A stretch of 64,000 nt of DNA from a virus, in the IMG/VR virus record IMGVR_UViG_3300027791_000007, positions 1-64,000 of that record; one strand, 5' to 3'. Both the position numbers and the translations under genes were made by a program. Of the stretch, positions 1 to 64,000 are shown piece by piece. Under the pieces are notes generated by a model. That model had not been told where the DNA came from. It made no database searches and saw only the letters and a program-made list of their open reading frames with translations. Positions within the stretch are counted from its first letter, which is position 1. Every line of letters starts with the position of its first letter.

Positions 1-1751
1 AAATCTTGCCCAGAGTCAGTATCATCCATAAATATAGAACGACAATCTTTAAATGTATGTGTAACAACTTCTGTAATAGTTAAGTCTGCATTTGCAACAT
101 TCTCTACAATCTTATTGGCTTCACCAGAATCCGAGGCTTTAATCTTTTCACCAACTGCAAAAGTTCCAACAACTGTTGTCAGAACGACTTTACCAGAACC
201 AGTACCAGAAGCAAATACATATCCAGTTGCGGCAGAAGTAACACCAGTTACTTGAACACCACCACTTGCATGATTAGCGAGTAGCGTTCCACTAGGTGTA
301 CCACTTAATGTAAGTTTAGTAAAAGGTCTAACATCCCACAAATATAAATCATAAACAGCAGCAGAAGTTCCTACAACACCAGTACGATATTCAATTGCTT
401 TTCCTCGAGCAACACCAATCTGATTTCCAGAAGATGTACCGTTAGTAACAATCTTATCATCGAATAACCCAATTGTTTTGTATGCAGTAGATTCTCCAGA
501 AATAAATGTGATATCTGGTTGTCCAAATATATTTGTTATTTGACAAAAGTTTCCGATTTCATGTGTAACAACACCAGTGTTAACAGAATTAAAATCTCTT
601 GCTTTAGGTAAATCTTTAAACGTAGGTGATATTTTTTCTAATTCATAACCCTTGACATATGCTTTACCAGGCGAAACATGAAGAGAAAGCAAACTTTCAT
701 CTGGAGTTCCACCATCATCTGTAGTAGTTTTCCCAGCAAACACACCTTGGTAATTAGTATTTCTTGCAGTGATATTAGTACTTTCTCTCATATCAAAATT
801 AAAAGGACGTACAGTATATGATCCACTTTCATCGAAAGTTCTTCTTGCGAGAGTATCTCCTAATACATCGTATTCTGTAACTCTGGCTTGTCCAACCATA
901 GTACCGTTTTCAATTCTCATCAGTTCTACAAAATTAGAGTCTGCTGTTGAAGAAGTAGTTCTTGAGTCGAGTGTTAAAGTAATTTTTAATCTATGGGCAC
1001 CTTTGGCTGCATAGTTAGATGAACCAGTTGCATTATCAGTTAAACTGGTATCTATTTCTGGTGTCGATAATGTTTCTGTAATTGAAAAACCAACTCTTGC
1101 AGTGACAGCATTAGAGTTTGTTGACAGTACTAATCTTTGAGCGGCACATCTTACAAACTGTCCTCTTACATAGTAAACACCCTCTTGTAGTTCAACTGCA
1201 AGTCCATCTTGAGTAGCAGTAGTACCATCAATTGGTGAGAATATAGTTCCAGAAGCATTATTAGAAGCATATGATGTAGTATGAGTAATACCAGCATTTG
1301 CAGTTATGTTCTCACCATTTACAAATCTTTGAGATACACCATCTGTTCCAGTATTTACATATTGAACATACAACATAGGTTGTGTTGTTGAAGTTGCAAT
1401 TTGAAATCCTATAACTTTAGCTGTAACACCAGATATTTGTCCAGTGATAACTACATTGTTAGTTTGATTATAATATGAACTTGGGTTTACTGTTTCGTTA
1501 GAAAATGTTCCATCCAACTGTACTGTTTGGAATTGTTTCATTATGGAAAGTTGGCCAGGTATAACCACTGTTCCTTCTTTGAACATGTGATTACCATGCT
1601 GTTCGACTTGGTTTTGTAGGATAGACTGTAGAGTTGTTAACTCTCTAGCCTGAACTGCAAAGCCTGGACGAAATAATACTCTGTGAAAATCTTTATCTTT
1701 ACTAAAGTCATCATAGTATGGTGATACATTTAGGTCGGTGAGTTGAGCCAT
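1..1751 (-). CDS. VrlC-like / DUF4815-type virion structural protein (3' end runs off the window)
   Basis: Not in the ORF track. ATG at 1749-1751 reads MAQLTDLNVSPYYDDFSKDKDFHRVLFRPGFAVQARELTTLQSILQNQV, the typical N-terminus of the large structural gene after gp8 in marine T4-like phages. Contains the LARRTFDESGSY motif. Confidence 0.85.
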   Translation of the reverse strand, partial: MAQLTDLNVSPYYDDFSKDKDFHRVLFRPGFAVQARELTTLQSILQNQVEQHGNHMFKEGTVVIPGQLSIMKQFQTVQLDGTFSNETVNPSSYYNQTNNVVITGQISGVTAKVIGFQIATSTTQPMLYVQYVNTGTDGVSQRFVNGENITANAGITHTTSYASNNASGTIFSPIDGTTATQDGLAVELQEGVYYVRGQFVRCAAQRLVLSTNSNAVTARVGFSITETLSTPEIDTSLTDNATGSSNYAAKGAHRLKITLTLDSRTTSSTADSNFVELMRIENGTMVGQARVTEYDVLGDTLARRTFDESGSYTVRPFNFDMRESTNITARNTNYQGVFAGKTTTDDGGTPDESLLSLHVSPGKAYVKGYELEKISPTFKDLPKARDFNSVNTGVVTHEIGNFCQITNIFGQPDITFISGESTAYKTIGLFDDKIVTNGTSSGNQIGVARGKAIEYRTGVVGTSAAVYDLYLWDVRPFTKLTLSGTPSGTLLANHASGGVQVTGVTSAATGYVFASGTGSGKVVLTTVVGTFAVGEKIKASDSGEANKIVENVANADLTITEVVTHTFKDCRSIFMDDTDSGQD

Positions 1752-1762
1752 TAACTAATCCT

Positions 1763-3262
1763 TTAAAATTCAATTATAATTTTTATATCTTCTGTTTGGT
1801 CACTTGATCTTTGAATTGGTTTTCTATTTTCTAGATAAATAATATTACCACTATCTGGTTGTAACTCTGGATTCGCATATCCACTTGTTAAAGATAAACT
1901 ATTAGAGTTTGCCAAAGTAACGGTTTCACTTGCTGTATTTGATGGTGTTCCAGTTGCACCAGAAGTTCCACCAGTTATAGTTGCCGTAGTTGAAAACAAA
2001 GCATAAGCACCAGTTGTAGAATTAGTTCCGTAAGAACCAAATCTTTCTTGGTGATAATATAAAAGACTTCTAGAAGCATCCCATTCTACTACTCTTCCAA
2101 CAGCACCAGTAGTTGCTTGTGTTATAGTTTCATCTACATCAAAAGTTCCAGAAGATGTTGACATTTTTACAACATATGTCATTCTTCCAGTATTAACACT
2201 TGCGACAGAAGAAGAACCAAAAACTGTTGGGTCTACTACAAGTCCAACTTCTCTAAAATCGTTTGCAGTTGTAATGTCATCATTTTCAGCCTGTGTTAAA
2301 GTTGTATTAGACATTACATAATGTCCACCTAACTCTGCAACAGCATCTGAACCATGTCCATTCTTTGGACTTATAACAACACCTATTGAACCACCAGAAC
2401 CACTACCTAATGTACCAGAACTTGTTAAGGCTGTGTCTGTAAATATATAAGCAGCAGCTAAGTTAACCTTTCCAAAGGTATAACCACTTCCACCGTTATG
2501 TAAAATTGTGTCTGTTCCAGAGGCTAATCCAAATCCTTGGATTGCACCACCAGATACTTTGATAGAAACAATAGCACCAGTTGCAGTTCCAGCATTTGTA
2601 CCGTCACCATAAACTGCAGCGTAGAAAGTTCCATCAGTATAACCAGAGCCCCCAATTATGGATAGAGCTTCTATTTTACCATCTGTTGCAGCAGCATTTA
2701 CAGTTGCATTTGTTTTTACGGGCATAAAGTCTGTGGTTAAAAATTTGGTAGCATCTGATGCAGAAATAGTGTACATATATTTAAGGACATAACCACCAAG
2801 AGCAAAAGGCGATGTTGATTCTGATGTCGGTTCAGAACCAGAGTATGAAGCCCCAGCGTTATTATCTAATATTTTGTATACTCTAAATGCAGAGGTTATG
2901 AAATAAAAGTTTGAGTCGAATAAATTTGTCGCACCATTGGCAGATAAACTAGATGCAGATATGTCATCTTTGTACATTGAATAAACTGTTCCGTTTATCC
3001 AGTTAACTCTTGGTAGAGCAAATGATACATCCGTTGATGCAACTTTTTTAGCTGCAATCATAGAATCCCATCTATAGAACTCTGAACTAATATCATCTGA
3101 TGGGGTTGGGGGAATAGTATCGTTTCCTCCAGTAGTACCAGAAGTGAATGGTGTTGCCTTACCTATGAATAGGTAGTACACCGATGCAGCTGCTTCAGTA
3201 AATGATTCAAAAAACTGATTAGCATTATGCTGTCTAAATTTCTCTGTAATTATTGCCGACAT
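1763..3262 (-). CDS. gp8: baseplate wedge subunit gp8
   Basis: MSAIITEKFR N-terminus, YVLKYMY motif, C-terminal SGNIIYLENRKPIQRSSDQTEDIKIIIEF; follows gp6/gp7. Confidence 0.92.
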   Translation of the reverse strand: MSAIITEKFRQHNANQFFESFTEAAASVYYLFIGKATPFTSGTTGGNDTIPPTPSDDISSEFYRWDSMIAAKKVASTDVSFALPRVNWINGTVYSMYKDDISASSLSANGATNLFDSNFYFITSAFRVYKILDNNAGASYSGSEPTSESTSPFALGGYVLKYMYTISASDATKFLTTDFMPVKTNATVNAAATDGKIEALSIIGGSGYTDGTFYAAVYGDGTNAGTATGAIVSIKVSGGAIQGFGLASGTDTILHNGGSGYTFGKVNLAAAYIFTDTALTSSGTLGSGSGGSIGVVISPKNGHGSDAVAELGGHYVMSNTTLTQAENDDITTANDFREVGLVVDPTVFGSSSVASVNTGRMTYVVKMSTSSGTFDVDETITQATTGAVGRVVEWDASRSLLYYHQERFGSYGTNSTTGAYALFSTTATITGGTSGATGTPSNTASETVTLANSNSLSLTSGYANPELQPDSGNIIYLENRKPIQRSSDQTEDIKIIIEF

Positions 3263-3280
3263 TTTTTAATCCTTTGTATA

Positions 3281-3288
3281 TATTTATA
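3281..3288 (-). promoter_or_regulatory. T4-type late promoter TATAAATA
   Basis: Exact TATAAATA on the minus strand just upstream of gp8. Confidence 0.75.
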
Positions 3289-3304
3289 ACACATTTCCAT
3301 CCTT

Positions 3305-6300
3305 TTATGAAACCTTCAACGTAATAATTGCAGGCTGTACGATTGGAATGTTCCTTATACTTGTATTTATACTCCCAGACATTGTATAATTCTCAATTGG
3401 TTTAACTCCTCTATTTGCAATATAGGCAGAAGTCTCTAATACAATATGATTTATTCTATCTGAACCTATATCAGCAGTGTCTTGTTCTTGAAGTAATCTT
3501 TCATTTTCATCTACTGGATTTCCATCAGCAGCAGTACTCGTTGCATCAAGAACTATATTACCACCATCAGTAGTTGTTCCATCTTCTTGAATAATGATAT
3601 CTTCAACTGACCTTAGATATGTTGCTTCTATGAGTAAAGCAGATGGAACGCCAATTCCATCATCAAGAGCATCTTCTAATTGAATTACATCTATGATTGA
3701 TAACGTAGATGAATCTTCTTCTACAATAGCACCAGCTGTTTCTTGTATTATTCTTTCGTGTTTACCAGTTATATTTTCTAAGAGTATTGATGAGTTTTCA
3801 TTTACTGCAAAAGCATCATCACCAACACCACTTATTTCATTTCCATCCATCAAAATGAAACCATCTTCTTCTAGTGCAATACCAGTATCTTCTGTTGAAA
3901 TACTTTGTCCGTTAAGCCCAAACCCATCTTGTAATATCTTTCCCTTTCTTGCAATTTCTGTAATCTGTATATCACCTAGTTCTGAAAGAGTTAGTGTATC
4001 ATCGTTTGTAGGTTCAGACAATAGTAATTTTTCATTTCTATTTCTAACTTGATCTGCAATGAAAGTAAAGATAGATGATTCAAGTAATGTTCTACCAGAC
4101 CCTATATTAATAGTGTCTTGTTCAAATACAATATTTTCACCAGCCTCAGTTACTAAGAAAGCAACAGAAGGTAAAGGTTCTTCACCATCTAATCTAATTA
4201 CATCATGACGAACTGTTGTATCATTTACAACTATAAGTCCACCAGTTTCTAAAAGTATATTATCTATTACTGCATCTCCGTCACCGTCTGTATCTGTTCC
4301 ATCTTCCATACCTAAAATGGAATTGTTTTCCATTTGTATTCCACCGTATGCTTGTTCCACAGCAAAAGGGTGGTCATATAGATATGTTAATAAGTTTTTA
4401 GCAGCATGATTTATTGGTTTAGTTGCCCGTGTTATCCTCATCTCTTTAGTTAATGTTCTTTCTCCTTTACCACCCATAGAAGAAGAACTTTCAGACATAA
4501 CCCTACCACCAGAAGATTCATTTTCTCTTATTTGATTTGATTCATATAACAATGCTTTACCAGCAGCAAGACTTCCAATTTCCATAAGAATAGTAGAATC
4601 ATCTTCCATAAGGATGCTATCAAACTCATCTGTGATACGTCCAGTTTCATGAAGTATTTGAAAATTATCTTCTTGTACTATATGTGATACAGCATAATCA
4701 TAATTTGTGGGTTGTAAACTATCTTCTAGTAGCAATGATATATTTGCAGGCATTCCAGATGCCACAGTTGCAGACGAACCTTCTAATGCCATTTGAGCAG
4801 AGTCTGGTATTCCGTTTTCTAATAATACTTGGTCATCTCTATTACCAATTATCATACTACCAGCAACCAACCTTCTCTGAATTGTTTGATCAAATAATAC
4901 TTCTAGAACAGAAGCAAGTTCTGGTGTAAATGTTTGTGTATCTCCAAGGTATCCGGCAACACCAGCAGCAGTTGTTCCTACGGTTGCAGAGACAAAAGAT
5001 GCAATACTAACTTTACCAAATGGAGCAAAACCAGCAGGGTGAACTGCTCTTTTTAATTGATTAATATAAGTTGCAGTAGATTGTCCAACGGCAACTTCGT
5101 ATGAGAAATCTTGATAATAGAATGAATCTTGAATACGAATTAAATCCTCACCAATCAAGTTATCAATTGTTACATAGTTTCCAATACCAGTTGAAATTGT
5201 ATCAACTAATGTTGTACCAGATGCAATATCAGCAAAAATAATTGTACCAGATGCCCCACTCGAATCCGTGATAGTTACATCTTTTCCAGAAAAATCAATT
5301 GGTTGTTCTAGAATTAAATTTTCTCCAGCATTTAAAGCATTATTATTTGAACCATCTAAAACAATGAAGTCAGCAGTTTCATCATCTAATAAAAAGAGGT
5401 CATTATCTTCTAATGTTAGGTTGAAACCAAAATCTTCACCATGTATTTTATCACCATTTTCCTCTTGAACTATGAATACAGAGCCTGGATTTATTTCTCT
5501 GTACTTATTCATAACAATTTTATCACCAATTCCTTGGACAAAACTACTAATAGATTCTTCTAGTTGAACACCCCCCACATTATAGTTATACCCATTTACG
5601 ATTTTACCATTTGAATCTTCAAGTTCTATTACACCCCCACTTACCTCACTGGAATCTTCTAATAGAAGTTTAGTTTTATCTTCTAAATCTAATCGTCCTT
5701 GAGTAAAGCCAGGATCTTCTTCAAATTCTATAATACCAAATCCAGTAAAATTAACTGCATCTTCTAGTAGTATATTAAATTCATGTTTACTAAATCCATC
5801 TGTTAATATATTAGAACCCACATCCAATACAACTGATTGCAGTTGTGGTGTTAAAATACTATTACCCATACCACTATGATTTGTACAATAATAATAAAGA
5901 TTTGGAGCTCCAAATGGAACAACTATTTGAATAAATGCACCAACTGTTCCTATTGGTACGAGTGTGATAACGGATTCTGTTACACCATTTGTAAATGCAG
6001 AACCAGAATTGTGTGTTCCATCTGGTGTTGTTGAAAATCTTAATTGATGTGAATTAACAGAAGTATTATCCGTGTACAAAGATGGATCAGACAAATCAAA
6101 ATAATAAGTGTTACCCTCATACAATGCTAATTCTGGTCGTTTAGATTCATTTATCATAAACCGATTGACAGATAATCCATCCTCGTTTAATTCTGAATAT
6201 TTTTTAACTTTTAAAACAAATGTTTGATTGATTGGTTCTCTAATTGCAGTACCATCTAATACAATGTTATCACCACCATCAAATTCTTGTTCATCTTCTA

Positions 6301-8359
6301 AAAATATTTGTGATGACAAATTATCAGCAGTATTACCCTCTAACTCAATAGCTTCATTAAACGTACTATCTTGTTCGTGTGTAAGTCTTTCTTCATTTTC
6401 AAAAGTTGTAGTTAATAATTTAGTAGCAGAATCGTATGCTTGAACTACACCAGTATGTCCGTTAGTCGATAAAGTATTACCAAATGCAAACGTGCCAGAT
6501 ACATCTTTTAAAATAAAATGAGCCCTTGGAGCAATTGTTGGAGCATTGGTTGCATCGTAATTAAACCCAGAGTCACTAATTTTTAGTGATTGTATTTTAC
6601 CAATTTCTGTGGATATCGCAGTAAGATCAGCGCTACTACCAAAAGTAGATGTAACAGAAATTGTGGGTAGTCTTGTATAACCATCACCACTGTTTTCTAT
6701 AAATATTTTTTTAATTTGTCCAAATTCATTAGAAGGGAATGTACCATCTTCTAGAACTAATTGATCTGTAACTGTTCCAAATGTATCATTTACTTCTATC
6801 TGTTGATTTGTTTGTAATTTATATCCAGCATCTAAACTAGAACCATTCGTTCCGTTTAACAGTAAGAAGTCTTGTGCATTACCTTTAATAAAAATAGTTG
6901 AAAGAGATTTGGGTGCTGTTGTAAATGTAATTGTGCTACCAGATTGTATGTATGCAGTTGTGATTGCATTGTCAATATAAATTGTAATAGTATCTGTAGT
7001 TGGAACATTAACTAATGTAAATGCTCGTGTAGTTCCATCGCCAATAAGTCTATCTTCTACTCTACTCTCCAGTAGTATATTAAAGTTTTCGGATGATACA
7101 TCTGTAGCACCTTCTAAAATTATAATATCGCCTGTGTCATCTTCATCTGTAATACCACCACCAACAACACTTACAAATCCAGTTGCAGCAGATACATTTG
7201 TATCTACAGAATTTGGAGTAATAGTTACTCTATCCCCAACTTGATAATTTAAACCAACACCATCAATATCAATGTCAGTTATACCACCACTTTCGATACC
7301 ACTAACTCTAATATCAGCAAAATTATTTCCTAAAGCCTCAGCGTCAATTGTTTCATTATCAACATACAAAGCACCAGGCTCATCCAAATTTGATTGGGAT
7401 ACAATTGCTCTTACACGAAAGTTAGCAGGAACATCTGTAAGTGTAGATATTGCAGTAATTAATTCACCACTATTGAACTCTCCATTTACAGAATCTATTT
7501 CTAATTCAGTAACAGATACAGAACCTTGCTGGAACGTAATAGTATCAACAACAATCGCAGTTGCAAAAGATGTTGCACCAGTTATAACTTGATTGACAAT
7601 TTCATCAGCAGAAGAACCAATTGTTTCAACTCTCATTGTAGTTTTTTGTCGCCAATCACCATTTGAAACTCTTAACATATATTTTGTTGGATAAAAGATA
7701 GAAGCACTTTCACCAAGTAACAATCTCATAAAGAGTTTATGTCCTTCTGATGTTCCTTTAGCAGTGTACAAGTCTCTAATAGATTTTATTAAATTTCTTT
7801 TTGCTGTTCCAGTTGCAAGAGTATTAGGAATTGCTTCCATGAACGAATCTCTAAATTTATTTAAAAAGTCAAAGATTGTATTGTCTACGTCAGCGTAATC
7901 TAAAAGTTGTTGAATATTTTGAACTGGGTTTGCACGATATCTTTTCAGTACACCAGTTGATGTAGAAGTTTGTCCAGTAATAGTTTCACCAGTTTCAAAC
8001 TTTTGATTTGATGAAATATATAGTGTGCCATTACGAACATCTTCAACCAAAACTTCTGCTGTTGCATTTGAAATAGAACCTACAACGGTTTCTCCATTAA
8101 CAAAGTTACCAACAGTTCCAGCACCTTGTTCTGCAACAATTCTATCACCATCATCATTAAGTATATATGATAAAGTTTCTGTTTCGTATTTTACATAGTC
8201 AACAGCTGCAGTAAGTTCCATCTTACCAGCTTCAAGAAATTTATAATAGTCTTGGACAAATTTTACAAAGAGTTTGTTTTCATCTTTAACAAAATCTGGA
8301 AACTGACCTTCTATTAATGGGGATATCTTACCTAAAAATTTGGAAGATTTTTCCGACAT
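3305..8359 (-). CDS. gp7: baseplate wedge initiator gp7-like, long acidic variant
   Basis: LIEGQFPDFV, LIKSIRDLYTAKGTSEGHKLFMRLL, IQDSFYYQDFSY and VHPAGF motifs; position between gp6 and gp8; internal LYYYCTNHSGMG cupredoxin-like motif. Confidence 0.85.
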   Translation of the reverse strand: MSEKSSKFLGKISPLIEGQFPDFVKDENKLFVKFVQDYYKFLEAGKMELTAAVDYVKYETETLSYILNDDGDRIVAEQGAGTVGNFVNGETVVGSISNATAEVLVEDVRNGTLYISSNQKFETGETITGQTSTSTGVLKRYRANPVQNIQQLLDYADVDNTIFDFLNKFRDSFMEAIPNTLATGTAKRNLIKSIRDLYTAKGTSEGHKLFMRLLLGESASIFYPTKYMLRVSNGDWRQKTTMRVETIGSSADEIVNQVITGATSFATAIVVDTITFQQGSVSVTELEIDSVNGEFNSGELITAISTLTDVPANFRVRAIVSQSNLDEPGALYVDNETIDAEALGNNFADIRVSGIESGGITDIDIDGVGLNYQVGDRVTITPNSVDTNVSAATGFVSVVGGGITDEDDTGDIIILEGATDVSSENFNILLESRVEDRLIGDGTTRAFTLVNVPTTDTITIYIDNAITTAYIQSGSTITFTTAPKSLSTIFIKGNAQDFLLLNGTNGSSLDAGYKLQTNQQIEVNDTFGTVTDQLVLEDGTFPSNEFGQIKKIFIENSGDGYTRLPTISVTSTFGSSADLTAISTEIGKIQSLKISDSGFNYDATNAPTIAPRAHFILKDVSGTFAFGNTLSTNGHTGVVQAYDSATKLLTTTFENEERLTHEQDSTFNEAIELEGNTADNLSSQIFLEDEQEFDGGDNIVLDGTAIREPINQTFVLKVKKYSELNEDGLSVNRFMINESKRPELALYEGNTYYFDLSDPSLYTDNTSVNSHQLRFSTTPDGTHNSGSAFTNGVTESVITLVPIGTVGAFIQIVVPFGAPNLYYYCTNHSGMGNSILTPQLQSVVLDVGSNILTDGFSKHEFNILLEDAVNFTGFGIIEFEEDPGFTQGRLDLEDKTKLLLEDSSEVSGGVIELEDSNGKIVNGYNYNVGGVQLEESISSFVQGIGDKIVMNKYREINPGSVFIVQEENGDKIHGEDFGFNLTLEDNDLFLLDDETADFIVLDGSNNNALNAGENLILEQPIDFSGKDVTITDSSGASGTIIFADIASGTTLVDTISTGIGNYVTIDNLIGEDLIRIQDSFYYQDFSYEVAVGQSTATYINQLKRAVHPAGFAPFGKVSIASFVSATVGTTAAGVAGYLGDTQTFTPELASVLEVLFDQTIQRRLVAGSMIIGNRDDQVLLENGIPDSAQMALEGSSATVASGMPANISLLLEDSLQPTNYDYAVSHIVQEDNFQILHETGRITDEFDSILMEDDSTILMEIGSLAAGKALLYESNQIRENESSGGRVMSESSSSMGGKGERTLTKEMRITRATKPINHAAKNLLTYLYDHPFAVEQAYGGIQMENNSILGMEDGTDTDGDGDAVIDNILLETGGLIVVNDTTVRHDVIRLDGEEPLPSVAFLVTEAGENIVFEQDTINIGSGRTLLESSIFTFIADQVRNRNEKLLLSEPTNDDTLTLSELGDIQITEIARKGKILQDGFGLNGQSISTEDTGIALEEDGFILMDGNEISGVGDDAFAVNENSSILLENITGKHERIIQETAGAIVEEDSSTLSIIDVIQLEDALDDGIGVPSALLIEATYLRSVEDIIIQEDGTTTDGGNIVLDATSTAADGNPVDENERLLQEQDTADIGSDRINHIVLETSAYIANRGVKPIENYTMSGSINTSIRNIPIVQPAIITLKVS

Positions 8360-8369
8360 AGATTACTCC

Positions 8370-10310
8370 CTAATAAGCACTTGTTGGACCAGATGATGGA
8401 TTAGTTGCTACTGATGTTTGTGTGGTTGTTGCATCCCCACCAGTTGAAGCGACTGTGTAACCAACACCAGTTGTTGCCGTTGCATCAACATTACTTAATA
8501 TAGTTGAGTTAACTAAATCTATTTCTAATAATTGATTTCTAACTGGAACAATATCGTTTGAGTTTGGTTTAGCAGTTATTCTAATTTTTTCAGATGTGTT
8601 ACCATCAACACTTGATATAGTATTAATAACAAATGCATTTGTAGATATAACACCAGTTATATAATCTACTTTTCCTGCTTGAGTAGCATAATAAGTTCTT
8701 GCAGAACCTTGAAGATAATACATTCTTAGATTTCCTTGTCCGTCATCATCAAAAAACATTTCTTCCGTTCTACCACTAATTTTAAAACCAGTAGATGCAA
8801 TAACACCACCACCAAGATTATTGTGTCCAGAGTGTGGGTTATATATTGGATTGTTAAAACTAATTGTATAAGAAACATTTGTTCCAATGATTGGTGTAAA
8901 GAATTTAGCCATAGTTACAAGTGTAGTATTGTTTAAAATAGCTGCATCAACACCATCTACTAATCCAGTAACAGAAGAATGTCTGAAAGGACTATTAAAA
9001 CTTTTTAAAGATGTATCATTGTAATTAGAAACAGCAACTTTAACTGCGGCTTCTAAGTCTGGCCCAACTAAAACTGTCTTTGTAGAATCAAACATAAATG
9101 TAACCCCCAGAATTAAGAATGTTGTTTCTGGATCAACAATCACTGGTGTAATTGATGCTACAGTAAATGGACTAAAGGATTTAACTAGCGATGATTTTTG
9201 AGCAGAAGTTAAGTTCTGTCCAGTATTAGATTTAATTGATATGTAAACTTTACCATATTGTGGTGTTGCAGTAACACCCAAAGATGAATCAAAACTTCCA
9301 TCTTCTCCACCCCAAACTGAAACGGCTTGTGCATTTGCAAATAACTTTTTTGTAAATACTTGATAGTCATTTCTAGTCACACAACGCCCTTGAGCAGCAT
9401 AGTCTAGTGGAGCATTTAGTTTTATTGAATCCATACTCTCTGGTTCAGAACCACCAGAGGCAGATTGTACAAGTGTAATACCAATGTCGGTAACTCCACT
9501 TATTGAACTTGGTGAACTAAACCCATTTGCACCATTAGCAGCAGTTTTGTTTGTTACCACATAATTCATTATTACTATGTTTCCATCTGTCAACGCTTTA
9601 CTTACAACACCATCTCCAAAGTAAATTTCAAACCTACCCCCATCAACTTCTTGTAAAAAATAAACTGGACTATTAATTGAAAGTTGTGATATGTCAGTTG
9701 CTTTTGTAAATGTTGAAGTAAATGTATCCGATGTAGAGTTTTGTACTGTCACACTTAATGTAGTGGTGTCTGCTCTGTTATCGGTTATAGTAAATCTTTG
9801 TTCTGTATCTGTATTATCAACTATATATTTTGTTGTAACATAAGTTCCTTCATAAATTTCTGTGTTATCAAAGTTAACAATGTTACCAGAACTAGTCGAG
9901 TTTAGAGTTGATATGTTTACAAACTGATATGATACCCCATCTACTGTTGTAGTAAACTTTGTTCCAGCAGGCATTGTAGCTGTAGAGTTAGTTGTTGTTA
10001 ATGAAACTCCTATAGATGCTCTTGGAGCACGACAAGAAGATGGTTCATATCCTAAAGTCTTTGCATGTGATACTACAGAACTTCTTAAGGCCGCACTGTC
10101 TAGAAACATTTCATTCGCCAACATGTTTGCGTTGAAACCTAGATAGTGAGTGTTGTATGCAAGTGTATCAAGAAGAACACTCATACCACTTCCCTCAAAA
10201 TCATAGTCTCTAAATTCATTTTGGTTTTTTAGAAAAGATTTTAGGTTTGCTTTGATTTCATCAAAGTCTAATTCCGTTACTCTTACTTTTTGATTATTAC
10301 TATCTGCCAT
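8370..10310 (-). CDS. gp6: baseplate wedge subunit gp6
   Basis: ELDFDEIKANLKSFL...FRDYDFEGSGMSVLLDTLAYNTHY...ANEMFLDSAALRSSVVSHAK signature. Confidence 0.95.
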   Translation of the reverse strand: MADSNNQKVRVTELDFDEIKANLKSFLKNQNEFRDYDFEGSGMSVLLDTLAYNTHYLGFNANMLANEMFLDSAALRSSVVSHAKTLGYEPSSCRAPRASIGVSLTTTNSTATMPAGTKFTTTVDGVSYQFVNISTLNSTSSGNIVNFDNTEIYEGTYVTTKYIVDNTDTEQRFTITDNRADTTTLSVTVQNSTSDTFTSTFTKATDISQLSINSPVYFLQEVDGGRFEIYFGDGVVSKALTDGNIVIMNYVVTNKTAANGANGFSSPSSISGVTDIGITLVQSASGGSEPESMDSIKLNAPLDYAAQGRCVTRNDYQVFTKKLFANAQAVSVWGGEDGSFDSSLGVTATPQYGKVYISIKSNTGQNLTSAQKSSLVKSFSPFTVASITPVIVDPETTFLILGVTFMFDSTKTVLVGPDLEAAVKVAVSNYNDTSLKSFNSPFRHSSVTGLVDGVDAAILNNTTLVTMAKFFTPIIGTNVSYTISFNNPIYNPHSGHNNLGGGVIASTGFKISGRTEEMFFDDDGQGNLRMYYLQGSARTYYATQAGKVDYITGVISTNAFVINTISSVDGNTSEKIRITAKPNSNDIVPVRNQLLEIDLVNSTILSNVDATATTGVGYTVASTGGDATTTQTSVATNPSSGPTSAY

Positions 10311-10311
10311 C

Positions 10312-10740
10312 TTATCTCAATCTTTCTAAGAATACCGTTAAGTCTACTAACTCTGTCGGTGTGTTAACAACATAAAATTCTATTTTAATCTCATAGGCAT
10401 TACGATCTAAATCTGGTATCGCAGTTACACCTACAAGTTTTGCTCTAGGTTCAAAATTATTAATTACATCTTCAACTTGTCTTGCAATAATTTGAGCAGT
10501 AAATGGAGTCATTAACTCAAATAACATTCCCCTAATTCCAGATGCAATCTCTGGGTGAAAAGGTTTTTCATAGTAGTCAAGTTGGACTAGATTACGAACA
10601 CTTCTCTTTACCGCTTGAACATCTGTAAGTGTATTTATATCGCTATTAGATGTTTTTCTGCTAAAGAATAAATCTAAATCAGAGTATTGTCTATTATTCC
10701 TAGATGTGTCATTATTTAACTGAGCATCATATTGCGACAT
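10312..10740 (-). CDS. gp25: baseplate wedge subunit gp25
   Basis: YSDLDL...AVKRSVRNLV...EKPFHPEI...NFEPRA...LERLR. Confidence 0.93.
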   Translation of the reverse strand: MSQYDAQLNNDTSRNNRQYSDLDLFFSRKTSNSDINTLTDVQAVKRSVRNLVQLDYYEKPFHPEIASGIRGMLFELMTPFTAQIIARQVEDVINNFEPRAKLVGVTAIPDLDRNAYEIKIEFYVVNTPTELVDLTVFLERLR

Positions 10741-10758
10741 TTGTAATTCCTTTATTAG

Positions 10759-10766
10759 TATTTATA
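10759..10766 (-). promoter_or_regulatory. T4-type late promoter TATAAATA
   Basis: Exact consensus upstream of gp25. Confidence 0.75.
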
Positions 10767-12065
10767 CTATGCACCAGCACCATGTACAGTTTTTAATGTT
10801 GAACCAGAACTATTCTTGATGAGTAGTGTTGATAGACTTTTCATTTCAGCAGAACCTACAGCATCATCTGCAAGTTTATCTTGTGTTACAGCATTGTCTG
10901 CCAGTATCGTACTATTAACTGTACCAGTAGAATCTGTTTTAACCAGTGTATCTGGATACGCAGTTGTAGCAGTCGGTAATGTTACATTTGAAACAGTAGT
11001 TAAATCTAGAGATGTTGGTTCTGCCGCAGTTATACCAGATGAAATTGATGCCACGGTTTCTCCTTGAGCAGATGTTACTGAACCACTTCCACCAATAGGT
11101 ACAGTAGTAACTCCAGCAGCAAGTCCAGCATTATCCACATGTTGATGTCCAACTAGAGATATATTACTTGCAATTACATCGCCCGATGTATAAGTCGTAT
11201 TACCAGTAGTTGCAGTATGAGTAAATGTTTCAGTTGTTTCATTATGTGTTGTATAAGTTTCGTTCATAGTTTCAGCAACTATGTTAATTGTTTTTGCTTT
11301 TATATTTAATGTATCGTCTACTGTTAGGTTCGCCGACCCCTTAACATGGACGAAATCATTTGCATGAATGACTTCATAATTGTTACCCACCACCCTTGTG
11401 ATTTTTGAACCGTCTGGTCGCATTTCATAGAATGTTCCAGTTCTATGGTATTCGTGTATTCTCTCATTGCTCGATGTGTCATCGTATTCTTTGATATGGC
11501 CAGTCTCTGATTCAAATACATGGTTGTAAGGATACTTGGATGCTGAATGTGACCCAACTGGTTCATCCCAAGGTTCTCCACTTGCAACGGCAACTTGCTT
11601 ATCTCTTTTGGATTCTTTAAGTTGGATAATTTCATGTGGTTTGTCATCGGCTCCACCCTTCGCTAAACGGTTGACATCACTTTCATTTAAGTGGGTTGAT
11701 AAAGGATAGTGACCATTTGGATCATTGAAACCTTTTGTTTTATCCGCTGTTGTTTGTGGATAGCCTGGTAGTGTTCCAATAATTACTGGTTGTTGTTTTA
11801 ATTCAGCATCTCTAAAGAAACCAATAACCCATGTACCCTCAACCATGAAAGGTATACTCACACCCTTACCATTCATAGATGGCGTTGTTATCGGTAACAT
11901 TATGTGAGCCCAAGGTAATGACGCTGTAGGGATTTTCACTTTATCTTCTGTGTGAAACCCTAAGCATCTTACACGGACTCTTCCTAGTAAAGCTGGGTCG
12001 TGTCTATCTTCAACGACACCAGTAAACCAGACGAATCCATCTAGGCCCATGAAATTATTTGACAT
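10767..12065 (-). CDS. gp5: baseplate hub / cell-puncturing spike gp5 (no lysozyme domain)
   Basis: WFTGVVEDRHDP.LGRVRVRC OB-fold, YPYNHVFESETGHIKEYDDT...ERIHEYHRTGTFYE beta-helix start, HxH tip motif (GHQH). Confidence 0.9.
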   Translation of the reverse strand: MSNNFMGLDGFVWFTGVVEDRHDPALLGRVRVRCLGFHTEDKVKIPTASLPWAHIMLPITTPSMNGKGVSIPFMVEGTWVIGFFRDAELKQQPVIIGTLPGYPQTTADKTKGFNDPNGHYPLSTHLNESDVNRLAKGGADDKPHEIIQLKESKRDKQVAVASGEPWDEPVGSHSASKYPYNHVFESETGHIKEYDDTSSNERIHEYHRTGTFYEMRPDGSKITRVVGNNYEVIHANDFVHVKGSANLTVDDTLNIKAKTINIVAETMNETYTTHNETTETFTHTATTGNTTYTSGDVIASNISLVGHQHVDNAGLAAGVTTVPIGGSGSVTSAQGETVASISSGITAAEPTSLDLTTVSNVTLPTATTAYPDTLVKTDSTGTVNSTILADNAVTQDKLADDAVGSAEMKSLSTLLIKNSSGSTLKTVHGAGA

Positions 12066-12085
12066 GCTGACTCCTATTATATTAT

Positions 12086-12093
12086 TATTTATA
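12086..12093 (-). promoter_or_regulatory. T4-type late promoter TATAAATA
   Basis: Exact consensus upstream of gp5. Confidence 0.7.
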
Positions 12094-12319
12094 AAGGATT
12101 ATCATCTTGTTCTTTGGATTTGAATCTAGGTTTTTCTCTCATAGTTAATTGAGCGTGAAACTTTTGTTTTACTGGTTCTTTATCTTCACTATAATTTATC
12201 ATCATAGATATTGCTTTGTAACCATCACCAATAAAAAGTAATAGATTATTTTTGTATAGTCTGCTTTTGGTTGTAGTTGTTAAATCTATTTCCATATCTT
12301 CGTGTTGAAATATTCCCAT
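12089..12319 (-). CDS. hypothetical protein
   Basis: 76 aa ORF tiling with neighbours. Confidence 0.6.
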   Translation of the reverse strand: MGIFQHEDMEIDLTTTTKSRLYKNNLLLFIGDGYKAISMMINYSEDKEPVKQKFHAQLTMREKPRFKSKEQDDNPL

Positions 12320-12320
12320 G

Positions 12321-12647
12321 TTATTTTACTGCTTCATTAAGACTATCTATGACACTTCCAATGTTAGGTTCTGAACCAAATGGATTATACTTACATTTAT
12401 ATTGTCGTGGACATTTATTTTCGATAGCCATTTCATAGGTTTTATTTTGTCCTTGATATATACAAACTTCGTCACCAGATTTAGTCTTTACTCGTTTCAT
12501 GAGTCTGCAAGTAACCATCTTTGGTAGAACTATATCACCCCTTTGAATCTTCTGCTGACGAGTATAATCCTTTTTACTACCAATAGTTTTTGCACCAGCA
12601 ATTGCAAGTGTGGGTATAAGTAATAGTAATGCAATGTACTTAATCAT
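12321..12647 (-). CDS. hypothetical secreted Cys-containing protein
   Basis: N-terminal signal-like hydrophobic stretch, four Cys; coupled to the upstream ORF by ATGA overlap. Confidence 0.65.
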   Translation of the reverse strand: MIKYIALLLLIPTLAIAGAKTIGSKKDYTRQQKIQRGDIVLPKMVTCRLMKRVKTKSGDEVCIYQGQNKTYEMAIENKCPRQYKCKYNPFGSEPNIGSVIDSLNEAVK

Positions 12648-12868
12648 TTGTATATTGAAACTTTCTGTGGGTCTACCTTACGAGGTTCACATACTGCTAT
12701 ATACTTTTGACTCTTAGGTTGATCTTCACCAGCTCTTCTATTAGGAACTGCTGGTTGTCTGTTTAATCTTTCTGCATAATACTTGCAGTTGTCTATACTA
12801 TAGAAGTGCATATCTTGACTAATTATCTTACCCCCCAAATATAGTATCAATAAAAAAGCGTGTGTCAT
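12644..12868 (-). CDS. hypothetical small protein with two Cys
   Basis: Hydrophobic N-terminus, F.SI..C...A and C.P pattern; tiles with neighbours. Confidence 0.6.
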   Translation of the reverse strand: MTHAFLLILYLGGKIISQDMHFYSIDNCKYYAERLNRQPAVPNRRAGEDQPKSQKYIAVCEPRKVDPQKVSIYK

Positions 12869-13350
12869 TATCCCAATCTTGAATAGTAAATTGAACCAAC
12901 AAATATACCGATAATCACAATAATAGAAAGTGCTACCATACCAATCATTTTTAAAGCATCTATAAACTCTTTATGTTCTTTTGCTTTTTTTATTCTCTCT
13001 TGTCTTTGTAGTTCTTTATGTTCTTGGATTCGTCTTGCTCGTTCTTCCATAATCTCTCGCCAAGTATTTGGGCCGAAACGTAAGTTAATCATTTGAGATA
13101 TTTCTTGCAGTTGTTCGGCAGCTAGTCTGGCGTCAATTGCTTCTCTTGCAATATGTGTAGTGTCAAACTGTTCTCTAACACCCAATCCTTTTTTAGAGTT
13201 TGTTCTATTGACTTCATCGTTACCTCGTAGAAGCCCATCTATGGCTCCACCGATTTCACTAATATCTTTACAAGTGTCTAAATTTGATTTGATGAAATCT
13301 ACACTGGCCTTAACCAAGGAGATCCCAGCAAGTATTTCTGCTATAGGCAT
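12868..13350 (-). CDS. hypothetical coiled-coil protein with C-terminal TM helix
   Basis: Probable start MPIAEILAG after AGAGG RBS; late promoter TATAAATA at 13389-13396. Confidence 0.7.
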   Translation of the reverse strand: MPIAEILAGISLVKASVDFIKSNLDTCKDISEIGGAIDGLLRGNDEVNRTNSKKGLGVREQFDTTHIAREAIDARLAAEQLQEISQMINLRFGPNTWREIMEERARRIQEHKELQRQERIKKAKEHKEFIDALKMIGMVALSIIVIIGIFVGSIYYSRLG

Positions 13351-13401
13351 ATATAGTCCTCTCATCTCTCACCAAAAGAGTTCAGAACTATTTATAAGAA
13401 A

Positions 13402-13635
13402 CTACTTTATTAGTTTAGCGTCATACTCTTTATTTGTGAAATCATTCATTTGATCGAGATGAAAGGGTAAATCTTGATCTCTTATAAATTGAATGTCCAA
13501 GTGATACATAATTTGTCTGTTTGCAGATAGCTGTCTATTTCTTTGCATTTGAACTATTGTGTTGTGAACTGATTTGTAAATAGCGTCACATACTTTACAT
13601 GTTTCTTGCCATACGGCTGTGCTGATAGCACTCAT
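13402..13635 (-). CDS. small hypothetical protein
   Basis: Strong GGAGG RBS; late promoter TATAAATA at 13683-13690; CxxC near the N-terminus. Confidence 0.65.
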   Translation of the reverse strand: MSAISTAVWQETCKVCDAIYKSVHNTIVQMQRNRQLSANRQIMYHLDIQFIRDQDLPFHLDQMNDFTNKEYDAKLIK

Positions 13636-13741
13636 TGTGGTCCTCCCTAATGTGTGAATTATAATCTTTTTGATTACACTTATATTTATACTGGAACGAC
13701 TGATTCTAAATCGAACAACACTGTTGTCTAAATGGAAACAG

Positions 13742-14353
13742 TCAACAACCTATGGATTTAGGATCGTCATCATATAACATAGAGTCTTGATATCCATTTG
13801 GAATAGTACTTTCTGGTTTTGTAAACTTAAAACTAATGTTACCAGCAACAACTATTCTTTCATTCTCTGATTCACTCTTAGGAACAGAATGTTTTATATT
13901 ACTTGGAAAGATAATCAAGTCACCTATCTCTGGTTCAAAAACTTGTTTGACTTCTGGAAAGACAAGTGGTGGTGAAGTCTTATCTACTTTACTATAGTAA
14001 CACCAAGACCATAAAAATGGCCAATGTGTATGTTCAACAACTTCTTCTGACCATCTTTGAACATTTCCCCAACACTCACTATTATGTAATTCAAACTTAC
14101 CAGACATCTTCTCGCACTCTATCATAACGAGGTTTGTAAGTCCTTTAACACAATCATCTTGTTCGTGTAGATACCAACTTGTCATAGTTGCTTTTACATT
14201 TGATAAATGTTTATCATCCGTTGCATGTTTACGAACGGCTTCTTGTATATGTGTATTCTCTACCTTGTCTAAAACATTAAGATGCACAAGAGGTACACGA
14301 ACACTTGCATCGAACATACTACTAGAACTTTTTAATATATCCGTTAAGCCCAT
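13742..14353 (-). CDS. putative 2OG-Fe(II) oxygenase
   Basis: HTH...IIFPSNIKHSV...ERIVVAGN double-stranded beta-helix motif. Confidence 0.8.
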   Translation of the reverse strand: MGLTDILKSSSSMFDASVRVPLVHLNVLDKVENTHIQEAVRKHATDDKHLSNVKATMTSWYLHEQDDCVKGLTNLVMIECEKMSGKFELHNSECWGNVQRWSEEVVEHTHWPFLWSWCYYSKVDKTSPPLVFPEVKQVFEPEIGDLIIFPSNIKHSVPKSESENERIVVAGNISFKFTKPESTIPNGYQDSMLYDDDPKSIGC

Positions 14354-15408
14354 TCTTCCGTCCTCTTCTCTTTTAGTAAATTTATTTTTTTATTACAGAC
14401 ACGATAACATACTCTACATGGTTTGTCAACCCAAGATTCTTTTAGTTTAGTAAACCACTGATTAGTCATGACTTTTGTTGCACCATATTTTATTGCATCA
14501 TGTGAATCATCTTTTAGTATCTCACCTATAAGTCCATCTTCCTCAACTGGATACGATGGTTTGAAATAAGTATCTTTGGTTCTCCATCTGTGTATTGAAG
14601 CACCAACCCAACAACAAGGAACTATCTCACCAGTGTAGTTTACAAATATCTCTTCATAATCATCTTGTAAAGCTTTACACGATATGTCTAGGTTCTCTGG
14701 CGGCCAAGGTATTGTAGAAAGGTTTGGCATCTCCTTTGTTGTTGTCTCTTCTAATTTATGATCCACCCCATCTAACTTATATTTTTTGTATCCTTTACCA
14801 TTGTGAAATCTTGTGGTATACACAGAAATAAATTTTTTGAATCCATACTCTTCCGATAATCTCTTTGCTTCTTCTAGTTGATGTTCATTATGTTTGAACA
14901 CTAGGAAAGACCATTCTGCATTACCACCAGCAGATATAAATGATTTTGCATTTCGTATAATCTTATCGTAGTTTGTTCTATGTCTATACAATGCATGTGT
15001 AATATTATCTGTACCATCTAGTGCAAACACAACTCTACGATTTTTGTTATTAAACATACTTCCGAAATGATACCACCATTCTTCTGTCTTTAAACTTCCG
15101 TTAGTAGTAACATTAAGTATTATCTTTGGATTATTAAATATGAAGAACTCTACAATCTCATGTAAATCTTTAGTTGCGATAGGGTCAGAATAGTTTCCGA
15201 CAAATCTTACATTTGATATTTGGTGTGTATTCCAGAACTCATCATCAAAGATTCTTTCTATATCTTCAAGTCTAAGTTCTGTAGTTTGCATACCAGCCTG
15301 TAATCTTAATTCACCATTAGCAGAAGTGTTTCTACCACACTGTGGACACATGGCATTACACTTGTTAGATAATTCTATATGAACCTTTAAAGGTTTTCCG
15401 CTATACAT
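14344..15408 (-). CDS. radical SAM protein with C-terminal SPASM/twitch domain
   Basis: CNAMCPQC; GNYSDP; TNGS; C-terminal C...GEIVPCC...CRVCYRVC. Confidence 0.9.
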   Translation of the reverse strand: MYSGKPLKVHIELSNKCNAMCPQCGRNTSANGELRLQAGMQTTELRLEDIERIFDDEFWNTHQISNVRFVGNYSDPIATKDLHEIVEFFIFNNPKIILNVTTNGSLKTEEWWYHFGSMFNNKNRRVVFALDGTDNITHALYRHRTNYDKIIRNAKSFISAGGNAEWSFLVFKHNEHQLEEAKRLSEEYGFKKFISVYTTRFHNGKGYKKYKLDGVDHKLEETTTKEMPNLSTIPWPPENLDISCKALQDDYEEIFVNYTGEIVPCCWVGASIHRWRTKDTYFKPSYPVEEDGLIGEILKDDSHDAIKYGATKVMTNQWFTKLKESWVDKPCRVCYRVCNKKINLLKEKRTEEWA

Positions 15409-15579
15409 TTACCACCATCCTAACAATCTACCATTGCCTGTGATAATCATAAGACAAGTTACAATGTGTAATATAAACCAAGGTGTTCTCATGAGTAGAT
15501 GAATGTGATCATCCTTCTTGTCATTATCATATGCACGACTACCCATTGCCTTACACCAATGTCTCCACAACTTGTTCAT
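15409..15579 (-). CDS. small membrane protein (56 aa)
   Basis: Not in the track: MNKLWRHWCKAMGSRAYDNDKKDDHIHLLMRTPWFILHIVTCLMIITGNGRLLGWW; abuts both neighbours. Confidence 0.65.
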   Translation of the reverse strand: MNKLWRHWCKAMGSRAYDNDKKDDHIHLLMRTPWFILHIVTCLMIITGNGRLLGWW

Positions 15580-15869
15580 CAATCCATTTCCGTAGGTCTT
15601 AATTGAGATTCTTTTAAAAGTGATAAAGAAGCTTGTACAACTCTTTGGGGATATTTAATATCGTATCCAGTTCCTGCTTTAAGTGATTCTAAATCAAGTA
15701 ATGGTTTGTGCCAGTGTTCTAATGTATCCCACTTCTCTATAAGTTGTTTACATATGTCATCATATTCTGTATCGTCTATTAGACTTTCGTTTTCTTTGTA
15801 ATAACAATATGATAACATTAAATAATAAGGAACTAACATGTTAGGATTTGTAAGGTAAGGTTTCTTCAT
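15579..15869 (-). CDS. stand-alone NAD-dependent DNA ligase domain Ia-like protein
   Basis: YY-x7-DxEYD (YYKENESLIDDTEYD) matches the LigA subdomain Ia motif; no adenylation domain follows. Confidence 0.6.
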   Translation of the reverse strand: MKKPYLTNPNMLVPYYLMLSYCYYKENESLIDDTEYDDICKQLIEKWDTLEHWHKPLLDLESLKAGTGYDIKYPQRVVQASLSLLKESQLRPTEMD

Positions 15870-16084
15870 TCGCCAACTCTCATCCATTTTTCACTAGGCC
15901 GTCCTCTCATCATAGTTCTTTGGGTTCGCATGTCATCATTATATATTACAGTAGTATAGATAAGACCACAAATTAAATAGAATTTTAAAAAGAAACTAAA
16001 CACCGGCAACTTTCATACATATGAGTATTGATATAACTAACATAGTCAGTACCAGATACTTTTTATCTTGATGAGGTTCAAACA

Positions 16085-16717
16085 TCACATCTTCCTTAAC
16101 ATTGTTATACTTCCTTGGCGGAACTTGTTAGGTTCTACAATATCCATACGGTATGCACTTCCGCTCGCATTATTTAGTATTGCATCCATGTTCTTATTTG
16201 GTTCTCCTTTAAAGTAAGTAAAGTGAAAGAAACAATATTCAGAACATAAATCCCAATACTCTTTCATAAACTGTTCATACTCTTCTGGCCCACCACAATC
16301 AAACCATACGAAATCAAACTTACCATACTTCGGTTCTATCCATTCTCGCATACCTTGGAACTTACCGTCAATTAATTCTATCCAGTGTTTCTGAGGCACT
16401 TCGACCCGACCGAGCGACATATCATCTATAATCACATAACGAGGATCATAAGGTTTCTTATAGTACTCCATATCATGATTATCATCAAAGTCTATTTGGT
16501 AGTTCTGTTCTATCGCCTCGGCAATAAACGGAGTCGTATATCCAACACCCACTTCCAGTATTCGCTGAGGACGTACCATACGAATCATACTCGCAAGAAA
16601 CGGCCCTACGTTCTCTGTTCCGAAACCTTTCCGATAATACTTCTCAAACCGTTTTTGAGGTTTGACCGCTGCTGATATCACATCAAATGTATTAGCGTCT
16701 TTTTCCAGTGCTGTCAT
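16085..16717 (-). CDS. class I SAM-dependent methyltransferase (Methyltransf_24-like)
   Basis: RPQRILEVGVGYTT motif I; FDFVWFDCG. Confidence 0.75.
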   Translation of the reverse strand: MTALEKDANTFDVISAAVKPQKRFEKYYRKGFGTENVGPFLASMIRMVRPQRILEVGVGYTTPFIAEAIEQNYQIDFDDNHDMEYYKKPYDPRYVIIDDMSLGRVEVPQKHWIELIDGKFQGMREWIEPKYGKFDFVWFDCGGPEEYEQFMKEYWDLCSEYCFFHFTYFKGEPNKNMDAILNNASGSAYRMDIVEPNKFRQGSITMLRKM

Positions 16718-17045
16718 CGTTTGCTTCCTTCTCTGATAGAACAACCAAACCACCCTTATTGTATGCCTGTCCTATGTTATAAGATTTAGTTAATGTATAC
16801 TTCTGACCCCTTAGACAAGGACTCCAATCATATTCGGATATATCTTTTTGGGGTAGTGCAACTGAAACACGCTCAGTTTTAGGGGGTGGGGCCTTTGCTT
16901 TGGAACTAGGGTCGTATCCCATACGTTTGAGATACTTCTCATGTTCTGCAATAGCAGCAACCATCTTCGCTGTAACCTTACGGTTCTTACGCTTCTTGTG
17001 ATTGTTTGTATTCCAATACGCTGGAAGTAAATGCATACCACTCAT
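16692..17045 (-). CDS. hypothetical basic protein
   Basis: MHLLP..., HEKYLKRMG, C-terminal IGQAYNKGGLVV motif typical of T4-like phage ORFans. Confidence 0.7.
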   Translation of the reverse strand: MSGMHLLPAYWNTNNHKKRKNRKVTAKMVAAIAEHEKYLKRMGYDPSSKAKAPPPKTERVSVALPQKDISEYDWSPCLRGQKYTLTKSYNIGQAYNKGGLVVLSEKEANDDSTGKRR

Positions 17046-17122
17046 ATTAAATCTCCATTATCATCCATATTGTAATCCACTGTATTGCCACAAAGGCAAA
17101 CACACATAACCATATCTTCATG

Positions 17123-17383
17123 TTATGCTCCCCAATACCATTTCATAATACCACTTGTATTAATGAATAGTCCTACAGCATTAATGAATATCAATGCACG
17201 ATCATGCCACCAATATCCAACTAACAACCATCCTACCAGACCACACCAGAAGAACATAAGATTGAATGGTTCTAAACCACCCACAGATGTTAACGCTTGT
17301 GCAATGATTAAGAACACAGAGGATACCCATTTGACATACCAATCCTTAGTATAGACTGGCGTATACTTTGTAATGTCTATCAT
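17123..17383 (-). CDS. small 3-TM membrane protein
   Basis: DWYVKW...GWLLVGYWWHDRALIFIN hydrophobic pattern. Confidence 0.7.
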   Translation of the reverse strand: MIDITKYTPVYTKDWYVKWVSSVFLIIAQALTSVGGLEPFNLMFFWCGLVGWLLVGYWWHDRALIFINAVGLFINTSGIMKWYWGA

Positions 17384-17565
17384 ACCAAGGACTCCTTTGC
17401 ATATGCAGAACGATATGTTACAAACGCTTCAATTACTTTGTCGTTAACTGCATAGGGATTACGTTCAATAAACACTTCCAGTTCTTTCCAAGTTAATCCC
17501 AGAAAATCCATCTCTCCCTTTAGAATAGTAGTCGCACCTTTTAATCTCATCATATAAACCTTTCA

Positions 17566-17892
17566 ATTGTATTATAGAATCATAATACCACACATACGAG
17601 CAAATGTCAAGATGTTTTTATAACTTTTTTTAATAAAGTTCGTGATCCTGCCAAGTCCACTCAGATACTCTATCGACAGAAGTTCTATCAGCAAATATCA
17701 AAGTGTCAGTATCCCAATCAACATCACCATGACTACGATGATCGTGCCATCTGTGAACAAAGTCAACATTCCAAACACGAGAAACTCTCTGTACTTGGTC
17801 GTCTGTCATACCGAAAACATGAACTGCCATTTCAAACCCCTTTCTCATTGTATTATAGAATCATAATACCACACATACGAGCAAATGTCAAG
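17566..17892 (-). repeat. 46-bp exact direct repeat (17566-17611 and 17847-17892), each containing a sigma70-type early promoter
   Basis: Identical ATTGTATTATAGAATCATAATACCACACATACGAGCAAATGTCAAG twice; on the minus strand TTGACA-N17-TATTAT. Confidence 0.9.
17630..17830 (-). CDS. hypothetical protein flanked by duplicated promoters
   Basis: MAVHVFG...HRWHDHRSHGD; RBS AAAGGGG. Confidence 0.6.
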   Translation of the reverse strand: MAVHVFGMTDDQVQRVSRVWNVDFVHRWHDHRSHGDVDWDTDTLIFADRTSVDRVSEWTWQDHELY

Positions 17893-17914
17893 TAAATTCT
17901 TTAAGTACCTACTA

Positions 17915-18095
17915 TTGCATTTATAGATTGCCTGAGGCCACTACAGTATTAACCCCCCCCTATGCTAGCTGAGAGGACACAGTGTGATAACAGAAGAGAG
18001 CGCCCAACACATCATGACACCATACTATGGAACTTTCTAGCAGAGCTGCTATCTGTCAACCAACCCACCTTAATGAACACTCTCTTCTGATTCTA
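17915..18095 (-). ncRNA. candidate structured small RNA
   Basis: Downstream of TTGACA-N17-TACTAT (18127-18099); 16-bp closing helix with three G-U pairs; internal hairpins; no convincing ORF. Confidence 0.5.
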
Positions 18096-18404
18096 TTAAT
18101 AGTACCACACTTAGCGGCTAATGTCAAGTACTATTTAAGCTTCTCCCAGCATATCTCCCATCAATCTCTCTGTTGTATGCATCTCTTAGCCTTATCTAAG
18201 TAAGCACTATAGTTATTCTGAATGGCATACAAGTACTATTATACACACATATGGAGCGCTTGTCAAGTCTTTTTTTAATTATTTCTGTATTATTTCTGGG
18301 AGCTCTCTGTGAAAATTCGGTCTCTGACAGACTTTAAACACAAAGGATGTATGTTTATTTCGCCATTTAATTAAAGTGTCCGATTATCCCATAATATCCC
18401 ATGA

Positions 18405-19181
18405 TTACCCATTCGTTTCCGCTAACACGGGTTTTAGTCTATTCTCTCTCATGAAATCTTCTACTCTTATAGTGGGTCTCCAACCTATACTCTTCATGAT
18501 ACTGATGTCAGCAAGGGTCGTATGTCTCTCATATGCCATCTCTGGGTACTCTTCTATTGTATGGCATGGTAGGTCTGGGCGTATATCTTGTATTGATATG
18601 TTAGTGCCTGTACCTATGTCTACTACTCCCTTGATATGGTGATGTTTTATGAGTTTCTTTATAGCACTGCATATATCGTTTACATGTATGAAGTCTCTTC
18701 TGTGATTTGTTGTATATGTTAGTTCATTGTTTATTAATTTATCAAATAGCATACCCTTTCTAGGCGTGCTACTATATACGGTGTGAAACCTCATGAATAC
18801 TACGTTCTTATGTGGTATTGATTCTGCTACATACTTACTCCCAGCATATGGATTTAAAGCAGGTTCATACGCTGTGCTGCTTGATGCAACTAAGCATCTT
18901 ATGTTCTTATAATGTTCTAATATACGTTGTGTTCCTATGACGTTTGTTTTCCAATAGTCAGCAGGTCGATTCATTGACTCTCTTACACCTCCTATACCAG
19001 CAAGATGAATCACCATGTCTATATTGCTTGGCAATTCTGCTCTCGTAATACATTGATGGTCGGTAACTTGATTAGGTGTAGGTCTGTGTATATCTAGTCC
19101 AGAGAGTACATGGTCGTCTCTCAGCGCATCCGTGAGTGCCGTTCCGATGAAACCCTTATGTCCAGTGATAAGTATGTTCAT
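18405..19181 (-). CDS. NAD-dependent epimerase/dehydratase
   Basis: ILITGHKGFIG, VIHLA, ASSS, YAGSK, RDFIHVND. Confidence 0.9.
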   Translation of the reverse strand: MNILITGHKGFIGTALTDALRDDHVLSGLDIHRPTPNQVTDHQCITRAELPSNIDMVIHLAGIGGVRESMNRPADYWKTNVIGTQRILEHYKNIRCLVASSSTAYEPALNPYAGSKYVAESIPHKNVVFMRFHTVYSSTPRKGMLFDKLINNELTYTTNHRRDFIHVNDICSAIKKLIKHHHIKGVVDIGTGTNISIQDIRPDLPCHTIEEYPEMAYERHTTLADISIMKSIGWRPTIRVEDFMRENRLKPVLAETNG

Positions 19182-19266
19182 TTCGACTGTTTATGCGATG
19201 CTAATTAGCATGGCAGTGTATCCCATCCATACGAATATGTAAAATGCAGTAGCATATACTCCCCAT

Positions 19267-19479
19267 TTAATTAATTGTAACATTGACTCGATTCCCATAT
19301 TTTACGATGAGTGCTTCTAGCACACGATTCCAATACTGTGTAGACCATTCTGTGCTACACATATCTATTTGTTGACTTACATTATTTTGACGAGTTGCCG
19401 CTAGATTCTCGTCCAGAAGAGCGAGTGGACAATCTGGACTATCCATTCCAAGGACATCATGATTTTTTAATCTTCTCAT
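19267..19479 (-). CDS. hypothetical protein
   Basis: 70 aa ORF in an early gene run. Confidence 0.55.
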   Translation of the reverse strand: MRRLKNHDVLGMDSPDCPLALLDENLAATRQNNVSQQIDMCSTEWSTQYWNRVLEALIVKYGNRVNVTIN

Positions 19480-19642
19480 TTCTCATTCCACTTCAAGATT
19501 TCAACAACACCATCCTTACTTACCTTACAGCGTAAGAATCCATCATGTATTAACTTATCAATTGTTGTTTCAATAGCAGTTCTGCTAAACAAATAATAAG
19601 TCACGACTGACCCCACGACATATGCGCCGAACATCCACCCAA

Positions 19643-19897
19643 TCATATTTGTATTGTTTCCATATGAAAGAGATCAGCGGCCTTTTTACCCTTATTGGCA
19701 AATGCCTCTAATGCCTTATCAACAGATTCTTTCTCTGTTGGAGCAGTATAGGACACACACTGTCGTAACGCTTGGCGTTTCATCATATGTGGTATCTTAG
19801 ACTCCTTCGTCACAAACCCTATCTGATGTAACAGTCCTTCGATAAAAGTACGATCTGTATTGATAAAGACGGTGGTCTTAAACATAGTTTTTTTCAT
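19643..19897 (-). CDS. hypothetical protein
   Basis: AAGGAA RBS, 84 aa. Confidence 0.6.
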   Translation of the reverse strand: MKKTMFKTTVFINTDRTFIEGLLHQIGFVTKESKIPHMMKRQALRQCVSYTAPTEKESVDKALEAFANKGKKAADLFHMETIQI

Positions 19898-19918
19898 GTA
19901 GTTTTCCTTATTCGCTGA

Positions 19919-20278
19919 TTAAAGATAAAGCGGGCCAGTCCAGCGTATACCGAAACCCCCTTCTAGAACATTACCACGAGCGGCATTACGAGCAGGAGCA
20001 TTAAATCCTGCAGCTTTAAGTAAGTCACCCTTTTTAAATTTTGAATCTTGAGTCGTATTGACTACAAATCCCCATACTTGACCCATTCGGCCTGATGTGT
20101 GGTCGGATACACGACCAATCTTAATATATTTTTGTCCTACTTTAATCATGAACCCATCACGAAATTCATCAGAAGTTCTATGTGAGAAATCCATACTCTT
20201 ATAGTCATGTGCAGCAGCATCTAACATATTGTTGATACCGTCCATTACATCATCGAATTGTTTTTTAATCTGTGTCAT
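19919..20278 (-). CDS. conserved phage early protein
   Basis: GQKYIKI...VWGFV...KGDLLKAAGFNAPARNAARGNV...WTGPLYL, a widespread phage family. Confidence 0.8.
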   Translation of the reverse strand: MTQIKKQFDDVMDGINNMLDAAAHDYKSMDFSHRTSDEFRDGFMIKVGQKYIKIGRVSDHTSGRMGQVWGFVVNTTQDSKFKKGDLLKAAGFNAPARNAARGNVLEGGFGIRWTGPLYL

Positions 20279-20655
20279 TATGCGACCTCTTTCATTGCAG
20301 TTACAGTATAAGGTTTATTCCATTGTCCAATATTGATATCACAATAATGCGACCTATGAAAGTAGTCAACCATTGCATCATCGTTATTGAAATACTTAAC
20401 ACCTTTCATTTGCAAAAGCAACTCATTTAGAAAGTTCTTCTGAATACCTTCATAATGTGAGTCAATGTGATACACATTTACTTGACTATAATCGTCACCA
20501 TGTGAATGTTTGAACGTCATCGGCCCAGACTTTATATTTACAACAATAGTTGAGTGGTGTCTGACTGCAATAGATGCCTTCATATTATACTTGTTTAGAA
20601 CCTTTTTTATACCGACTGAAAGTTCTTTTTTGTCGTTTTGTGATACATACGCCAT
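20278..20655 (-). CDS. conserved phage early protein
   Basis: MAYVSQNDKKEL...DAMVDYFHRSHYCDINIGQWNKPY; first gene after an early promoter. Confidence 0.8.
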   Translation of the reverse strand: MAYVSQNDKKELSVGIKKVLNKYNMKASIAVRHHSTIVVNIKSGPMTFKHSHGDDYSQVNVYHIDSHYEGIQKNFLNELLLQMKGVKYFNNDDAMVDYFHRSHYCDINIGQWNKPYTVTAMKEVA

Positions 20656-20660
20656 TTGTT

Positions 20661-20757
20661 TTTCTCTCTCTTTGTTTCAACTCATCTTACTTATACAATG
20701 TATCAGGCTTTTAGGGCAATGTCAAGTGTTATTTTAAATCGTTGATAATACAGCGTT
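20661..20757 (-). promoter_or_regulatory. early promoter cassette (TTGACA at 20720-20725) with conserved upstream motif and repeated leader
   Basis: Leader TTGTTTCAACTCATCTTACTTA (20672-20693) recurs exactly at 30973-30994; upstream AATCGTTG-N7-AGCGTT. Confidence 0.7.
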
Positions 20758-20759
20758 TT

Positions 20760-21836
20760 TTAGTAGTTATATTTATCCAATATGGACACTTTACGCTTAC
20801 CGATTCGCTTTGATTCGGACAGTTGTTTCTGTATATGGTACATAACCTCTGGTTGCATCTGTTTTCGTGTCTTATCGTCCTTATATCGTGTACATTTGTT
20901 GTCTGCTACACAAGAACAGCGTATCTTTGTGCATGTCACAAAATTCCTGGGCAGCGTAATCTTCTTGTCCTCTATATTTGCATAAGAACCACCTATCTTA
21001 CATACTCCTCGTTGTATGTTGCCGTATTGATCTATCTGACACCCTTCTAACCCTATACCACACAACCAACCGTTGAAATCGTCCTCTTGTCGTGTAATCA
21101 TATTGTTTGCCCACTCTTCCTTCGGTTCGTCTACCTCATTATAGTAGGCAAGCATGTCTGGTTGGTCAAATCTCTCACCAATCTCATCATATGATTGAGC
21201 ATGTTCTCGTTCCTCTAACCACTGTATCTGCTCTGGTGTATAGAATGGGTCGTACTTACGATTGTCCGAATCCCATGTGCTCTTGGTTCGTATTCTCTTT
21301 ATGTGGTGGTTTATCTGTCCTTTTTCACAAAATTCTACAATGTTCTGTACTGTATCCCAATACTCGGGCTCTGCCATAAGATTGACACTAAACTTCTTTA
21401 ATGGTAATGCAGATAGGACATCCTTAAATTTGTCTAACTTTAGAAACCCAAAATGTGAACTAAACTGTATCTTCTCTACCCACTCCGACAACTCTTTATA
21501 ATACTTTGGTAGTCTAGAACCATTACTGTTCAACCCCAGATTTCTTGCTCTTTCTGGGTATTCTGTTTTCAACCACTTGACAAACGGCAGAAAGTTTGGA
21601 TTGATTGTTGGTTCACCACCAGTAAACCATATCTTGATATCCAGATTACTTGGTATCTCTGGTTCAATCTTTCTAAAGATTTCTTGGAAACTTTCTAGAC
21701 TACGATGTTTTGATGTATAGTCATGTAGATTGTCTGGGCAATAAGCACAATCGTAATTACATCTCTTACCCACATTCCAGTGAATTGTAAAGAAGTGTTG
21801 TGGTCTATTGCTTTGGGTGGTTATTCTAAAATTCAT
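20760..21836 (-). CDS. radical SAM protein with Cys-rich C-terminal domain
   Basis: CNYDCAYC, FTGGEPT, SNGSR; C-terminal CGIG...C...CTKIRCSCVAD. Confidence 0.9.
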   Translation of the reverse strand: MNFRITTQSNRPQHFFTIHWNVGKRCNYDCAYCPDNLHDYTSKHRSLESFQEIFRKIEPEIPSNLDIKIWFTGGEPTINPNFLPFVKWLKTEYPERARNLGLNSNGSRLPKYYKELSEWVEKIQFSSHFGFLKLDKFKDVLSALPLKKFSVNLMAEPEYWDTVQNIVEFCEKGQINHHIKRIRTKSTWDSDNRKYDPFYTPEQIQWLEEREHAQSYDEIGERFDQPDMLAYYNEVDEPKEEWANNMITRQEDDFNGWLCGIGLEGCQIDQYGNIQRGVCKIGGSYANIEDKKITLPRNFVTCTKIRCSCVADNKCTRYKDDKTRKQMQPEVMYHIQKQLSESKRIGKRKVSILDKYNY

Positions 21837-22545
21837 ATGTCCATCGCCACACAACTCTTTGTGGATTATCCTCTTCGTGTATACCTCTTACTTTTGCTCT
21901 GTATTGTAGAGCCTTTCTCTGTATATTATAATGTTTGCGAGTCATCTTCCTCATATCCGTAGTGCCGACACCATCAATTGTAGTTTTTAGTGCAAACTCT
22001 TTCCCCAACCTAGTGATACGTTCTTCTGTCCATGTTATGTCACCATGTGCTACAATTGTGCCTGATGGTTTTAGTAGATGTACCCCTTGTGCAATTATTG
22101 ATCTGTGTGTATCCTCATCTGTTGGCCCCCAAGGCCCAAGGATTAATACCCAATCAGCAATATTGGGTTTAAATATGTCCACTGCATCTTGTATTGGTCT
22201 AACTAGGTCTGATGTGGGGAATTTTACCAAGTCCATACCAATAAGATTCGGTATGATACCCTTGAATGGATTAGCACCACAACCAAGGTCAATGACTAAC
22301 TCTGGATTAGTTGATGCTATCTCTTCTGCAAGTCCTCTTCCACTTAGTGACCTATACAATGGTAGGTTTTGTCTAATACTTTTCTCTATATCACCACTAA
22401 ATCTTTCCTCCAGAATTTCGTGGGCGTCTGGTTGTCCATATTTGATAAGTCTATTCTTTGCTCTACTATACCATTGTTCTCTGTCCTCTTTTCTCATCAT
22501 CCAGAGCATCCAATCGTAGTATCGTTTTGGTTCTCTATCTTCCAT
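21826..22545 (-). CDS. class I SAM-dependent methyltransferase
   Basis: VIDLGCGANPFK motif I; paralog of 50393-51076. Confidence 0.8.
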   Translation of the reverse strand: MEDREPKRYYDWMLWMMRKEDREQWYSRAKNRLIKYGQPDAHEILEERFSGDIEKSIRQNLPLYRSLSGRGLAEEIASTNPELVIDLGCGANPFKGIIPNLIGMDLVKFPTSDLVRPIQDAVDIFKPNIADWVLILGPWGPTDEDTHRSIIAQGVHLLKPSGTIVAHGDITWTEERITRLGKEFALKTTIDGVGTTDMRKMTRKHYNIQRKALQYRAKVRGIHEEDNPQRVVWRWTYEF

Positions 22546-23797
22546 GAAATAAATCCTTTAATCGTAACATATTATTATCTATGCTATCCCAATTAGGGCG
22601 TTTTGGTCTAAGTCTGTCTTTAAGTTCTGTATCATCTTTGAGTTGAGCCCATTGCACTTCTTTTGGCATACCAGTTTCCCCATTCGTTATGTGTTTAATA
22701 GCATCCTTTGATATTTTATCACCACCCTCTAGATAGTCTACTGCCCGTTGTATTGTATCATCTGGTAGAAATCTTACGTTTTGACATTTGGGTCTATACA
22801 CAAAGTTTGAGTGTAAATTTATTAAATCTTTTCTACCCTCTTCACGGGCCCACTTTTCAAACTCTCTTATATTAAACAAATTAAACACACTTACAGTAAA
22901 TTGATATGATATGGATATGTCTGAAGCAAACAACAACAATTGTTTAGTGTTTCTTGTCCATTGTTCCCAAGTGTGTGGATATCTTATATAATTATAATTG
23001 GCATCAGTTCCATCCACCGATAAATTAATCTTGGCACTTTTAAACTGACACATTTTTTCGTAGATGTCTGTGCCTTTGTATGTGCCGTTTGTAGTTAGTG
23101 AAAGTTCTATATGAGCTGAATGTCCAGTTTCTAACATGTAGTCCATCACCTCATGTACTTGTGGAATCAATGTTGGTTCACCACCAGTAAACTTTAATGT
23201 TCTTATGTGTTCTGCATTTGACTTTAACTTATCATAAAAAGCAGGGTTTTGCCACCATTGTAATTCATCTGTAAACCCTGCTTTTTTATAGTCTGCCCAT
23301 ATTTTCTCTTTTTTCTCTTTACGGTTTCCTGCTTTATGCCACCATCCCTCTTTATAATTGTTCCACTTTTCTTTTGCAATAAGAGAACTAGATGCAGCTT
23401 CACACATATTGCACATTAGATTACACTTACTACCAAGTTTTAAGTCTACATACGACCATTCATGTTCAGTTACAAGGTCATTCTCTAATCTTTCATTAGA
23501 ACCTAGTCTCATACTTTGTATACCAGCTGCTTCTTGATCCCAACATTTATCACACCTTGGGTCTTTTATACCATTGTCTAAGTTGTCTCTTAGTGATTTC
23601 CACCAATCTGTTTCCCCATGATTTTCATTCCACATTGGTGGATCGCCAAACGTCACATTCCGAATGGGTGAAGTTCCTGCCTCCTTCTGACTTCTCATGA
23701 ATATAGTACAACAAGGTTTATTCAGTCCATCTGTAGACATACATATCCCACCATGTGCATAAACACACAGCGTGTTTTTTTTGTTAGCATCAATCAC
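22535..23797 (-). CDS. radical SAM protein with N-terminal twitch domain
   Basis: N-terminal C...PCC...CxxC, then CNLMCNMC, FTGGEPT, TTNGT, SVDG. Likely GTG start overlapping the thyX stop. Confidence 0.9.
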   Translation of the reverse strand: MIDANKKNTLCVYAHGGICMSTDGLNKPCCTIFMRSQKEAGTSPIRNVTFGDPPMWNENHGETDWWKSLRDNLDNGIKDPRCDKCWDQEAAGIQSMRLGSNERLENDLVTEHEWSYVDLKLGSKCNLMCNMCEAASSSLIAKEKWNNYKEGWWHKAGNRKEKKEKIWADYKKAGFTDELQWWQNPAFYDKLKSNAEHIRTLKFTGGEPTLIPQVHEVMDYMLETGHSAHIELSLTTNGTYKGTDIYEKMCQFKSAKINLSVDGTDANYNYIRYPHTWEQWTRNTKQLLLFASDISISYQFTVSVFNLFNIREFEKWAREEGRKDLINLHSNFVYRPKCQNVRFLPDDTIQRAVDYLEGGDKISKDAIKHITNGETGMPKEVQWAQLKDDTELKDRLRPKRPNWDSIDNNMLRLKDLFHGR

Positions 23798-24401
23798 GAA
23801 GCGCCGTCCAACTAATAGGAAAAAGTTCTTTTGCAGCATCGTCAATCATCTGTGCAATTTGTTGTGTTTCCCTCTGTGTATCTGGTTTACATCTTAGATT
23901 ACATACACGGGCAAATGCCATAAGTGTACCACTCCAATACCACTCCGTGTATAAATTCTGTGGTAATATCATTCTTGCCATCTCTGGTGCAACATTTGCT
24001 TTCAATAGATTGTTGTATGTTTGTGCCACAAATTGGACAGCACCATCAATATTGTATTCTATAGTTTCATCTGATGAACCTTGTTTTTTGTCATCTGCTT
24101 TAAGTCTCCATTCATTAGGAATGTAAAACTCTGGTTCATCATCTACATAACGTCTACTGACTTCGTTCCACACCAAACCGACTTGGTGTTTCACAAGTTG
24201 TCTTGCAACAAAGATTGGTGCCTTAATTCTGAATTGCATTGATGCATGTCCAAAAGGACTCCAGTGATTGTGTTTTGCAAGAAAATTGATGAGTTTCTCA
24301 TCTCCTTTAGAAAACTCTGTACTCTCTTTTGCGAAAGATACACGAGCTGCATTTACTACTGATAGGTCTGTTCCCATCATATCTATTATTTCTACGTTCA
24401 T
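23790..24401 (-). CDS. thyX: FAD-dependent thymidylate synthase
   Basis: VVNAARVS, HWSPF, APIFVARQLVKH, NEVSRRYV, EMARMILPQ. Confidence 0.95.
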   Translation of the reverse strand: MNVEIIDMMGTDLSVVNAARVSFAKESTEFSKGDEKLINFLAKHNHWSPFGHASMQFRIKAPIFVARQLVKHQVGLVWNEVSRRYVDDEPEFYIPNEWRLKADDKKQGSSDETIEYNIDGAVQFVAQTYNNLLKANVAPEMARMILPQNLYTEWYWSGTLMAFARVCNLRCKPDTQRETQQIAQMIDDAAKELFPISWTALRD

Positions 24402-24489
24402 AAACTTAATCCTCTAAAAACTAACCATAAATTATATGTGCATAGTATAAGTGTTAGTGCTATTGCTATTGGTGCCGCCCATTTATATA

Positions 24490-24612
24490 TCATAACCACC
24501 CCATCGCTAGTTTAGTATCATACGGCACCATCTCCATATTGAATGGTGGATCAAAAGTACAGTTTACTATACAATCTTTTGCACCAGTTTCATTTTTTTC
24601 TTCTGGCGTCAT
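24490..24612 (-). pseudogene. internally deleted DUF59/SufT (Fe-S assembly) remnant, 40 aa
   Basis: MTPEEKNETGAKDCIVNCTFDPPFNMEMVPYDTKLAMGWL; keeps the DUF59 C-terminal TFDPP...LG motif but lacks the DPE/LGL/CP core. Confidence 0.55.
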
Positions 24613-25550
24613 TCATCCCTCACTTGTAGTGTTTCTGTGTTACCATCGTCAATTATATTAATGTACTTGTTCAAGTCAACTTCTTTCAGTACTTTCAACT
24701 TAGTAACAGTGAACTTAGAATTACTGTCTGATACAACATCACCAGCATTAAACTCTACCATAAATAGATGCCAATTAGGTTTTGCCCCAAGTGCCATCCA
24801 CTCTTTCAACACCCATGTCAATGGTGCAAGTGCTATGCCTGGATTCTTTGTTGCATCAATAGGTGAAGCACCACCTCTTGTAGCATCATATATCTTACCC
24901 ACTTCATATACCATATGTGGGCGATAGATACCACGCTTTCCTTCACCCAATAGTTTCCAACTAATACACTTATAGTCTGGTGGCATCTGATCGTATGCCT
25001 CCTTCTGACTTCTCATGAATCTTGGTATGCCAGTCGTCTTGTGTAATAGTGCTGAACGCCAATCACAATTAGTAAATCTAGCGCCTGTCCATACAGTTCC
25101 ACGCCCATTTATGTCACGAAAGTCTGATTTTCTACAATCTGAACCACTAAAATCTACATACTGTAGTCTGGCACCATAGAAGTTTACACTTCGCATCATA
25201 CAATCTTTGATTACACCACCACTCATGTTTACATGACTCATATTTGCATGTCTCATATTACAGTTGATAAATTGTGTTCCCTTTAGTTTAGCGCCTGTAA
25301 AGTCTGCATCTCTTAGATGTCCAAACTCAAATATACAGCCTGATAGGTCTGCATCCCTAAAACTACAGTTGTCAAAATACACATCCTTGATTACCTTATC
25401 ATGCATAACAAGATTGTCAAAATCTAAGTTCAAGAAGTCTGGATTGTCTCTGCCTGTCAAGATATCTGCATCAACGCCCTTACCACCCTCTAGAAGTTCT
25501 ACTAGTGTCTCATCATATATCTTTACACCCTCAAGATTGTATATCATCAA
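24609..25550 (-). CDS. pentapeptide-repeat protein with C-terminal globular domain (paralog 1)
   Basis: A(D/N)(L/F)xx repeats (ADLSG, ADFTG, ANMSH); C-terminal WKL...GIY.P..YEVG...GIALAPL.WVL.EW. Confidence 0.88.
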   Translation of the reverse strand: MMIYNLEGVKIYDETLVELLEGGKGVDADILTGRDNPDFLNLDFDNLVMHDKVIKDVYFDNCSFRDADLSGCIFEFGHLRDADFTGAKLKGTQFINCNMRHANMSHVNMSGGVIKDCMMRSVNFYGARLQYVDFSGSDCRKSDFRDINGRGTVWTGARFTNCDWRSALLHKTTGIPRFMRSQKEAYDQMPPDYKCISWKLLGEGKRGIYRPHMVYEVGKIYDATRGGASPIDATKNPGIALAPLTWVLKEWMALGAKPNWHLFMVEFNAGDVVSDSNSKFTVTKLKVLKEVDLNKYINIIDDGNTETLQVRDE

Positions 25551-26793
25551 ATATTCTCCTCAAACCAAACGTATCTATTGAATCATAGTTAGGTCGTTTT
25601 ACTCTTAATTTATCTTTTATTAATGTGTCTTGTTTTAACTTTTGCATTACTTCATTCTTCTCTTCTATAGATATATATGGTCTAGATTCGATGAAGTTAA
25701 TTGCAGTTGTAGTCATCTTAGGATACTTCTTTTGTCCTTCTTTTAAATATACTAATGCCTTTTCTAATACATCATCTGGTAGATATCTTACGTTGTGGTG
25801 TCTAGGCCAAAACACTGGGTGTAATGAATATCCCCCTCTATAACTTTTGCAACCACCAACTTCGTGAAACCATTTTGACATCTCTACGATGTTAAACAGA
25901 TTAAATGCACTCATTGTAAATTGGTAGTTTAATTTTATTTCACCTTTATACAGTTGTAGTAGTTTTATATTTTGTTGCCACTTTTCCCACGAATGTGGAT
26001 ACCTTATATAATTATAGTTAGCACCAGTGCCATCTACACTCATTCGTATTTGTGATGAACGAAAGTTTAACATATCTTCCCATAGTTTTAGACTTTTGTT
26101 TGTTCCATTTGTAGTAATTCGTATGTGAATGTGTTTAGCATGTCCAGACTTAACCATCCAATCCATGACCTCATGGACTTGTGGTATTACAGTAGGTTCT
26201 CCACCAGTAAATTTTAGTGTTCTTATGTGTTCTGCATTTGACTTTAACTTATCATAAAAAGCAGGGTCTTCATACCACTGTTTCTTCTCTGTAAAACCAC
26301 CCAACTCATAATACTTCCGTGTCTGTTTTTTAAACTCCTCATGGTGTGCTGGAAACATTCCTTCCTCTAATTCTCCAGGCCATTGTTCGTCCATATTATC
26401 GTACATTTCTTTTGCAATTAGTGAACTAGATGGAGATTTACACATTGAACACATCAAGTTACATTTACTACCAAGTTTTAAGTCTACATACGACCAAGGG
26501 TGTATGTTTACTTTATCCTCTTCTTGAAATTCATTACCACAAAGTCTCATACTTTGTATACCAGATGCTTCTAAATCCCAGCACTTTACACACCTTGAGT
26601 CTTTTATACCATTGTCTAAGTTGTCTCTTAGTGATGTCCACCATTGAGATTCATTGTGATCTTCACTCCAATGTGGTTTTTCACCTTCACCTTTTTTTAT
26701 TTGACAACACGGTTTCGTGTATCCATTTGTGGATATACTCATACCACCATGTGCAAAAATACATTTTGTGTTATCTTTGGTGGTGGTTATCAT
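25531..26793 (-). CDS. radical SAM protein with N-terminal twitch domain
   Basis: CNLMCSMC, FTGGEPT, TTNGT; close paralog of 22535-23797. Confidence 0.9.
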   Translation of the reverse strand: MITTTKDNTKCIFAHGGMSISTNGYTKPCCQIKKGEGEKPHWSEDHNESQWWTSLRDNLDNGIKDSRCVKCWDLEASGIQSMRLCGNEFQEEDKVNIHPWSYVDLKLGSKCNLMCSMCKSPSSSLIAKEMYDNMDEQWPGELEEGMFPAHHEEFKKQTRKYYELGGFTEKKQWYEDPAFYDKLKSNAEHIRTLKFTGGEPTVIPQVHEVMDWMVKSGHAKHIHIRITTNGTNKSLKLWEDMLNFRSSQIRMSVDGTGANYNYIRYPHSWEKWQQNIKLLQLYKGEIKLNYQFTMSAFNLFNIVEMSKWFHEVGGCKSYRGGYSLHPVFWPRHHNVRYLPDDVLEKALVYLKEGQKKYPKMTTTAINFIESRPYISIEEKNEVMQKLKQDTLIKDKLRVKRPNYDSIDTFGLRRIFDDIQS

Positions 26794-27812
26794 TGCCCGA
26801 TATCTTTTCCTTGATGAAATGCGGCTGTTCCACCAGTGTGATAATCAATATCCTCATTCAACAAATCATAGAACTCTTTCATGTCAATTTTTTTGAGACA
26901 TTTCATCTTTCTGACATTGAACTTTGAATTACCCTCTGCACGACATATAATACGATTGTGTACATGAGTTTGTATGACATCTTTGTATTTGTAGGACACC
27001 AGAAACAGCTGGTAATCTGGATATGCACCAAGTAAATTCCATTCTCTCAATACCCAATTGAGTGGTGCTAGTGCAATGCCTGAATTGTATTTTGGATCGA
27101 TTGGGATTCTCACATCTGAATCATCTTGTATCTCTGCATCAAACTCTTTACCCTCTGCATATGTAATCTTGGGATGATAAATGCCCTTACCATTAGCGGC
27201 TGCGAGTTTGTAAGCATAACCCACTGACTCTGGATCAAGAACTTCATTACTACCTACCTCATTCCAAAAGAAATGTGGTAAGTCTCCACCAGCATGTGTG
27301 AATTGTGTGTCTCTTGTGTTCATACCTCTTAATTTATTAGACTTCCATGTGGTATTTGAAAACTTTGCACCCCTAAGATTTGCTTTTCGTAAATCACTTC
27401 CTTCAAAGTGTGCATACTTAAACCATGAACCTTGCATGTTCATATTCACCATATTACACGCCACAAACTTAGAACCATTACCAAAACATTGTGTCATGTT
27501 TGCTTCTCTTGCAACACAATTGATAAATGATACACCTTCCAATACTGACCTATGAAAGTTCACACTCCGTAAACCACATTTGAAGAATGTTGCGCCTGTA
27601 AAATCACTATATGCAAAGTCTGTGTCATCAAACACCAATCCATCAAAAAACATCCCACGATAATCTCTTTTGGTTAGGTTTAGATTGTTAAATTTTCTTA
27701 GTCCATCCCCTGCTTGTCTATTGTGTTGTGACATCGGTAATTTATCTTTATCTTTTAGAAGTTCTGGCAAATCTTCTTCATACCTTAATAAACCTTGTTT
27801 ACTGTATATCAA
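26790..27812 (-). CDS. pentapeptide-repeat protein (paralog 2)
   Basis: SDFTG/ANMTQ/SDLRK/ANLRG repeats; same C-terminal domain. Confidence 0.88.
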   Translation of the reverse strand: MIYSKQGLLRYEEDLPELLKDKDKLPMSQHNRQAGDGLRKFNNLNLTKRDYRGMFFDGLVFDDTDFAYSDFTGATFFKCGLRSVNFHRSVLEGVSFINCVAREANMTQCFGNGSKFVACNMVNMNMQGSWFKYAHFEGSDLRKANLRGAKFSNTTWKSNKLRGMNTRDTQFTHAGGDLPHFFWNEVGSNEVLDPESVGYAYKLAAANGKGIYHPKITYAEGKEFDAEIQDDSDVRIPIDPKYNSGIALAPLNWVLREWNLLGAYPDYQLFLVSYKYKDVIQTHVHNRIICRAEGNSKFNVRKMKCLKKIDMKEFYDLLNEDIDYHTGGTAAFHQGKDIGQ

Positions 27813-28660
27813 TCTTTCATCTCCTCATAAAATTTTGCAATAGGATATTCTTTTTCAACTTTCATCTTTTTAACATTAAACTTTGCAATACCTTCTGCAT
27901 TTATTACATCGCCTGCTTTAAAAGAAACAAGAAATAGTTTCCAAAAAGGATTAGCACCCAACATATTCCATTCTTTTAATACCCAATCAATAGGTGCAAC
28001 AGCGATACCAGTGTTCATACTTCCACCACGACCATCTGCTTCTGTTTTAAGTTCTTTGAATCCAGTTTCTTGTTGTTCTGCATCTGCTTCCAAACCCACA
28101 TAATATTTTATCTTTGGATGATATATACCATAACCATCTTGTTGTGTAAGTTTCCATGCATAACAAATAGTATCGGGCTCCATTATCTTATATTGATAAG
28201 TGTAATTGATCATCCAATCATGTATTTTCGCATGTTCTAGATGTGTTCCTCGCATCGCTACACCCTTCAACCAACAATTTGTAAAATCTGCATGTGGAAA
28301 TCTAGCGTTACGAAAGTTAGACATTCTTAAATCTGTGTCGGTAAAATCAACTCTGTGACCCTCAACGCCTGTAAAGTCACATCTAACCATCATATTGTCT
28401 GTAAGTACGGCATCTCTAAGAATTGCATTTACAAGCCTACTCTCTCGTAAATTACAATCATGCATTGTAACACCAACCATGTTTGCGCCTGTAAAGTCGC
28501 AACCCCTCATGTATATATTCTTAAATGTGCTACCAGATAGGTTAGCACCCACAAAAGAACATTTATCAAAGTCCTGCCCTTGCTGATTGGGTTTTGACAC
28601 AAATACTTGATTAGATAAATCTTTACCATCAAAGTTTCTATTTTTAGGGAATAAATTCAT
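27809..28660 (-). CDS. pentapeptide-repeat protein (paralog 3)
   Basis: ANLSG/CDFTG/AILRD/ADFTN repeats; same C-terminal domain; probable start MNLFPK overlapping the upstream stop. Confidence 0.88.
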   Translation of the reverse strand: MNLFPKNRNFDGKDLSNQVFVSKPNQQGQDFDKCSFVGANLSGSTFKNIYMRGCDFTGANMVGVTMHDCNLRESRLVNAILRDAVLTDNMMVRCDFTGVEGHRVDFTDTDLRMSNFRNARFPHADFTNCWLKGVAMRGTHLEHAKIHDWMINYTYQYKIMEPDTICYAWKLTQQDGYGIYHPKIKYYVGLEADAEQQETGFKELKTEADGRGGSMNTGIAVAPIDWVLKEWNMLGANPFWKLFLVSFKAGDVINAEGIAKFNVKKMKVEKEYPIAKFYEEMKD

Positions 28661-29223
28661 TAGTCCATCTTTCCTTCCTCTGGGAATAACCACCAGCCTG
28701 TTGATATGTATTTAGAATGTTTATACACTGGATTGCCACGATGTTGCCATGGAAAGGCTGCTGGAAAGATTGCCATCATTCCCCTTTTGGGCTGTATCTT
28801 GATATCCTCTAATAAAAATTGTGTCTCACCCTCACCCTCATCAATATCGTTTAGATATATTGTCCAAGTTAATACTCTGCGAATGTTTTTATAGTGAGAT
28901 ATTTCCGAATGGAAATTATGAAAACCACCACCTTGTGTGGCAGTTTTTTGTATTTTTGTTTCTTCTGATATTAGTTTCTTTGCTCCCTTATACACATAAG
29001 GAAACTCATCTAGGTACATGTCTAGAGTACTCCTCTTGACTTGTTCTATCTTATTGTACAGATGAGTACCCACTGGCACCCACTTCTGCAAATCTTTTCT
29101 AGTATCTCTATTAGCAGTTACAGTTTTAGATTCCGTATCTTCACGAAACCAATGTAGCATTTCCTTGACTAGTTCATGGTCTGCTGCATTTGTGTAACAT
29201 CGACAAAAATCACTTAGGTTCAT
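28660..29223 (-). CDS. 2OG-Fe(II) oxygenase (prolyl-4-hydroxylase-like)
   Basis: GGFHNFHSE...YLND...GETQF...IFPA.FPWQHRGNP...KYISTGW. Confidence 0.9.
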   Translation of the reverse strand: MNLSDFCRCYTNAADHELVKEMLHWFREDTESKTVTANRDTRKDLQKWVPVGTHLYNKIEQVKRSTLDMYLDEFPYVYKGAKKLISEETKIQKTATQGGGFHNFHSEISHYKNIRRVLTWTIYLNDIDEGEGETQFLLEDIKIQPKRGMMAIFPAAFPWQHRGNPVYKHSKYISTGWWLFPEEGKMD

Positions 29224-29432
29224 TTTGCTTTTAGAGTATCTATAATTGCCTTTGACAACTCATCAAAACTTCTCATGTCATTAATCTCGTTGTTTAATTC
29301 ACTTATCTCATTGTAGATAGCGTCTTGTGTCGCTTTCATATCTACTACTGCTTTCTCTATGGTGATGAAAGCACCACCCACAGTAGCGATAATAATCATC
29401 AATAAAGATATTACTATTGTTTTATATATCAT
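29220..29432 (-). CDS. small membrane-anchored coiled-coil protein
   Basis: N-terminal TM helix followed by heptads. Confidence 0.6.
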   Translation of the reverse strand: MIYKTIVISLLMIIIATVGGAFITIEKAVVDMKATQDAIYNEISELNNEINDMRSFDELSKAIIDTLKAK

Positions 29433-29725
29433 ATTTTACTCCATCCAGCATTATCACACTTGTATTTAGTTGTACCGATAAGAACCATATCTCCAACCAT
29501 AGTGCTTCTACAAGCTTTACCATCAAACATTTTTTCTACGTTAGTGTTTTCCCACCAACCACAATCAATATTATTTGTCAACATAAATGCTTCTTCTAAT
29601 TTATCTTCATCAGTCTTTTCTTTATCAACATAAACAAAAGCAACTACTGTATTGTCATGGATGACGCTCACTCTTTCAAGCTTGCTCTTTTCATAGTTTT
29701 CTAACAGTGCATCAATTTTTGTCAC
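29429..29725 (-). CDS. conserved phage early protein
   Basis: LEEAFMLTNNID..W...RSTMVGD...GW motif; follows TTGACA promoter at about 29774-29779. Confidence 0.7.
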   Translation of the reverse strand: MTKIDALLENYEKSKLERVSVIHDNTVVAFVYVDKEKTDEDKLEEAFMLTNNIDCGWWENTNVEKMFDGKACRSTMVGDMVLIGTTKYKCDNAGWSKI

Positions 29726-29940
29726 ATACTTATCCTCTCAATTAAGATTAATATTAACACATAGGAGGGCTGTTGTCAAGTAAAAAATGAAAAATGTTTG
29801 TATTTAGTGGTGGATATCACCCATTTTTCATCTCGAAAGCACCAAAGCTTTACCAATCCACTCTCCTCTTGTGTTTACCCCCCTTTTGAACGAGTCTTAC
29901 TCTGCTTCTTAGGCCACGTTTGTGTGGGGGGGCCGACCTT

Positions 29941-30216
29941 CTATACGGGCATGCCCGTAATTCCAAAACCACCATTTTCTTCGGGCGTTGTAAGGACAAC
30001 ATTTGCCTCTTCAGGCGTTGCAAAGTAGTCTGTGAACCTATCAAATGGTTCAACAATAAATTGTGACCCATCATTAAAAAGATCAGTCTTACAGACCTTA
30101 CCGACATACCAACCAGCGGCAGATGCCATCACGATTGGCGCAGAAACTAACATTTCTTCACCATACACACTAACTGTGTTGAACTCGATATCTTCTATTT
30201 TATTTTGAAATTGCAT
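29941..30216 (-). CDS. hypothetical protein
   Basis: SAAGWYVG...EPFDR.TDYFATPEEA motif; GGAG RBS. Confidence 0.7.
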   Translation of the reverse strand: MQFQNKIEDIEFNTVSVYGEEMLVSAPIVMASAAGWYVGKVCKTDLFNDGSQFIVEPFDRFTDYFATPEEANVVLTTPEENGGFGITGMPV

Positions 30217-30231
30217 TATATTCTCCCTAAA

Positions 30232-30468
30232 TTAACTAATATTCCATTTGACTTGAAGTTTACCAGATTTTAAACAATCTGAAAGATATTTGACGTAGTT
30301 TGCAGCAGCATACTTCTCATCAGATGCACCCTCTGTAATTTGAAAAAAGGCATCTCCCAACGATACTGCCATATTTTTCTCTGCAACACCAAAATCCATA
30401 ATGTATTGCCCACCATATTCGATATGCATCTTTTTATCTCTCCACTCTTGTCCAAACAGTATACTCAT
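30232..30468 (-). CDS. hypothetical protein
   Basis: Translationally coupled 78 aa ORF. Confidence 0.6.
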   Translation of the reverse strand: MSILFGQEWRDKKMHIEYGGQYIMDFGVAEKNMAVSLGDAFFQITEGASDEKYAAANYVKYLSDCLKSGKLQVKWNIS

Positions 30469-30656
30469 TATTGTGTCAACCCCTTCTCATTCATTAAATC
30501 TCTAACCATAATCATTCTCTTTTCAAGCATCACCCAAACTTTTTCGTTTGTTTCCATCATCATCATCTGTGGTAACACACGAGCAAGTCTCTTGATTGAT
30601 TCTGGATTATCCTTGATATTCCTTTTTAGTGCGGCAACTGAAACTGGTTTACTCAT
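30468..30656 (-). CDS. hypothetical protein
   Basis: Probable start MSKPVSV overlapping the upstream stop. Confidence 0.55.
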   Translation of the reverse strand: MSKPVSVAALKRNIKDNPESIKRLARVLPQMMMMETNEKVWVMLEKRMIMVRDLMNEKGLTQ

Positions 30657-30955
30657 TATCCTGCTACTCCATTTACTTCCCAATTAAACACGGCAATTGC
30701 ATCATTCCAAAGTGTCATTGCATCTTCATCATTTGCAAAACCTTCTTCACTTGCAAAATCCATTGAAGAACCACCACTAACACTCTCTGCAATACCCTTT
30801 GTCTTTAAGGCATATGCAATCATCTCTGGAGTCTTACCCCATGCAACCAACTCACCGACTTCTGTACCATACATCTGAATACCACCGTTATGAGCATTGA
30901 TATATCTAATAGGGTTCTTTTTGTCCGTGGTATCTTGCATTTCAAATGTTTTCAT
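30656..30955 (-). CDS. hypothetical protein
   Basis: First ORF after an early promoter cassette; GGSSMDFASEEGF motif. Confidence 0.7.
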   Translation of the reverse strand: MKTFEMQDTTDKKNPIRYINAHNGGIQMYGTEVGELVAWGKTPEMIAYALKTKGIAESVSGGSSMDFASEEGFANDEDAMTLWNDAIAVFNWEVNGVAG

Positions 30956-31020
30956 AATTATTTCTCTCTCTCTTGTTTCAACTCATCTTACTTAATAAAT
31001 ATACAACACTTTTTGGGCAA

Positions 31021-31551
31021 AGTCAACCCCCTTTCTGTAATCGTTGCTCACTAAGGGTTACAGAGACTTGTGTATTTTAAAGATTTTAGGATTATTGCGA
31101 ATCGGGCGAATCACCCTATTCATACTAGTTAAATGCAATCAACATTAACAACAGACTATTCAATGAGAATCCTATTGCATTTGATACGATATACAATGTA
31201 TCCTTAGCATATATTGCTCTTATAAGGAATAGAAACAATCCTAACCATACGAGGAATATAAAGTTCAATGGTGGTAGATCAGTTGACCAACCCATTAATA
31301 CTGATACTGATGTAGGAGCAGTCGCACCATGAATAAGTATCATACCTATCCACCCACAAGCCTCACTCATCTTGTTTGATTTAATCTTTTTAGTTTTCAT
31401 AATAAATCCTTTCTTTCTCAATTTATACCTTATTATACCAAGTATTAATCGAAAAGTCAAGGGCCCTTCTGTAATCGTTGCTGACTATACGTTACAGAGA
31501 ATATGAATTTATGATGTTTTGTTGTTTATGAAAGAGTTGCGAATCACCCTA
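31021..31551 (-). repeat. duplicated about 100-nt promoter-associated element (31021-31118 and 31455-31551)
   Basis: Both copies have AGTCAA (-35), CTGTAATCGTTGCT..ACTA..GTTACAGAGA and GCGAATCACCCTA. Confidence 0.75.
31125..31400 (-). CDS. small 3-TM membrane protein, SemiSWEET/PQ-loop-like
   Basis: GWIG...P...LVWLGLFLFLI.AI..KD.LYIVSNAIG; three hydrophobic helices. Confidence 0.5.
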   Translation of the reverse strand: MKTKKIKSNKMSEACGWIGMILIHGATAPTSVSVLMGWSTDLPPLNFIFLVWLGLFLFLIRAIYAKDTLYIVSNAIGFSLNSLLLMLIAFN

Positions 31552-31746
31552 GACCTACAGTGTAAAATCCACAGTGCCTTGTTTATCTTATGTTGTTTGA
31601 TTAATTTCTCTAATTGGTAAATTATCGTATTCATATCTCTACTCCTTTCGTTACCAAAAGTTTTGAGCGTTCCTTCAGCGATATGCCTACTTCCGTCTGT
31701 ACGAATAGATGAACGATACAATTATTTATGTATTATCCGCTTGATA

Positions 31747-32409
31747 TTATCGGCGCTTAAGTTCTAATTCTCTTGCAATCCATGCTTTACCCCTAGTATT
31801 TCTTAGTTTCTGTCTAGTTAATGCACGAACTCTTTTGATTGCTTGACCCATAATATCCTCATCTTTACTATTGTTATCTACAATAACAAAGTTGCCCCTA
31901 AAGAAGTTTTGAAACCTACCTATGTTTTTTTGTACATTGTTCCATGAAGTGGTTACAATAGATGTTGGTACACTTCTTGATCTTTCTGCATTTCTTTGTA
32001 GTGCAACATCAAGAGATGTATTGACAAATATCATAAATGTATCGTATCCTAGAGTCTCTAGTGTCCTTGCCTGTCCAGAGATTTTATCATAATCGTGTCC
32101 AGTTCCGTCAATCACAAGTCCTAGTCTACCTTCTACATAGTTATCTTGTCTCTTCTTAGTGATTTCTTTTGATCTATCTCTAATTTTATCTCTAGGTTCT
32201 GCTTCTCTATCAGGCATTTTTAGAGAAAGGCCAGCGTCTTTGAGTTTTTTCTCAAAAACCTCGTCTGAATTTACAACCTTTAAACCCATACCACCAGTGG
32301 TTCTTTTTACAACATAAGATTTACCACTACCTGGCCCTCCTGCTAAAAAGAATGCTTTAAGTATATTGGGATCGTAAACTCCTTCTTGTAGTTCTTTGTA
32401 TGATTTCAT
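31747..32409 (-). CDS. P-loop kinase (AAA_33/zeta-like), probable head-packaged protein
   Basis: FLAGGPGSGKS, VIDGTG, RNAERSRSVP; N-terminus MKSYKELQE resembles the T4 capsid-targeting sequence. Confidence 0.8.
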   Translation of the reverse strand: MKSYKELQEGVYDPNILKAFFLAGGPGSGKSYVVKRTTGGMGLKVVNSDEVFEKKLKDAGLSLKMPDREAEPRDKIRDRSKEITKKRQDNYVEGRLGLVIDGTGHDYDKISGQARTLETLGYDTFMIFVNTSLDVALQRNAERSRSVPTSIVTTSWNNVQKNIGRFQNFFRGNFVIVDNNSKDEDIMGQAIKRVRALTRQKLRNTRGKAWIARELELKRR

Positions 32410-32594
32410 GTTTAACCCTATCAATAGTTTTCAGCTGATATTTATCTTCTTCTGAAAGTGGTTCAAGTGTTCTGTCTCTATTTAAGAATTTGGATCTGTT
32501 TCTCATATTGGCTCTTGTCTTTACGTTCATGAGTATTTCCCTCTTTTTCTATTATGATTGAAGCATAACAAATGTACTATTGAATCCCCCCCTT

Positions 32595-34025
32595 CTAAGT
32601 GTAAAATTGATTATTAGTCAAACCTTGAGTGCCTGTCTCAAAATCATCTACCTCACCTACAATTTTTATAGGTGATTCAAATGAGTCTTTTGCAAGTCTC
32701 ATTAGGATTGAGTGACTATTTGACATGTTTGAAAAAGTGTGTCGTAATGTAGTTACTAAGTATCTACCTTTGTAATATGGATTAATCTCTTCGCCTGTAT
32801 GGTTTCTACCTTGAATAGGCATGTCAAACTCTACAATATCTCCACACGAAAGGTGGCTTTGTCCAATTATCTGTAAATTGACAGAAGCACCTTGGTTCAG
32901 TTCTATAATCTTAGAACGTCTTGCTAAAGTAGAATCGTGAGATCTGTCGTTAGAGTACAAGAAACCCTCTCCATATTTAGCACCCTCTTTAATGTAGGAT
33001 GCATCTATATTTATATCTTTTGGACTCGCTGAAATGGGTGTAAGTTTAATACTTGCCTCTGGAAAATCACTTATTTTATTATCCCCATCAACCAATGAAT
33101 CTGGATATATTGGATTATCATTAGAAGTTGCATCAAAATTAATTCTCTTGTGTTTCTTAAAATCCTCAAGGTAATTGAATGTTTGTTTGTTATATTTTTT
33201 CTGAAATATGTCATGTTGTAGTAGTGTACTTGCCATCATACCATTTCTATAAGCAGTTACAGTATCAGAAATTGCACCTTGTTCAAAACTAGTAACTCTT
33301 TTTAGTTCTTTTTCGATATTAGGTGATTTAGCATTATCATCCTTACTTTGAGTACCGGCCTCAGCAGCAAAAAATGATTGTTTGCTATCTTGAGAATACA
33401 TACTCTGTAGACTTCTAAAATGTATACCTTTAGTATTTTCATAGAACACATAGTGTGGGGAATTACCTTCTTCGGATATTGCTTCAGCAGCAAGTCTCTG
33501 TAGAAATTCATAAGGTCTTTGATTGGGAACTATTACATTTCTATTACCCATAGATGGTTCAATAAAAAGGTCTCTTTTTGTTCTTACTTCATTCCTCAAT
33601 ATTTTTTCTGCAATCTCTGAACATGTTCCAGTGTATGCATTAGATACTCTCATCCTATGGTTTCTTAGTGCATCCTTTGTTATAACAGATATTTCTACAA
33701 GATTTGCCTTACCACCCATCTCTTGTTTAGTACCTATTCTATATACTATAAGTGGTGAGTTCGTAAAGTCAATATTCTGTCCTTTACCATCAAGCCCTGG
33801 CGTAGAGATTTTAAGTGTAATATAGTCATGTCCAGTAATAGGTAGATTTAAGTCTAGAGCATTTGTATCGTTGATTGTGATACTTCCAGACATTTGTTTT
33901 TCAAAAATGTTCTCAAACAAATCTACAGTAATAAGTAACTTACTTATATCAGTTACATTACCACTAGCAGTATGTAACTTAGCCTCTTCAACTTTAAACT
34001 CACCAGCAAAATTAATTCCAGCCAT
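32595..34025 (-). CDS. baseplate hub / tail protein (gp27-like)
   Basis: Downstream of gp53; FYEN..GIHFRSL, GDIV.F, KGRYLV..LRH motifs of phage hub proteins. Confidence 0.65.
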   Translation of the reverse strand: MAGINFAGEFKVEEAKLHTASGNVTDISKLLITVDLFENIFEKQMSGSITINDTNALDLNLPITGHDYITLKISTPGLDGKGQNIDFTNSPLIVYRIGTKQEMGGKANLVEISVITKDALRNHRMRVSNAYTGTCSEIAEKILRNEVRTKRDLFIEPSMGNRNVIVPNQRPYEFLQRLAAEAISEEGNSPHYVFYENTKGIHFRSLQSMYSQDSKQSFFAAEAGTQSKDDNAKSPNIEKELKRVTSFEQGAISDTVTAYRNGMMASTLLQHDIFQKKYNKQTFNYLEDFKKHKRINFDATSNDNPIYPDSLVDGDNKISDFPEASIKLTPISASPKDINIDASYIKEGAKYGEGFLYSNDRSHDSTLARRSKIIELNQGASVNLQIIGQSHLSCGDIVEFDMPIQGRNHTGEEINPYYKGRYLVTTLRHTFSNMSNSHSILMRLAKDSFESPIKIVGEVDDFETGTQGLTNNQFYT

Positions 34026-34549
34026 TATATCACCGACTCACTTATTCTTGTTTTAAATTCATCTACAAAGTCTGGAACAAATTTAGGGTCGAGTAATCTA
34101 ATACTACGTTTAGTGTCTTGTTTCTTTTCTTCATATTCAAAGTTAGTTATAGGTGTTGCATTAGGATATGTATCTAAATCATTTACCTCTATGTTTACTG
34201 TTGTTTTGCCAGATGTTTGTGCTATTTCATAATGGTGTATAGAGTTTGGGTTTACATACTTATCTTTTACATATGCTTGGAATTGTGGGGTAGTCATAGG
34301 CCATCCATGATATCTATCTGTAATATTGTTCATCAATAAAATAACCCAATGTAACTCTGGATCATCGTAAAACTTATCAGCAAGAATTTCTGGTGAATCA
34401 CCCTCTTTGATATCATATGTATCAAACATTGCAGAGTTAGTGGATACTTTTGACCTTATGGCAACTCTTCTCAAAAGATTAGTCACATCTTTTAAATTAC
34501 CATTACCTTCATTGTCATAGGGTATTACTGGAAATGAATTAAAATACAT
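34025..34549 (-). CDS. gp53: baseplate wedge subunit gp53
   Basis: MYFNSFP, YDIKEGDSPEILADKFYDDPELHWVILLMNNI, IHHYE, KRSIRLL. Confidence 0.92.
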   Translation of the reverse strand: MYFNSFPVIPYDNEGNGNLKDVTNLLRRVAIRSKVSTNSAMFDTYDIKEGDSPEILADKFYDDPELHWVILLMNNITDRYHGWPMTTPQFQAYVKDKYVNPNSIHHYEIAQTSGKTTVNIEVNDLDTYPNATPITNFEYEEKKQDTKRSIRLLDPKFVPDFVDEFKTRISESVI

Positions 34550-34557
34550 CTTCTCTC

Positions 34558-34863
34558 CTAAACTGCAAAACTCTCACCACATCCACACGATGCAGTAGCA
34601 TTTGGGTTAATAACTTTTAAATAAGAACCACCTAACTCTTTTACATAATCTACTGTACAACCTATAACATACATTTCTGCTATAGGGTCTAGAACTAGTA
34701 AATCATCAATAGGTTTACCCCATTTGACATCAGGCCAGTTTTTCTTAAAATCCCAGACATATTGAAATCCAGAACAACCACCCCCATTAACACCTAAAGT
34801 GATGTGGTCATTTTCTTTAATACTAGTGAGATATTCTTTTGCATTATCTGTAAGTGTAACCAT
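34558..34863 (-). CDS. iscA: A-type Fe-S carrier (IscA/HesB/ErpA family)
   Basis: GGGCSGFQY and NPNATASCGCGESF. Confidence 0.92.
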   Translation of the reverse strand: MVTLTDNAKEYLTSIKENDHITLGVNGGGCSGFQYVWDFKKNWPDVKWGKPIDDLLVLDPIAEMYVIGCTVDYVKELGGSYLKVINPNATASCGCGESFAV

Positions 34864-34865
34864 AA

Positions 34866-36083
34866 TTAGAATCCTTCGTGTACTCTTTCTCTGGTGATAA
34901 GTTCTAGTTCTCTAAAACTCAATGTTATGCTGGTCTCCACTGGTGGAGCACCATCTTCTTTTGCAGTAAATGTTTTATATCTACTTCCACCTTGTGATAC
35001 TTGTAAATCTTCTAATACGCATGTAGATATCTTATGTAGGTAATCATTCTCTTTACCATTATACATATACTCTATATCAAATGTATTAGGCATTATCATC
35101 TCTCGCCCATTTCTAACACCATCTTTAAACTCTGGTAACATGTTTGATTTAAAAGCAAATATAATTTTGCGTATTTCTTCTGATTCTTTGTCGTTTCTTG
35201 GTATCATCTTGAATGTATACTGAAAGGCTCTTTTATCAATACCTTTAAATGCAAGTTCCATTCTGTCTGATTGAATAAATCCTTGAGCAATCTCAAATGC
35301 TTCTGTTGCACCACCCATACCAGGCAATGCACCTACCATTGAAAGTATAGTACCCTTTACACCCTCTTTTAATGCTTGTCCACCTCTATTAATCGCCGTT
35401 TTCATAGAACTTTCAGCACCCCTTCCAGCCATAACAGAAGAATATACATCCATTGCGGCTGCAGTTCCACCACCAATTGGAGTATCGGAATACTGTGATT
35501 TATATGATACTTGTACTTGTGGAGGCATGTACAATGCAATTGCTGTATCTAATCTTGTTGTTGGTGGTCTCTTTAAAAATACTGTAGAACCAGAAGTTTT
35601 TTTTGCACCGACACGGCTTGTCGCTGGTTTGATGTTAGTGTTTCGGTTTGGAGGCCCACCAGCAAGTGGGATATCAGCGTGTACTTGTTTCTGTACTTCG
35701 TTTGATTGTTTTGTATCAGTCTTGCCAGAACCATCTGGTAGCATTTCTTTAATGTATTTTGGAATATTTCTACTCTTCTCTTCTCTCTTCATTTGGGCTG
35801 AACCAGATTCTGGCGTTCCAAATTTCAATTTAGCGTTTGACTGTTGATTGACATAAAAGATCATGTAATGTCCATGATTACCCAATCCAGGCGCTGCTGT
35901 AACATCTATCGGAAATGCATACATCTTCGGTGATTTCGCTTTTCGGTTTAGTCCAGCGAAATCAGAGCTATCCCCACCTCTACCAGATATAATACCAGCA
36001 AGGCCTGGTAAGTTGCCAGATACTTTTCTTAATGTTTTTTTGAGCGTTGAAACTGCTCTTGATCTACTAAAATCTATTGCCAT
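34866..36083 (-). CDS. gp48: baseplate tail-tube cap gp48
   Basis: IALYMP, ELAFKG..KRAFQYTFKMIPRN, LSFRELELITRE. Confidence 0.85.
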   Translation of the reverse strand: MAIDFSRSRAVSTLKKTLRKVSGNLPGLAGIISGRGGDSSDFAGLNRKAKSPKMYAFPIDVTAAPGLGNHGHYMIFYVNQQSNAKLKFGTPESGSAQMKREEKSRNIPKYIKEMLPDGSGKTDTKQSNEVQKQVHADIPLAGGPPNRNTNIKPATSRVGAKKTSGSTVFLKRPPTTRLDTAIALYMPPQVQVSYKSQYSDTPIGGGTAAAMDVYSSVMAGRGAESSMKTAINRGGQALKEGVKGTILSMVGALPGMGGATEAFEIAQGFIQSDRMELAFKGIDKRAFQYTFKMIPRNDKESEEIRKIIFAFKSNMLPEFKDGVRNGREMIMPNTFDIEYMYNGKENDYLHKISTCVLEDLQVSQGGSRYKTFTAKEDGAPPVETSITLSFRELELITRERVHEGF

Positions 36084-36091
36084 GTCTACCC

Positions 36092-36123
36092 CTAAATAGT
36101 TCGGAAGGTTATAACTATTTATA
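36092..36123. promoter_or_regulatory. back-to-back late promoters for gp4 (+) and gp48 (-)
   Basis: CTAAATA on + near 36092; TATAAATA on - at 36116-36123. Confidence 0.6.
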
Positions 36124-36570
36124 ATGGCTTACAAAGGAAAATACCAACTAAAGAACACTCACAAGTATATTGGCAATCCTATGAATGTGGTATACCGTTC
36201 CCTTTGGGAGCGTAAGTTCATGGTATATGCTGATAATAGTAATAACATTCTAGAATGGGGAAGTGAAGAACACATAATTCCCTATGTATCTCCGTGGGAT
36301 GGAAGGAAACATAGATATTTTCCAGATTTCTACATTAAGGCAAAACAAACAGATGGTTCTATTAAGAAGTTTATTATTGAAATTAAACCAAAAAACCAGT
36401 GTAGTCCACCAGAAAAGAAACCTGCTCGAAAGACAAAAGCATGGTATAATAAGGTAAAAACATGGGGTATTAATCAGGCAAAATGGCGTTATGCAAATGA
36501 GTATTGTCTGGATAGGAATTGGGAATTTAAAATACTAACAGAAGAACATCTAGGAATAAGGTATAAATAG
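36124..36570 (+). CDS. gp4: head completion nuclease gp4
   Basis: YRSLWERKFM, WGSEE, HRYFPDF, EIKP, NQAKW. Confidence 0.93.
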   Translation: MAYKGKYQLKNTHKYIGNPMNVVYRSLWERKFMVYADNSNNILEWGSEEHIIPYVSPWDGRKHRYFPDFYIKAKQTDGSIKKFIIEIKPKNQCSPPEKKPARKTKAWYNKVKTWGINQAKWRYANEYCLDRNWEFKILTEEHLGIRYK

Positions 36571-36574
36571 TAGT

Positions 36575-36982
36575 ATGTATGAGTATAAATGTAAAATATT
36601 AAGAGTTGTAGATGGCGACACAGTAGATGTTGACATTGATTTAGGTTTCGGTATGTGGATGCACAAAGAACGAATTAGACTATATGGTATTGATACACCA
36701 GAGTCTAGAACCAGAGATTTAGAAGAAAAAAGGTATGGGAATATAGCAAAAGAAGTAGTCAAGTCTCATATGCCCGTTGGTTCTACACAAACACTAATTA
36801 CAGAAAAAGATAAGTCTGGAAAATATGGTAGAATACTTGGTAAGTTCAGATTAGAAGATGGTAGTATCCTTAACGACTTCATGATTGAAAAACATTATGC
36901 AGTTGCATATCATGGACAATCAAAAGATGACGTTGAATCAGAACACCTTGAAAATAGAAAGAAATTAGATGGCAGTATCTAA
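36575..36982 (+). CDS. thermonuclease (SNase-like)
   Basis: VVDGDTVDVDIDLGF, RIRLYGIDTPESRT, GKYGRILG; late promoter TATAAATA at 36562-36569. Confidence 0.88.
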   Translation: MYEYKCKILRVVDGDTVDVDIDLGFGMWMHKERIRLYGIDTPESRTRDLEEKRYGNIAKEVVKSHMPVGSTQTLITEKDKSGKYGRILGKFRLEDGSILNDFMIEKHYAVAYHGQSKDDVESEHLENRKKLDGSI

Positions 36983-37526
36983 GTACATTAAAGCAGTTCA
37001 AGACGCGGCAAAAGGTCGTCCAAAGTCTACTGATTGGTATAGAGAAAAAATAAAAGAGTTTGGCACACCAACCACTATGGACTTAATCAGAGATGGTAAA
37101 AGGTCAACCAGACCACACTTTGGGCGTTTAAATATGTTTATCTATTCACCTAGAGATGCAAAGAAGTTGCCCTACTATGATACATTCCCTTTAGTTCTAC
37201 CGTTAGAACTATATAGTGATGGATTTTTAGGTATCAACTTTCACTATCTACCAATACCACTTAGAATAAGATTGCTTGATAGAATAGTAGACTTTAGTAG
37301 TAATACATTGTTTAATGAAAAAACTATACTAAATGTCACATATAATAAAGTAAAAGGTATTAGATTAGTCAAACCAACTATACATAAATACTTGGCAGGA
37401 TATACAAAAAGTCAATTCAGAAGAATTGATGCAGATGAATTAACTGTAGCAACTCTACTGCCAGTGCAAAGATTTAAGAAAGCCTCTGCAGCAGCAGTCT
37501 GGTCAGATTCAAGAAAGATGGTATAA
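36969..37526 (+). CDS. gp2: DNA end protector protein gp2
   Basis: LPYYDTFPLV, GFLGINFHYLP, VWSDSRK. Confidence 0.92.
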   Translation: MAVSKYIKAVQDAAKGRPKSTDWYREKIKEFGTPTTMDLIRDGKRSTRPHFGRLNMFIYSPRDAKKLPYYDTFPLVLPLELYSDGFLGINFHYLPIPLRIRLLDRIVDFSSNTLFNEKTILNVTYNKVKGIRLVKPTIHKYLAGYTKSQFRRIDADELTVATLLPVQRFKKASAAAVWSDSRKMV

Positions 37527-38257
37527 TGAGTATTGCAAAAGATATACTAAGACAATTAGGTGTTGTATCAGATGACATTGAAAGCGCAGCCGCTGGGTTT
37601 CGTAACGATGGTGTTGCACAACCTAACAAGTTTGAAGTAATTCTATCATGTCCAACTGGAACTAGAGGTTCACAGACAGGCGGCAATGCACTAGATAACG
37701 TATTTTCCCTACTTATGGGTAAAGTTAATAGTGATGGAACAGCAAGAGCAACTGGATTGAGATGTTCACAAATATCTTTTCCAGGCAGAACTCTTGATAC
37801 CGAAGCAGACACAAACATATATGGCCCGACAAGAGAAATTGTTCAAGGATATAGTTATCCAGAAGTAACAGGCACTTTTCAGTGTGGCCCAGATATGAAA
37901 GAAAAACAATTATTTGAGAGTTGGCAAAGACTCGCATATAATCCACAGACTTGGTCTATGGGATACTACGATGACTACGTTGGTAGTGTCACTATATACC
38001 AATTAAACAATTTGAACGCCAGAACATATGGCATTGAATTAGTTGATGCATTTCCAAAACAAATTGCAGAACAAGCTTTGGACTATGCAACCAATGACTC
38101 CTTTCACACTGTAGGTGTAACATTCTCCTATAGATATTGGAAGTCTTTAAATTCTGAAAGTTCATTGCCTGCACCAATAGAAGAAATGCTTGAATCAATT
38201 GGTGTTGATACAGTGAGAAGGACGAATTTGAAAAACGTAGCATTTACGAAAAGATAA
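37526..38257 (+). CDS. tail tube initiator gp54-like (gp19 fold)
   Basis: NKFEV, C..ISFPGR, FESWQ, YYDDYV, AFPK, VTFSYRYW. Confidence 0.75.
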   Translation: MSIAKDILRQLGVVSDDIESAAAGFRNDGVAQPNKFEVILSCPTGTRGSQTGGNALDNVFSLLMGKVNSDGTARATGLRCSQISFPGRTLDTEADTNIYGPTREIVQGYSYPEVTGTFQCGPDMKEKQLFESWQRLAYNPQTWSMGYYDDYVGSVTIYQLNNLNARTYGIELVDAFPKQIAEQALDYATNDSFHTVGVTFSYRYWKSLNSESSLPAPIEEMLESIGVDTVRRTNLKNVAFTKR

Positions 38258-38277
38258 TTAATAAAGGATGAATAATT

Positions 38278-38982
38278 ATGGCACTACCAAGACTAGATAC
38301 CCCTACCTATGAAATAACAATTCCTAGTTCAGGCGTAATAACAAAATACCGTCCATTCTTAGTCAAAGAACAAAAAGTTCTTATGATGGCACAAGAGAGT
38401 GACGATGTAGGCAATATAGCAAATACAATTACTGAATTAGTTGCATCTTGTACCGATGGTGGTATTGATGCACAGAGACAACCAGTATTTGATATTGAAT
38501 ACTTGTTTATGAAAATTCGTGCAAAATCAGTTGGGGAAACTGCTAAAGTATCTGTACTTTGCCCAGATGATGGAAAGACAAAAGTTTCAATTGATATTAA
38601 ACTAGATGAAATTGAAACTCAAATGTTTGATGAACACACAAATGTTGTTTCTATAACAGATAAAATTAACCTTATTATGAGATACCCTACACTAAAGGAT
38701 TATGCAAAATATTCCACTGGTGGGGATGCAACAATGATGTTTGAGATGATTAATCATTGTATTAATGAAATGCATTTTGATGATAAGATTTACAAAAGAG
38801 TTGATGTATCAGATAAAGAGGTACAAGAATTTGTTGATCAGATGAATACACAACAATTTCAAGCAGTAGTTGGTTTCTTTGAAACTATGCCTAGACTTAG
38901 ACATGAAATTACGGTAGTCAATCCAAAGACTAAAGTAGAATCTACTGTGCTATTGGAGGGGCTGCAAAGTTTTTTAGGGTAA
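38278..38982 (+). CDS. gp26: baseplate hub assembly protein gp26
   Basis: MALPRL.TPTY, YRPFLVKEQKVL, FDIEYLF.KIRAKSVGE, FFETMP.L.H, LEGLQSF. Confidence 0.92.
   Translation: MALPRLDTPTYEITIPSSGVITKYRPFLVKEQKVLMMAQESDDVGNIANTITELVASCTDGGIDAQRQPVFDIEYLFMKIRAKSVGETAKVSVLCPDDGKTKVSIDIKLDEIETQMFDEHTNVVSITDKINLIMRYPTLKDYAKYSTGGDATMMFEMINHCINEMHFDDKIYKRVDVSDKEVQEFVDQMNTQQFQAVVGFFETMPRLRHEITVVNPKTKVESTVLLEGLQSFLG
38970..38979 (+). other. candidate -1 ribosomal frameshift site T TTT TTA GGG
   Basis: X XXY YYZ heptamer in the correct gp26 frame; the -1 frame is open into gp51. Confidence 0.7.
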
Positions 38983-39017
38983 TCCTTTCTCATGAAACAC
39001 TAGAAAACTATTACAAG

Positions 39018-39170
39018 ATGAACTTCTCGTTGATGCAACATCATCAATATAGTTTGAGTGAATTAGAAGATATGATACCTTGGGAAAGGGATATATATAC
39101 TGGATTACTTGCAGAATACATTAAAAAAGAAAATGAAAGAGTAGAGAGAGAAAACAATAAGAATAAATAG
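39018..39170 (+). CDS. gp51: baseplate hub assembly chaperone gp51 (probably expressed as a gp26-gp51 frameshift fusion)
   Basis: Not in the track: (SHETLENYYK)MNFSLMQHHQYSLSELEDMIPWERDIYTGLL; homology extends upstream of the first ATG. Confidence 0.88.
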   Translation: MNFSLMQHHQYSLSELEDMIPWERDIYTGLLAEYIKKENERVERENNKNK

Positions 39171-39212
39171 ATGTAAAGGAAATACTTATGTTAATTAAAT
39201 TAGTAGGGGGAA

Positions 39213-39332
39213 ATGATGAAGACCCCTTTAGTATCAGAAGTAAGGAAATGGGTGTTTAGGGCATATATTGTTTGGAGTATATGTGCTGATATCGCCTTAC
39301 TTAGCGGCCTAATTTATTTGATTGTATTTTAA
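39213..39332 (+). CDS. small membrane peptide (39 aa)
   Basis: AGGGGG RBS; MMKTPLVSEVRKWVFRAYIVWSICADIALLSGLIYLIVF. Confidence 0.55.
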   Translation: MMKTPLVSEVRKWVFRAYIVWSICADIALLSGLIYLIVF

Positions 39333-39347
39333 CGAGAGGAAGAATAA

Positions 39348-39677
39348 ATGGCAGAAGAAATTAAAAAGGCTGGATTCCATCCAGCAGATAGTAACGGTGA
39401 TGGCAATGTTAGTCCAGATGAACATCAGATGTATCTGGAATTTAAAAGAAAAGAATTAGAGGATGTAGATGCGAGGCGTGATGCAATGAGATATATGACA
39501 TGGTTTGCTCTAATGGGTATGTTATTCTATCCATCAGGCATTTTGATTACATCACTGTTAGGACAAGAAGTAGCTGCAAAGTTGATTGCTAATATTGCAC
39601 CTACATATTTTGTTGCAATCTCAGCATTAGTTGCTGCTTATTTTGGTGCAAATGCATACGCTGATAAAAAGAAATAG
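39348..39677 (+). CDS. 2-TM membrane protein with EF-hand-like motif (holin-like)
   Basis: DSNGDGNVSPDE; two TM helices; basic C-terminus. Confidence 0.65.
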   Translation: MAEEIKKAGFHPADSNGDGNVSPDEHQMYLEFKRKELEDVDARRDAMRYMTWFALMGMLFYPSGILITSLLGQEVAAKLIANIAPTYFVAISALVAAYFGANAYADKKK

Positions 39678-39686
39678 GAAAAGTAA

Positions 39687-39899
39687 ATGACTCAAGAGAC
39701 AGAACGAACTGCTATAGAGTTTAGTGAAGATGGTAAAGTAGAACAAATTATTGTTGATCCTGCTGGTAAGGGTGATGTTCAAGCAGGTATTGAATTTATA
39801 TATCACATGAGAGAACACATATTAGATGTAGGTGTAGCAACAGCATACTTATTTGGTTGTTATGCATTGTATCTATGGTTAAAGAAGGTAATTAAGTAA
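39687..39899 (+). CDS. small membrane protein
   Basis: C-terminal TM helix, coupled to the next gene. Confidence 0.6.
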   Translation: MTQETERTAIEFSEDGKVEQIIVDPAGKGDVQAGIEFIYHMREHILDVGVATAYLFGCYALYLWLKKVIK

Positions 39900-41800
39900 T
39901 GGCTGATAAATTCGACAGAGATATAATTAATGCCCTAAAAGCAAACAATGCAAAACTTGCTGAATCAATTGAATCAGATAAGAAGAAAGCATTAGATGAC
40001 AAAGTTTACAGTGCTGATCAAGTTGCAGAATTGAGGAAACTCTCAAAGGTTTCTGGCACCGCTGCAAAAGGTGTATCTAAAGAAGCAAGAGCAGCTGCAG
40101 ATAGGGATATCAAAGTCTTAGACAATCAGGCAAAACTCTTAGGTATATCAGCAGAAGAACTTGCAGGCAGACAAGCAGAAAAATCAGATATTGAAGCACA
40201 AAAAGTTGCACTACAAGAAATGAAAGATGCGATAACAAAAGCTGGTGGTAATGCAGAAGAGAATATTGCACTACAAAGAGATGCAGCTGGTATTGCACGA
40301 CAAGAAGCAAGATTAGAAAAAAAGAATAAAATGGGTATCGCTGGTAGAATGAAAGAAGAAGCGAAATCTAGAGCAGCAAATATGGCTGCAACATTTAAAT
40401 CATTAGCGAGTTTAGAAGGTATCAAAAATGGATTAAAAGGTTTAGGTGGTGGTGTTGTAGATGTGGCAAAGAGTGGTGCTGGTGGATTAATTGGTATGAT
40501 TAAGAAAGGTGCTTTAGCACTCTTACTTCCAGCAATCTTTGCATTTGTTAATAGTAAATACTTCGACCAACTAAAAACCTTTTTAATAAACAAAGTAATA
40601 CCAGCAGTTATGGCACTTGTTAAGGTATTCAAAGAAGATATTTTTCCAGTAATTATGAAAATAGTAGATTTCTTTGTAAAAGAGATATACCCAATTATTG
40701 AAGATGTATTCCTTAAACAGTGGGCTAATATTAAAAAGGTATTCAGTGGAATTGGTGATGCATTTAAACTATTTCAAGAGGGTGATATTCTTGGTGGTAT
40801 CACAAAACTATTTGGTTCAATTGGAACATTCCTAATAGATACCTTAGATAATGCTGTCACTGGTATATTTAATGTAATTGGTAAGATATTTGGATTTGAG
40901 GGAACTGATTCTATAGGTGGATCTATCAGTAAATTTTTTAGTGACATATACGGTAATATCACTGGGTTCATATCCAAAACTTGGAATGGTGTAAAAGACG
41001 GCGCAAAAAATGTATTTAAGAGTGTCACTGGTGTTTTTTCATCAGCGTTTAATTTTGCAAAAGATAAGGTAACTGCTGGTTGGAATGGAATTACTAGTTT
41101 TGTTAGTGATAAGTTTGCAAATATCATAGGTTTTTTTAAGGATCTGTTTACATTCAAACCAGGCGATACTTTTGCCACTAAGTTTTTAGATATAATCCTA
41201 CTACCTTATAATCTTGCAATAAACTTCTTTAGAGATATATTTGGTTTTGGTAAAGATGAACAAGGTAAAACAACACCATTTAGTCTGGGTAAGTATATTA
41301 TGAGTGTTGTTGATGATGCTATAGATTTTGTAAAAGGTTTATTTGACTTTAAAGTTCCTAGTATGGGTAAAATAGCTGGTGATGCTGGTAATATGATAGC
41401 TAATCTTCTAAAGTCTATTCTACCACCCCCAGATTTCTTATCTTTTGATTTACCATCTATGACTTTATTTGGTAAAAAGTTTGGTGGTGGTGAAGTGAAC
41501 CTTAACCCTATACCAGATGCAGTTTATAAGTTTGCTGGATTAGATCCAGCAACAGGCTTAGATTTAGTTAATAATGCAAATTCTGTTGAGGCAGGATCAA
41601 TTGATCCAGTTGCAGAGGCAGAAAAGAAAAAGATGATTACTGGTTCAGAACAAATGTCTAATCCAAGAGGTGGTACAACAAACACCACAGTAATTAGGGA
41701 TGAGAGAAAAACTATTGATAATGCGAATAAATCCACAACCTACCAAGGGCAGTCGTTAATGCATAACAACAATGCCCCTGGCTTTGATGGTGTATTTTAG
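39899..41800 (+). CDS. tape-measure-like tail protein (gp29 position)
   Basis: Coiled-coil N-terminus, G/F/W-rich amphipathic 11-residue periodicity (WNGV/WNGI); downstream of gp26/gp51. Confidence 0.7.
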   Translation: MADKFDRDIINALKANNAKLAESIESDKKKALDDKVYSADQVAELRKLSKVSGTAAKGVSKEARAAADRDIKVLDNQAKLLGISAEELAGRQAEKSDIEAQKVALQEMKDAITKAGGNAEENIALQRDAAGIARQEARLEKKNKMGIAGRMKEEAKSRAANMAATFKSLASLEGIKNGLKGLGGGVVDVAKSGAGGLIGMIKKGALALLLPAIFAFVNSKYFDQLKTFLINKVIPAVMALVKVFKEDIFPVIMKIVDFFVKEIYPIIEDVFLKQWANIKKVFSGIGDAFKLFQEGDILGGITKLFGSIGTFLIDTLDNAVTGIFNVIGKIFGFEGTDSIGGSISKFFSDIYGNITGFISKTWNGVKDGAKNVFKSVTGVFSSAFNFAKDKVTAGWNGITSFVSDKFANIIGFFKDLFTFKPGDTFATKFLDIILLPYNLAINFFRDIFGFGKDEQGKTTPFSLGKYIMSVVDDAIDFVKGLFDFKVPSMGKIAGDAGNMIANLLKSILPPPDFLSFDLPSMTLFGKKFGGGEVNLNPIPDAVYKFAGLDPATGLDLVNNANSVEAGSIDPVAEAEKKKMITGSEQMSNPRGGTTNTTVIRDERKTIDNANKSTTYQGQSLMHNNNAPGFDGVF

Positions 41801-42675
41801 TTACTTGCCAACTTCTCAAAGTATGACATAGTATCGTCATCTTCTTCACTGACTTGTACTGGTGCTGATACTTCTGTAGTATCAACAATCGGTGCAATTG
41901 GGTCATCCATAATGGCTTCTGCTGTTTTAGCAACTACCGTTCCAGACAATACAATATCTAGACGAGTTTTAAGTTCGTCATAAGACTTGAAGTTAGTAGG
42001 AGCAAGAAAACTCTGTAAGTCATGTTGACTAGAAAAGATTTCTTCCAACTTATCATCTTCTGCAAGTTTAGTTGGTTCAGCAAACTCTGACTTATCATAG
42101 TTCCAGTAACCGTCTACCTTACGAATCTTTAATTTAAAGTCTGCACCTTCATCCAAATCAAAAGCATTTAAAGGTTTCTCATCTTCAAATGCTGGTGTTG
42201 CAGCTTCGGAAATCTTATCCCAAATCTTCTTACCATATCTGAACAAGAAAACTTTACCTTCGTTCTCTGGATGTTTAGGGTCACTTACCACATAGATGTT
42301 TGAGTAATAAGATAATTTCCTCTTTTGTTTACGGGCAATTTCCTTATCGGACTCTACACCACTATTCCACAATGCAGTATTGTGTTCTGACACTGGGTCT
42401 TTACCACCAGGCAAAGTAGTAAGAGAGTTCTCAATAAACCACTGTCCAGTTGGCCCTTGGAAAGCATGTGAATATAACTTCACCCATGATTTCTCAATTT
42501 GTGCCGCAGGCAAGAAACGAATAACTGCATAACCATTACCAGTTTTATCCAACTCTGGTTTCCACATTCTTTCGTCTACATATGATTTTTTTTGAACTTG
42601 TGGTTCATCAGCTTCCGCCATGGCACCAAGTAATTTGTCCAATGATTTGGACTTTCTATACTCTTCTAAAGACAT
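41797..42675 (-). CDS. gp32: single-stranded DNA-binding protein gp32
   Basis: DERMWKPELDKTGNGYAVIRFLP, HAFQGPTGQWFIENSLTT, YGKKIWDKI, acidic tail MSYFEKLA. Confidence 0.96.
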   Translation of the reverse strand: MSLEEYRKSKSLDKLLGAMAEADEPQVQKKSYVDERMWKPELDKTGNGYAVIRFLPAAQIEKSWVKLYSHAFQGPTGQWFIENSLTTLPGGKDPVSEHNTALWNSGVESDKEIARKQKRKLSYYSNIYVVSDPKHPENEGKVFLFRYGKKIWDKISEAATPAFEDEKPLNAFDLDEGADFKLKIRKVDGYWNYDKSEFAEPTKLAEDDKLEEIFSSQHDLQSFLAPTNFKSYDELKTRLDIVLSGTVVAKTAEAIMDDPIAPIVDTTEVSAPVQVSEEDDDTMSYFEKLASN

Positions 42676-43439
42676 TATAATACTCCTTTTTCGTATGTTT
42701 CGTATGTCATTGTTTTCTGATTTACGCCTAGAGTTTCATCCTTATCACCAATCTGAATAAACATGACGTTAGGAAATTCCTTGACTATCGTGTTAAACTG
42801 ATTGTTCCAAATTATAGGATTGAAACCTTTGGCACTTTCGGATACATAATTCTTTGTACCCTTATACATGTTATTTATAGGTTTGTCAAACTCATTTCCG
42901 TCAAACCCTACCATGTATAATTCTTTAGCACCTTGTTGACATGCAAGGTGAATAGCAGTATTTCCAGTAGACCATCCTTTTGGATACCCTATGTCATTTA
43001 CCATATCTTCACCTAAATGTGTTATAAACAAGCCCACATTATAAGACATCTTGATTCTTAGATCATTTTCGTCTGCATGTGGATTTTGTGCCATAATCTC
43101 TTTTATGTTTTCTTCTACTGATTCTTTTGTTTTACCTTGAACGACACACCCCCTTTGTTCAGGCATTTCTGTTGTTTGATGTACTCCACCATCACCCCAC
43201 CCCATAATCAAGGATTCATAACCAAACTCTGGTGGTAGTATATCCCAATCTGCAAAGTGGCATTTATTGTTCTTTACATAACCACTTTCATATATCTCTT
43301 GTTGCATATTATAGTCTACTGACACTAAATTGTCAACAGTAAAATCACGATAAATTGCATTACACCCCCAAGTGGTTGTCCACTCGTTGTATCTTACTTC
43401 TCTTCTTGATTCACCGTTACCGTAAACTATGTGTTTCAT
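42675..43439 (-). CDS. hypothetical protein, Rossmann-like (MptE/DUF115 or glycosyltransferase-like)
   Basis: VYGNGESR, WGCNAIYRD, WSTGNTAIHLA, YMVGFD, NNMYKGT.NY. Confidence 0.6.
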   Translation of the reverse strand: MKHIVYGNGESRREVRYNEWTTTWGCNAIYRDFTVDNLVSVDYNMQQEIYESGYVKNNKCHFADWDILPPEFGYESLIMGWGDGGVHQTTEMPEQRGCVVQGKTKESVEENIKEIMAQNPHADENDLRIKMSYNVGLFITHLGEDMVNDIGYPKGWSTGNTAIHLACQQGAKELYMVGFDGNEFDKPINNMYKGTKNYVSESAKGFNPIIWNNQFNTIVKEFPNVMFIQIGDKDETLGVNQKTMTYETYEKGVL

Positions 43440-44140
43440 TTAGACATCTTTCTGGCAATAGCACTATCTGATGTACTACCTTGTATTTGGTACTCTGATG
43501 TTTCGTTGTTAAAGAATCTCTCTTCCTTTTCAAACTTTAGTTTGTAATGATCTCTATCAGATAAGTTTGCAAGTATATTAAATGCAAGACTTACTCTTTT
43601 ATGATCTGTAGTATTCTTTCCAAATCCATGATACAAATATGAATTAAACATAATCAATGAACCTTTGGTACATGGAAAAGACAATTGATTTGTAAAGTTT
43701 GGATTTGCTCTATTGTAATGTTTTCTCAAAGACATAAATGGGTCGGTATTGAAAGCAACCTTTTCAAAGTTTAGTGGTGGTTGATTAGGATGACTGTCAA
43801 AATAATACACACCACTGATTATAGAATTACCGTGGTTGTGCATATTTTGTGAACTGCCTGGATGTGCTTCGTTAATCCAACTTTCATGTATCCAAAATTC
43901 ATCATATGCAATAGTCATTACGTTATCTAAGTAATCTTTTACACATGATTCAAACCATGTCTTTAATTCGTTCATTTCTGGACGATTTACTATGTTAGGG
44001 AGTTCATCACCAAACTGTGTTGTGTTTGGATTGTTACCACCTTGACCAGTAAACTTAAAGTCACTCTTGTAAACAGGCGGATTAGGATTATTGTAAATCT
44101 GAATCACACCCATTGGAAATATTGGAATACCGTTATCCAT
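43436..44140 (-). CDS. putative 2OG-Fe(II) oxygenase (TIGR02466-like)
   Basis: SWIN...HNHGNSIISGVYY...LIMFNSYLYHG...RVSLAFN. Confidence 0.85.
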   Translation of the reverse strand: MDNGIPIFPMGVIQIYNNPNPPVYKSDFKFTGQGGNNPNTTQFGDELPNIVNRPEMNELKTWFESCVKDYLDNVMTIAYDEFWIHESWINEAHPGSSQNMHNHGNSIISGVYYFDSHPNQPPLNFEKVAFNTDPFMSLRKHYNRANPNFTNQLSFPCTKGSLIMFNSYLYHGFGKNTTDHKRVSLAFNILANLSDRDHYKLKFEKEERFFNNETSEYQIQGSTSDSAIARKMSK

Positions 44141-44326
44141 CTACTTCTCCATCTTAGATATATATTTGTCTTTTATAATCGAAAATGGAGTCATTATATA
44201 TTTGTCTTTTAGATAAGCATCGACATCCATATCTTTCTTATTAGCACGTTTAGTTATATATGCTTTACGACCTTCACTTAGTGTTTCATAATCTTTTGAA
44301 AGGTCTTTTGAATAATTTAGATTCAT
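44141..44326 (-). CDS. hypothetical protein
   Basis: Coupled 61 aa ORF. Confidence 0.55.
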   Translation of the reverse strand: MNLNYSKDLSKDYETLSEGRKAYITKRANKKDMDVDAYLKDKYIMTPFSIIKDKYISKMEK

Positions 44327-44601
44327 TATATTACTATTCCACTTACTACTTCTGTATATGCTTTATTTATATCTGGATTAGATAATGTAACTAACACTAT
44401 ACCACCAGCACGAAAGATAGCACTCTTAGTGTTCTCTTCGCCTGTCATACAAACACCCCTTGCAAATCCCATTTTACCTTCTGGTGTATTTACAATCATC
44501 TTAGGATTATCAAGATGAACGCCTGTTTCATCATTGATATTCAATCGACCAACAAACTCACCGGCATTGGTCAATACTGTTACTAGATCACCTTTTTTCA
44601 T
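44326..44601 (-). CDS. small beta-barrel (Sm-like) hypothetical protein
   Basis: GDLVTV...GEFVGRL...L.NP.MI; C-terminal SGIVI. Confidence 0.65.
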   Translation of the reverse strand: MKKGDLVTVLTNAGEFVGRLNINDETGVHLDNPKMIVNTPEGKMGFARGVCMTGEENTKSAIFRAGGIVLVTLSNPDINKAYTEVVSGIVI

Positions 44602-44602
44602 A

Positions 44603-44770
44603 TTATTTCCTCTTAGTTGGATATGGTTTACGAACAGAGAGTTCAGAGAGCCTCTCCACTAATTCTTTATTTTTAACAACCAATTCAGCGTTGTTAAATT
44701 CCAAGTTTTTAACACGGGCTCGGAGACCGTCACACCTTGCTTCAAAGAAACCTTCACTTGATTTTGACAT
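44603..44770 (-). CDS. small coiled-coil protein (55 aa)
   Basis: Not in the track: MSKSSEGFFEARCDGLRARVKNLEFNNAELVVKNKELVERL...; AAGGA RBS and upstream TTGACA promoter. Confidence 0.6.
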   Translation of the reverse strand: MSKSSEGFFEARCDGLRARVKNLEFNNAELVVKNKELVERLSELSVRKPYPTKRK

Positions 44771-44842
44771 AATTTAATCCTTCAATGTCTGTTTTAGTTT
44801 TAATATACTTATATTACCACAAAAGTTACCCTTTGTCAACAC

Positions 44843-46036
44843 TTAATTTAATATTTTGTAATATTTTTCCCACTCTGGTACATGATCTAATAGACAAGTT
44901 CCTCTTGCTTTGTCTCTAGATTTAACGTGGCTCATGAGTGCGATTGTACCGTTGTGATCCCACTCAGCCTGTTCTAAAAATCTAATTACTTTTTTTACTT
45001 CATCGTGCTTTCCATTTTGATATAGTGTATCCAGATAACAATCTCTTACCTCTGGTGGTATTGATTCAATTCTGTATACATTGTTAACTACTGGACTAAA
45101 ATTGATATAATGAAACTCTTCACACAACTGATGAACCTTTCCAGCATTTAGTGCATTTATAGTTGCGGCCATGTATGTCTGAATATGTGGAGATTTTTGT
45201 AGTTTCTTTATGTTAACATTTACTACATCCCAATCTGAAAGGTATCTAATATAATTATTAAAGTCACCTACACCATCAACTGAAACATTCACTATAACTC
45301 TACGAAACCTTTTTGTCTCCTCTATAAACCTATCTACATTCTGTGTACCATTTGTGATGACACGAACTATCTTTCTATCAGAAACTACAGACAATATATC
45401 ATAGATATTATTACCTATGAGTGGTTCGCCACCAGTAAACTTAATCTCTTCTGCATTTTCAATTATATGTTTCAAATCTTTATCAAACTGTGGATTAATC
45501 TTTGCTCGTTTAACCCTCTTTTTAGTTTCTCCTAGTTCAATTGCCTCTTTATTAAATTGAGATGAATTACCAGATGAACAAAAGTTACACCGTAAGTTAC
45601 ATATATTTCCTCTTACACCATTCACAATAGCAGTATGCCAAAATGTAGGTTTAGAATCTGTCTCAATTATTTTTTCTAATTCTTCTTTCTTATGGGCAAA
45701 TTCATTTTGATCATTAAACCTAGATAGGTAAAACTGTCTGTGAGAGCGAGAACCAGCTTTTTCTTGTTTCTTACACACTCCACAAATATCGTTAATAAAT
45801 TCTTTATCATCATTATTCTTTAGTGCTGATCTCCATCTTACGTTTTGTGGGGCATTATAGTAGTCATCAAAAGTATCTCTAGAGGAATTAAAGGTTCTAA
45901 GATTGTACTTATCTTGCATATCTTTTTTATTAACAGCAGTCGTAGCACAACAACCTCGTATATCTCCAGGCGCCGAAAACATCAAATTAGTAAACGGTTC
46001 TGGACATATCCAATCGTATTCCTCTAGTTTCTTCAT
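44843..46036 (-). CDS. radical SAM protein with N-terminal twitch domain
   Basis: WICPEPF...GCC...CGVC; CNLRCNFC; FTGGEPL; TNGT; SVDG. Confidence 0.9.
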   Translation of the reverse strand: MKKLEEYDWICPEPFTNLMFSAPGDIRGCCATTAVNKKDMQDKYNLRTFNSSRDTFDDYYNAPQNVRWRSALKNNDDKEFINDICGVCKKQEKAGSRSHRQFYLSRFNDQNEFAHKKEELEKIIETDSKPTFWHTAIVNGVRGNICNLRCNFCSSGNSSQFNKEAIELGETKKRVKRAKINPQFDKDLKHIIENAEEIKFTGGEPLIGNNIYDILSVVSDRKIVRVITNGTQNVDRFIEETKRFRRVIVNVSVDGVGDFNNYIRYLSDWDVVNVNIKKLQKSPHIQTYMAATINALNAGKVHQLCEEFHYINFSPVVNNVYRIESIPPEVRDCYLDTLYQNGKHDEVKKVIRFLEQAEWDHNGTIALMSHVKSRDKARGTCLLDHVPEWEKYYKILN

Positions 46037-46257
46037 ATGGGTAATTTTGCATGCTTTGGTAAGAAGTGTAAATCTCTTGCATTTGCTTCAATCTTCTCTT
46101 TCAATCCTTTACTAATTAAACGTCCAACTGTATCGGGCTCAATTTCATTTTTATCACAATAATCTAATACAGCATCCATGTGCGATATCTTCTTTTCTTT
46201 TGCGATTGATTCTATTTTCATTGAAAATGATTTAGAATTTTGTTTGAATTTTATCAC
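46033..46257 (-). CDS. gp33: late transcription coactivator gp33
   Basis: FSMKIE...MDAVLDYC...LKEKIEANARDLHFLPK. Confidence 0.9.
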   Translation of the reverse strand: MIKFKQNSKSFSMKIESIAKEKKISHMDAVLDYCDKNEIEPDTVGRLISKGLKEKIEANARDLHFLPKHAKLPI

Positions 46258-46277
46258 TTTAGATCCTCATAGTTAAT

Positions 46278-46470
46278 TAAATGGAGGCAGGGTTATTTTA
46301 GTTCCCCCAGGCGTCCAGCGCACCCTGCCATTGTGGAATAATACGGCCTTTTATATCGAGTCTACCTTACTTCTTCTTGGTAGTCCATCCCACGGTCGCC
46401 GATACAGTACACCATAGCTACAGATGCACATTCAAATAGTATCGCCTGCGAATCCTCGTTTTACAGAGGA
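46278..46470 (-). ncRNA. candidate structured ncRNA immediately downstream of the tmRNA
   Basis: GC-enriched intergenic region with several nested stems, some G-U supported. Confidence 0.45.
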
Positions 46471-46474
46471 AAAG

Positions 46475-46712
46475 GTGGTAGGTTTCTGTTGCTAAGTACC
46501 TACCGAACTCCGTGAGATTAAGCAGCTAGTGCATAATCCTCGATTGCAAAATTATCGTTTGCATTTGTAGTCTTGACCAATTACGGAGTCATCCGACAAT
46601 ATTCCTCGCATCTATCCTTGCCTGTCGATCCTATTTCACCCCCATAGATTTTGGTGGAGGTGATGGGTACTGCCCCCATGTCCAGTTCAATCTTCAATTT
46701 GTATCAACACAT
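46475..46712 (-). ncRNA. ssrA: circularly permuted two-piece tmRNA, alphaproteobacterial type
   Basis: Acceptor piece ...GGGGGCAGTACCCATCACCTCCACCA (CCA at 46654-46652) precedes the coding piece 5' GGGGGTGAAATAGGATCGAC (46643). G3-U70 pair present. Tag ANDNFAIEDYALAA-stop at 46562-46518. Outer ends approximate. Confidence 0.93.
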
Positions 46713-46719
46713 TGTATTA

Positions 46720-46727
46720 TATTTATA
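46720..46727 (-). promoter_or_regulatory. late promoter TATAAATA driving the tmRNA
   Basis: Exact consensus directly upstream of the acceptor piece; TTGACA also present at 46745-46750. Confidence 0.7.
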
Positions 46728-46733
46728 CCACAC

Positions 46734-47168
46734 TTAGATACCATTGTCAAGTAAAACTTCTACTTTTGTCTTACTATTTTTTGGTATATGCATTTCCATA
46801 CCCTTACCAGACCCCAAAAGACACGCCATTCCAGTTGTGTAATGTAATTCAATCAGAGTAAATCTACTAGTTTGAGGATTCATTGACCACATAATCTGTA
46901 GAGGTAGAGTTCCACCTTCTCTTGTTATTAAAAATGCATCACCACTAACAAATGGTATTTCACCCAATTCATTTCGTAACCAAGAAACCATTGCATTTAT
47001 TGGTTTACATGTCATTGGCCTCATTATAACAAATTCTGATGGTACTTCTGGTACTATCTCTTTTTTTTCTTCCATATCACAACACGGAGGTTCTTGATTC
47101 GGTTCAATTGCAAATACAGTAGTAGTTAAAGCGATACCGATAAGAACACTAAGCAGTAAGTTTTTCAC
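46734..47168 (-). CDS. hypothetical exported protein
   Basis: Signal peptide; P.TC...GE.P...N..T..FTLIE...AC.LG.G pattern. Confidence 0.65.
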   Translation of the reverse strand: MKNLLLSVLIGIALTTTVFAIEPNQEPPCCDMEEKKEIVPEVPSEFVIMRPMTCKPINAMVSWLRNELGEIPFVSGDAFLITREGGTLPLQIMWSMNPQTSRFTLIELHYTTGMACLLGSGKGMEMHIPKNSKTKVEVLLDNGI

Positions 47169-47832
47169 TGTTCTGTTCCTTTGTTCTAAAGACGCTGACT
47201 GCTTCTATTAACAAAGGCAAGTAATCCGTTTTGTCTTTGATAAACTCTTGAACAGTACCATCTTCTGTTACAACAAGTATAACCACTTGACTAATAGGTT
47301 GACTTGTTCGTTCTTCAAACATCTCTGCATATGCAGATCCTTGAATGTAGTAGTTTTCGTTCCAATCATCACTACGTTCTCTTTTTGATGTCTTGAAATC
47401 AATAATAGATAAGACTCCATTGTATTCTGCAATACAATCTACTCTACCGGCTACTTTATATTTATCAGAATAGAGTCCACACTCTTGTGATCTAATATTA
47501 TCAATTTTGCATAACAGTTGTGCAGATAATTCTTTAAATAAACAATATGGAAGAAAATCTTTTTTATGTTTATCTTCATCAAAGTTATTGTTTAAATAAT
47601 CCTCACACATCTGATGAACTTTTGTACCACGACTAGCAGCAGTTCGCATAACATGATTAGCAACATCGTTACCAACCCTCTTACGCCATTCAAATAGACC
47701 TTCTGCTTTTCGTCCATTAAGGACAGTGGTGATAGATGGGTACTTATTGCCCTCTGGTGTAAGATAGAATCTCTTACCATTAATATTTTTCGTTGTAACT
47801 TCTGGTAATACTACCGTTTCATGATTAAACAT
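47149..47832 (-). CDS. PD-(D/E)XK exonuclease
   Basis: YPSITTVL, RGTKVH, AGRVDCIAEY, IIDFKTS, YYIQ..AYA. Confidence 0.9.
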   Translation of the reverse strand: MFNHETVVLPEVTTKNINGKRFYLTPEGNKYPSITTVLNGRKAEGLFEWRKRVGNDVANHVMRTAASRGTKVHQMCEDYLNNNFDEDKHKKDFLPYCLFKELSAQLLCKIDNIRSQECGLYSDKYKVAGRVDCIAEYNGVLSIIDFKTSKRERSDDWNENYYIQGSAYAEMFEERTSQPISQVVILVVTEDGTVQEFIKDKTDYLPLLIEAVSVFRTKEQNSEKLTA

Positions 47833-48045
47833 TATATATCCTTCTTAATTATATAACACAGTATAACACAACATTGCCCCATTGTCAAGAGATATTATGA
47901 TTTTCTTTTACTACATACATAGTCCAATGTGGGTGTTTCTTTGATAAATGGACTGCTTCTTCTTCTAGTTTTTCTCTTGATGGACTGTAACTTTTTACCC
48001 ATGTTTTGTATGTGTTTTTTACAACCAACTTGTACTCATCATTCT

Positions 48046-48489
48046 TCAACCAATTTGCCTCATTCTTTCTACTAATCTGTCTGCCCTTTTAGTCACTTGA
48101 CGATACCATCTGCTATCAACCATTTCGTCTGCAGCTGCGTTCCAATCTTTGGCATCCACTCCTCGTTTCATACCCTTAAATTTAGACAATCTTGGTCGGC
48201 CCATATTGAACATCATGTTTGCGACTATTAATTGCACTTCTTCTGGTAAATCATCAAAGTCTGGATATAGTTTGGTACAGTCTGATAAGACATTCTCAAC
48301 ATCTTGGTTGAAGGCTTCAGCAACTCTAACTTTTGTGATAAGCGTTCCAACTTCCCATTTATACTCTGGGTCTGATTCCAAAACAAGGTGGCCAATACCA
48401 AAAGTAGGCAGACCAAGATGGTCAAGATATATCTTTCCTACACTTCCCTCATCATATGCAATTTCCTCTCGTAGTTTATCTATATTCAT
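48046..48489 (-). CDS. T4-lysozyme-family muramidase
   Basis: DEG...IYLDHLGLPTFGIGHL, NMMFNMG, AADEMVDSRWYRQV..RA; start MNIDKL after GGAG RBS. Confidence 0.9.
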   Translation of the reverse strand: MNIDKLREEIAYDEGSVGKIYLDHLGLPTFGIGHLVLESDPEYKWEVGTLITKVRVAEAFNQDVENVLSDCTKLYPDFDDLPEEVQLIVANMMFNMGRPRLSKFKGMKRGVDAKDWNAAADEMVDSRWYRQVTKRADRLVERMRQIG

Positions 48490-48499
48490 TTTATACTCC

Positions 48500-48719
48500 T
48501 TAAGCTGCAAGTGGTTGTTTTGGATCAACATCTAAATGTTTACCCCACTCTGCATAGTAATGTCTCATACCCACTTCATCGTGGATAGTAGAGTTCTCAT
48601 GTCTACCATGCAATATATTTCTCTTCTCTGTACCTTCTCGCATTGTAGTTCCTTGTCCACTAACCCCAATCAAATCTTCATGAAGGTTACGTCCAATTCA
48701 GATGATTGCGTGGCGGCAT
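48500..48719 (-). pseudogene. probable internal-deletion remnant of a Rieske ring-hydroxylating oxygenase alpha subunit
   Basis: MPPRNHLNWT* joined out of frame to a 64-aa segment GRNLHEDLIGV...HDEVGMRHYYAEWGKHL, which resembles the RHO C-terminal E..R.(F/Y)Y..W motif. Confidence 0.5.
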
Positions 48720-48723
48720 TGGT

Positions 48724-49428
48724 TTACTCCATTCCTATCCCTAGTTTAGTTTTTTGTATTAAGTAGTTTCTTACAAATCCACTTCGTACAATATCTCCGA
48801 TTGTAAATTCTGTACAATTAAATTCTTTCATTTCTTCTGCGATTCTTAAAAAATCCCAAAGTCCATTTTTCTCGTTTGTTCTTACCAAATCACTTTGTGA
48901 AAAGTCTCCACAAAATGCTATCTTGGAGTCTTGTCCAAGTCTGGTTGTAATCGTATCCAACTCATGGAAATTTAAGTTCTGACATTCATCAACTATAACA
49001 AGAGCATTGTCAAATGTTAATCCTCTTAGAAAAGATGTTGACAAGAAAAACAATGTTCCTTGTGCTTTTAATCTTTCATACAAAGAAGTAAATGATTGTT
49101 CGTTTGGCATTTCAAACATGAACTGAACCATGTTAGAGTATGGAACTTGATACAATGCTGATTTATCTTCTTCATCGCCTGGTAAGAATCCAATCTCTCT
49201 TGTTGGTATAAGTGATCTGACTATAATAACCTTATCAATCTTTGATGTGTTATCTAGTGCTTCAGATAGTCCATTGAACAATGAAACAAAGGTCTTTCCA
49301 GTTCCTGCTGCTCCATATAGAAACTGACTTGCACCAGTTTTCCAACTTTCAAATACCACTTTTTGGTTATCCGTTGCTGGTTTAATAGCAACCATATTCT
49401 TTTTTGTTATTTCTAATTTCTTACTCAT
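48724..49428 (-). CDS. phoH: PhoH-family ATPase
   Basis: GAAGTGKT, REIGFLPG, FLRGLTFDN, DECQN, GDFSQSDL, DIVRSG. Confidence 0.95.
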   Translation of the reverse strand: MSKKLEITKKNMVAIKPATDNQKVVFESWKTGASQFLYGAAGTGKTFVSLFNGLSEALDNTSKIDKVIIVRSLIPTREIGFLPGDEEDKSALYQVPYSNMVQFMFEMPNEQSFTSLYERLKAQGTLFFLSTSFLRGLTFDNALVIVDECQNLNFHELDTITTRLGQDSKIAFCGDFSQSDLVRTNEKNGLWDFLRIAEEMKEFNCTEFTIGDIVRSGFVRNYLIQKTKLGIGME

Positions 49429-50000
49429 TTTCTACTCCACTTTACATAGTATCTTTTAGGGCCCTTCTTTCCTTCATTATCTAAAACTGGAACACTGTCA
49501 ACCTTGAACTCTACCAAATCAAACCCATAACGATCTGTAAAGTATTTATTATGTTCTATACTCCAAGGAAAATATTCTACATTACTTGGTGTCAAATTAT
49601 TAACCCCTCTTCTAAGTCTATTGCCAGTATTTTGTCTCCAAAAAATAACATCACCACTCTTAGTTATTTTACTTAAATGTTTTATTTGCATTTCTACATA
49701 TTCTTTATTATAAAAATTTAAACTTCCTAATGCCAGAAAAGTATCAAACTCTTTATGTGGTGTGTAATCTTCAAATTTTATCATCTCGTCTGCAGCTTCA
49801 TTGTATGGATCAATCCCATATAAATCATCAAAGTATGGTTTCCACATATTTATACCACAACCTATATCTAATACTTTTGCATCTCTAGGAATCTTTCTTA
49901 AAAGTTCAAATCCAGTGTGTCTATATTTGTAATATAAACTTCTGATTCTAGCATCTCTTGTGTGTCCATCTTTTCCTAAATGAAAGTTAGATGTATTCAT
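49425..50000 (-). CDS. class I SAM-dependent methyltransferase
   Basis: KVLDIGCG.N.WK, GIDPY, LALGSLNF, YFPW. Confidence 0.8.
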   Translation of the reverse strand: MNTSNFHLGKDGHTRDARIRSLYYKYRHTGFELLRKIPRDAKVLDIGCGINMWKPYFDDLYGIDPYNEAADEMIKFEDYTPHKEFDTFLALGSLNFYNKEYVEMQIKHLSKITKSGDVIFWRQNTGNRLRRGVNNLTPSNVEYFPWSIEHNKYFTDRYGFDLVEFKVDSVPVLDNEGKKGPKRYYVKWSRK

Positions 50001-50011
50001 ATTTTAATCCA

Positions 50012-50377
50012 CTACTTATATGTGTGTCTACCGCCAATAATTTCAGCTTTATTTAGATTGTGTGATGTTCCACCGTCTGTTACTTTTGCACCAGTTCTTT
50101 TCTTTATAACTTGTCTTGCTTTCTTTTTCGCCATGTTCTCATTACTACCGTATCTAGAAGCAAGGGGCGAGTTAGGATGTGCCTCTGCAATCCTAGACAT
50201 GTTCTCTTTGAAACCATCGTCTACTTTGTGTGTTCTTCCTTCAATACCACCCACAATCGCAATTGCTACTGGAACTTGATTGATGTCTGGATTGTTCTCT
50301 AGGAATGTTTCTTTTTCAGACATTCCCATAAACTCATCCCAAACCTCACCGTCTTTATTAAATCTATATGTTGGCAT
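50012..50377 (-). CDS. conserved T4-like hypothetical protein (MPTY family)
   Basis: MPTYRF...FLENNP..., DDGFKENMSRIAEAHPNS. Confidence 0.75.
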   Translation of the reverse strand: MPTYRFNKDGEVWDEFMGMSEKETFLENNPDINQVPVAIAIVGGIEGRTHKVDDGFKENMSRIAEAHPNSPLASRYGSNENMAKKKARQVIKKRTGAKVTDGGTSHNLNKAEIIGGRHTYK

Positions 50378-50392
50378 AATTTTCTCCCATGT

Positions 50393-51076
50393 TTATATAT
50401 GTGTCCATCGCCAAACGTATCTAGGATTCTTTATCAAATCCTCACCATCTTGATACATCCCCATACTTTCCCTATGTTCTGGCACTTGTTCTTGTATTCT
50501 CCAATGATCTTTTGTCATCAAGTTTGTATCCGTGATACCAATACCATCTATCTGTGTTTTAAATCCAACTTCATCACCTAACATTGTGATGTTCTTTTCA
50601 TTCCATATTGTTCTTTTACTATTTGCATGTAATATAGCAGTTCCATCTTTTTTTAGTAGATACTTTATTACTTTAATGACTCTTCTATTATATTCCCAAT
50701 CTTCTGGCGCATTTAGTTCATAAACTGACCATGGGCCAAAACAAAATACAAAGTCTGCAACATTAGGTTTGAAGATATCAGGCAAAGTATTTACATCTCT
50801 TTGTAAATCTACTTGTGGTAAATGTGTAAGGTCTACACCAATAACATTTCTTACAATCGGTTTGAAATAGTTAGCACCACACCCCAGATCAATAACTAAA
50901 TCTGGTTTATGTGCCGCTATCTCATTTGCTAACTTTTCACCAGAGAGAGTTCTGTATTTCGGTAGGTTTTGTCTAGTGTCAAAATCTACTTCATTTGTGT
51001 ATCTTTCTCTGACATCATCTATTTCTACACCACTAATATTTCTTTTTTCGTGTAGTCTGGAATCATAATCACTCAT
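50393..51076 (-). CDS. class I SAM-dependent methyltransferase
   Basis: VIDLGCGANYFK; paralog of 21826-22545. Confidence 0.8.
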   Translation of the reverse strand: MSDYDSRLHEKRNISGVEIDDVRERYTNEVDFDTRQNLPKYRTLSGEKLANEIAAHKPDLVIDLGCGANYFKPIVRNVIGVDLTHLPQVDLQRDVNTLPDIFKPNVADFVFCFGPWSVYELNAPEDWEYNRRVIKVIKYLLKKDGTAILHANSKRTIWNEKNITMLGDEVGFKTQIDGIGITDTNLMTKDHWRIQEQVPEHRESMGMYQDGEDLIKNPRYVWRWTHI

Positions 51077-51870
51077 TTTGCAAACTCATAGTGTAACCTT
51101 GGTCTAACTTTTACGTCTATATGATCTATATAGTGAACTTTGTCAAATCGTCTATTCCATTCATTCATCACTTTACCTTTTAAATCTTCACCAATACCCT
51201 CTGTATCAATATTCTTTAAATCTGCCAAGTCATTTGTATTCATACCAATCATACCATAACCTTTAAATTTAGATGCATCTTTTACAGCATTTTTGTATAG
51301 TTGAATATGTTCATCTGACATCAAAGTTAAATCTGTATGTTCAGTTGCCATATTGACAACATCAAAACCAAACTCATCTGCCCATCTCTGAATCTCTTGT
51401 GTAGTCCAAGGGTAATATGGATATCCAGATTTCACTCCTCTATCCTCATCACTTAAATGTCCAGGCCTTACATGTCCAAATATTCTATTTGACATCTTAC
51501 GAAAAATATCAAAGTTTACATAGATATCTTCCACAGTTCCAAAGTTCATTGGGCCTATGCAATAGATTAAATCGAATGAGGGATGCATTTTAAAATACCA
51601 CTCTCTGATATTATCTATAACATCAGCGCCTGTCTTGTGTCCTAGTTTCCGATAGTCTAATAAGTCTATCCCTACAACACCTTCCAGATGTGGTTTAAAT
51701 AGATTTGCACCACAACCAACGTCTAACACAGAGTTGGGTTTTAGTTTTTCATTAATGTATTTTACACCAGCCTGGCCAGTATGACTTCTATATAAAGAAA
51801 ATGCTCTTAGTTGGGGATTCCCAGCAACTGAAAAGTGTTCTTTAAGTGCTTCCATTTCGCTGTAATTCAT
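51073..51870 (-). CDS. class I SAM-dependent methyltransferase
   Basis: VLDVGCGANLFK, GID, GPMNFG, YYPW. Confidence 0.8.
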   Translation of the reverse strand: MNYSEMEALKEHFSVAGNPQLRAFSLYRSHTGQAGVKYINEKLKPNSVLDVGCGANLFKPHLEGVVGIDLLDYRKLGHKTGADVIDNIREWYFKMHPSFDLIYCIGPMNFGTVEDIYVNFDIFRKMSNRIFGHVRPGHLSDEDRGVKSGYPYYPWTTQEIQRWADEFGFDVVNMATEHTDLTLMSDEHIQLYKNAVKDASKFKGYGMIGMNTNDLADLKNIDTEGIGEDLKGKVMNEWNRRFDKVHYIDHIDVKVRPRLHYEFAK

Positions 51871-51953
51871 GTATCTCTTCCGTCAATTCTTTGATTCTTT
51901 TAATTAAAATGTACTTCTCTTTTGTAAGTTCGGCAATATCAAGCTGATACATT

Positions 51954-52508
51954 TCAGCTTGTGACATACCAACTTGGTTTATCTCTTCCATTTATTTTAC
52001 CTTTCCATGTAGCAAAACCCTTCTTCTCATGTATATAGTAAGTATGGTAGGCCTTAATTGGATTGCCTGGTACTTTGCAGTACTCTGGCATACATTGTGG
52101 CATCTCTGTTAACCCATTCTTATCACATAAATTATTAGGTGCTCTTTGTAAGTAAATAGATGGTTTGCTTGCACCGTGTATTTTGCCGTATCTAAAACTG
52201 TATTCTGCAAGTGTTGCCATGTACAAGAAATAGAGGTAATAATAATTACTCCTACTTACTCTTGTCCAAATGGCAGAGGGATGATTTACATGACCTGCTT
52301 TGTATAAAACATTTTCTCTTTTGTCATGTAATTTCCATCGTTTGATTCTATGATTATTTTTAGTCCTACCTTCATAAATTTCCCCATCTATCAACCTATG
52401 GGCTGTAGACAATAGTTGTGCATATTCTGTACACATCTTGACAACATGTTTGTCTAAATGCATAGAAGCACTTACTCTTGGATCTTTATCTAAGTAGAAA
52501 ATATTCAT
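51954..52508 (-). CDS. pyrimidine-dimer DNA glycosylase / DenV-like family protein
   Basis: MNIFYLD..P...DKHVVKM..EYAQLLSTAH, H.NHPS..W, EY..RYGK.H, PQCMP. Confidence 0.75.
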   Translation of the reverse strand: MNIFYLDKDPRVSASMHLDKHVVKMCTEYAQLLSTAHRLIDGEIYEGRTKNNHRIKRWKLHDKRENVLYKAGHVNHPSAIWTRVSRSNYYYLYFLYMATLAEYSFRYGKIHGASKPSIYLQRAPNNLCDKNGLTEMPQCMPEYCKVPGNPIKAYHTYYIHEKKGFATWKGKINGRDKPSWYVTS

Positions 52509-52669
52509 ATCACCCTCTCACATTAAATAGAACTTGAGGACTCTCAATCCAAATATCTAGTATTCGATATCTCATATTATAACTCTCATCATCATATACC
52601 CCTAACCATACGGTTATCGTCTATTTTAATTGTATTAATCATACCACATGTTTTAGCAAATGTCAAGTA

Positions 52670-52873
52670 CTATTTTTCTTTTAATACCCATATAACTGTT
52701 TCTTTGCCTGTAGACTCATTTATCAATGGAATTGCTGGTACATTTGGATTTCTTTCCTTGTACTCATATTCCCAAACATATCCTTGTTTCATTTGATTCT
52801 TGGATGTGTTAAAAAATTCTAGATTGTCGTAAGCAAAACTGCCCAACATAGATATGATTAATGTCTCAATCAT
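52670..52873 (-). CDS. hypothetical protein
   Basis: GGAG RBS, 67 aa. Confidence 0.55.
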   Translation of the reverse strand: MIETLIISMLGSFAYDNLEFFNTSKNQMKQGYVWEYEYKERNPNVPAIPLINESTGKETVIWVLKEK

Positions 52874-52882
52874 TTTGTACTC

Positions 52883-53356
52883 CTATTTCTCCCATCTATA
52901 AAAGATGTGGGTTTGTATTGTTCTTGTTTTTGTTTTTGCTGCAGCCCAAGCTGGTAGTACATAATCTGCATGGTAGTGAGTTGCACCCTTGACTGTAGGT
53001 TCTAACGTACCAGTGAGGACACCATTCGCAACCCATGTAGCGATTACAAATGCATTGTGTTCTTTTACCTCATCACTTTTTCCGTCACAATACCAACTAA
53101 ATTGGCATCTGTTTTTTACTGGAAAGTATTTTCTTTTGTATTTAGGAAGTGTTGCATCTTTTCTTGTTTTCCAAGATTCTCTAATCGGGCCTTGTTTTAC
53201 AACTTCGCACACTGTATTGGGATATCTTGAATCTGCAACTCTATTCATCGTAACTTCAGCAACTGCAATCTGTCCTTCTATACTTTGGTTTTTTGCCTCG
53301 TGATACACATTAGATGCTAAGCAAATAAGTGCCGTACTAAGTAGTTCTGTTACCAT
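52883..53356 (-). CDS. cell wall hydrolase (SleB/Hydrolase_2)
   Basis: CLA.NVYHEA, V.MNRV.D.RYPNTVCEVV.Q, CQFSWYCDGK, GATHYHA, HIFY. Confidence 0.92.
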   Translation of the reverse strand: MVTELLSTALICLASNVYHEAKNQSIEGQIAVAEVTMNRVADSRYPNTVCEVVKQGPIRESWKTRKDATLPKYKRKYFPVKNRCQFSWYCDGKSDEVKEHNAFVIATWVANGVLTGTLEPTVKGATHYHADYVLPAWAAAKTKTRTIQTHIFYRWEK

Positions 53357-53789
53357 TATTTTTACTCCATTGTTTATATTTGATCAAAAGGGTTTCTTGC
53401 ATCCTATATGCCTGTCTTTCCCACGGTTGTTTACTATATGCATAGTTACTATAACAGTAACCTTTCCAATATACCTTTGATCCTGCTGTGTTATTATCTT
53501 TCAGCATTCCTTTAGCGTATTGCATAACATGTACCATTTCGTGAGTGACACAAGTAATTAGGTCATCTCCTTTTAAACTTTTTTCAATATCAATTTCAAA
53601 ATGATTTCTATAATCGCCAGGCGAGCATAGTCCATCACAATTTGTTTCGTCTTTCAATTTTATGAGATTTATTTCAACATCAAGAGTTCTGAACTTGGGG
53701 AGCATTTCGTCTACACAGAAATATGCTATCTCTCTAACAAGTTGTCTCTTGGTTTTTGTACTACCCTCTACTGTAACACAATTATACAT
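53337..53789 (-). CDS. HEXXH metallopeptidase-like protein
   Basis: HEMVHVMQY and Y..QPWE.QA. Confidence 0.75.
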   Translation of the reverse strand: MYNCVTVEGSTKTKRQLVREIAYFCVDEMLPKFRTLDVEINLIKLKDETNCDGLCSPGDYRNHFEIDIEKSLKGDDLITCVTHEMVHVMQYAKGMLKDNNTAGSKVYWKGYCYSNYAYSKQPWERQAYRMQETLLIKYKQWSKNNGNRTT

Positions 53790-53814
53790 TCATCACCTAT
53801 ATTTAGTCATTATA

Positions 53815-53850
53815 TAAAAAGTGGCAGAGGGGAAATGACGCCCCTCTGCC
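53815..53850 (-). terminator. intrinsic terminator
   Basis: 10-bp stem GGCAGAGGGG/CCCCTCTGCC followed by a U-tract on the minus strand. Confidence 0.8.
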
Positions 53851-53851
53851 T

Positions 53852-53946
53852 GACACAACCTAATCACATTATCATCATATAGTGATTGTGCCTTCTTGAT
53901 GTCCTCTTTTGATGATGAGATTTGAGAGGCGAGGACATAAGAATCC
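53852..53946 (-). ncRNA. candidate two-hairpin RNA with complementary loops
   Basis: Two stems whose loop regions carry UCAUCAU and AUGAUGA. Confidence 0.45.
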
Positions 53947-53951
53947 ATAAA

Positions 53952-54056
53952 TTAGTCCATACAACCTTGCATCAAACCTTCTGTAGCGCAAGGGTCTTCC
54001 ACATATCCAACTAGTGCGATACATGCCAAAATCATAATAAATATTCCATACTTCAT
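53952..54056 (-). CDS. small membrane/secreted peptide (34 aa)
   Basis: Not in the track: MKYGIFIMILACIALVGYVEDPCATEGLMQGCMD; GGAG RBS. Confidence 0.6.
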   Translation of the reverse strand: MKYGIFIMILACIALVGYVEDPCATEGLMQGCMD

Positions 54057-54066
54057 AATAAAACTC

Positions 54067-54270
54067 CTAATAAGGTACATAATCTAAATCTATTCCATAT
54101 TCAAAATGTCCATTGTCCATATCGAATACACACTGATTGACTAACTTGGCCCAAATCTCTGGAACAGCAATACCTTCTTTCTGTCCAACTTTTTCGCACA
54201 ACTCAATCTTTGTAATTTTTGCAGAACCAAACTTTCCGATTACTGCATCACCAATTTTCAATTTAACCAT
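54067..54270 (-). CDS. hypothetical protein
   Basis: GAGG RBS before MVKLKIGD; DMDNGHFEYG motif. Confidence 0.6.
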   Translation of the reverse strand: MVKLKIGDAVIGKFGSAKITKIELCEKVGQKEGIAVPEIWAKLVNQCVFDMDNGHFEYGIDLDYVPY

Positions 54271-54484
54271 TTTGAACCTCACTGTAAAATTCTTCTAGTT
54301 GTTCTTCCAACCCCATGTCGGAATCAAACCCAACTAAATCTAAACAGATATCACCTTTTCTTTGTGAAACCATTGTCATTGCAACAGCATCTGAAACTGA
54401 AATGGGTGTTCCCATTTTTAGATAGTTAGTCATCTTGTCCATGAATAACTCTGTTAGTGCCCAATAGTAATTTTTAACTTTCAT
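54263..54484 (-). CDS. hypothetical protein
   Basis: First ORF after the early promoter TTGACA (54539-54544); MKVKNYYW. Confidence 0.6.
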   Translation of the reverse strand: MKVKNYYWALTELFMDKMTNYLKMGTPISVSDAVAMTMVSQRKGDICLDLVGFDSDMGLEEQLEEFYSEVQNG

Positions 54485-54576
54485 ATTATTTCCTCTCATC
54501 ATTGATTATGTATATACTATAACACGATAAGGAGGCGTTGTCAACCCCTAAAATAAACCCTTGATAATACAGCGTT

Positions 54577-55125
54577 TTATCCTACTCCGTTTGCCGCACC
54601 TTTTAGTTGTGGGTACGAATCACTTGCAACGATTCGGTTTCCTTGTCTATCAAATGTTTCTTTGGGAGCATTAGGGTCTGGAACTACATAACCATCATTC
54701 CAACCAAACGCCTCTTTGACTACAAATTCTGATAAACCTTTGTATATCTTATGCAAGGCTTTGTCTTTAGCACCGTTTAGTACTCTTGCTTCTCCAGCAG
54801 ATAGTCCTTCCAGCATTTGGATATACATATTTTCTCGTTTGTTTTGATTGATATTTTTATCTGCACCTTTAATGAAGTGCCACAACTTTTTTGATTCTGT
54901 AGCAAGTCTAGTATGTTCTGTACCATCTGGAGCATCATTCACTCGAAATGGAACATCACCTTCTGGAACTGCCCAATGTATGTTAGGATCAAAAGATGCT
55001 TTAATAACCATCCTCAAACCATCTGTATTGTATTTTTTCAGAACTTTTACCTTCTGTTCTTTAGTTTTTGCTTTATGCACTTGATCTAAAATTTCGTGAT
55101 AAAGTAATGTGAAATCATCGGCCAT
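54577..55125 (-). CDS. conserved T4-like hypothetical protein (DUF6433-like)
   Basis: FDP...W.VPEG.VPF, KRE.MYIQMLEGL...EA; typical neighbour of rnh. Confidence 0.75.
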   Translation of the reverse strand: MADDFTLLYHEILDQVHKAKTKEQKVKVLKKYNTDGLRMVIKASFDPNIHWAVPEGDVPFRVNDAPDGTEHTRLATESKKLWHFIKGADKNINQNKRENMYIQMLEGLSAGEARVLNGAKDKALHKIYKGLSEFVVKEAFGWNDGYVVPDPNAPKETFDRQGNRIVASDSYPQLKGAANGVG

Positions 55126-55126
55126 T

Positions 55127-55969
55127 TTAAAATTCTCCTATATTTTCTGTTAGTTCTCTTAACCGTTTTGTTGTGAAGTATGTGTAAAGTTTAGAACGGT
55201 CACCACAAGGCGCCTCTGAAAAATCAACCATGATATCTTTTGCAAGATTCTCTGGAATCATTTTTAGGTCTATCAACTTTTGATTTCGGATATAGTTTCG
55301 TCTAATTTCTTCTTCAAAGTCATCTATATTCATATCAATCCATACTTCAATTTTTTTCTTAGTTAAAGGTCTTTGTCTCAACCCTTCCACAAAAGTATGA
55401 TCTGGCGATAGCACATTTGGTACACCGTCACTTGAATCACCCTTCAATATGTGTTGCTTTATATATGTCTTTGGGTCTTCACCATCGACATACTTTTTCA
55501 AGATTGGACTATACTGTTTAACATTAGAATAAGTTTGTAACTGAATGAAATCTTTATCACCACTTATAATCATGATCTTCTCTTCTTGAAAATTCTCTAC
55601 AAGAGTAGCAATTATATCGTCTGCTTCTGCACCATACACTTCAACAAACTTGTATGGTAAGTTCTCTTTAAATTCTGCTTTAATAGCATTAAGACATTCA
55701 AAAATAGCGTTCCAATCATTACTGTCTTTCTCTCTACCCTTTTTCCTATTATGTTTATACTGTTCAAAATAATCTCTACGCCAATAGTGTTTGGAATCAT
55801 ATGTAAGAACAACTTCTCCATACTCTTCATGAAACATATTTCTATACAATCTGATAGAGTTTAGTATCATGTGACGTATCATCTTATCATCAACTTCATC
55901 ACTTTTTGACATTTGCTTTGACATCATAACTGATGCTAAACAAATTTGGTTCATATCTATAATAATCAT
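55127..55969 (-). CDS. rnh: T4-type RNase H (5'-3' exonuclease)
   Basis: IIIDMNQ, HMILNS, YWRRD, EADDII, ISGDKDFIQL, KGDSSDGVPN. Confidence 0.95.
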   Translation of the reverse strand: MIIIDMNQICLASVMMSKQMSKSDEVDDKMIRHMILNSIRLYRNMFHEEYGEVVLTYDSKHYWRRDYFEQYKHNRKKGREKDSNDWNAIFECLNAIKAEFKENLPYKFVEVYGAEADDIIATLVENFQEEKIMIISGDKDFIQLQTYSNVKQYSPILKKYVDGEDPKTYIKQHILKGDSSDGVPNVLSPDHTFVEGLRQRPLTKKKIEVWIDMNIDDFEEEIRRNYIRNQKLIDLKMIPENLAKDIMVDFSEAPCGDRSKLYTYFTTKRLRELTENIGEF

Positions 55970-56304
55970 TCTTGTGTCGTATCCTTCACATATTTATTAA
56001 TTGCTTCTCGTAATGGATGAACGTAACCCAATTCTCTCATGATTGTTGCCTTTACACATTCTGTAATAAATCTTATGTCACCCAACATCTCTGGTGATTC
56101 AATATTGAATCCTTCTTCCTTCAATGACTCCATAAATTCAATCAAATAATCTTCGGTTAACTGATCCATAAACAACATATCTTTCTGTATCTTAGATATC
56201 TTATTTCGTTTTGCTTTAGATATCTTTTGATAAGAATCGAACCACTTAGTTGGCCCCTTTACGATTTTTGCTGGATCTACCCCTTCGGTACTATCGTCAC
56301 CCAT
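55966..56304 (-). CDS. hypothetical protein
   Basis: Coupled 112 aa ORF. Confidence 0.6.
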   Translation of the reverse strand: MGDDSTEGVDPAKIVKGPTKWFDSYQKISKAKRNKISKIQKDMLFMDQLTEDYLIEFMESLKEEGFNIESPEMLGDIRFITECVKATIMRELGYVHPLREAINKYVKDTTQE

Positions 56305-56651
56305 TTTATTTTTCTCTCTTGTTCACGACCATAAAAATTGTCCATCCACTGACCACCTTTTAAATATGATCTAAGATTTCTAAGATAACCCTCTATATCG
56401 GCAAGTCTAGAGATAGAATGTTTTTCCTTTAACCTCACTTGACGCTTCAATTCTGGCAACTTATCTTGATTCCAAGTAATCCAATCCTTAACATTTTTGG
56501 CACACAAGGGATGTTCCTCATCTAACTCTAAAACATTTGGGTGAATTGATTTGTTCTTTGCTGGTTTTTTAGCAGCACGAACTTTCGCCATTTTATCATG
56601 ATTATTCAAAACTACATCCTCTCTTCTATTTCTCTTTGTTTCTTCTGCCAT
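56277..56651 (-). CDS. conserved hypothetical protein
   Basis: H.L...NVK.WI, Y.RNL..YL..G.W.D.FYG motif. Confidence 0.7.
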
Positions 56652-56899
56652 CTCTTGACACCTGCCTTTTTGGCAATCCTTCTCTTTTCAGATGGTTTTT
56701 TATAACCTTCTGACCTATCTCTAATCTCTTTCATAATACCTTCTTGAAGCATCTTCTTCTTCAAGATTCTAAGAGCTTTGTTGACATCGTTATTTCTAAC
56801 TGCAACAGTCATACCACTATACTCTTTAGGTTTATCTTCTCTAGGTCTTCGTTGAAAATCGCCTTTGGGTTTCCACCCTCTACTGTTATCTTTTCTCAT
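56612..56899 (-). CDS. rpsU: 30S ribosomal protein bS21
   Basis: [18 protein letters not shown]...EG...YKKPSEKRR...KRW. Confidence 0.88.
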
Positions 56900-56905
56900 A
56901 TATAC

Positions 56906-57367
56906 CTACTTATTAAAGTTGATTGATTTAATTCTACCATTGTATTCAAATGTAAGAATTGAATGTGAGTAAGAAGTTCTTTCAACTTCATTATACCTAG
57001 TAACATTTGAACAGACGTTTCTAACCTCATGTTCTTTACTACCGATATTTGAACCGATAACAACACCTAGTACTTTACCGATATCATTACCATCACCAAC
57101 TTTGTTACCAATGATACCACCGATAATAGCACCTAGTAGTGCATCACCATTACCTTTTAGAGCATTGGTTGTACCACTCATAATGCCGCCGTTATTAACT
57201 TTGACATCTCTACATACCGTAACTTGGTATGGTACTTGTTGGATGATTGTTTTTTCTACATCTTTGACAGATATAATTTTTGCTCCTGCTGGAATTGATT
57301 GAGCAGTTGCACTCATACTTGTAATTGCAGCCACTATGGCAGCACCTATTATTACTTTTTTTAACAT
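56906..57367 (-). CDS. glycine-zipper 2TM exported protein
   Basis: Signal peptide; GAIIGGIIGNKVG.G; two Cys. Confidence 0.75.
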   Translation of the reverse strand: MLKKVIIGAAIVAAITSMSATAQSIPAGAKIISVKDVEKTIIQQVPYQVTVCRDVKVNNGGIMSGTTNALKGNGDALLGAIIGGIIGNKVGDGNDIGKVLGVVIGSNIGSKEHEVRNVCSNVTRYNEVERTSYSHSILTFEYNGRIKSINFNK

Positions 57368-57413
57368 ATTTAACCTCTTGGTTTGTTATTGTATATATAG
57401 ATTAACACAAACT

Positions 57414-57761
57414 TTAACCATTGTCAAGTGTTTTTTTATGTAATTCTACAAAATATTCTGCATCTATCAGAACCAGAGGCCTTGATTTGTTACGTTTTAT
57501 TACAACTATAGGCTGATAATCACCAGAGTTTTCATTTGCCTGTTCAAACGCCTTCCAGACGTTAACTGATTCTTGATTCTTACACTCTATTGAATATGGA
57601 AACTTTGCACGAGCAGCACGGGCCATAATCAAGTCCTCACCACCAGCACCCATACTTCTGGATTCTACATCCTCTGGGTGTACCTCTAATTTCTCAATCA
57701 ATTGGTCACGAACCCATTGTTGTAATCTTCTACCTTTAGCTTTCGCTGATTGTGTTTTCAT
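57414..57761 (-). CDS. PD-(D/E)XK nuclease, Holliday-junction-resolvase-like
   Basis: SAKAKGR, SMGAGGED, IECKNQE. Confidence 0.75.
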   Translation of the reverse strand: MKTQSAKAKGRRLQQWVRDQLIEKLEVHPEDVESRSMGAGGEDLIMARAARAKFPYSIECKNQESVNVWKAFEQANENSGDYQPIVVIKRNKSRPLVLIDAEYFVELHKKTLDNG

Positions 57762-58476
57762 AAAAATACCTTGCTATCAATTCATGTCCTTTTGCATTTG
57801 GATGACTATCTTCTTCGGATATAGTCATACCTTTATTTATATCCCAAAAAGTCATACCCCCAAGGTCACTTATGAAAGGCCAACCTATGATATGAGTATC
57901 ATCTATATTATGTTTTTGTAGTTCCTCGTAAAACTGTTCTATTAATGGTATGTTTGGTTGGCCAGTGCGATATTCCACTAATCCAGTGCCACACCACTGC
58001 AATAGTTTTATATTATAATCATCACATAGTTTTTGCAAGGTAGTTATATTTTTTAAAAAACAATTTATTTGGAACTTTGTTGCTTGATTAGGATATTGTA
58101 ATTCTTTGAGTAAATGTTTATAAACCTCATAGTCCAAAAGTTTTGACCAAGAACTATCAGTAGTAAGGACGTTAACTGGATTAAAATTTTTACCATAAAC
58201 CCAAAATCTCCACATCGCAGACCATAATATCGCTACGGTGTCAATATCATTATGATTATGAACTATCTCATTTACAGCATGGTAGAATATCTGGTCATTA
58301 CCAGAACCACCTACTCCAAAATTCTTATATTCCATACCTAAATGCTGAGATAATAATTTAGGCCATTTGGGAAAGTAATATGTTTTGCCAAGATGATATA
58401 CAACATTATCTTTTAAATGTATTTCACCTTCATCTTCTGTATAACTACATCCAAATGTGTATAACATCAATCCCAC
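57736..58476 (-). CDS. SGNH/GDSL hydrolase-like protein
   Basis: FGCSYT, G.GGSGN, DSHPNAKGH. Confidence 0.75.
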   Translation of the reverse strand: MGLMLYTFGCSYTEDEGEIHLKDNVVYHLGKTYYFPKWPKLLSQHLGMEYKNFGVGGSGNDQIFYHAVNEIVHNHNDIDTVAILWSAMWRFWVYGKNFNPVNVLTTDSSWSKLLDYEVYKHLLKELQYPNQATKFQINCFLKNITTLQKLCDDYNIKLLQWCGTGLVEYRTGQPNIPLIEQFYEELQKHNIDDTHIIGWPFISDLGGMTFWDINKGMTISEEDSHPNAKGHELIARYFYENTISES

Positions 58477-58646
58477 TCATCTTCATCATCCCATGCTTCT
58501 TCACTCTCGATTTCGTCTTGTTGTTCTTCTTCTAGTTTTGACCCACAGAATGTGCAGAATCCTATTTTGTAATGTCTAGTGCTTAATGAGTGTGAGACTT
58601 TAAAATCAGCCTCACACTCTTCACAATTTATTATTTTTGTTGTCAT
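58467..58646 (-). CDS. zinc-ribbon protein
   Basis: CEEC...CTFCG with an acidic tail. Confidence 0.7.
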   Translation of the reverse strand: MTTKIINCEECEADFKVSHSLSTRHYKIGFCTFCGSKLEEEQQDEIESEEAWDDEDEWD

Positions 58647-58650
58647 ATGT

Positions 58651-59892
58651 TTAATGTTTCGTTTCGTATGCATCTTCCCAACTACCAGACAATCCAGCGA
58701 CTTCGTACTCTGTCACTCTATTCTCAAAGAAGTTAGTATGATCTGCAGCGTTAAGTATCCACTCCAACCAAGGAATTGGATTTTCTTTTACCTTAAAGTT
58801 AGTTTTCAATCCTAGTTGCAATAACCTTCTATCGGTAATATACCTTATATATGTCTTTACATCCTCGGCCTTTAAACCCTCTGGTTCACCTAGTGCATAT
58901 GTCATATCTACAAACTTATCTTCTAGTTCAACTATTTTATCAGACATCTTGTAGATTTCTTTTTTAAATTCATCGTTAACAATTTTAGGTTTCTCTGAAC
59001 AAAATGCTCTGAATAGTTTTGCAATACCCTCAACATGCATTGATTCATCTCTTACTGACCACTCAACAATTTTACCACAACCTTTCATCTTACCAAACCT
59101 TTGGAAGTTCAATAACATAATAAACGATGCAAACAAAGATACACCCTCATTGAATACAGATTTTGCAAGAGCAAGTCCTATACCTTTGTGTGTAGATACA
59201 TCTGAGTCCATCATGAAATCTACTTTATCTGCCATTTCTTTATACTCTAAGAAGGCATGGAAGTCACTATCTGGTAAACCTAGTGTCTCATTTAATAATG
59301 CATATGCTCTTTGATGAATACCTTCTCTTGATGCAAAAGAACCAAGCATATTTCGTATTTCATTATTCTTAAACTTAGGTAAGAATTGGTCGAAATAGTT
59401 TTGTCCAACTGCAACATCTGATTGTGTAAACAATCTTAGTACGTTTGTAATATAATCTCTCTCTGAATCAGATAACTTATTACTCTTCCAATCTGAAACA
59501 TCTTCTGATAAGTCTACCTCATCTTCTATCCAATGAACTTTCTCATGTCTTACGACCATTTCAACTGCCCACGGATAATAGAATGGTTTATACGCCTCTG
59601 AAAATGCCAAAAGACTTCCCCCACGGATTTTTAGAATTTCATCTGATTTTTCTAATAGTTGCGAAAAACCACCAATCCTAGAACCGTTAACAAAAATCTG
59701 TGGCACACTTTGGATGTTACCTTCTTTTCTATTTAATCTTTCTTCTGTATTATTCACTCTTTGATAAAACTGTAACCTTTCATCATCATTTGACATGCTA
59801 TGTTCTGTATATTCAATATTATGTTCATTAAACCAGTTCTTAGCATTGACACAATATCCACATGTTGGACTTGTATATATTTGTACATCCAT
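58651..59892 (-). CDS. nrdB: class I ribonucleotide reductase beta subunit with N-terminal glutaredoxin domain
   Basis: CGYC and SVPQIF Grx motifs, then YKPFYYPW, E.IH, RDESMH, NFFENRVTEY. Confidence 0.93.
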   Translation of the reverse strand: MDVQIYTSPTCGYCVNAKNWFNEHNIEYTEHSMSNDDERLQFYQRVNNTEERLNRKEGNIQSVPQIFVNGSRIGGFSQLLEKSDEILKIRGGSLLAFSEAYKPFYYPWAVEMVVRHEKVHWIEDEVDLSEDVSDWKSNKLSDSERDYITNVLRLFTQSDVAVGQNYFDQFLPKFKNNEIRNMLGSFASREGIHQRAYALLNETLGLPDSDFHAFLEYKEMADKVDFMMDSDVSTHKGIGLALAKSVFNEGVSLFASFIMLLNFQRFGKMKGCGKIVEWSVRDESMHVEGIAKLFRAFCSEKPKIVNDEFKKEIYKMSDKIVELEDKFVDMTYALGEPEGLKAEDVKTYIRYITDRRLLQLGLKTNFKVKENPIPWLEWILNAADHTNFFENRVTEYEVAGLSGSWEDAYETKH

Positions 59893-59913
59893 TTATCTTC
59901 TCCTATTTCTTTT

Positions 59914-61683
59914 TTAACCTTGACAGGCGATACATTCTTCTTCTTCTTGTTTTAATTCTGAATAATCTCTCAATTTATCTAGTGCGACTTTATCTGAAAC
60001 CTTCTCTGTTTTTGATGTTGTTTCAGTCCTTAAATAATATAATCCTTTACACTCATCTTTCCATGCTTTAAAATGGGTCTGATGTATGTACTTCTTGGAT
60101 GCACCAGCAGGAAAGAATAGATTAAGTGATTGTCCTTGACACAAAAACTTTTGTCTATCGCCTGCAAGTTCTACTACAAACTCTTGTCTCAATTCTGTAG
60201 CAGTCTTATAAACTTTCTTTAACTCATCTGATAAGAATGTCAGATGTTGGACACTACCATTGTTTGTAACGATTGAAGTCCAAACTTCGGAAGTGTTCAT
60301 ATTTAGTCTATTCAATTCTTCTTCTAAAAATCCATTCTTAATTAGGTGTGAACCAGCCCTAGTTCTGTGAGTATAAGCATTTGCTTTATTTGGTTCGATT
60401 GACGGTGAAGTGCCCACAATCATTGAAGAATTTGCATTGGGGGCAATCGCAAGTAAGTGAGCGTTACGCCTTCCAGTGCCCTCCATATCTGGAGCTACGC
60501 CCCGTTCAGCACCAAGTTTCAAGGTTTCCTCTACTGCTTTCTCTTTGATATCTTTAAAGATTTTGACGTTCAACTCTTTTGCTGTCACACTTTCAAGTGC
60601 AATGTTATTCTTCTGCAAATATGAATGAAACCCCATCGCTCCAAGACCAAGAGACCTTTCTTGTTCTGCTGAATATTTCGCCTTTGGTAAAGTATCTGGG
60701 CAGTTGTCAATAAAGAATTGTAATACATTATCTAAGAAACGAATCAAATCATTAACAAGATTTGTATCTTTCCACTCGTCATATTTCTCTAGGTTCACAG
60801 ATGATAGACAACACACAGCAGTTCTTTCCTCGTTAGTAGGTAAGTGTATTTCATTACACAAGTTAGAACCATGTATCTTTAAACCTTTATCTTTCTGTGT
60901 TTGAGGCATATATCTGTTTGCAGTATCAATAAAATTAATATATGGTTCACCAGTTCTAAATCTAGTTTCTAGTAACTCTTCCCATAACTTTCTTGCATCT
61001 ACGGTTTTCCTTGCAACCTTTTCATTTGGATCAATCAAATCCCAACCCAATCCTTCTTCGACTGCTTTCATAAATGCATCTGGTACATTTACAGCGTTAT
61101 GTAGATTCAATGCTTTTCTTCCAACATCACCAGTTGGAATACGAAGCTTTAAAAACTCTTCGATGTCTGGATGTGAAATATCAATATAAGCTGCATACGA
61201 ACCTTTTCTGGTTTTACCTTGTCGGTAGGCAATCATATCAGCATCTACTGTGTGTAGAAATGGAATTGGGCCTGGAGCAATATTTGATACTGAACGAACA
61301 GCATTCCAGTGACCACCAACCCCACCACCTTTTACTGATAACCATCTTAATTCAGCAGTGTGTTCAATAAGTCCTTCTAGACTATCTGGAACATATGATA
61401 GGAAACATGAAATGGGTAATGCTTTAATCTTTTCTTTTGGTAATACTGCATTTGATAAAACTGGCGATGCATACATAAACCAATTTTTACTAGCAGCATC
61501 ATAAATTCTTTGTGCAAGTTTTTTATCTCCGAATGAATAACATGCAGCCGCTCTTGCAAATGCATGTTGAGGTGATGGTTCATCATCTCTACAATAATAA
61601 TCTAATAATAGTTTTGATGATTGGTCTGATAAATTATCATCTCTTGATAGATCAATGTTGATCCCTTGATAAACTTTAGACAT
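59914..61683 (-). CDS. nrdA: class I ribonucleotide reductase alpha subunit (no ATP cone)
   Basis: PISCF, SNLCNEI, CCLSS, AIAPNA, LYY, C-terminal CIACQG. Confidence 0.95.
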   Translation of the reverse strand: MSKVYQGINIDLSRDDNLSDQSSKLLLDYYCRDDEPSPQHAFARAAACYSFGDKKLAQRIYDAASKNWFMYASPVLSNAVLPKEKIKALPISCFLSYVPDSLEGLIEHTAELRWLSVKGGGVGGHWNAVRSVSNIAPGPIPFLHTVDADMIAYRQGKTRKGSYAAYIDISHPDIEEFLKLRIPTGDVGRKALNLHNAVNVPDAFMKAVEEGLGWDLIDPNEKVARKTVDARKLWEELLETRFRTGEPYINFIDTANRYMPQTQKDKGLKIHGSNLCNEIHLPTNEERTAVCCLSSVNLEKYDEWKDTNLVNDLIRFLDNVLQFFIDNCPDTLPKAKYSAEQERSLGLGAMGFHSYLQKNNIALESVTAKELNVKIFKDIKEKAVEETLKLGAERGVAPDMEGTGRRNAHLLAIAPNANSSMIVGTSPSIEPNKANAYTHRTRAGSHLIKNGFLEEELNRLNMNTSEVWTSIVTNNGSVQHLTFLSDELKKVYKTATELRQEFVVELAGDRQKFLCQGQSLNLFFPAGASKKYIHQTHFKAWKDECKGLYYLRTETTSKTEKVSDKVALDKLRDYSELKQEEEECIACQG

Positions 61684-62686
61684 TTTGTTTACTCCATTGA
61701 GAAAATTTGATCTTAGCGGTCAAACCTTGATATGTGTTATCCTTAATTATTTTCGTGATTTCTTCTTTTGTCCGTCCTGCTAGTATCATATCGTTTATAT
61801 CCTTCTCTCGTACATTATCTGGCCACAAAACAACTTTGTAATCCAAATCTATTATCTTTCTAATTCTTTTTAGTATCTCAATGCCTCGTCTTTCATTATC
61901 AAATATAATTACTTTATTGTCTTTGTCTAACTTCGTAAAATCAGCACCAGCAACAGCAATACAGTTATCTAAGAACAAACTATCTATGGGGCCTTCAACT
62001 ACATAAGTTAATTTATTTTTTTGTAGTTGGTGCAGTCCATATATATTATCCTTATCTTCATTCAAACTGATAGTGATATACTTAGGTGTCTCATTACCAA
62101 ATGCTCTTCCTTGTAGAGCAAACATATTATTTTCTTCATCAAAGAATGGAATGACCAACCGTGGGTGGTCTCCACCTAAAGATGAAAACTTATTAGGAAT
62201 TAAAGTATTAACCCATGTAAAAAACTTAGGTGCATAAAACAATTCAAAATGTTTATTAGTGGGTATCTTACGACTTTCTACCCATCTCTTAACTGGATGA
62301 TTAAATCCAAGTTGAGAAATCTTTTTAAGTTTAGTCAGAGGAGGCATACCCTCTTTAGTTCTCCTCATAAACTTAGGTTTTTGGAACTTACCTATATCAT
62401 ACTCTTCTTTGTCTGGAGTCTTTTTGTAAGTCTCTAGTATATAGTCTTTATGAACGCTCTCATCGACAAAAGATAGGAAATTTTTTAAACTTTTTCCAAC
62501 CCCACAGTTGTGACACTTGTACACAAGGTTTTGTTCCTTACGGAATATGAAACCTCTTGCTTTAGTTGTAGATTTATGAGAATCGCCACAATATGGACAT
62601 CTAAAATTCCAGAGAAAATCCCCCTTCTTTTTAAACTGTGATAATTGGCTAGATATAATATTGACGTATTTAATTTCATTGAACAT
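61676..62686 (-). CDS. gp61: DNA primase gp61
   Basis: NFRCPYCGDS...CHNCG zinc finger, RLVIPF, VVEGPIDSLF, KDINDM. Confidence 0.95.
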   Translation of the reverse strand: MFNEIKYVNIISSQLSQFKKKGDFLWNFRCPYCGDSHKSTTKARGFIFRKEQNLVYKCHNCGVGKSLKNFLSFVDESVHKDYILETYKKTPDKEEYDIGKFQKPKFMRRTKEGMPPLTKLKKISQLGFNHPVKRWVESRKIPTNKHFELFYAPKFFTWVNTLIPNKFSSLGGDHPRLVIPFFDEENNMFALQGRAFGNETPKYITISLNEDKDNIYGLHQLQKNKLTYVVEGPIDSLFLDNCIAVAGADFTKLDKDNKVIIFDNERRGIEILKRIRKIIDLDYKVVLWPDNVREKDINDMILAGRTKEEITKIIKDNTYQGLTAKIKFSQWSKQNV

Positions 62687-62724
62687 AGTATGACTATACA
62701 CCAAAAACTATGCAGAGTCAAGTA

Positions 62725-62883
62725 CTATTTTGAATTTTGTTGATTAAAAAGTTCAAACAGTGTCTTAACCTTCTCACCAAGTACAATTATAGCGTAATGC
62801 ATCTTTGCAAGTACTATTACCAATGTAACAAACCCAACTAATATGGGCCATAGTTTGATGAGCAACTCGAAAGAATCTGCCAT
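62725..62883 (-). CDS. small membrane protein (52 aa, holin-like)
   Basis: Not in the track: MADSFELLIKLWPILVGFVTLVIVLAKMHYAIIVLGEKVKTLFELFNQQNSK. Confidence 0.6.
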   Translation of the reverse strand: MADSFELLIKLWPILVGFVTLVIVLAKMHYAIIVLGEKVKTLFELFNQQNSK

Positions 62884-62890
62884 GTTTTTC

Positions 62891-63322
62891 CTATAAATTT
62901 AAATTTATTAACTTATGTAAAATAAAACCAGCAACAATAGAACCACCAATTAGTACATGTCTCCACTTCTCCAGAACACCCACTCTGTCGTTAATATCAC
63001 TCTTTAATGTATTAATCTTCTCTGTTTGTTCTGTATGTTGTTTAGACATTAAATCCATTGTTTCTCTACTCTGATCAGATATCCTCTTATGTAAAAGTTG
63101 TATCTGTTCTGAAAAGTCATTTCTTCTGGATTCTATCGCTTTATTTAATTCTGTCTGTTCTTCTTCTTGTCTGGATAATTTCTCTTCGTGTACAGCAAGC
63201 ATACGATTTATGCTGTTAGAAACATCTGAAATTTTGTTTATTGCTGTATCTAATCTCAAATGTATTTGTTTGATATCAGATATCTCTTTTTTTAGGATTT
63301 CAACCTCTGTTTCTAAGCTCAT
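62891..63322 (-). CDS. coiled-coil protein with C-terminal TM segment
   Basis: RLD.AI.K...MLAVHEEKL...RV..LEKWR..LIG. Confidence 0.75.
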   Translation of the reverse strand: MSLETEVEILKKEISDIKQIHLRLDTAINKISDVSNSINRMLAVHEEKLSRQEEEQTELNKAIESRRNDFSEQIQLLHKRISDQSRETMDLMSKQHTEQTEKINTLKSDINDRVGVLEKWRHVLIGGSIVAGFILHKLINLNL

Positions 63323-63548
63323 TTAATTCTCTCTCTAATCTATTTAACCTCTTTGTGAGATTGGGGAATTTTTTCATCTGTTTCTCTTCAACTGTCGCTA
63401 TCTTAATATCATATCGTTTCGCTGCCCAATTATATACTCTTTCTACTTTAGCATAAAACCACAATCCAAATTTAGTTTTCTTAAACCATTCGGCAGATGC
63501 ATCTCCAATAACTGCACCAGCAATCGCTTTGAATAGGAAAAACCACAC
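63300..63548 (-). CDS. hypothetical membrane-associated protein
   Basis: Coupled 82 aa ORF. Confidence 0.65.
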   Translation of the reverse strand: MWFFLFKAIAGAVIGDASAEWFKKTKFGLWFYAKVERVYNWAAKRYDIKIATVEEKQMKKFPNLTKRLNRLERELNELRNRG

Positions 63549-63772
63549 TATTCAATCTCCAATATCTTAATTGGGTGTATGTCATCACCCACTCTTTCTA
63601 TTTGTAACTTACCTTGTTTACACACCCACCTAGGCCCATTCGCACCTTGGTTTCTTTTTATTATTCTTTTTACTTTCAAACACTCACCTAGTGTTTCTCT
63701 AGGTGTGAACTCTGTTGGTTTTATATCACCAGACATGAACATCATCAATACAAATCCACTGAAAATTTCCAT
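63548..63772 (-). CDS. hypothetical protein with two Cys
   Basis: CL..KR...C pattern; RBS present. Confidence 0.6.
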   Translation of the reverse strand: MEIFSGFVLMMFMSGDIKPTEFTPRETLGECLKVKRIIKRNQGANGPRWVCKQGKLQIERVGDDIHPIKILEIE

Positions 63773-63782
63773 CTCTTTCTTC

Positions 63783-64000
63783 CTATTTTATTTGTCCAAT
63801 CTTGTCTTTTAATTTATCAAGATTTCCTTCTAGTTTTTTAATTCTTGTTTCATAAAAATCTAGAGTTAGTTTTTGTTGTTGATCATAAGGGGCCTTGCCG
63901 GTTTCTATATTTTGTGTAAGTTTTTCCAACTGTCCAGCAATATGCTCAATTAACATAAATTGTTCTGCATCAGCAGGTAAAGAACCCATATCACCTCTAG
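63783..64000 (-). CDS. hypothetical coiled-coil protein (5' end outside the window)
   Basis: The frame is open to the window edge (..RGDMGSLPADAEQFMLIEH). Confidence 0.6.
   Translation of the reverse strand, partial: RGDMGSLPADAEQFMLIEHIAGQLEKLTQNIETGKAPYDQQQKLTLDFYETRIKKLEGNLDKLKDKIGQIK

Follow-up and report, generated by a model that had tools for sequence, protein, structure and literature searches.

Pentapeptide-repeat proteins with a remotely rIIB-like C-terminal domain are encoded among SAM-dependent enzymes in a marine T4-type phage

The rIIB protein of phage T4 protects against early lysis that is induced by prophages, counters RexAB, and triggers a bacterial gasdermin system. In a second described system, the maturation of the proteusin polytheonamide, a single substrate that forms a beta-helix is processed by radical SAM enzymes together with a 2OG hydroxylase and an N-methyltransferase of class I. 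The rII genes rank among the most-studied phage genes, although the mechanism of rIIB is unknown, and a role for the rIIB domain as such is likewise unknown (bioRxiv 10.1101/2023.05.28.542683). The variable regions of pelagimyophage-like T4 phages contain several radical SAM genes and a gene of the DUF59/PaaD type, which are given without a function in the relevant parts of two reports (Zaragoza-Solas 2020, PMC7029224; Nishimura 2017, PMC5332604). The word "pentapeptide" is absent from the main text of PMC7029224, and literature searches for DUF7666 and for the combination of pentapeptide, radical SAM and phage retrieved nothing relevant.

The window analyzed here comprises 64,000 nucleotides (positions 1 to 64,000 of the IMG/VR record IMGVR_UViG_3300027791_000007) and belongs to an uncultured marine pelagimyophage-like T4-type phage, whose gp6 is 47-51% identical to the respective proteins of Melnitz, Mosig and HTVC008M. 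Whole-record searches covered the parent record of 148 kb, which is 84% complete. It was verified that ten genes form a tightly packed run on the minus strand at positions 20760-29223, and both the placement and the identity of all ten were as originally predicted. The run is located in a variable region that interrupts the baseplate genes. The predicted coupling of starts and stops was found as overlaps of 1 to 17 nt when the likeliest start codons were used, but it is broken by a gap of 88 nt ahead of thyX, the sole intergenic gap of the run. Stop and start codons of unrelated neighbors also overlap in the early regions of T4-type phages, and therefore the coupling alone proves little.

The true start of the run was found to be two conserved small ORFs earlier than had been proposed. 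The first gene (98 aa, 29429-29725, minus strand) overlaps by 4 nt with the second (70 aa, 29220-29432, minus strand). The run is headed by a sigma-70-like early promoter (TTGACA-N17-TAATAT with a TG, 29751-29779, minus strand), and the next sigma-70-like promoter (20697-20725, minus strand) marks the downstream end of the unit, while the late-promoter motif TATAAATA does not occur between 13.7 and 33 kb. In relatives of the same clade an ORF of 99 aa (85 or 105 aa in some loci), which was matched by position, precedes the oxygenase gene. The small ORFs matched no family above the cut-off and yielded one weak match below it, and, in agreement with the original prediction, no candidate for a precursor peptide emerged. 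A megablast search with the 8.5-kb region against GenBank phages gave no match.

Three genes of the run encode pentapeptide-repeat proteins (PRPs) with the same two-domain architecture, namely PRP1 (312 aa, 24609-25547, ORF 24609-25550), PRP2 (340 aa, 26790-27812) and PRP3 (283 aa from an ATG, 27809-28660, with the longest ORF starting at a GTG at 28693), all on the minus strand. Their scores with the pentapeptide repeat family PF00805 were 57-87 bits, compared to a cut-off of 20.2. An AF2 model of PRP3 had a pLDDT of 88.4, and its residues 1-153 matched Np275/276 (2j8k) with a Z-score of 22.7 and an rmsd of 1.3 over 143 residues. A tblastn search with PRP3 against GenBank phages returned distant or repeat-region matches only. 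Searches with VIA and Foldseek using the whole model retrieved almost exclusively beta-helices, and therefore the C-terminal domain was folded separately.

Each PRP consists of the beta-helix joined to a C-terminal domain of about 120 residues, which is DUF7666-like and a remote homolog of the C-terminal part of T4 rIIB. The model of the domain alone (pLDDT 86.7) matched rIIB models in BFVD with E-values from 6e-6 to 1e-4 and TM-scores of 0.55-0.61. A search with a profile of the domain retrieved 63 representative proteins; pentapeptide repeats were present in 29 of the 48 that were scanned, and a DUF7666 match in 4. PRP1 itself matched DUF7666 weakly (E 0.022). PHROG families annotated as "RIIB lysis inhibitor" were matched by 10 of 23 family members (best E 2.3e-10), and hhalign aligned the broad domain profile with residues 206-305 of T4 rIIB (probability 86%, E 5e-6). 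A narrow profile of six sequences gave no significant hhalign match to T4 rIIB, and direct scans of the window's own C-terminal domains against PHROG gave no match. The rIIB link is thus remote, and it escapes detection when the sequences of the window are used alone. When the domain was compared with the PDB, nearly all matches below the top one had the ADP-ribosyltransferase fold, and they were weak (Z 3.2-5.6). A reading of the GIYHP motif as a GIY-YIG nuclease was dropped, because the spacing is wrong.

The PRPs share with T4 rIIB this remotely homologous stretch of about 100 C-terminal residues, including a YAWK strand and a G-[IL]-x-[VL] strand-helix, and, like rIIB, they are encoded by putative early accessory genes of a T4-type phage. 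In contrast to rIIB, which has an N-terminal helix-turn-helix, they begin with the pentapeptide beta-helix. A partner of the rIIA type was searched with phrog_609 and T4 rIIA, and no match was found in the 148-kb record (84% complete).

The beta-helix invited a different comparison. It had been proposed that the enzymes of the cluster make a topoisomerase poison and that the PRPs are immunity factors of the McbG, AlbG or Qnr type. The fold was indeed confirmed: the PRPs have a right-handed quadrilateral beta-helix of a length comparable to those of Qnr, MfpA, AlbG and McbG, and the structural similarity to the first three had Z-scores of 17-19. However, the scores with the NCBIfam models for Qnr and MfpA were 26-43 bits, with best values of 42.6 bits against a cut-off of 240 for Qnr and of 38.5 bits against 360 for MfpA. 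Proteins of the Qnr and MfpA type have a strongly acidic, DNA-like surface, whereas the repeat domains of the PRPs range from nearly neutral to basic, with net charges of -3 to +4 and pI values of 5.9-8.9, which are sequence-level proxies. The rIIB-like C-terminal domain, which is additional in comparison to all four proteins, takes the place of the Qnr-type dimerization end, and the genes are located in a phage operon that is probably early instead of a resistance or toxin cluster. A precursor peptide, a cyclodehydratase and a scaffold-building enzyme are all absent, and some relatives combine the PRP with methyltransferases alone. A single metabolite as the product is unlikely, because the enzyme sets vary and can consist of three methyltransferases only or of one radical SAM enzyme only. 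Taking these results together, immunity of this kind is very improbable and found no support. The PRPs are thus not Qnr-like, and their rIIB-like C-terminal domain is newly recognized, which shows that the tempting label "Qnr-like DNA mimic" is wrong for such pentapeptide proteins of phages.

The PRP genes are accompanied by genes for three radical SAM enzymes, all on the minus strand. TwiB (420 aa, 25531-26793) and its paralog TwiA (420 aa from a GTG, 22535-23797, ORF 22535-23845) are 52% identical, have a twitch-type cysteine cluster at the N-terminus, and matched the family NF033640 (N_Twi_rSAM) over their full length with 234.5 and 235 bits, respectively (cut-off 170). The length of TwiA is supported by the gene call in a related locus (L021). 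In an alignment of 13 members of this family, the CxxxCxxC motif and the N-terminal cysteines were invariant or nearly so. A sequence search of the PDB with TwiB found nothing, and tblastn against GenBank phages gave distant matches only. No characterized member of NF033640 was found, and the family is a label without a known reaction. The third enzyme, rSAM_C (358 aa, 20760-21836, ORF 20760-21854; PF04055, 38.8 bits), has the CxxxCxxC motif, a cysteine-rich C-terminus that is SPASM/twitch-like, and weak similarity to MoaA and BtrN. With all NCBIfam models for peptide maturases, the radical SAM enzymes of the window scored far under the cut-offs.

The protein of 239 aa encoded at 21826-22545 (minus strand) is, by its sequence, assigned to the class I SAM-dependent methyltransferases, of which it forms a new, uncurated family. 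As a single sequence it gave no Pfam match and retrieved nothing useful from the PDB. The D-x-GCG-x-N and LKPGG motifs were invariant in an alignment of 13 family members, 9 of the 13 matched Methyltransf_11 (PF08241), and the family profile matched PDB methyltransferases (5wp5, E 2.4e-9). The oxygenase (187 aa, 28660-29223, minus strand) belongs to the prolyl-4-hydroxylase-like 2OG-Fe(II) enzymes. It scored 42.4 bits with 2OG-FeII_Oxy_3 (PF13640; cut-off 27) and matched phrog_61 with an E-value of 4.8e-37, and its nearest solved structures are the bacterial prolyl 4-hydroxylases 3itq and 5hv0 (E 2.2e-5).

The weak similarity of rSAM_C to BtrN, the small-molecule substrates of the closest solved relatives of the methyltransferase, and a gene for a nucleotide-sugar epimerase at 18405-19181 would fit a tailoring of sugars or small molecules by the Twi enzymes, rSAM_C, the methyltransferase and the epimerase, with the PRPs as bystanders or regulators. 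Genes for epimerases, glycosyltransferases and UDP-glucose dehydrogenases are also found near Twi or PRP genes in three related loci (L017, L020, L022). However, the 148-kb record (84% complete) contains no glycosyltransferase of the families GT1, GT2 or GT8, and the enzyme sets next to the PRPs are too variable for a single pathway. This explanation is therefore considered to be improbable, and a role in glycan tailoring was not supported.

The gene neighborhoods of related phages were compared, and a repeat-rIIB gene was the constant element across about 45 loci. PRPs of all three subtypes have SAM enzymes directly downstream. A Twi gene directly follows the PRP gene in the clade of the window and in L111, L153 and L154; in L154 an ortholog of PRP2 (72.5% identical) has genes for twitch-type radical SAM enzymes on both sides. 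Orthologs of PRP1 (80% identical) precede a series of Twi, methyltransferase and radical SAM genes in L133, L135 and L158, and an ortholog of rSAM_C (55% identical) directly follows the PRP gene in L107 and L146. In five further loci (L112-L114, L149, L150), two to three tandem methyltransferase genes of the same family directly follow it, some of them with overlaps of 4 nt. Upstream, an Asp/Asn beta-hydroxylase gene (PF05118) directly precedes the PRP gene in L014, L144 and L150, the gene for the prolyl-4-hydroxylase-like enzyme does so in the window, and a GNAT gene in L113, so that two unrelated families of protein hydroxylases occupy position -1. The co-occurrence of PRP and radical SAM genes, which had been suggested for verification by neighborhood analysis, thus recurs as a link between PRPs and SAM enzymes in several divergent phage lineages. 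SAM enzymes were found at 11 of 43 positions from +1 to +3 of the PRP genes, compared to 12 of the 189 other positions of these loci (odds ratio 5.1, p 7e-4). The lineages in this test are related by descent, and the category "other radical SAM" was assigned with a crude CxxxCxxC pattern.

The adjacency could also be due to the common descent of the island, i.e., independent accessory genes might have gathered in a recombination-prone early region and share their location without a common function. The independent assortment of PRP and radical SAM genes, which the original prediction had named as a refutation, was seen to about half. Of 77 viral loci with a Twi gene, 73 have no PRP gene within 10 kb, and adjacent SAM enzymes are missing from about half of the PRP lineages, including orthologs with 51-60% identity (L010, L014) as well as L022, L023 and L115. 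The same PRP occurs with a radical SAM cassette (L111) and without it (L108, L109). Within one clade the TwiA alleles are 56-99% identical, compared to 88-99% for rSAM_C, and PRP2 and thyX come and go beside neighbors with 98-100% identity. Radical SAM cassettes are also described, in part of PMC7029224, as swappable in the variable regions of pelagimyophages. In contrast, common descent does not readily account for the concentration of SAM enzymes at +1 to +3 inside the same islands, for its recurrence with three PRP subtypes and three different enzyme families, or for the convergence of two unrelated hydroxylase families on position -1. Mere co-location is a serious, if rather doubtful, explanation, and should it be right, the locus would still be a clear case of cassette turnover in the early islands of pelagimyophages.

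It is tentatively preferred that the unit is an early-transcribed accessory operon, the enzymes of which modify rIIB-like effectors or act together with them. The repetition of the pairing in related phages suggests that the enzymes chemically modify the repeat proteins, and among the three options of the original prediction, the modification of the PRPs themselves fitted the comparative pattern best, with the PRPs as putative substrates. The tailoring set, which depends on SAM and iron, would consist of two radical SAM enzymes with an N-terminal twitch, one MoaA/BtrN-like radical SAM enzyme, one methyltransferase and one oxygenase, and it would modify the repeat-rIIB proteins post-translationally by hydroxylation, methylation and radical chemistry. 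Alternatively, the enzymes might act jointly with these proteins on one host target. By analogy with rIIB, the matured proteins would serve early in infection as effectors of host takeover or counter-defense. A more specific version, in which the beta-helix is a decorated scaffold, an rIIB-type effector is matured by protein-level chemistry, and different lineages swap the enzymes around the same substrate, is at present somewhat unlikely. The proteusin system offers an analogy, as the same enzyme classes surround a repeat-rich, beta-helical polypeptide, but the candidate substrate would be a folded protein of about 300 aa instead of a leader-bearing peptide, and B12-dependent radical SAM methyltransferases and an RRE-bearing epimerase appear to be absent here. 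Unlike TwiA and TwiB, most viral members of NF033640 are found in radical SAM arrays without PRPs.

The occurrence of an rIIB C-terminal domain on repeat scaffolds that repeatedly lie beside SAM enzymes and hydroxylases leads to a concrete biochemical hypothesis that is testable in E. coli. It also provides NF033640, a large radical SAM family that is abundant in marine phages, with a candidate substrate. If the specific version is true, no earlier maturation pathway that depends on enzymes would have been linked to the rIIB domain, and the N-terminal-twitch radical SAM family would gain its first substrate.

Three genes of the run, thyX, PRP2 and the DUF59 stub, vary among near-identical relatives and are therefore regarded as passengers. 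PRP2 is absent in the closest relatives. The thyX gene (23790-24401, minus strand) encodes an FAD-dependent thymidylate synthase (TIGR02170, 145.7 bits, cut-off 87.9), and its presence within the run had led to the proposal that thyX, the radical SAM enzymes, the methyltransferase and the oxygenase hypermodify phage DNA or nucleotides. A distant Twi homolog among 7-deazaguanine genes (L026) and a QueC gene about 10 kb from a PRP gene (L010) would fit this proposal. It is, however, highly improbable and was not supported, because close relatives lack thyX at this position (L002, L136, L133, L135), the 148-kb record (84% complete) contains neither TGT/DpdA nor QueC, and the equivalog score indicates a canonical dTMP synthase. 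An assignment of thyX as a hydroxymethylase was set aside in view of this equivalog-level match. A promoter-like site is present at 24679-24652. The stub (40 aa, 24490-24612, minus strand) is the remnant of a SufT/PaaD-like Fe-S assembly gene and matches the last third of the SUF-associated DUF59 family (TIGR02945, positions 68-98 of 99, E 0.0011). A piece with 97% identity is present in L146, and the intact gene, encoding 100 aa, is found in L108, L109 and L111.

The original prediction had described a minus-strand run of ten translationally coupled open reading frames (20760-29223), and all ten were found. Comparisons with Pfam, NCBIfam and PHROG revealed a 2OG-Fe(II) oxygenase, three pentapeptide-repeat proteins (PRP1, 24609-25547; PRP2, 26790-27812; PRP3, 27809-28660), three radical SAM enzymes and thyX. 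The two twitch-type radical SAM enzymes TwiA (22535-23797) and TwiB (25531-26793), 420 aa each and 52% identical to one another, matched NF033640 'N_Twi_rSAM' over its full length with 235 and 234.5 bits, respectively (cut-off 170), and both retained the CxxxCxxC motif and the N-terminal C...G-x4-CC...CxxC set. The third radical SAM enzyme, rSAM_C (20760-21836), exhibited weak MoaA/BtrN similarity, and the nearest relatives of the oxygenase are bacterial prolyl 4-hydroxylases. A 40-aa ORF matched the final third of a SUF-type DUF59 protein; in relatives, the DUF59 gene found in this neighbourhood is intact (100 aa). A single-sequence search with the 239-aa methyltransferase (21826-22545) yielded no match. 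In an alignment of its family (13 members) the motifs D-x-GCG-x-N and LKPGG were invariant, the alignment matched solved class I methyltransferases (E 2.4e-9), and nine of the 13 members matched Methyltransf_11. With the likeliest starts, the genes overlap by 1-17 nt, and only before thyX is there a gap (88 nt). The true start of the run is formed by two conserved small ORFs further upstream, downstream of a promoter at 29779. An exact 25-nt direct repeat was observed in TwiA (23678-23702), within an insertion absent from TwiB, and in PRP1 (24996-25020); it encodes FMRSQKEA in both and looks like a micro-scale gene conversion between nearby, unrelated genes.

The window covers the initial 64 kb of an IMG/VR record of 148 kb with an estimated completeness of 84%. 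Genes resembling the baseplate genes gp5, gp6 and gp7 were found at 1.7-12 kb, and a tail-tube-cap-like gene and tail genes at 32.6-36 kb. The gp6 homolog shares 47-51% identity with its counterparts in Methylophilales phage Melnitz and the Pelagibacter phages Mosig and HTVC008M, and about 35% with those of cyanomyophages. From these gene positions and identities, the cluster lies inside a variable region of about 20 kb that interrupts the baseplate module of a pelagimyophage-like T4-type phage. The late-promoter motif TATAAATA was not found in the variable region (13.7-33 kb), and near-consensus sigma-70-like promoters are present on its minus strand at 31460, 29779, 24679, 20725 and 18266, a T4-type early-gene pattern. 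The same strand of this region contains another coupled pair (13742-15408), made up of a radical SAM gene (14344-15408) and, overlapping it, a gene for a 2OG-FeII_Oxy_5 oxygenase (13742-14353). Further radical SAM genes were located at 44843-46036 of the window and at 66014-66505 of G000, which brings their number in the 148-kb record to six; the record has three PRP genes, none of them outside the cluster.

PRP1, PRP2 and PRP3 have a C-terminal domain of about 120 residues in common. A profile of this domain retrieved 63 representative proteins in a search of 1.8 billion. Pentapeptide repeats were present in 29 of the 48 scanned matches and DUF7666 in four, and the two-domain architecture is thus a recurrent family, the examined contexts of which look phage-like. 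The full PRP3 model (pLDDT 88.4) consisted of a canonical beta-helix (Z 22.7 to Np275/276) and an alpha/beta domain. When the latter was modelled separately (pLDDT 86.7), its top viral structural matches were rIIB and DUF7666 proteins (E 6e-6 to 1e-4; TM 0.55-0.61). PHROG 'RIIB lysis inhibitor' families were matched by 10 of 23 family members (best E 2.3e-10), including P0141, a genuine PRP fusion from locus L023 that can be connected with the window's domain (E 8.8e-9). An hhalign comparison of the broad profile with T4 rIIB gave a probability of 86% (E 5e-6) across residues 206-305 of the 312 in rIIB, while with the narrow profile and the window's own domains the sequence match to rIIB was not significant; the kinship is a remote one. 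T4 rIIB has a helix-turn-helix at its N-terminus, whereas the window PRPs have the beta-helix in its place, and neither rIIA nor a canonical rIIB was found in the 148-kb record (84% complete). In the PDB the top match of the domain was 2aua, a protein of unknown function (Z 7.6), and nearly all matches below it have the ADP-ribosyltransferase fold (Arr, DarT, the catalytic domains of pertussis and diphtheria toxin, PARPs; Z 3.2-5.6), a weak hint from modelling that the rIIB C-terminal domain might have such a fold. The idea that the PRPs are DNA mimics that protect gyrase in the manner of Qnr or MfpA was not supported, as none of the repeat domains is acidic (pI 5.9-8.9) and the scores against Qnr and MfpA were far under the cut-offs. 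With these tests failed, there is little support for a cluster that makes a gyrase poison with the PRPs as immunity factors.

Before the beta-helix, PRP1 (25480-25547), PRP2 (27745-27812) and relatives from L112-L116 share a motif of about 20 residues, M-I-Y-x3-G-x3-Y-x-E-x-L-x-E-L-L, which is conserved in PRP1- and PRP2-type proteins, is absent from PRP3-type proteins, and could be a recognition tag. In BFVD, an rIIB-C/DUF7666-like fold also forms the C-terminus of proteins from giant viruses, with the annotations ankyrin-repeat (a moumouvirus) and DUF4116 (Bodo saltans virus), which suggests that a repeat scaffold plus an rIIB-C domain is a general design.

The comparison of gene content covered 77 viral loci that carry radical SAM genes of the twitch type and, for the PRP-rIIB domain, 13 loci from viruses and 32 from metagenomes; several extra contigs were added through exact-protein look-up. 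Within the window's clade, PRP2 is absent from L001, L003 and L137, thyX is absent from L002 and L136, and a single Twi gene replaces the pair in L133 and L135. The core oxygenase-PRP3 ... PRP1-Twi-MT-rSAM_C was retained in clade loci of sufficient length, while several contigs stop before the methyltransferase or rSAM_C gene. Judged by gene content, the clade is a mosaic, and because this content varies, thyX, PRP2 and the DUF59 stub can be called passengers. Within the clade, TwiA alleles are 56-99% identical and rSAM_C 88-99%. The TwiA orthologs of L133, L135, L136 and L158 were 56-58% identical to that of the window, compared with about 80% for the flanking PRP1, 66% for the methyltransferase and 88-93% for rSAM_C; this higher divergence of TwiA suggests an allele replacement.

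An obligate pairing of PRPs and twitch radical SAM enzymes was not observed, as a PRP domain lies within 10 kb in only 4 of the 77 Twi loci, but SAM enzymes in general were enriched beside PRP genes. Of the 43 gene positions located +1 to +3 from a PRP, 11 were taken by a SAM enzyme, compared with 12 of the 189 remaining positions in these loci (Fisher odds ratio 5.1, p 7e-4; 17 representative architectures, with related lineages and a crude radical SAM proxy). All three PRP subtypes were found to be directly followed by SAM-enzyme genes: by twitch radical SAM genes in the window clade, in L111 and in L154, which has a PRP2 ortholog of 72.5% identity with three distant Twi genes around it; by an rSAM_C ortholog in L107 and L145-L147; and by two to three tandem methyltransferases of the window family, some with 4-nt overlaps, in L112-L114, L156, L149 and L150. 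Immediately upstream of the PRP, a P4H-like gene is present in the window clade and an Asp/Asn beta-hydroxylase gene (PF05118) in L014, L144 and L150, two unrelated hydroxylase families whose characterised members act on proteins; in L113 this position is taken by a GNAT acetyltransferase. One and the same 286-aa PRP is found with a Twi cassette in L111, L151 and L153 and without it in L108, L109 and L152, and marine PRP3 orthologs (51-60% identity) are located downstream of a TctA permease gene with no adjoining SAM enzyme. The chief alternative to a functional link, only somewhat less likely than the module proposed below, is that unrelated accessory genes are co-housed in a recombination-prone island; radical SAM cassettes of pelagimyophages (PMC7029224) and Fe-S-related gene sets of related T4-like genomes (PMC5332604) are described in this way.

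As the PRP-rIIB gene is constant and the surrounding enzyme set variable, which fits a shared substrate and exchangeable tailoring enzymes, it is tentatively proposed that the genes form a functional module, with enzymes that either modify the PRP-rIIB proteins or act together with them, a possibility that falls somewhat short of an even chance. The PRP-rIIB proteins would be the common substrate, and the tailoring enzymes would be interchangeable between lineages. A single fixed metabolite pathway is disfavoured, because three methyltransferases alone cannot make a scaffold. Glycan tailoring by Twi arrays, for which an epimerase gene close by might speak, gains little from the record, in which GT1, GT2 and GT8 glycosyltransferases were not found (148 kb, 84% complete). 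Little also speaks for DNA modification, as thyX is dispensable at the cluster site and neither TGT/DpdA nor QueC was found in the same 148 kb (84% complete). The rIIB protein counteracts RexAB and is detected by a gasdermin system (PMC13716836; bioRxiv 10.1101/2023.05.28.542683). For the proposed PRP-rIIB module, host takeover or counter-defence is the possible output suggested by the predicted early expression and by the kinship with rIIB. The finding can be grouped with rIIB-type accessory proteins and with tailoring modules of the radical SAM type, both of which are known. Multiple radical SAM and DUF59/PaaD genes are already known for the pelagimyophage-like T4 group, with no function given in the available portions of the reports (PMC7029224; PMC5332604), and no literature was found on PRP-rIIB fusions, DUF7666 or the function of NF033640. 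Enzymatic maturation of an rIIB-type effector is a testable reading of the finding that would, if true, be more novel.

Two marine metagenome contigs (L028, L029) carry seven radical SAM genes in a 17-kb row, alongside genes for a QueC-like protein and a nucleoside phosphorylase; a PRP is absent. A distant homolog of Twi (30% identity) was seen in a phage contig (L026, L027), beside QueD, FolE, QueF, QueC, a YhhQ-type transporter, thyX and a formyltransferase, which looks like a 7-deazaguanine context. In the marine relatives L010, L014, L141, L143, L144 and L148-L150, a TctA-family permease gene (486-503 aa) is located immediately upstream of PRP3-type genes, and L113 and L114 likewise have TctA-like ORFs; for a phage, a subunit of a tricarboxylate transporter is a surprising cargo.

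Follow-up and report, generated by a model that had tools for sequence, protein, structure and literature searches.

The gene at 38278-38982 of the window, the 64,000-nucleotide stretch of IMG/VR record IMGVR_UViG_3300027791_000007 that was analyzed here, very probably directs the synthesis of two proteins, of 234 and 297 residues, through a -1 ribosomal slip on a heptamer close to its 3' end. There are no protein, ribosome-footprint or reporter data for either product. We further consider it likely that the T4-type myoviruses share with other long-tailed phages an ancient, frameshifted tail-assembly-chaperone module, encoded by one PF12322 gene with a T_TTT_TTN slip in most lineages and split into genes 26 (G-like) and 51 (GT-like) in the T-evens.

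Gene, probable slip site and reading frames

The source genome of the window is 148 kb in length and 84% complete, and the source itself is an uncultured marine T4-like phage. The features that bear on the argument are the following.

37526..38257, + strand: tail-tube-like gene directly upstream (phrog_45 tail tube, E 1.9e-33).
38278..38982, + strand: zero-frame gene for the short form, the T4 gp26 equivalent (234 aa, 26.5 kDa; PF12322, phrog_150 and an AF2 model).
38955..38961, + strand: Shine-Dalgarno-like GGAGGGG, candidate upstream stimulator (sequence, and GAG enrichment in relatives; function inferred).
38970..38976, + strand: slippery heptamer T_TTT_TTA in X_XXY_YYZ register (sequence, and conservation of T6).
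38976..39170, + strand: -1 frame extension, 64 codons plus TAG (matches to phrog_634, phrog_150 and the T4 gp51 C-terminus).
38980..38982, + strand: zero-frame stop TAA, one codon past the heptamer (sequence).
38982..39001, + strand: site, 5-6 nt past the heptamer, at which some relatives have a stable hairpin; the window can form only 4 bp there (TTTC/GAAA).
39018..39020, + strand: first ATG of the -1 frame, the start used if the ORF is called independently.
38278..39170, + strand: predicted long form, the T4 gp51 equivalent (233 zero-frame plus 64 -1 frame residues, 297 aa, 34.4 kDa).
39899..41800, + strand: tape-measure-like gene downstream, 633 aa (eight PHROG tape-measure families, E down to 2.8e-12).

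The open reading frame at 38278-38982 (+) ends AGT TTT TTA GGG TAA, and the sequence confirms the claim of the initial annotation that the heptamer at 38970-38976 stands in the correct frame. Not until 38937 does the -1 frame open, and it then stays open as far as the TAG (39168-39170). The +1 frame is closed. The initial annotation was equally right that the -1 frame is open past the heptamer, where it runs for 64 codons to 39170, and that gp51-like sequence begins about 14 codons before the first ATG, the interval from 38976 to 39018 being exactly 14. The peptide read in the -1 frame from 38976 is RVILSHETLENYYK, followed by the methionine at 39018. The expected junction of the long form joins ..LQSFL to RVIL.., a product that has not been observed. 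For the window, the predicted trans-frame peptide is VESTVLLEGLQSFLR or ...SFFR.

No ATG, GTG or TTG was found in the open -1 frame before 39018. The 18 nt preceding this ATG, CTAGAAAACTATTACAAG, contain no motif of the GGAG/GAGG/AGGA type, in agreement with the earlier remark that it lacks an obvious ribosome binding site, and each of the neighboring starts at 38278, 39348 and 39687 is provided with a Shine-Dalgarno-type motif. The ATG at 39018 is probably not a real start. A scan for promoters and terminators across 37400-40000 found nothing beyond shuffle expectation between the two ORFs.

Conservation of the probable slip site

The occurrence of a heptamer in one gene is not significant by itself. 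The window has 35% GC, and of its 96 stop-to-stop ORFs that reach 100 codons or more, 13 contain an in-frame X_XXY_YYZ within the last 15 codons; four of these 13 also have a -1 frame that is open for at least 50 codons. It is the conservation of the heptamer in relatives that exceeds chance. We retrieved 80 related IMG/VR loci, two of which ran off their contigs and were left out, and the remaining 78 span 98-33% protein identity. Every one of the 78 has T_TTT_TTN in this register, located 6-9 nt before the stop. The zero-frame stop lies zero or one codon past the heptamer in all relatives; wherever the contig is long enough, the -1 frame continues open for another 173-203 nt, one locus (L047) running off its contig.

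The 48 distinct junction sequences all have an unchanged T6, with TTTTTTA, TTTTTTC, TTTTTTT and TTTTTTG as the heptamer variants. The codon preceding T6 is AGT, GAT, AAT or TCT and ends in T in all 48, despite variation in the residue that it encodes (S, D or N). The phenylalanine codon at the slip site is exclusively TTT (48/48), compared with 79% TTT and 21% TTC elsewhere in these genes. Since related loci share ancestry, there are fewer independent observations than the counts suggest; even so, at such divergence synonymous sites can otherwise vary freely. The bases that follow the heptamer in relatives are AGG, AGC, AGA, CGA, CGG, ATG and others, and the GGG of the window is not kept.

Six cultured phages possess the canonical site together with the -1 extension: cyanophage S-RIM14, Prochlorococcus phage P-HM2, Aeromonas phage PX29 (Straboviridae), Pseudomonas phage pf16, Xanthomonas phage BUDD and Ochrobactrum phage ORM_20. 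The check that the initial annotation had proposed, an alignment of homologous junctions, thus came out in its favor, with T_TTT_TTN in 78 of 78 IMG/VR loci and in the six cultured phages, and with coding conserved in the -1 frame. In the scheme that we consider likely, the one-gene form would be that of marine cyanophages and of pelagiphage-like, Aeromonas, Pseudomonas, Xanthomonas and Ochrobactrum phages. In the ViI-like phages and Vibrio phage D503 the extension is kept without a canonical heptamer; these phages must arrive at the long form in some other way. The record of Stenotrophomonas phage IME-SM1 has T5 at the slip site, which places the extension in another frame.

Coding constraint on the extension

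From the heptamer on, the -1 frame peptides of the relatives form a gap-free alignment whose consensus is FFRIxLSHDSLxNYYKTNFALMQHHKYSLTELENMxPWEREIY. The conserved LSHDS..NYYKTNF residues precede the first ATG of the -1 ORF in relatives. Upstream of the heptamer, the variability per position has the third-codon-position signature of the zero frame; in the 40 nt directly past the heptamer, before the ATG of the window is reached, the observed signature has moved to the -1 frame. This switch of frame at the heptamer argues against independent initiation of the -1 ORF. The extension as a whole has seven invariant columns and the third-position variability typical of coding sequence, and it is clearly under purifying selection in relatives whose gp26 part drops to 33% identity. 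AF2 predicts that it forms three helices (pLDDT 83).

Relation to T4 gp26 and gp51

The zero-frame product is a full-length match to PF12322 T4_baseplate (E 2.5e-60; positions 2-218 of the 219 in the profile) and matches positions 5-232 of the 282 positions of phrog_150 (E 4e-64), and the -1 ORF matches positions 234-280 of the same 282, as well as phrog_634, "baseplate hub assembly catalyst" (E 7.5e-26). On phrog_150, T4 gp26 (208 aa) covers positions 14-235 and T4 gp51 (249 aa) covers positions 13-280. Residues 1-201 of T4 gp51 are a PF12322 domain (E 3.9e-52), paralogous to gp26, and residues 201-249 are matched by the extension (BLASTP E 8e-6); hhalign of 41 extensions against T4 gp51 gave E 3e-5. 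The joined product aligns with T4 gp51 in one BLASTP segment, residues 21-287 with residues 13-249 (E 6e-10). The gp51-type form, PF12322 followed by a conserved C-terminal tail, is reached in the window only through the -1 frame. When proteins were searched for a longer version of the extension, the one match was an uninformative 164-aa read-on ORF.

On these alignments, the homology of the extension is confined to the last ~48 residues of T4 gp51. The initial annotation had described a fusion of gp26 to gp51; the frameshift is supported, but the small ORF is not an entire gp51, matching nothing of it beyond that C-terminal segment. Because the extension corresponds only to the tail of gp51 and the rest of gp51 is a paralog of gp26, it is the whole frameshift product that is equivalent to gp51, and the unshifted product that is equivalent to gp26.

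The coverage of the domain in the T4 record indicates that gp26 and gp51 are a short and a long paralog. T4 genes 26 and 51 are two divergently transcribed PF12322 genes without a heptamer, gene 26 ending GAG TTC TTT GAG TTA CTA TAA, and with this gene arrangement a frameshift between them is impossible. The frameshift is instead a trait of single-gene relatives. A single PF12322 gene is found in each of the genomes of the window, S-RIM14, PX29 and pf16, which have the canonical heptamer, and in ViI, which has a non-canonical site. Gene number and heptamer are inversely related in this comparison, two genes and no heptamer in T4 versus one gene with a heptamer. In-frame gp51 orthologs are present in ~1,375 records of T-even-type phages, of which Escherichia, Klebsiella, Shigella and Acinetobacter phages are the commonest. 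Both T4 proteins appear in a list of hub assembly chaperones (Leiman et al. 2010, PMC3004832); assembly requires gp51, yet particles do not contain it, and the roles of both proteins in hub assembly are described as uncertain (PMC3004832).

Fold and gene order

Structural prediction provides a link to the tail assembly chaperones (TACs). The AF2 model of the short form (pLDDT 88, pTM 0.83) was aligned exhaustively to 48,161 representative PDB chains, and the top three were 3FGX (Z 7.5), 2OB9, which is HK97 gp13 (Z 7.1), and 3KLU, which is YqbN (Z 6.7), all matching over model residues 1-95 with 84-85 residues aligned; the fourth-ranked match reached only Z 4.7. These three chains are the three solved phage tail assembly chaperones (PMC9603447). 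It would be hard to ascribe to chance that TACs hold the top three ranks in a comparison made with a predicted model.

Other searches did not recover this similarity. Foldseek with the short-form model found no match in the PDB at E <= 0.001, and among its listed matches in BFVD, all of them gp26/gp51-family or uncharacterized, none was named as a tail assembly chaperone. A sequence-profile search of the PDB with the family alignment returned nothing relevant, hhalign of that alignment against HK97 gp13 detected no similarity, and a search of the ESM Atlas with residues 1-95 returned only the protein's own family. With Z scores below 8, which are moderate, over ~90 residues and without a signal at the level of sequence, a TAC-like fold for the N-terminal part of the model is suggestive rather than proven.

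The observed gene order is tube-like gene, chaperone gene, tape-measure-like gene. The initial annotation had placed the frameshift upstream of the tape-measure gene, and a tape-measure-like gene does lie downstream but is not adjacent, since three small membrane-protein ORFs are located between it and the chaperone gene. The protein encoded at 39899-41800 has no Pfam match. The tube-like gene upstream sits at the position that gp54 has in Aeromonas phage PX29, where the synteny is gp4, gp2, gp54, gp26, a small ORF, a long protein and gp3. The further suggestion, that in this T4-like lineage the gene pair is the equivalent of lambda G/GT, is upheld by the comparative, structural and gene-order evidence, T4 itself being without the heptamer.

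Proposed mechanism and alternative explanations

The extension might be an independent small gene of 50 aa, translated from the ATG at 39018 by its own initiation or by termination-reinitiation and never fused to the upstream product. This is how it is annotated in the records of S-RIM14, PX29, pf16, BUDD and P-HM2, and there are relatives that have an ATG or GTG only 9-12 nt past the heptamer. We nevertheless regard an independent gene as highly improbable, with no Shine-Dalgarno motif before ATG 39018, with a start position that is not conserved (12 to 102 nt past the heptamer for the first ATG of relatives, and no ATG at all in L066), and with the best-conserved N-terminal residues upstream of most candidate starts. 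The coding constraint in the -1 frame starts at the heptamer, and the residues of T4 gp51 that match the extension are an internal, in-frame part of that protein. Independent initiation would also leave the invariant T6, the preceding NNT codon and the exclusive use of TTT unexplained.

An even fainter prospect is that the frame is changed not by the ribosome but by RNA polymerase slipping on T6, which would produce a subpopulation of mRNA with one U fewer or two more. The invariant element is indeed a homopolymer run, and the T5 of IME-SM1 could mean length heterogeneity, if it is not a sequencing error. Efficient slippage by bacterial RNA polymerase usually needs runs of ~9 or more, and a run of six bases is short by that measure. 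Slippage during transcription requires neither the X_XXY_YYZ register nor the close stop that accompany T6 in 78 of 78 loci, but the register could likewise have been preserved by common descent. The seventh base takes only forms that allow tRNA re-pairing. Sequence analysis alone is nonetheless insufficient to exclude transcriptional slippage on T6. Scarcely credible to us is the proposal that only the short form is made and that the -1 ORF is left over, unexpressed, from a gp51-like tail that was once in frame. It is helped by the absence of direct evidence of expression and of a strong stimulatory RNA structure in the window; it is contradicted by the purifying selection on the extension across relatives and by the lack, in these genomes, of a second PF12322 gene that could supply the long form.

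We prefer a -1 ribosomal slip. Its ribosomal nature is itself an inference, as are its efficiency, its stimulators and the division of labor between the two forms. In the mechanism that we propose, gene 38278 would encode a tail/baseplate-hub assembly chaperone with two products. The majority of ribosomes would stop at the TAA at 38980 and release the short form of 234 residues. A minority, with the Phe and Leu tRNAs on UUU UUA (38971-38976), would slip back by one base, resume at the AGG at 38976 and continue in the -1 frame to complete the long form of 297 residues, which would bear the 64-residue, three-helix C-terminal extension. By analogy with lambda gpG/gpGT, we infer that the TAC-like N-terminal domain shared by the two forms may handle the tape-measure protein, that the extension, which only some of the molecules would have, may recruit tube or hub partners, and that neither form would remain in the virion. 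For the traits expected of a lambda-type pair, namely synthesis of both forms at a fixed low ratio, a need for them in tail assembly and their absence from virions, the behavior of T4 gp51 gives the sole support, and that indirectly.

In bacteria, slippage at U_UUU_UUA is only moderately efficient. The upstream GGAGG and the nearby zero-frame stop are candidate stimulators, their roles being inferred. The GGAGG core (38955-38959) ends 10 nt upstream of the heptamer, the spacing of the dnaX frameshift in E. coli. For the homologous Glu, 25 of 40 sequences have GAG, versus 28% GAG elsewhere in these genes; the Shine-Dalgarno-like motif is missing from the most divergent relatives. Downstream of the heptamer, the window has no stable stimulatory structure (fold of -3.7 kcal/mol, z 0.2). 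Hairpins of -9.8 to -17 kcal/mol are predicted at this position in L008, L011, L019, L024, L032, L059 and L063, and over 42 distinct sequences 63% of the cells of the hairpin are paired, with modest covariation. At 63% pairing and with the weak fold of the window, the hairpin was rejected as a universal stimulator and is retained as a lineage-specific one.

Annotation and significance

In the records of cultured phages the extension appears as a separate small ORF, which in P-HM2 is 30 aa in length and named gp51, or, in ORM_20, is unannotated; the slippage product is annotated in none of the six. The initial annotation had stated that these genes are usually entered as independent ORFs, and this held in each of the records with a canonical heptamer that was examined. 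A search of the literature found no report of a frameshift in genes of the gp26/gp51 family, and prior recognition is not excluded.

The mechanism is of a known kind, that of the frameshifted tail assembly chaperone, and the added value is that it explains T4 gp26 and gp51. If the model is correct, the long-puzzling "catalytic" gp51 gains a concrete role as the long form of a chaperone, a testable function is offered for both T4 proteins, and a near-universal recoding event of the long-tailed phages is extended to the large T4-like group. It would also correct a systematic annotation error, in which the extension is called a "hypothetical protein" or a "gp51" of 30-60 residues in families with many hundreds of phage records. 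The single-gene phages and the T-evens would then allow frameshifting and the use of two genes to be compared, in nature, as means of fixing a short:long ratio.

Comparison with known systems

Xu, Hendrix and Duda reportedly described in 2004 a conserved -1 frameshift in the tail assembly chaperone genes of long-tailed phages, and HK97 gp13 and its frameshift product are annotated in NC_002167. With lambda gpG/gpGT, the gene of the window shares a slippery heptamer near the 3' end of the chaperone gene, a -1 ORF without a start of its own, a location between the tube and tape-measure genes, and short and long forms with a common N-terminus (in the window, predicted forms); a TAC-like N-terminal fold is suggested by the model rather than proven. 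It differs in the lack of sequence similarity and in belonging to PF12322 rather than to the Phage_TAC families. The window's protein has about twice the length and an additional C-terminal domain, its 64-aa extension is a short one, three small ORFs stand between its gene and the tape-measure-like gene, and no biochemical data exist for the pair.

The T4 proteins share PF12322, the short form corresponding to gp26 and the long form to gp51, with which it is colinear over the junction; T4 has two separate, divergent paralogous genes where the window has one gene and a frameshift.

The heptamer U_UUU_UUA is identical to that of HIV-1 gag-pol, and the initial annotation had extended the likeness to the context, UUUUUUAGGG. 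That context is present in the window, but the GGG that follows the heptamer in both systems is shared by this window only and is unconserved in its relatives, so that this part of the likeness is coincidental. The system here is bacterial, its zero-frame stop lies one codon downstream, and the fold of the window has no stable stem-loop downstream and does not meet the expectation of an HIV-1-type stem-loop or pseudoknot 5-9 nt past the heptamer.

The frameshift of E. coli dnaX combines an upstream Shine-Dalgarno sequence, an A_AAA_AAG slippery site and a hairpin, and gives a shorter product. The window shares with it the Shine-Dalgarno-like GGAGG 10 nt upstream of the heptamer, and some relatives share a hairpin 5-6 nt downstream. 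The heptamer is a different one, neither of the flanking elements is universal in the phage genes, and in these genes, in contrast to dnaX, it is the long product that would result from the shift.

Results and discussion

Departures from the canonical T_TTT_TTN slip site occur among the relatives of the chaperone gene. The -1 frame extension with its ..MPW.. motif is retained in both Salmonella phage ViI (locus L083:3770-3970) and Vibrio phage D503 (locus L095:2120-2340), and the slip sites there are the non-canonical A_ATT_TTC and A_CTT_TTC, respectively. Judged from the sequence, re-pairing at these two sites could be possible for the A-site Phe tRNA only, and the route to a long form in these phages is unexplained. 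In Stenotrophomonas phage IME-SM1 (KR560069.1, locus L086:3690-3900), the sequence at the corresponding position is GAT TTT TCG, a run of five T's instead of six; as a result, the annotated "gp26" continues through 30 nonsense-looking codons, with the conserved extension left in the +1 frame. A hypothetical sixth T would restore the gene end ..DFFG* found in relatives. The five-T run in the IME-SM1 record is probably a homopolymer sequencing error, although it could be genuine length heterogeneity instead.

Solely as a chance baseline, stop-to-stop ORFs of the window were scanned for an in-frame X_XXY_YYZ heptamer within the last 15 codons together with a -1 frame open for at least 50 codons, which identified three ORFs besides the chaperone gene, at 23788-24126 (+), 14346-15408 (-) and 15581-15890 (-). 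Their heptamers are TTTTTTG, AAATTTA and TTTAAAA, and the -1 frame is open for 52-213 codons; some of the three may be mere overlaps of neighbouring genes. Over the whole + strand of the window, T6 runs are five times more common than A6 runs (103 versus 21 starts), a strong strand asymmetry that presumably reflects coding-strand bias.

Over its residues 32-141, T4 gp26 (gene 26, L082:1806-2429 (-)) shows a weak match (E 9e-4) to phrog_1140, the gp28 family ("baseplate hub distal subunit"). The paralogs gp26 and gp51 may thus have a distant third member in gp28. Several weak structural matches of the C-terminal part (residues 87-233) of m8539e2aa4c94, the predicted structure of the protein encoded at 38278-38982, are zinc-ribbon proteins (Z about 3). 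CxxC pairs (CPECG, CPKCK) are present in that part of T4 gp26, T4 gp51 and many relatives; a single Cys is left of them in the window's protein (CPDDG ... NPKTK), and the metal site seems to have been lost in its marine clade.

Three small ORFs separate the chaperone gene from the tape-measure-like gene:

39213-39332, small ORF of 39 aa with hydrophobic stretches
39348-39677, small ORF of 109 aa with hydrophobic stretches
39687-39899, small ORF of 70 aa with hydrophobic stretches

All three probably encode membrane proteins, without an assigned family.

In Prochlorococcus phage P-HM2 (locus L098:2289-2381), the ORF named "gp51" (T4-like gene cluster 12) has an annotated length of only 30 aa. 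Its annotated start is an internal ATG, and the heptamer, where conserved -1 frame coding begins, lies 93 nt upstream. In S-RIM14, P-HM2 and PX29, a long ORF immediately follows the extension, whereas in the window the three small ORFs intervene.
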